Source: Escherichia coli (GTDB lineage Bacteria; Pseudomonadota; Gammaproteobacteria; Enterobacterales; Enterobacteriaceae). Taken from it: DNA of 648 nt. The notes below the pieces were generated by a model. That model saw only the letters and a program-made list of their open reading frames with translations. It was not told the origin of the DNA and made no database searches. The stretch is taken from assembly GCF_003334385.1 (NCBI RefSeq), contig NZ_QOWN01000155.1; one strand, 5' to 3'. Positions within the stretch are counted from its first letter, which is position 1; each line of letters starts with the position of its first letter. The translations under genes and the position numbers were made by a program. Positions 1 through 648 of the stretch are shown here, one piece after another.

Positions 1-648
1 ACAGGCACGGGCACAGAACGCGCAGTATCTGAGCGAACGCCTTAAGGACCAGGCAGCCTTTTATGCCGAATCGGATGTGCAGCGTGCGGACTGGCAGAAA
101 GGGCTGCAGGAGGGGCTCAGTAACTGGGTGGACAATGCATCCGATTACGCCTCTCAGGCAGCACAGCTGGCAACGGAGGGGATTTCAGGACTGGTGAATA
201 ACATCACGGAGATGCTGAACGGAAACAAAGTGGAATGGCGCAACTGGGCCTCATCCGTACTGCAGGAAATATCAAAAGTTCTTATGAATGCGGCCATTGT
301 CAACGGAATTAAGACGGCGGCAAACGGTATGTCCGGTGCGGGAGGATTTATTGGCAGCATTGGTGACTGGCTGGGCGGTGCGGTGGCCAATGCAAAAGGC
401 GGCGTGTATACCTCGGCAAACCTGAGCGCGTACAGCAACAGTATTGTGGATACGCCCACGTACTTTGCCTTTGCAAAAGGGGCCGGGCTGATGGGGGAAG
501 CCGGACCTGAAGCCATTATGCCCCTGACCCGGGCGGCGGATGGCTCGCTGGGCGTACGCGCGGTGGGCAGTATGAACGGGAGTGCGGGTCTGGTGTATTC
601 CCCGGTCTACCACATCGCCATTCAGAATGACGGGGCCAACGGTCAGAT
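1..648 (+). CDS. Phage tail tape measure protein (lambda gpH-like), internal/C-terminal fragment; partial at both ends, codon phase begins at nt 2 (complete codons 2..646)
   Basis: Seen in sequence: the +2 frame is open across the entire window (215 codons, no stop), whereas the +1 frame hits TAA at 43-45. Codon usage is GC-rich at third positions with frequent CTG/CAG/GCG, typical of enterobacterial genes. From recalled knowledge: the translation has a QA-rich helical region with aromatics at 11-residue spacing, a Gly-rich hydrophobic segment (AANGMSGAGGFIGSIGDWLGGAVANA) and a C-proximal 'HIAIQNDGANGQ' block resembling lambda gpH's 'HVVINNDGTNGQ' region. No start or stop codon of the gene lies in the window. 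Confidence 0.88.

Follow-up and report, generated by a model that had tools for sequence, protein, structure and literature searches.

A 648-base fragment of Escherichia coli DNA as a very probable internal, near-3′ piece of a lambda gene H-like tail tape-measure gene

Tail tape-measure proteins (TMPs) are very long, mostly helical proteins, the length of which scales with the length of the tail. In lambda this protein is gpH, which fills the tail tube's lumen and sets the length of the tail (PMC12617516, PMC10721106). Cleavage of gpH yields two products, gpH* (about residues 1 to 690-710) and the C-terminal fragment gpHC, and it is gpH* that leaves the tail on infection and makes up at least part of the channel through the periplasm (PMC12617516, PMC10721106). 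The only part of gpH that has been resolved is residues 818-849, seen in the tail tip as a bundle of three helices that sits on the gpI trimer; the preceding residues, ~690-817, are unresolved (PMC12617516, PMC10721106). The cleavage that yields gpH* has been placed in a glycine-rich zone at residues ~691-712, a zone that also carries a weak transmembrane prediction, and both the role of the gpHC region and the cleavage site are open questions in lambda itself (PMC12617516).

The window, by which we mean the whole 648-base stretch of DNA that was analysed, contains one open frame, +2, of 215 codons with zero stops (Table 1). This is the single continuous plus-strand reading frame from which the earlier note set out, and the other five frames of the window translation contain 7, 8, 6, 8 and 3 stops. 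At the base composition of the window (57.6% G+C) the chance of encountering 215 open codons is ~1.4e-4. Both the start codon and the stop codon lie outside the window, which is internal to its gene.

The same note had proposed that the frame encodes the C-terminal region of a gpH-like TMP, and this proposal was borne out when the 215-residue translation was compared with profile HMMs and, by BLASTP, with gpH. The translation scores 178.5 bits (E = 1.9e-52) against the NCBIfam model TIGR01541 (tape_meas_lam_C), for which the curated cut-off is 104.75 bits, with residues 2-211 covering model positions 119-332 of 332, and the cut-off is passed by the fragment alone. The Pfam model PF09718 (Tape_meas_lam_C) is matched over model positions 2-73 of 76 (67.2 bits, E = 1.3e-18). 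The best PHROG is phrog_1716 (`tail length tape measure protein'), matched over its positions 676-890 of 943 with E = 2.7e-106, and three more tape-measure PHROGs match at E <= 1.6e-35, giving four such families altogether. On the evidence of these three independent profile libraries, the translation is the C-terminal region of a tape-measure protein. We are highly confident that the window is an internal, near-3′ piece of the equivalent of lambda gene H, carried by a siphophage or prophage of the lambda family in Escherichia or a close relative.

The gene is a common one. Of 5426 complete E. coli genomes, 1264 (about a quarter) match the window DNA, with a median of one place per genome and a maximum of seven; the matching places number 2931, six of which are on plasmids rather than chromosomes. 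The best E. coli matches listed are annotated `phage tail tape measure protein' throughout. Across these genomes and the phage records the top DNA identity is 97.8%, a value shared by E. coli IAI39 and ABU 83972. A further 91 phage records match at 90-97% (best 96.8%) and are mostly Stx-converting lambdoid phages; in Stx-converting phages and other lambdoids the TMP gene is 95-97% identical to the window in DNA. The TMP genes of ABU 83972 (WP_000212987.1), Stx2a_WGPS2 (YP_009909099.1, Sawaravirus) and vB_EcoS-569R3 (URC09470.1) are 96.6-97.8% identical to the window over all 648 bases and free of indels, and none of the named relatives (these three and IAI39) is identical to it. A set of IMG/VR relatives was also compiled, consisting of 56 loci with a 39-base pattern that contains three window-specific bases; the best of these loci is 96.6% identical to the window. 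In genome_contigs neither this pattern nor a conserved one of 32 bases has a match, and none of the collections searched contains an identical copy of the window. The tape-measure gene of the window is already known: it is ordinary, abundantly sequenced and routinely annotated.

Comparison with these relatives also bears on whether the frame is translated. The GC content at codon positions 1, 2 and 3 of frame +2 is 0.61, 0.47 and 0.65, a pattern typical of enterobacterial coding DNA. There are 14 base differences between the window and its closest relatives, IAI39 and ABU 83972, of which 13 are synonymous and one results in V26A, the sole amino-acid difference between the window and IAI39. When the window is compared with 53 ungapped relatives, 1503 codon changes are synonymous and 378 are non-synonymous, counts that are made per sequence and do not represent independent events. 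The synonymous bias, taken together with the intact frame and the GC content by codon position, argues that frame +2 is a real coding frame on which purifying selection acts.

Two open reading frames on the minus strand, at 154-516 (120 residues) and 272-613 (113 residues), raise the alternative that one of them is a real overlapping gene. Both are open in all 53 ungapped relatives, but neither has a PHROG match at E <= 0.01 and a minus-strand gene is annotated in none of the four inspected records. The relatives are 92-98% identical to the window and their changes fall mostly at third positions of the sense codons, which would leave the antisense frames open as a by-product; from codon geometry, stops in one of the antisense frames would need the rarely used sense codons TTA, CTA or TCA. 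The antisense frames are most likely to have been kept open by the constraints and codon usage of the sense frame, and we give an overlapping gene virtually no credence. A search of both strands of the window against Rfam at E <= 1 returned no RNA family match.

An imperfect 19-nucleotide direct repeat (386-404 and 467-485, 79%) encodes ANAKGG and AFAKGA, and is probably a chance match in glycine/alanine-rich coding sequence. This direct pair, together with one inverted pair that is 72% complementary, was judged to be due to chance, and repeats were not retained as a feature.

Table 1. Features of the window and their correspondence to lambda gpH and other tape-measure proteins. Base positions are those of the window; aa, residues of the frame +2 translation.
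Feature	Position	Strand	Basis or counterpart
Tail tape-measure protein (TMP) gene fragment	2..646	+	Open frame; TIGR01541, PF09718, PHROG 1716; annotation of relatives
Tape_meas_lam_C domain	89..304 (aa 30-101)	+	PF09718; gpH ~628-698; the only stretch clearly similar to gpH
Gly/Ala-rich hydrophobic segment VLMNAAIVNGIKTAANGMSGAGGFIGSIGDWLGGAVANAKGG	278..406 (aa ~93-135)	+	Alignment to gpH ~691-712
Conserved motif block YFAFAKGAGLMGEAGPEAIMPLTRAADGSLGVRA	461..562 (aa 154-187)	+	Shared with the 612-residue TMP of PDB 25vf
Pre-helix segment HIAIQNDGANGQ	611..646 (aa 204-215)	+	Matches gpH 806-817 HVVINNDGTNGQ
End of the gpH* body, including Tape_meas_lam_C	aa to ~92		gpH 607 (aligned with aa 9) to ~690
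Gly/Ala-rich hydrophobic zone	aa ~93-135		gpH ~691-712
Region unresolved in lambda	aa after ~135 to 215		gpH to 817

Lambda gpH (NP_040595.1; 853 residues; PDB entries 8iyk, 8iyl and 8k35) provides the reference for the layout in Table 1. With phmmer, residues 9-215 of the translation align with gpH 607-817 (E = 4.9e-14; chains of 8iyk, 8iyl and 8k35), while the BLASTP alignment pairs residues 14-100 with gpH 612-698 at 33% identity over 87 residues (E = 5e-15), a level that agrees with the earlier suggestion that the protein is diverged from lambda itself. When the full-length TMP of ABU 83972 is compared with gpH, the last ~350 residues align (25% identity over ~400 columns), but the N-terminal ~730 residues of the 1080-residue relatives do not, and these relatives exceed gpH in length by 227 residues. 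What the window and gpH have in common is membership of TIGR01541 and PF09718, the Tape_meas_lam_C domain, the glycine-rich zone and an NDG(A/T)NGQIGP junction ahead of the C-terminal helix; the slot that the TMP gene occupies in the tail module of the relatives is likewise that of lambda H. The window ends one residue short of the equivalent of the resolved gpH helix (818-849). The 33 residues that follow it in the relatives correspond to gpH 818-850, and the C-terminus of the ABU 83972 protein, NDGANGQIGPEAAGSLVQLIDQRVQAVMLSMRRDGGMLSG, aligns with NDGTNGQIGPAALKAVYDMARKGARDEIQTQMRDGGLFSG of gpH.

The hydrophobicity of the glycine-rich segment was assessed on the Kyte-Doolittle scale, on which the maxima are at residues 91-95 and 119-120; glycine makes up 33% of residues 106-135. 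By analogy with the corresponding zone of gpH, the segment may have a role in cleavage or in membrane insertion. A transmembrane helix was considered for the window and was not called: the 19-residue Kyte-Doolittle maximum is only ~1.0, where the usual transmembrane threshold is ~1.6.

Beyond the glycine-rich segment, the window resembles a tape-measure protein other than gpH. The best solved-structure match by E-value is the 612-residue TMP of PDB entry 25vf (E = 2.8e-16), which shares with the window a Tape_meas_lam_C domain, a glycine-rich linker and the block G-E-x-G-P-E-A-I-M-P-L...G-x-L-G-V-R-A. The stretch of 25vf aligned with the block is GERGPEAIMPLSRGSDGVLGVRA; the lambda alignment is poor across the same stretch, and gpH shows nothing that clearly corresponds to the GEAGPEAIMPL block. 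The probable identity of the 25vf chain is the F7 pyocin protein PyoF5, judging from its length of 612 residues and from the residues modelled for the TMP of that pyocin, 579-611 (PMC12874032). A second match of this kind is to NF058675, the model for RcGTA-type TMPs, over residues 67-191 (E = 1.3e-20), a span that contains the conserved block.

These matches suggest the alternative that the TMP in question is not that of a phage but that of a headless, tail-like particle such as a gene transfer agent or F-type tailocin. The strength of the 25vf match, its GE(A/R)GPEAIMPL block and its fit to PyoF5 point in this direction, as does the match to the RcGTA-type model, but the latter, at 74.1 bits, falls well below the model cut-off of 220, and the 25vf and RcGTA-type TMPs, which belong to headless particles in other bacteria, are of far smaller size. 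Moreover, the near-identical relatives of the window (95-98% DNA identity) are all found in lambdoid prophages or phages. Head genes accompany the tail genes in those of the inspected records that extend far enough: terminase, portal and capsid genes are present upstream in Stx2a_WGPS2, and portal and head-completion genes are present in ABU 83972 and vB_EcoS-569R3. A headless origin is accordingly regarded as highly improbable.

The gene context was inspected in four relatives: IAI39, ABU 83972, Stx2a_WGPS2 and vB_EcoS-569R3. In the last three the TMP gene is 3243 bases long and encodes 1080 residues, of which the window represents 832-1046. In all four relatives 100 bases of the gene lie beyond the window, which starts 2495 bases in from the beginning of the full-length gene; in IAI39, for example, the window is followed by 33 codons, IGPEAAGSLVQLIDQRVQAVMLSMRRDGGMLSG, and then the stop. 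A stop codon a few tens of codons downstream had been predicted by comparison with gpH, and the distance is indeed 33 codons in the four relatives, compared with 36 residues after the aligned end in lambda. The family had also been expected to lie between the G/GT genes and M, L, K, I and J, and this is the arrangement seen in ABU 83972, Stx2a_WGPS2 and vB_EcoS-569R3, where the tail gene order is V-G-T-TMP-M-L-K-I-J-lom. In these three intact relatives the upstream side of the TMP gene carries the gene for the major tail protein and a pair of small genes whose annotations read `tail assembly chaperone' and `tail assembly protein T'. On the downstream side, the M homologue overlaps the TMP stop by 8 bases and is followed by L, K (a C40 peptidase), I, J and lom.

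The neighbourhood recurs among the IMG/VR relatives, in which a neighbour was called when a tblastn match reached E <= 1e-10 and covered no less than 60% of the query as a single piece. An M-like gene is present at the expected distance downstream in 49 of the 50 relatives with enough DNA, an L-like gene in 40 of 48, K and I in 27 of 41, and G and T in 18 of 23. The missing neighbours could result from module replacement, from IS insertions or from incomplete stored flanks.

A -1 frameshift site linking G and GT, likewise anticipated upstream, was located in the relative Stx2a_WGPS2. In the stretch at 9138-9175 the G-like gene of this phage ends ...GCC AGA AAA AAG TAG. The zero frame thus reads the heptamer A AAA AAG directly before the stop, and 27 bases later comes the ATG annotated for T, which is in the -1 frame. 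Stx2a_WGPS2 therefore has the conserved frameshift arrangement of G and G-T. The slip site itself differs, being A AAA AAG in Stx2a_WGPS2 and G GGA AAG in lambda, and the lambda heptamer GGGAAAG is absent from the coding strand of the Stx2a_WGPS2 G/T region. G and T are annotated separately in this record, with no G-T fusion.

Some further features of the inspected records were observed. Three transposase genes (an IS element) lie on the opposite strand at 15370-17705 of Stx2a_WGPS2, between the I-like and J-like genes. The portal gene of ABU 83972 is frameshifted. In IAI39 the TMP pseudogene is located between mlrA and btsS (5802-12748 of the inspected record), where it adjoins an IS629-family transposase fragment and a group II intron reverse transcriptase (ltrA).

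The bases at which the window differs from IAI39 and ABU 83972 (78, 103-104, 271, 292, 295, 427, 442, 451, 469, 580, 586, 637 and 643) are distributed as a patchwork of variants found elsewhere in the family. T78 and GC103-104 are present in IMG/VR alleles of 92-97% overall identity, and A271, G292, C295, T442, T451, C469 and G586 are shared with Stx2a_WGPS2 only. The window bases at 427, 580, 637 and 643 are matched in none of the four aligned relatives, and the remaining window bases outside the Stx2a_WGPS2-type and IMG/VR-type variants agree with IAI39 and ABU 83972. The patchwork is consistent with recombination among tape-measure alleles and represents the ordinary mosaicism of lambdoid tail genes. 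The most likely source of the window is a genome or metagenome contig from Escherichia, Shigella or a near enterobacterial relative, outside the collections searched.

That IAI39 is one of the two closest relatives bears on a different reading of the locus, in which the parent copy is a decaying remnant: a TMP gene, truncated or inactivated in some other way, within a cryptic prophage that has ceased to make tails. The IAI39 copy (97.8% identity) is a pseudogene without its N-terminus, next to a partial integrase and to sequence from IS629, IS3 and a group II intron; the locus is a decayed prophage in which the tail-tip end of the module alone has been kept. In addition, 3 of 53 relatives have an in-frame stop where the reading frame of the window has its codon 5. 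The three are related IMG/VR contigs, and the stop is likely to reflect either pseudogenised copies or a shared sequencing error. Against decay of the parent copy, the window frame is intact and, of the 14 bases that separate it from its closest relatives, 13 are synonymous changes. ABU 83972, which is equally close, has the full 1080-residue gene and, over the part inspected, an intact tail module, although its portal gene is frameshifted. The remnant reading is the sole rival with real weight, and on balance we consider it unlikely.

If the TMP to which the window belongs functions as gpH does, its G and G-T chaperones would keep it soluble, it would thread the growing tube's lumen, and its length would set the length of the tail, with the C-terminus anchored in the tip on a gpI-like plug. 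The part covered by the window would then comprise the end of the tube-filling body, the glycine-rich cleavage zone and the N-terminal part of gpHC. On infection the tip would open and the TMP would be ejected, to form, as in lambda, at least part of a DNA channel that spans the periplasm. We infer these roles in assembly, cleavage and ejection by homology with lambda.

For annotators, the window can be labelled `phage tail tape measure protein' and assigned to a phage or prophage tail module; the NCBI pipeline already gives that label to near-identical copies in more than 1000 E. coli genomes. The window is mildly useful for what it covers: the glycine-rich region, together with the stretch of the C-terminal fragment that the lambda structures leave unresolved. 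We regard it as something of a long shot that the glycine-rich segment and the YFAFAKGAGLMGEAGPEAIMPL...LGVRA block constitute a discrete, widely conserved functional module of TMPs, situated between Tape_meas_lam_C and the C-terminal helix. In the tail-tip structures considered, the region that corresponds to this putative module is disordered. Were it to exist, the module could be a processing site, a membrane-inserting element or a plug element.

What the first reader, a model, noticed from the sequence alone, without database searches (positions are those of the whole stretch)
26..127. Aromatic residues at strict 11-residue (33-nt) spacing in the helical part
In the +2 frame translation, Tyr9 (nt 26-28), Phe20 (nt 59-61), Trp31 (nt 92-94) and Trp42 (nt 125-127) are spaced exactly 11 residues apart within a Gln/Ala/Glu-rich segment. 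Periodic aromatics at 11-residue intervals have been described as a characteristic of tape measure proteins and fit an extended helix with hendecad periodicity. The pattern breaks after Trp42 (position 53 is Ala), possibly marking the end of the ruler-like helical region.
Basis: partly seen in the sequence, partly recalled or inferred. Interest (0 to 1): 0.4.

Follow-up and report, generated by a model that had tools for sequence, protein, structure and literature searches.

The report
Aromatic stripe in tape-measure helix
The four evenly spaced aromatic residues are real, but they are the greasy face of one long helix in the conserved tail end of an ordinary lambda-type phage tape measure protein, not a set of repeated ruler marks.

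Summary
In frame +2, Tyr9, Phe20, Trp31 and Trp42 sit exactly 11 residues apart. In full-length homologues the run gains one upstream member (F830-Y841-F852-W863-W874 of a 1080-residue protein).

The window is the C-terminal part of a lambdoid E. coli prophage tail tape measure protein, 95-98% identical in DNA to annotated genes, and it passes the NCBIfam TIGR01541 cutoff.

At spacing 11 the run is unlikely by chance (P about 0.005). Allowing any spacing from 2 to 40, it is unremarkable in the window alone (P = 0.14).

The rest of the protein shows no 11-residue aromatic periodicity. There is no 33-nt or 11-residue tandem repeat, and the published patterns for periodic-aromatic tape measures do not match. 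The TP901-1 control is strongly periodic.

Only Trp31 and Trp42 are conserved family-wide (96% and 92% aromatic). Tyr9 is not (27%).

The run lies on a predicted 76-residue helix whose hydrophobic period is 3.63 residues per turn, not the heptad 3.5. That seam continues past Trp42 as Ala53 and Leu64. Trp42 therefore does not mark the end of the helical region.

Verdict: an ordinary structural feature of a known protein, of low interest.

The parts
2..646 (+). Partial coding sequence (215 codons, open at both ends) of a lambda-type tail tape measure protein. It corresponds to residues 833-1047 of a 1080-residue homologue.
   Evidence: Open frame. 95-98% DNA identity to annotated tape measure genes of Stx phages and E. 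coli prophages. TIGR01541 scores 178.5 bits against a cutoff of 104.75. PHROG 1716, E = 2.7e-106.
26..28 (+). Tyr9 codon (homologue Y841), a weakly conserved member of the stripe.
   Evidence: Aromatic in 27% of 119 homologues, with Ala the commonest residue. Aligns to Ala607 in lambda gpH and Lys736 in T1 gp38.
59..61 (+). Phe20 codon (homologue F852). The neighbouring Tyr21 (nt 62-64) is the better conserved aromatic.
   Evidence: F852 column is 48% aromatic and Y853 column 72%. Lambda has Thr618-Trp619 here and T1 has Tyr747-Tyr748.
92..94 (+). Trp31 codon (homologue W863), a nearly invariant Trp at the start of the Tape_meas_lam_C core.
   Evidence: Trp in 104 of 120 homologues and aromatic in 96%. 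At least 90% conserved in alignments A1 and A2. Aligns to lambda W629 and T1 W758.
125..127 (+). Trp42 codon (homologue W874), a conserved aromatic position.
   Evidence: W 48, Y 48 and F 14 of 120, that is 92% aromatic and 100% hydrophobic. Aligns to lambda W640 and T1 Y769.
158..193 (+). Continuation of the same 11-spaced seam with aliphatic residues: Ala53 (nt 158-160) and Leu64 (nt 191-193).
   Evidence: Stack by 11. Column 885 is T/A/V. Column 896 is 93% hydrophobic, M/A/L.
2..214 (+). Window part of one long predicted alpha-helix (homologue residues 828-903) that carries the stripe.
   Evidence: AlphaFold2 gives helix 828-903 in model 1, and 828-861 plus 863-903 with a break at D862 in model 2. 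Family-mean hydrophobic period is 3.63, P<0.003.
89..304 (+). Equivalent of the Pfam Tape_meas_lam_C (PF09718) core, window residues 30-101.
   Evidence: PF09718 hit at residues 862-933 of the homologue, E = 1.2e-17.
218..229 (+). Asn-Gly-Asn-Lys turn (window residues 73-76) that ends the long helix. It holds a conserved Gly/Asn column.
   Evidence: Column 907 is G in 93 and N in 22 of 120 homologues. Both models place a loop here.
323..403 (+). Glycine-rich hydrophobic stretch after the helical part. This, not Trp42, is the real end of the helical region.
   Evidence: Sequence. Aligns to the Gly-rich region of lambda gpH, about residues 706-735. [quoted passage not shown]

Best explanation
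The four aromatics (five in full-length homologues) are successive positions of one hydrophobic seam along one face of a roughly 76-residue alpha-helix. That helix belongs to the conserved C-terminal module (TIGR01541 / Pfam Tape_meas_lam_C) of a lambda-type tail tape measure protein.

Three helical turns are about 10.8-11 residues, so residues at i, i+11, i+22 and so on stay on the same face. The seam has a period of 3.63 residues per turn, which gives a nearly straight helix-helix interface rather than a heptad coiled coil.

Inferred arrangement: the N-terminal members (F830, Y841, F852/Y853) pack against the preceding helix (794-822, with conserved F810) in a helical hairpin or three-helix unit. 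The two family-wide residues (Trp31 = W863, Trp42 = W874) open the Tape_meas_lam_C core and most likely make contacts between subunits, or with the downstream helix, in the oligomeric tape measure inside the tail tube.

That every member is aromatic at exactly 11-11-11 is a peculiarity of this subfamily. It sits on top of a general amphipathic pattern and is not an array of duplicated ruler units.

Shown: identity of the protein, periodicity, conservation, absence of repeats. Inferred: which partner the seam contacts.
For: Identity.

One continuous predicted helix holds all members, with pLDDT of 90 or more over residues 800-859.

Hydrophobic period is 3.60-3.63, with almost no power at 3.5, both in the single sequence (P about 0.005) and in family-averaged hydrophobicity (P<0.003).

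The seam continues as A885 and L896 and ends at a conserved Gly turn.

W863 and W874 are 96% and 92% aromatic in 120 representatives. Lambda has W629/W640 and T1 has W758/Y769 at these positions.

Runs of at least 4 at spacing 11 occur in 12 of 116 representatives, 11 of them at the equivalent site. All 11 are among the 20 highest-scoring representatives, at 50-95% identity to the window protein. Runs of at least 3 at spacing 11 occur in 57 of 116, against 6-26 for the other spacings tested, except spacing 10 with 46.

There is no repeat array: no 33-nt tandem repeat, no global lag-11 signal and no match to the Belcaid patterns.
Against: No solved structure covers this region. Lambda gpH is modelled only for residues 818-849 and T1 gp38 only for 921-956.

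The AlphaFold2 models are monomers. pLDDT falls to 65-83 around W863/W874.

Aromatic identity on the seam is still more regular than permuting residues among hydrophobic positions predicts (P = 0.002-0.007). Some aromatic-specific selection may therefore exist that the plain amphipathic-helix account does not explain.
Confidence: 0.7

Rival explanations
1. The run is a short instance of the periodic Trp/Phe 'tape marks' described for TP901-1, p2, staphylococcal and clostridial tape measure proteins. In those, aromatic residues every 11 (or 11-11-18) residues are proposed docking points for the tail assembly chaperone, which would be gpG/gpGT in lambdoid phages.
For: The spacing is exactly the published 11 residues, in the right protein class (PMC3271669; PMC5099701). 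At the prespecified spacing P = 0.0045, or 0.00035 in the full-length homologue. Weak 11- and 22-offset self-similarity is present in residues 808-939 (z = 2.7-3.7).
Against: There are only 5 members, one of them Tyr, whereas the published patterns need 7 [FW] positions; neither pattern matches. The protein-wide lag-11 z is 1.3-1.7, against 5.4-5.7 in TP901-1. There are no tandem repeats in DNA. The run lies in the conserved C-terminal module, not in a repeat region. Y9 and F830 are not conserved. In TP901-1 itself, replacing one repeat with Ala did not impair infection.
Confidence: 0.1
2. The strict regularity is essentially coincidence. Two conserved tryptophans happen to be 11 apart, and two non-conserved aromatics extend the run by chance in this lineage.
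For: Over any spacing from 2 to 40 the window gives P = 0.14. Y9 is aromatic in only 27% of homologues and F830 in 6%. The better conserved aromatics are the neighbours Y831 and Y853, which give spacings of 22 and 10 rather than 11. Lambda gpH has no run longer than 2 at spacing 11.
Against: The 5-long run in the full-length protein has P = 0.014 even over all spacings. The family-level aromatic profile has autocorrelation peaks at 11, 21 and 22 and a best period of about 10.2 (P = 0.024). All members fall on the hydrophobic face.
Confidence: 0.15
3. The Trp/Tyr-rich amphipathic helix is a membrane-interface element. After ejection it would help the tape measure protein insert into, or line, the envelope-spanning DNA channel, lying next to the Gly-rich hydrophobic stretch that follows.
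For: Lambda gpH* is reported to form a trans-envelope channel, and a weakly predicted membrane segment lies at gpH 691-712, just downstream of the aligned region (PMC12617516). Trp and Tyr are typical of membrane interfaces (general knowledge). The helix is strongly amphipathic.
Against: There is no direct evidence. The same amphipathic pattern is expected for any helix bundle. The AlphaFold2 monomer places the N-terminal half of the stripe in a confidently packed soluble helical unit.
Confidence: 0.05

Closest known systems
Bacteriophage lambda gpH and lambdoid/Stx-phage tail tape measure proteins (NCBIfam TIGR01541 tape_meas_lam_C; Pfam PF09718)
   Same: Same family, and the window passes the curated TIGR01541 cutoff. 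Homologous loci have the same gene order, with the tape measure gene followed by M, L, K, I and J homologues. Trp31 and Trp42 correspond to lambda W629 and W640.
   Different: Lambda gpH (853 residues) has Ala607 and Thr618 where the window has Tyr9 and Phe20. Its local ladder is W619-W629-W640, at spacings of 10 and 11, and it has no run longer than 2 at spacing 11. The homologue here is longer (1080 residues) and has an HK97-type central domain, PF06120.
Tape measure proteins with 11- or 11-11-18-residue periodic Trp/Phe repeat arrays (TP901-1, p2, Staphylococcus and Clostridium prophages; Belcaid 2011, Mahony 2016)
   Same: Same protein role and the same 11-residue aromatic spacing, consistent with one face of a long helix.
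   Different: Those are long arrays: 29 proposed repeats in TP901-1, with lag-11 z = 5.4-5.7 and lag-40 z = 6.1. They form a repeat region whose deletion shortens the tail. Here there are 5 positions, no tandem repeat and no protein-wide periodicity, and the site is a conserved module.
Phage T1 gp38 tape measure protein (PDB 9L9P)
   Same: The homologous C-terminal region has Tyr747-Trp758-Tyr769 at 11-residue spacing, aligned to Phe20-Trp31-Trp42.
   Different: Lys736 stands at the Tyr9 position. Only residues 921-956 are resolved in the structure, so it gives no structural information on the stripe.

Membership tests
Lambda-type tail tape measure protein (TIGR01541 / PF09718) | Sequence match to the curated family model above its cutoff | tested here: met
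   TIGR01541 scores 178.5 bits against a cutoff of 104.75 on the window protein. PF09718 has E = 1.2e-17 at residues 862-933 of the homologue.
Lambda-type tail tape measure protein (TIGR01541 / PF09718) | Position in a siphovirus tail gene cluster, upstream of the gpM, gpL, gpK, gpI and gpJ homologues | tested here: met
   Seen in homologous loci L001, L002 and lambda L003. The window itself is too short to show its own neighbours.
Lambda-type tail tape measure protein (TIGR01541 / PF09718) | Protein length determines tail length | not testable with these tools
   This needs deletion mutants and electron microscopy.
Periodic-aromatic repeat tape measure proteins (Belcaid 2011 patterns) | Seven [FW] residues in a row at spacing 11, or at 11-11-18 | tested here: not met
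   The homologue has 0 matches to either pattern. TP901-1 matches pattern 2. The run here is F-Y-F-W-W only.
Periodic-aromatic repeat tape measure proteins (Belcaid 2011 patterns) | Protein-wide excess of aromatic pairs 11 residues apart | tested here: not met
   z = 1.3-1.7, and -0.3 without residues 821-880, against z = 5.4-5.7 in TP901-1.
Periodic-aromatic repeat tape measure proteins (Belcaid 2011 patterns) | Tandem 11-residue (33-nt) sequence repeats | tested here: not met
   Tandem Repeats Finder finds only a 12-nt, 2.2-copy array elsewhere in the gene. No direct repeats at spacing 33 occur in the window. There is only weak offset-11/22 similarity, z = 2.6-3.7.
Hendecad-type (11/3) or straight helical bundle | Hydrophobic period near 3.6-3.67 rather than 3.5 over a long helix | tested here: met
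   Best period is 3.63 for residues 828-903 (family mean, P<0.003), with power 0.54 at 3.5 against 7.2-7.4 at 3.6-3.67. The single sequence gives 3.60-3.62.
Hendecad-type (11/3) or straight helical bundle | Parallel oligomeric bundle with the seam in the core | not testable with these tools
   Only monomer AlphaFold2 was available, and no solved structure covers the region.

The most novel reading that the evidence does not exclude
The aromatic ladder, anchored by the nearly invariant Trp31 and Trp42, could be a specific functional device of lambda-type tape measure proteins. It might be an inter-subunit aromatic zipper that sets the register of the hexameric gpH* filament or channel, or the docking strip for the gpG/gpGT chaperone. 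It would then be a previously undescribed counterpart of the Gram-positive phage 'tape marks' inside the conserved C-terminal module.
Probability: 0.12. Interest if true: 0.45.

Novelty: already known. Interest (0 to 1): 0.12.

Why it matters
It matters little beyond annotation. The gene is a well-known lambdoid tape measure protein, and the spacing follows from an amphipathic helix with a straight hydrophobic seam.

One modest point is useful. Two tryptophans (lambda W629 and W640) and the seam around them are strongly conserved in a part of gpH that no cryo-EM map has yet resolved. They are reasonable targets for mutagenesis, or landmarks for assigning sequence to the unassigned gpH* density in the distal tail tube.

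Tried and rejected
- DNA-level 33-nt periodicity or tandem repeats: none.
- RNA families in the window: none.
- Alternative ORFs on both strands: the longest is 120 aa. All lie inside a gene whose +2 frame is conserved, and none has support.
- Solved structures covering the stripe: lambda 8IYK and T1 9L9P model only the last 30 or so residues. PDB 25vf matches residues 30-198, but I could not find which residues are modelled, and no paper search for 25vf was run.
- Foldseek of the model against PDB: only generic helical hairpins, E > 0.3.
- Foldseek against BFVD: only other tape measure proteins, with low TM-scores.
- Siponen 2009 (PMC2632072) is not held in the library, so its claims are cited through Belcaid 2011 and Mahony 2016.
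- A literature search for residue-level mapping of lambda gene H deletions found nothing usable.
- A heptad coiled-coil reading is rejected, because the power at period 3.5 is near zero.

Full report
**Observation.** The +2 frame is open over the whole window, 215 codons. The codons at nt 26-28 (TAT), 59-61 (TTT), 92-94 (TGG) and 125-127 (TGG) encode Tyr9, Phe20, Trp31 and Trp42, each 11 residues from the next. Residue 53 is Ala. The window protein has 17 aromatic residues in 215. Tyr21 and Tyr49 are off-phase aromatics within the same stretch.

**Chance.**
- Shuffling the window protein gives a run of at least 4 at spacing 11 in 0.45% of trials, and a run of at least 4 at any spacing from 2 to 40 in 14%.
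- Holding all hydrophobic positions fixed and permuting only their identities gives 0.2-0.7%.
- In the full-length homologue the run extends one step upstream (F830-Y841-F852-W863-W874). There P = 0.00035 at spacing 11 and 0.014 over all spacings.

The run is therefore real and modestly non-random, mainly if spacing 11 is accepted as a prior hypothesis.

**What the sequence is.**
- The window is 95-97% identical in DNA to tape measure genes of Stx-converting and other lambdoid phages.
- It is up to 97.8% identical to prophage genes, with matches in 1264 of 5426 complete E. coli genomes.
- In Stx2a_WGPS2 (L002) the gene encodes 1080 residues and the window corresponds to residues 833-1047. Downstream lie homologues of lambda M, L, K and I.
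- Pfam finds TMP_3 (83-272), Phage_HK97_TLTM (395-686) and Tape_meas_lam_C (862-933).
- NCBIfam TIGR01541 covers residues 725-1043, and the window alone scores 178.5 bits against a cutoff of 104.75. PHROG 1716 matches at E = 2.7e-106.

The whole aromatic run thus lies inside the conserved C-terminal module. Trp31 sits at the very start of the Pfam core.

**Is it the known periodic-aromatic feature of tape measure proteins?** The literature describes arrays of Trp/Phe every 11 residues (or 11-11-18). They occur in about 5% of tape measure proteins and are proposed as chaperone anchors. The search patterns require seven [FW] residues (PMC3271669; PMC5099701). I tested the defining features.
- The homologue matches neither pattern.
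- Its lag-11 aromatic autocorrelation is z = 1.3-1.7, and -0.3 when residues 821-880 are removed.
- The TP901-1 protein, used as a positive control, gives z = 5.4-5.7 at lag 11, 6.1 at lag 40, and matches pattern 2.
- There is no 33-nt tandem repeat in the gene or the window. Protein self-similarity at offsets 11 and 22 is weak (z = 2.6-3.7).

So this is not a member of that repeat class.

**Conservation.** A search of 1.84 billion representative proteins found 10,097 relatives. In an alignment of 120 representatives spanning this stretch, the columns behave as follows.

| Column (homologue numbering) | Window residue | Aromatic fraction | Note |
|---|---|---|---|
| F830 | upstream of window | 6% | neighbour Y831 is 80% |
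| Y841 | Tyr9 | 27% | Ala is commonest |
| F852 | Phe20 | 48% | neighbour Y853 is 72% |
| W863 | Trp31 | 96% | Trp in 104 of 120 |
| W874 | Trp42 | 92% | W 48, Y 48, F 14 |

- Lambda gpH has Ala607, Thr618-Trp619, Trp629 and Trp640 at these positions. T1 gp38 has Lys736, Tyr747, Trp758 and Tyr769.
- Runs of at least 4 at spacing 11 occur in 12 of 116 long representatives, 11 of them at the equivalent site. All 11 are among the 20 highest-scoring representatives, at 50-95% identity to the window protein.
- Runs of at least 3 at spacing 11 occur in 57 of 116. Other spacings give 6-26, except spacing 10 with 46.
- The family-level aromatic profile has autocorrelation peaks at 11, 21 and 22 and a best period near 10.2 (P = 0.024).

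**Structure.** AlphaFold2 was run on residues 790-940 with 41 sequences and on residues 715-945 with 35 sequences.
- The longer construct gives 743-789, 794-822, 828-861, 863-903 and 911-941, with a one-residue break at D862.
- All five aromatics, plus Ala885 and Leu896, lie on the one long helix.
- pLDDT is 90 or more across roughly 800-859 and declines to 65-83 around W863/W874.
- The hydrophobic period of this helix is 3.60-3.62 in the single sequence (P about 0.005). It is 3.63 for family-averaged hydrophobicity (P<0.003), with almost no power at the heptad value 3.5.
- On a wheel with 11/3 residues per turn, all members fall at a single angle, about 40 degrees from the hydrophobic moment.

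The 11-residue spacing is therefore what a straight hydrophobic seam on a long helix produces. The seam does not stop at Trp42. It continues with aliphatic residues for two more steps and ends at the Gly turn (window residues 73-76). A further helix runs to about residue 106, before the Gly-rich stretch at nt 323-403.

**Mechanism (inferred).**
- From the helix lengths, the loop at residues 823-827 and the high confidence, F830, Y841 and F852/Y853 probably pack against the preceding helix, which carries the conserved F810 (73% aromatic).
- The conserved Trp pair extends beyond that unit. It likely contacts other subunits or the downstream helix, which carries conserved aromatics at 911 and 914.
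- I could not inspect coordinates, and only monomers could be modelled.
- No experimental structure covers the region. Lambda gpH is modelled for residues 818-849 and T1 gp38 for 921-956. Foldseek gave nothing informative.
[quoted passage not shown] The aligned lambda segment (residues 607-640) lies near the C-terminal end of gpH*. A role in oligomer register or in the ejected channel is therefore possible but untested.

**Rivals.** I considered three: genuine chaperone 'tape marks' (0.10), mostly coincidence (0.15), and a membrane-interface helix (0.05). Their evidence is given in the structured fields.

**Verdict.** The protein is a tape measure protein, and the segment is a hendecad-like helix. 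It is not the periodic repeat feature, and Trp42 does not mark the end of the helical region. The gene and family are already known, and the feature is an ordinary property of an amphipathic helix with two strongly conserved tryptophans. Interest is low.

Noticed in passing
window 494-526: Encodes GEAGPEAIMPL. The same motif (GERGPEAIMPL) aligns in the tape measure chain of PDB 25vf, so it appears to be a conserved C-terminal tape measure motif of unknown role.
   Followed up: no
window 323-403: Glycine-rich hydrophobic stretch NGMSGAGGFIGSIGDWLGGAVANAKGG. It aligns to the Gly-rich part of lambda gpH, about residues 706-735. PMC12617516 places the gpH to gpH* cleavage in this glycine-rich region, and a weakly predicted membrane segment (gpH 691-712) overlaps its start.
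   Followed up: partly
L003 1543-4104 (lambda gene H): Lambda gpH shows an excess of Trp/Phe pairs 18 residues apart (z about 3; run 601-619-637) and a local W619-W629-W640 ladder. Eighteen residues is five helical turns, the other spacing reported for tape measure proteins.
   Followed up: partly
L001 1-2835: In E. coli IAI39 the homologous tape measure gene is truncated at its N-terminus, next to an IS629 remnant and a group II intron reverse transcriptase gene.
   Followed up: no
window 1-648: The best match among 5426 complete E. coli genomes is only 97.8% identical, and among phage records 96.8%. The exact source is therefore not in these collections.
   Followed up: no
window 200-574 (residues 67-191): Partial, sub-cutoff similarity to the NCBIfam RcGTA-type gene transfer agent tape measure model (74 bits against a cutoff of 220). 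This suggests a shared C-terminal module.
   Followed up: no
window 89-91 (Asp30, homologue D862): The longer AlphaFold2 model breaks the long helix for one residue exactly where the Pfam Tape_meas_lam_C match begins. The shorter model keeps the helix continuous.
   Followed up: partly
window 53-77 and 138-162: A 25-nt inverted repeat, 72% complementary, with 60 nt between the arms, inside the coding sequence. There is no Rfam match, so it is probably chance.
   Followed up: no

What the first reader, a model, noticed from the sequence alone, without database searches (positions are those of the whole stretch)
317..394. Gly-rich hydrophobic segment with glycine-zipper-like spacing (putative membrane-interacting region)
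Residues 106-131 of the translation (AANGMSGAGGFIGSIGDWLGGAVANA) form a small-residue, hydrophobic stretch with GxxxG-type spacings (G114-G118, G121-G125). Lambda gpH as recalled carries a comparable segment (...GIVGSIGSAIGGAVGGGA...) at the equivalent place. Such segments in tape measure proteins are proposed to insert into the host membrane or line a channel during DNA ejection; that functional reading is inference from family knowledge.
Basis: partly seen in the sequence, partly recalled or inferred. Interest (0 to 1): 0.45.

Follow-up and report, generated by a model that had tools for sequence, protein, structure and literature searches.

The report
Glycine-rich junction of a phage tape-measure protein
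This is the glycine-rich, uncharged junction near the end of a lambda-type phage tail tape measure protein, a feature already described in phage lambda; it looks like a flexible hinge with a short amphipathic helix that may touch membranes, and it does not look like a classical membrane-spanning helix.

Summary
Bases 317-394 encode AANGMSGAGGFIGSIGDWLGGAVANA, which is 31% Gly, with GxxxG at G114 and G121. The protein is a lambda-family tail tape measure protein, 99% identical to those of Stx-converting phages. Lambda gpH has the recalled Gly-rich stretch at the equivalent place.

The segment is too polar for a classical TM helix (best 19-residue Kyte-Doolittle mean 0.87, with D122 in the middle). 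It has no strict three-point glycine zipper, and two GxxxG pairs are what its composition predicts.

Across 126 diverse homologues, aa 102-129 varies in length (13-49 aa) and sequence but keeps its character: 23% Gly, 5% charged, favourable interfacial partitioning, and alpha-helical periodicity of its hydrophobic residues. AlphaFold2 gives it no confident structure. In lambda the equivalent region is unresolved by cryo-EM, is only weakly predicted as TM, and is where gpH is cleaved into gpH* and gpHC.

The closest experimentally tested analogues are the T5 pb2 hydrophobic stretch and the glycine zipper of the T6SS effector Tde1. Tde1's G39xxxG43 aligns with the window's G121xxxG125, but only weakly.

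My best reading is a flexible junction with an amphipathic, possibly membrane-active helix. This is a known feature of low novelty.

The parts
2..646 (+). Open reading frame fragment (215 aa) of a lambda-family tail tape measure protein. It corresponds to about aa 833-1047 of the 1080-aa protein of Stx2a_WGPS2.
   Evidence: The frame is open throughout. It is 96.8% identical in DNA and 99.1% identical in protein to Stx-phage tape measure genes. TIGR01541 scores 178.5 bits against a cutoff of 104.75. phrog_1716 gives E=2.7e-106. The gene context in the relative is given.
89..304 (+). Pfam Tape_meas_lam_C match (aa 30-101). This is the helical end of the tape measure rod and includes the conserved last helix (aa 85-101, SVLQEISKVLMNAAIVN).
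   Evidence: PF09718 gives E=1.3e-18 over aa 30-101. AlphaFold2 predicts helices at aa 2-72 and 79-109.
305..388 (+). Glycine-rich junction (aa 102-129). It is uncharged, rich in G/A/S, and variable in length and sequence across the family.
   Evidence: Across 126 homologues the length is 13-49 aa, with G 23%, G/A/S 52% and charged residues 5%. pLDDT is below 50 for aa 108-138.
338..385 (+). Amphipathic helix-capable core (aa 113-128, AGGFIGSIGDWLGGAV). It has a hydrophobic stripe (F116, I117, I120, W123, L124, A127, V128) and both GxxxG pairs (G114-G118, G121-G125).
   Evidence: The helical hydrophobic moment has p=0.001-0.003. It contains the best interfacial 11-mer of the whole window, GGFIGSIGDWL at -2.76 kcal/mol. 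The subfamily pattern G-s-phi-G-x-phi-phi-s-s-phi-phi is 75-81% conserved in residue type at its key glycine and hydrophobic positions (G118, 120, G121, 123, 124), with small residues favoured at 125-126. There is a weak alignment to Tde1 aa 27-46.
389..562 (+). Strongly conserved C-terminal module (aa 130-187): NAKGGVY..SLSAYS..P..FAFAKGAG.MGEAGPEAIMPL.R..DG.LGV.
   Evidence: Invariant or near-invariant columns include A131, G133, P152, F155, F157, E166, G168, E170, P174, L175, R177, G181 and L183. AlphaFold2 predicts a small beta hairpin at aa 153-164.
563..604 (+). Second variable, Gly-rich, low-confidence stretch (aa 188-201).
   Evidence: pLDDT is below 50 for aa 188-201. The columns are gappy and poorly conserved.
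605..646 (+). The conserved stretch VYHIAIQNDGANGQ (aa 202-215). It aligns to lambda gpH 804-817, immediately before the tip-docking helix (lambda 818-849). That helix lies just beyond the window.
   Evidence: HMMER alignment to 8iyk_H. Lambda residues 818-842/849 are resolved together with the gpI trimer (PMC10721106 and PMC12617516).

Best explanation
The segment is the glycine-rich junction of a lambda-family tail tape measure protein. It joins the last long helix of the rod (the gpH* equivalent) to the conserved C-terminal module (the gpHC equivalent), which ends in the helix that docks on the tail-tip plug.

In the virion it most likely acts as a flexible, poorly ordered hinge. By homology with lambda, it lies in or beside the region where the protein is cut during tail maturation.

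Inside it sits a 16-residue amphipathic, Gly-rich, helix-capable core (aa 113-128). When the tip opens and the tape measure is expelled, this core is at the leading, distal end of the rod. I propose that it binds the membrane interface and self-associates through its small-residue face, helping to start the DNA conduit. I do not think it spans the bilayer as a classical hydrophobic helix.

Shown here: the protein's identity, the segment's position, its composition, its helical periodicity, the lack of confident predicted structure, and the equivalence to lambda's glycine-rich region.

Inferred: the hinge role, cleavage in this particular phage, and any membrane contact.
For: Identity and position.

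Equivalence to lambda gpH 697-722.

[quoted passage not shown] A cut at residues 710-730 would give the reported 78-79 kDa gpH*.

Hinge or junction behaviour: length varies from 13 to 49 aa with low column conservation, between two well-conserved blocks. AlphaFold2 gives pLDDT below 50 for aa 108-138.

More than a passive soluble linker:
- Charged residues are 5% in the junction against 15-24% elsewhere.
- The median best interfacial 11-mer is -2.49 kcal/mol, and 84 of 127 members reach -2 or lower, against -0.05 in a control region.
- Hydrophobic residues recur at i+3, i+4 and i+7 and are depleted at i+2, i+5 and i+6 (1.61x at k=4, 0.46x at k=2).
- The family moment spectrum peaks at 90-100 degrees (z=7.4).
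- The window's own core has p about 0.001-0.003 for its helical moment.

Analogues with experimental support:
- The T5 pb2* hydrophobic stretch lies just upstream of its cleavage site and is proposed to insert into the nanodisc (PMC10038345).
- Lambda gpH* becomes fully protease-resistant when phage eject DNA into LamB liposomes (Roessner and Ihler, as cited in PMC12617516).
- The Tde1 G39xxxG43 motif is needed for membrane permeabilisation, and its authors noted similarity to C-terminal regions of tape measure proteins (PMC10240207).
- N-Tde1's best local match to this family falls in the junction: 15.1 bits to P0010 residues 842-887, a score reached by 0 of 100 shuffles. In the window it aligns aa 107-128 with Tde1 27-46.
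Against: There is no direct evidence for cleavage or membrane contact in this phage.

The lambda cleavage site has never been mapped to a residue (PMC12617516).

The match between the window and Tde1 is not significant on its own (E=0.054 for a single comparison). It disappears under HMMER's default composition-bias filter.

Helical periodicity of hydrophobic residues would equally fit a coiled-coil continuation packed inside the tail lumen.

In TP901-1, deleting the second hydrophobic region of the tape measure protein had little effect on infectivity. Those authors favoured a chaperone-binding role for the hydrophobic regions (PMC5099701).

The hydropathy scale values were entered from memory of published tables, and no trained TM predictor was available.
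Confidence: 0.5

Rival explanations
1. The segment is a true transmembrane glycine-zipper helix that inserts into the host membrane and oligomerises (three or six copies) to line the DNA channel.
For: The family's junctions are enriched for GxxxG (z=5.5) and GxxxGxxxG (z=6.1) relative to shuffles. Strict zipper motifs occur in 76 of 117 junctions against 62.8 +/- 4.4 expected. Lambda's version is more hydrophobic (Kyte-Doolittle mean 1.53) and carries G705xxxG709xxxG713. T5 pb2* and the Tde1 zipper are precedents. The Tde1 zipper scores only 1.22 on the same Kyte-Doolittle measure (for the R. rhizogenes orthologue).
Against: In the window the best 19-aa Kyte-Doolittle mean is 0.87, the Hessa sum is +8.4 and the octanol sum is +5.2. 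D122 sits in the middle and the longest uncharged run is 17 aa. The window has no strict zipper motif, and its glycines are not on one helical face. Some homologues have junctions of only 13 aa, too short to span a bilayer. Only 1 of 127 reaches a Kyte-Doolittle mean of 1.6. Better TM candidates lie elsewhere in the protein: aa 411-429 of the full-length relative (1.73) and lambda 113-131.
Confidence: 0.15
2. The segment is a passive flexible spacer and processing site with no membrane role. Its hydrophobic periodicity reflects packing in the narrow tail lumen as a continuation of the trimeric or hexameric coiled coil, or binding of the tail assembly chaperone during assembly.
For: Length and sequence are variable. 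AlphaFold2 finds no confident structure. The region is unresolved in lambda virions and lies near the cleavage (PMC12617516). A hydrophobic region of the TP901-1 tape measure protein is dispensable for infection, and a chaperone-binding role has been suggested (PMC5099701). The RcGTA tape measure protein, which shares this module at a score below its family cutoff (74 against 220 bits), is proposed to be ejected into the periplasm, while a different protein forms the outer-membrane pore (PMC7296036).
Against: A soluble spacer would not need to exclude charged residues (5%) or keep about 30% hydrophobic and aromatic residues with favourable interfacial energy in most members. The ordered similarity to the membrane-active N-Tde1 falls exactly in this region.
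Confidence: 0.3
3. The segment is a chance low-complexity patch of no functional significance.
For: The two GxxxG pairs are expected from composition alone. There is no repeat or RNA signal at the DNA level.
Against: The Gly clustering has p about 0.011 and the helical moment p about 0.002. The compositional character is maintained across 126 representatives taken from 50%-identity clusters, and the pattern of residue types is conserved in the subfamily.
Confidence: 0.03

Closest known systems
Glycine-rich region of phage lambda gpH (residues ~691-722), at the gpH*/gpHC boundary
   Same: It belongs to the same protein family (TIGR01541/PF09718) and aligns at the same position, directly after the conserved helix and about 120-160 residues from the C terminus. 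It has the same Gly/Ala/Ser-rich, uncharged character.
   Different: Lambda's version is more hydrophobic (Kyte-Doolittle mean 1.53 against 0.87), has no acidic residue or Trp, and contains a strict GxxxGxxxG motif. Downstream, lambda lacks the GEAGPEAIMPL module found in the window's subfamily. Cleavage is documented only for lambda.
C-terminal hydrophobic stretch of phage T5 tape measure protein pb2* (PMC10038345)
   Same: The architecture is the same: a long rod, then a hydrophobic stretch near the distal end, then a cleavage, then a C-terminal fragment whose last helix docks in the tip. It is proposed to be the first part of the tape measure protein to reach the host membrane.
   Different: In T5 the stretch is 46 residues, compatible with two TM helices. 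It is followed by a muralytic metallopeptidase motif, and the cleavage is mapped after R1127. The window has one short, weakly hydrophobic segment and no peptidase motif. Sequence homology to pb2 was not tested here.
N-terminal glycine zipper of the Agrobacterium T6SS DNase effector Tde1 (PMC10240207)
   Same: It is Gly-rich and uncharged with a W-phi-G-G core. In the best BLASTP alignment, the window's I120-G-D-W-L-G-G-A-V128 lines up with Tde1's V38-G-A-W-I-G-G-Q-V46, so G121xxxG125 matches the functionally essential G39xxxG43. The authors reported BLAST similarity of N-Tde1 to C-terminal regions of Burkholderia/Paraburkholderia tape measure proteins. A relative of the window protein (P0010) gives an order-specific match in its junction.
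   Different: Tde1 has 9 GxxxG pairs in 60 residues against 2 in the window. The window match has E=0.054 and fails HMMER's default composition-bias filter. Homology is therefore not established for this protein. Tde1 is a secreted toxin, not a virion protein.
Transmembrane glycine zippers of channel formers such as VacA (Kim et al. 2005, as cited in PMC10240207; my own knowledge for details)
   Same: Small residues recur at i and i+4, and the protein is a homo-oligomer (three or six copies) proposed to form a channel.
   Different: The defining three-point motif and TM-grade hydrophobicity are both absent from the window.

Membership tests
[quoted passage not shown] | Score above the curated cutoff of TIGR01541 | tested here: met
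   178.5 bits against a cutoff of 104.75, covering aa 2-211.
[quoted passage not shown] | Pfam Tape_meas_lam_C domain present | tested here: met
   PF09718 gives E=1.3e-18 over aa 30-101.
[quoted passage not shown] | Sequence homology to lambda gpH itself | tested here: met
   8iyk_H (gpH, 853 aa) gives E=4.9e-14, with aa 9-215 aligned to residues 607-817.
[quoted passage not shown] | The gene lies between the tail tube and chaperone genes and the gpM/L/K/I-like tip genes | tested here: met
   This was seen in the 96.6% identical relative Stx2a_WGPS2, not in the window itself. There, tail protein genes lie upstream, and minor tail proteins, a C40 peptidase and a tail assembly protein lie downstream.
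Transmembrane glycine zipper (Kim et al. 2005) | Motif (G/A/S)xxxGxxxG or GxxxGxxx(G/S/T) | tested here: not met
   No match anywhere in the window protein. The motif is present in lambda gpH and in 76 of 117 distinct homologue junctions.
Transmembrane glycine zipper (Kim et al. 2005) | The motif sits in a segment hydrophobic and long enough to span a bilayer | tested here: not met
   The best 19-aa Kyte-Doolittle mean is 0.87, the Hessa sum is +8.4 and the octanol sum is +5.2. D122 is internal and the longest uncharged run is 17 aa. The scale values were recalled from published tables, and no trained predictor was available.
Transmembrane glycine zipper (Kim et al. 2005) | Glycines aligned on one helical face | tested here: inconclusive
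   All eight Gly taken together give R=0.32, p=0.30. By the helical-wheel angles printed, G114, G118, G121 and G125 do share a 120-180 degree sector.
T5 pb2-type distal hydrophobic stretch | [quoted passage not shown] | tested here: not met
   The window has a single core of about 16-21 residues with low hydropathy.
T5 pb2-type distal hydrophobic stretch | Lies just upstream of a maturation cleavage that releases a C-terminal, tip-docked fragment | not testable with these tools
   The position is analogous, and lambda is cleaved in this region. The cleavage state of this phage's tape measure protein is unknown.
Tde1-type membrane-permeabilising glycine zipper | Significant sequence homology to N-Tde1 | tested here: inconclusive
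   For the window, BLASTP gives E=0.054 with 9/22 identities. phmmer finds no hits with default filters. With --nobias it gives 15.1 bits to relative P0010 in its junction, a score reached by 0 of 100 shuffles.
Tde1-type membrane-permeabilising glycine zipper | Membrane permeabilisation that depends on the GxxxG glycines | not testable with these tools
   This needs experiments, for example G121L/G125L mutants tested for propidium iodide uptake or liposome leakage.

The most novel reading that the evidence does not exclude
The Gly-rich junction of lambda-family tape measure proteins is a portable, membrane-permeabilising amphipathic glycine-zipper module. It is shared by descent with the N-terminus of T6SS effectors such as Tde1. 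In the phage it would be the pore-nucleating leading end of the expelled tape measure oligomer, with the maturation cleavage next to it serving to free that end.
Probability: 0.2. Interest if true: 0.55.

Novelty: already known. Interest (0 to 1): 0.2.

Why it matters
How siphophage tape measure proteins leave the tail and form the DNA conduit across the envelope is still open. For lambda, both the gpH cleavage site and the membrane-spanning parts remain unmapped (PMC12617516). This window adds no new kind of element. It is an ordinary Stx-phage or prophage tape measure gene carrying the family's known glycine-rich region.

The small added value is at the family level. The junction is variable in sequence but conserved in character: uncharged, interfacially active, and periodic like a helix. 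Its core also lines up with the experimentally essential G39xxxG43 of Tde1. That yields a concrete and inexpensive mutagenesis test (G121L/G125L, or replacing the junction with a Gly/Ser linker).

Tried and rejected
- Foldseek of the AlphaFold2 model against the PDB found nothing significant (best E=4.7). The model is extended and of low confidence.
- Tandem Repeats Finder and an Rfam scan of the window found nothing, so there is no DNA-level or RNA explanation.
- A collagen-like or period-3 reading of the GxxG run is marginal (p=0.05 for a 120-degree Gly moment), and I did not pursue it.
- The test for all glycines lying on one alpha-helical face was not significant.
- A paper search for PDB entry 25VF, the closest solved homologue by sequence, returned only unrelated papers.
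- I looked for lambda gene H mutations that bypass ManXYZ. The coevolution paper I checked gives no positions in H.
- The HK97 tape measure/PtsG paper is not held in the library.
- The first genome scan, using the primer-derived Tde1 DNA pattern, found nothing. A back-translated pattern then found one orthologue.
- I considered a pseudo-multimer AlphaFold run with concatenated copies and dropped it as too easy to over-interpret.
- I considered the antisense ORFs (154-516 and 272-613) and dismissed them. Records that annotate this stretch list only the + strand tape measure gene under the match.

Full report
**What the window is.**
The frame beginning at base 2 is open over all 648 bases and gives a 215-aa fragment. 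The DNA is 96.8% identical to tape measure genes of Stx-converting and related E. coli phages, and 97.8% identical to E. coli prophages. At the protein level the best phage match is 99.1%.

In Stx2a_WGPS2 the gene encodes a 1080-aa 'tail tape measure protein'. It sits between tail genes and gpM/L/K/I-like tip genes, and the window corresponds to about aa 833-1047. NCBIfam TIGR01541 (tape_meas_lam_C) scores 178.5 bits against a cutoff of 104.75. Pfam PF09718 covers aa 30-101, and phrog_1716 gives E=2.7e-106.

Solved relatives by sequence are 25vf_5, lambda gpH (8iyk_H, E=4.9e-14) and T1 gp38 (9l9p_B). TRF and Rfam find nothing at the DNA level.

**Checking the observation.**
Bases 317-394 translate to AANGMSGAGGFIGSIGDWLGGAVANA, which is aa 106-131. 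The segment has 8 Gly in 26 residues, against 12.6% Gly for the window. The densest 26-aa stretch has 10 Gly, reached by 1.1% of shuffles. GxxxG pairs start at G114 and G121. Lambda gpH has MVGIVGSIGSAIGGAVGGGASASGG from residue 697, aligned to the same place after the conserved helix. So the observation and the recalled lambda comparison are both correct.

The 'zipper spacing' in the window itself, however, is not special:
- Two GxxxG pairs are what the composition predicts (1.88 expected).
- The strict three-point zipper motifs are absent.
- The glycines taken together do not lie on one helical face.

**Hydropathy.**
I used Kyte-Doolittle, Wimley-White and Hessa scale values entered from memory of the published tables. 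The best 19-residue window in the segment scores a Kyte-Doolittle mean of 0.87 (conventional TM threshold 1.6). The Hessa sum is +8.4 kcal/mol and the octanol sum is +5.2. D122 interrupts the segment, and the longest run without a charged residue is 17 aa.

Lambda's equivalent scores 1.53. The full-length relative has a much better TM candidate outside the window, at aa 411-429 (1.73).

On the interfacial scale, the segment contains the most favourable 11-mer in the whole window, GGFIGSIGDWL at -2.76 kcal/mol. Its per-residue values resemble those of viral fusion peptides whose sequences I recalled from memory.

**Homologues.**
HMMER against 1.84 billion cluster representatives found 10,097 relatives at E<=1e-3. 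I aligned the 126 of the top 150 that span the region. Positions 102-129 form a junction of variable length (13-49 aa) and low column conservation. It lies between a conserved helix (aa 85-101) and a near-invariant module, NAKGGVY..SLSAYS..P..FAFAKGAG.MGEAGPEAIMPL.R..DG.LGV (aa 130-185). Only 1 of 127 sequences reaches a Kyte-Doolittle mean of 1.6 there.

The junction's character is nevertheless conserved:
- G is 23% in the junction against 11% outside, and A+S+T is 34%.
- Aliphatic residues are 20% and aromatic residues 10%.
- Charged residues are only 5%, against 15-24% elsewhere.
- The median best interfacial 11-mer is -2.49 kcal/mol, against -0.05 in a control region.

Within-sequence shuffles show that hydrophobic residues recur at i+3, i+4 and i+7 (1.23x, 1.61x and 1.46x). 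They are depleted at i+2, i+5 and i+6 (0.46x, 0.67x and 0.58x). Small residues also prefer i+4 and i+8. The mean hydrophobic-moment spectrum peaks at 90-100 degrees (z=7.4).

The window's aa 113-128 has a significant helical moment (p=0.001-0.003). Among closer relatives, the pattern G118-s-phi-G121-x-phi-phi-s-s-phi-phi is 75-81% conserved in residue type at its key glycine and hydrophobic positions. Strict zipper motifs occur in 76 of 117 distinct junctions, against 62.8 +/- 4.4 in shuffles.

The z-scores are inflated by relatedness among the sequences. The shape of the spacing profile is still clearly helical rather than beta or random.

**Structure.**
AlphaFold2 with a 34-sequence alignment gives helices at aa 2-72 and 79-109 and pLDDT below 50 for aa 108-138 and 188-201. 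It also predicts a small hairpin at aa 153-164. Mean pLDDT is 61.8. Foldseek against the PDB returned nothing useful.

In lambda, cryo-EM resolves only residues 818-842/849, docked on the gpI trimer. Residues ~690-817 are not resolved (PMC10721106 and PMC12617516). In T1, only residues 921-956 are resolved (PMC11945409).

**Literature bearing on function.**
[quoted passage not shown] It also says that TM predictors favour residues 116-140 while 691-712 is 'much less confident'. My mass calculation puts a 78-79 kDa gpH* at a cut around residues 710-730, which is in or just after the Gly-rich stretch.
- *T5.* pb2 has a 46-residue hydrophobic stretch shortly upstream of its mapped cleavage (after R1127). 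After receptor binding it is proposed to insert into the nanodisc (PMC10038345).
- *TP901-1.* Its second hydrophobic region is dispensable, and a chaperone-binding role has been suggested for such regions (PMC5099701).
- *RcGTA.* Its tape measure protein shares this module at a score below its family cutoff. It is proposed to be expelled into the periplasm while another protein forms the outer-membrane pore (PMC7296036).

**The Tde1 lead.**
PMC10240207 reports that the N-terminal glycine zipper of the T6SS effector Tde1 is BLAST-similar to C-terminal regions of Burkholderia/Paraburkholderia tape measure proteins. It also reports that G39L/G43L abolishes membrane permeabilisation and translocation.

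From a mutagenic primer in the supplement, I derived the Tde1 peptide around G39-G43 and scanned the genome collection. This recovered a 278-aa orthologue from Rhizobium rhizogenes (L003 4106-4942, minus strand).

BLASTP places its best match to the window exactly on the finding: window aa 107-128 against Tde1 27-46, with 9/22 identities and G121xxxG125 opposite G39xxxG43. The E-value is only 0.054 for that single comparison. phmmer finds nothing with its default composition-bias filter. With the filter off, it finds 15.1 bits to relative P0010 in its junction, a score reached by 0 of 100 locally composition-preserving shuffles.

The orthologue's zipper scores only 1.22 on the Kyte-Doolittle measure. 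Simple hydropathy thresholds would therefore probably also miss a glycine zipper whose A. tumefaciens counterpart is known to be membrane-active. I treat the Tde1 link as a resemblance with some order-specific support in the family. It is not established homology for this window.

**Conclusion.**
The segment is the family's known glycine-rich junction between the tape measure rod and its C-terminal, tip-docked module. The best-supported reading (confidence 0.5) is a flexible hinge and probable processing region that contains an amphipathic, Gly-rich helix-capable core. After expulsion, this core may engage the membrane interface and self-associate.

The classical TM glycine-zipper reading is weak for this sequence (0.15). 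A purely passive spacer with lumen-packing or chaperone-binding roles remains a serious rival (0.3).

This is an ordinary, already-described feature. Its value is a concrete mutagenesis hypothesis.

Noticed in passing
window 389-562 (aa 130-187), especially 494-556 (GEAGPEAIMPLTRAADGSLGV): This is by far the most conserved block of the window. E166, G168, E170, P174, L175, R177, G181 and L183 are invariant in 34 diverse sequences. Lambda gpH lacks the motif and has EPAGIVHRGEFVFTKEA-type sequence there instead. I found no function for it in what I read.
   Followed up: partly
L001 3736-3792 (aa 411-429 of the 1080-aa relative; outside the window): GALGLVGGVPGLVMLGAAA is the strongest TM-like stretch of the full-length protein (Kyte-Doolittle mean 1.73) and is also Gly-rich. 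It parallels lambda gpH 113-131, the region the Ur-lambda paper favours as a TM candidate.
   Followed up: partly
window 326-364 (aa 109-121): Five glycines fall at an exact period of three (G109, 112, 115, 118, 121). The 120-degree Gly moment is marginal (p=0.05). No DNA tandem repeat underlies it.
   Followed up: partly
window 563-604 (aa 188-201): There is a second variable, Gly-rich, low-confidence stretch between the conserved module and the NDGxNGQ motif that precedes the docking helix.
   Followed up: no
window 154-516 and 272-613, minus strand: Two long antisense ORFs (120 and 113 aa) overlap the finding. Related records that annotate this stretch list only the + strand tape measure gene, so these are probably chance ORFs in GC-rich coding DNA.
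   Followed up: no
PDB 25vf chain 5 (612 aa): This is the closest solved homologue by sequence (E=2.8e-16). It has its own Gly-rich junction (IIGGIVGAVSGFFGSGATAGS) and the GERGPEAIMPL motif. I found no associated paper, and the modelled residues are unknown to me.
   Followed up: partly
L003 4106-4942 (minus strand), Rhizobium rhizogenes: This encodes a 278-aa Tde1 orthologue with 9 GxxxG pairs in its first 60 residues. The upstream overlapping ORF (4939-5901) is presumably its adaptor gene; I did not examine it.
   Followed up: partly
L001 8370-10648: Three transposase genes (an IS element) are inserted just downstream of the tail assembly genes in Stx2a_WGPS2, where a gpJ-like fibre gene would be expected next.
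   Followed up: no

Follow-up and report, generated by a model that had tools for sequence, protein, structure and literature searches.

A 648-nucleotide stretch of Escherichia coli DNA encodes part of the C-terminal module of a lambda-type tail tape measure protein

Introduction

The tail tape measure protein (TMP) of phage lambda, gpH, is cut within a glycine-rich region, which yields gpH* and a piece of about 14 kDa that is known as gpHC (PMC12617516). Residues 818-849 of gpH assemble into a trimeric coiled coil that is held by a gpI tripod within the tail tip's lumen (PMC10721106, PMC12617516), and residues ~690-817 are absent from the resolved structure (PMC12617516). In phage T5, the TMP pb2 contains a hydrophobic stretch and, after it, a segment of 43 residues by which the processed TMP is anchored in the opened hub; pb2 is cleaved after R1127 and its C-terminal piece is located in the hub cup (PMC10038345). 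The TMP of RcGTA consists of a long helix, 83 residues of strands and loops, and then a 20-residue helix (PMC7296036). Of the F-pyocin TMP PA0636/PyoF5, residues 579-611 alone have been modelled.

Here, we describe a stretch of 648 nucleotides from E. coli (GCF_003334385.1, NZ_QOWN01000155.1), which will be referred to as the window, meaning the whole stretch that was analysed. A first-pass annotation, made from the sequence alone, had held that every base of the window belongs to one coding frame of a recognisable gene family, that of the TMPs, and that the window contains no independent novel system. We have compared the window with its relatives, with protein and RNA families and with the TMPs mentioned above.

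Results

The window is covered by a single reading frame of the tape measure protein family

Three-frame translation of the 648 nucleotides revealed that the plus-strand frame starting at base 2 runs through 215 codons with 0 stops; the other two plus-strand frames contain 8 and 9 stops. The product of the open frame matched PHROG 1716, a TMP family, over residues 1-215 (E-value of 2.7e-106), the NCBIfam model TIGR01541 'tape_meas_lam_C' over profile positions 119-332 of 332 (178.5 bits, with a curated cut-off of 104.75 bits), and the Pfam family PF09718 over residues 30-101 (E-value of 1.3e-18). The curated family thresholds are exceeded, and the product of the window is the C-terminal module of a lambda-type TMP, minus its last helix. 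These matches, together with the annotations of the relatives that are described below, confirm that one coding frame of a recognisable family covers the window and that this family was correctly named. We consider it close to certain that the window (positions 1-648, plus strand) is an internal segment of the TMP gene in an Escherichia prophage of the lambda-like siphovirus type. As read from relatives that are 96-99% identical to the window, in which the TMP has 1080 residues and is encoded by a gene of 3243 nt, codons 1-215 of the window, with the frame at base 2, represent residues 833-1047 of the complete protein.

The TMP frame was open in all 92 distinct homologues, and 88 of the 111 variable columns fall on the third codon position of this frame. 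The most distant relative that could be aligned without gaps shows 76 nucleotide differences from the window versus 17 amino acid differences. Purifying selection acts on the TMP frame only.

Relatives, gene position and allele structure

Gap-free alignments at 93-97% nucleotide identity were obtained with 91 phage records, mostly of Stx-converting phages, and all annotated ones among them carry the TMP label. Megablast against 5,426 complete genomes of E. coli detected matching prophages in 1,264 of them, the best identity being 97.8%. The content of the window is already known, namely as an ordinary fragment of a TMP gene that is annotated in more than 1000 E. coli genomes. Its closest relatives are TMP genes of E. 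coli lambdoid and Stx prophages, for example those of the ABU 83972 prophage (WP_000212987.1; L002) and of Stx2a_WGPS2, which belongs to the genus Sawaravirus (YP_009909099.1; L001). These are 96.6-97.8% identical to the window over the 648 bases without any gaps, use the same frame as the window and differ from its product by 1-5 amino acids.

In Stx2a_WGPS2, the TMP coding sequence extends from 2506 to 5748 and the equivalent of the window from 5001 to 5648, the respective positions in ABU 83972 being 3506-6748 and 6001-6648. In the relatives, the window begins at codon 833 and the TMP stop lies 100 nt beyond its end; in both Stx2a_WGPS2 and ABU 83972 there is an 8-nt overlap between this stop and the beginning of the gene M homologue. 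The gene order in the relatives is tail tube, chaperones G/T, TMP, M, L, K (a C40 peptidase), I and J. The position of the TMP gene between the G/T chaperones and gene M was observed in the L001 and L002 loci and in a prophage of E. coli SW070917 (L156), which are 96-98% identical to the window. The window contains no intergenic space, as had been claimed, because it lies wholly inside the 3243-nt TMP gene of its annotated relatives.

Several observations concern the downstream parts of these tail modules. Positions 8370-10648 of Stx2a_WGPS2 contain three transposase genes, an insertion sequence, on the opposite strand between genes I and J, immediately behind the gene I homologue. In ABU 83972, the gene I homologue and gpJ are separated by an unannotated gap of 338 nt (9113-9450), the gap of lambda at this place being 60 nt. 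In E. coli SW070917, the tail module ends after gene L, and genes for a cytosine methyltransferase, a Com-family regulator and a recombinase follow on the opposite strand (8431-13601). Lacking genes K, I and J, the SW070917 prophage must be rearranged or defective.

A whole-window match of 100% was not found among the 5,426 complete E. coli genomes searched by megablast or in IMG/VR searched with exact patterns of 71 nt and 55 nt, and the exact 55-nt pattern had 0 matches in the GTDB species-representative genomes. The best whole-window identity in IMG/VR was 99.4% (contig L015). An exact match to positions 58-112, in the 5' part of the window, was present in 55 IMG/VR contigs and an exact match to positions 575-648, in the 3' part, in 8 contigs; the sole contig matching both parts has an identity of 96% to the window as a whole. 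The 5' and 3' parts of the window match exactly different groups among the TMP alleles of its relatives and, judged from these matches, the window is a mosaic (recombinant) allele. Such a mosaic structure is the usual recombination pattern for lambdoid tail genes.

We regard it as quite unlikely that the prophage of origin is defective and that the window, as a decaying remnant of it, no longer encodes a functional protein. This possibility is suggested by the occurrence of truncated or rearranged prophages among the relatives, such as the one with a tail module cut after gene L, and by the annotation of the TMP in one further relative (L004) as frameshifted. However, the frame of the window itself is intact, and the differences from its closest relatives are nearly all synonymous, with 14 nucleotide differences but only 1 amino acid difference from ABU 83972.

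Search for other elements within the window

No tandem repeats were detected in the window with Tandem Repeats Finder, and the repeat search yielded nothing beyond two-copy matches that were short (10-25 nt) and imperfect. The absence of a repeat array, as previously asserted, is therefore upheld. Rfam matches were likewise absent at E-values up to 10, and scans of the window for tRNA and tmRNA genes, promoter-like and terminator-like sites, Chi sites and a Shine-Dalgarno sequence combined with an in-frame internal start were all negative. The sequence GATC is absent from the 648 nt, for which about 2.5 copies would be expected, but this deviation is not significant. Folding of the whole window gave unremarkable z-scores, -1.63 for the plus strand and +1.66 for the minus strand.

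When both strands were scanned for folds in sliding windows of 100 nt, the only region with a stable structure was found on the plus strand at positions 26-175. It contains an mRNA hairpin of 24 pairs at positions 49-110 (plus strand) with an energy of -31.4 kcal/mol and a z-score of -3.37. That this hairpin is a functional RNA element of the late mRNA, for example a signal for processing, pausing or stability, seems very improbable. In its favour, only 1 of 200 shuffled sequences was as stable, the 100-nt windows across positions 26-175 had z-scores of -2.3 to -3.1, and the counts of pairing and of double changes were above those in shuffled controls. However, the hairpin was chosen after a scan of 44 windows, and the excess of pair counts is inflated, as the structure was derived from the window itself and 13 of the 25 aligned rows are close relatives. 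Moreover, within the close allele group changes without compensation shift the hairpin energy between -32 and -20 kcal/mol, and a 69-nt segment has a mean z-score of -2.1 in the 12 alleles that are at least 90% identical to the window versus 0.0 in the 38 more distant ones. In homologues with less than ~70% identity, the pairing of the reference hairpin even has a positive energy. The hairpin has no Rfam match, and no significant synonymous reduction is seen in the window. It is therefore probably a lineage-specific accident. Accordingly, the earlier statement that the window lacks any RNA-like structure is correct as far as known RNA families, tRNA and tmRNA genes are concerned, but it overlooked this one lineage-specific hairpin.

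Two long open reading frames are present on the minus strand, one of 120 amino acids at positions 154-516 and one of 113 amino acids at positions 272-613. The idea that either of them is an antisense gene within the TMP gene that makes an independent small protein is extremely improbable. Both are long and have start codons, and among the 21 alleles with at least 92% identity to the window, 19 keep the former intact and all 21 the latter. However, at 85-92% identity the former is intact in 1 of 6 alleles and the latter in 0 of 5, and below 85% identity neither is intact in any of 8 alleles. Stops interrupt both frames in relatives that are 88-90% identical, and in one allele a start codon is lost. 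The length of the antisense frames matches the chance expectation for this protein and codon usage: upon shuffling of synonymous codons, with the TMP protein sequence and codon usage kept, open runs of at least the two observed lengths arose in 24% and 26% of 2,000 shuffles (p-values of 0.24-0.26). Furthermore, substitutions track the codon positions of the TMP frame, and there is no promoter-like site on the minus strand of the window. At E-values below 0.2, no PHROG match was found for the antisense frames or for two small plus-strand ORFs, and the PADLOC defence models matched neither the TMP fragment nor the antisense frames nor these two small ORFs. The two antisense frames are by-products of the sense frame and not genes. 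The same argument may be reused for other structural genes of phages that are rich in G+C and contain long ORFs on the antisense strand. The first-pass annotation had seen no second credible ORF; this judgement stands in the sense that no ORF of up to 120 amino acids is conserved, although the antisense frames of 120 and 113 amino acids do exist.

Distant-mode BLAST searches showed that positions 455-570 of the window are conserved at the DNA level in the TMP genes of Klebsiella, Edwardsiella, Aeromonas and Pseudomonas phages. The encoded residues are 99-100% conserved, yet 3-6 different codons are used at almost every degenerate position. Indeed, the normalised synonymous entropy is highest in the stretch encoding the invariant block that is described below (0.70-0.78 versus a mean of 0.63). 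The lowest entropy over 15 codons was 0.39 (codons 81-95), a value that was matched or beaten in 557 of 2,000 permutations, and nowhere in the window was synonymous change significantly suppressed. Because the synonymous diversity is highest at positions 455-570, the conservation of this region must be at the protein level, and a nucleotide-level element underneath it is ruled out. The constraint is on the protein alone.

Altogether, the tests for ORFs, repeats, RNAs and synonymous constraint were all null, which supports the earlier view that no separate system is present. The window can thus be dropped from searches for new systems.

Anatomy of the encoded segment

The anatomy of the encoded protein segment was derived from an alignment of 22 homologues with 47-97% identity to the window, in combination with PDB and family matches. 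An AlphaFold2 model of the 215-residue fragment, computed with a 22-sequence alignment, showed helices at residues 2-109, but with a mean pLDDT of 36 and a pTM of 0.21 the model is unusable.

Residues 1-101 constitute a helical region that includes the Tape_meas_lam_C domain PF09718 (residues 30-101; positions 89-304, plus strand), which aligns with residues ~628-698 of lambda gpH. By BLASTP, the helical region is 33% identical to gpH 612-698 over 87 residues (E-value of 5e-15), and the profile match to 8iyk_H spans 607-735. The helical domain is followed by a linker that is rich in Gly, Ala and Ser (residues 102-129; positions 305-388, plus strand; 57% G+A+S) and that aligns with lambda residues 699-730. 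This linker is prone to indels, and insertions of up to ~20 residues within it distinguish the homologues. By its place in the alignment, it is the counterpart of the Gly-rich stretch in which gpH of lambda is split into gpH* and gpHC. We considered a membrane helix in the Gly-rich stretch and rejected it, as the Kyte-Doolittle maximum over 19 residues was 0.87-1.02 and the usual threshold is 1.6.

The linker is followed by a beta/loop block of 57 residues (residues 130-186; positions 389-559, plus strand), in which 32 residues are invariant across the 22 homologues. Its sequence reads NAKGGVY..S..LS..S......P..FAFAKGAG.MGEAGPEAIMPLTR..DGSLGVR. The block matches the model NF058675 RcGTA_tape (residues 67-191, E-value of 1.3e-20) and chain 5 of PDB entry 25vf (25vf_5, E-value of 1e-23). 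In the alignment of the 22 homologues, the switch from invariant to variable sequence is sharp and occurs directly after the Arg of DGSLGVR.

The remainder of the window encodes a variable linker (residues 187-215; positions 560-646, plus strand) that ends in HIAIQNDGANGQ, opposite Q817 of lambda gpH. In a full-length alignment of the ABU 83972 TMP with gpH, HIAIQNDGANGQ pairs with HVVINNDGTNGQ (806-817). The next 33 residues beyond the window in ABU 83972 and in the IMG/VR contig L015, IGPEAAGSLVQLIDQRVQAVMLSMRRDGGMLSG, align with lambda 818-850. The final residue of the window is thus located directly before the counterpart of the gpI-binding helix of lambda.

As a side observation, two unrelated cassettes seem to occur in TMPs between the Gly-rich stretch and the last helix. 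The cassette of the window (389-559) is of the GEAGPEAIMPL type and that of lambda gpH (~731-805) of the FHFATGGF...VHRGEFVF type. At the matching place, gp46 of phage JBD30 has the sequence FGFASGGHIKG (~1017-1027).

A porin gene in the flanking tail genes of relatives

The first-pass annotation had reasoned that any novelty would have to lie in sub-domains of the TMP or in the flanking sequence, and it had advised an inspection of the flanks for cargo genes. This reasoning was sound, given that the window spans the part in which lambda-type TMPs are least understood and that close relatives carry a porin gene downstream of the TMP stop, and the inspection, which was carried out in the relatives, located this OmpC-family porin gene between the tail genes M and L. 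In the contig L015, which is 99.4% identical to the window, the M and L homologues are separated by an ORF of 387 residues on the same strand. This gene occupies positions 1236-2399 of L015 (minus strand), equivalent to positions 6252-7415 of the SW070917 locus (plus strand), and starts ~540-550 nt downstream of the TMP stop. The L015 porin scored 496.7 bits on the OmpC subfamily model NF007841, for which the cut-off is 484. Its identity to K-12 OmpC is 57%, with gaps concentrated in two segments, and its identity to the NmpC/OmpD-type porins of other lambdoid phages is 68-69%.

The porin was present, with 99.7-100% protein identity, in 6 of the 6 loci that have the private 3' allele of the window and enough downstream sequence. 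A porin cargo gene within the tail-tip operon is thereby linked to the allele group of the window, and the source locus of the window is predicted from this linkage to carry the porin as well. The junction M-porin-L, with an identity of at least 99%, was detected in 22 complete E. coli genomes, where the gene has the RefSeq label 'ompC'. Variants of the porin at the M-L position have 87% (L030), 84% (L034) and 83% (L122) protein identity to the L015 porin. As diverged variants hold the same position, the cargo porin appears to be diversifying or exchanged.

Upstream of the porin gene in E. coli SW070917 is an A+T-rich spacer of 206 nt (6046-6251), which has the exact 16-mer TTTACATTTTGAAACA in common with the upstream region of K-12 ompC. 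We take this 16-mer to be an OmpR C1 box. The segment downstream of the porin gene (7416-7611) contains, at 7573-7591, a strong G+C-rich hairpin that resembles a terminator, AGGGGCGCATTGCGCCCCT with T7 behind it; gene L starts about 20 nt further on. The porin insert has the layout of a moron, with a regulatory region, a gene and a terminator. In the open-access literature, we found no description of a porin between the tail genes M and L.

Discussion

From work on lambda, T5, RcGTA and F-pyocins, a role can be proposed for the module that is encoded by the window. During assembly, the gpI plug would keep the C-terminus of the TMP within the tail-tip complex, and polymerisation of the tube would take place around the TMP. 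The module of the window would then link the long helical ruler to the tip anchor, and it probably holds the site at which the TMP is processed during maturation. Upon receptor binding, the module may leave the tip first, after which the rest of the TMP would form a conduit across the cell envelope. Within the module, the invariant block would most likely provide protein-protein contacts in the lumen of the tip or tube that serve assembly or ejection, although our confidence in this role is low. Chain 5 of 25vf, which has 612 residues and is present in three copies, is probably the F-type pyocin TMP PA0636/PyoF5, an identification made only from length, chain number and name. If so, the block should act in the assembly of the tail tip, in the retention of the TMP or in its ejection. 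A function in DNA handling is argued against by the fact that the DNA-free F-pyocins appear to keep the block.

A more specific and rather doubtful reading is that the invariant block (389-559) is a processing and anchoring module. The TMP would be cut after the invariant Arg of DGSLGVR, just as cleavage of T5 pb2 takes place after R1127; the downstream piece would stay with the gpI plug, and the new C-terminus would hook the channel-forming part of the TMP to the opened tip. The basis of this reading is circumstantial, namely the switch from invariant to variable sequence after the Arg and the retention of the block in DNA-free particles. If it were true, a cut at this Arg would locate the TMP maturation site for lambda-type tails, gene transfer agents and F-pyocins.

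The likeness of the window-type TMP to T5 pb2 and to gp46 of Pseudomonas phage JBD30 is architectural only, consisting in a C-terminal trimeric hub helix that is preceded by a proposed or demonstrated anchor segment. T5 pb2 was absent from the PDB matches at E-values up to 1, the window has no T5-like metallopeptidase motif, and JBD30 gp46 gave no significant BLASTP alignment with the product of the window. The Pseudomonas phage DNA matches to the window come from phages other than JBD30. We also considered mapping the JBD30 'hook plus cleavage at R1066' onto the window, but this was ruled out as gp46 cannot be aligned.

A closer relation exists with the RcGTA TMP g11 (Rcc01694; NF058675) and with chain 5 of 25vf, both of which share the end of the helical domain and the invariant beta/loop block with the window. 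They also have the order of a helix, a beta/loop region and a C-terminal helix in common with the window-type TMP, but with 220 residues for RcGTA and 612 residues for 25vf chain 5 they are much shorter. The score of the window product on NF058675 was 74.1 bits and did not reach the curated equivalog cut-off of 220, so that the relation to RcGTA is one of a shared domain only. The invariant block thus reaches from E. coli prophages to gene transfer agents.

Lastly, the last 350 residues of lambda gpH (NP_040595.1; PDB 8IYK/8IYL/8K35 chain H) are colinear with the TMP of ABU 83972, although gpH has 853 residues and the window-type TMP 1080. Both proteins have the helical domain, a Gly-rich stretch after it, the motif before the last helix (HIAIQNDGANGQ in the window-type TMP and HVVINNDGTNGQ in gpH) and that last helix, which binds gpI in lambda. 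In contrast, gpH does not have the invariant NAKGG...GEAGPEAIMPLTR...DGSLGVR block and carries an unrelated sequence in its place, and its profile match stops at the Gly-rich stretch. Because gpH is devoid of this block, what is known about processing in lambda may not transfer to the window-type TMP. Taken together, the processing and structural data on lambda suggest that the window corresponds to the end of gpH*, to the region of cleavage and to that part of gpHC which is absent from the structure, and it spans the least understood part of the lambda-type TMPs.
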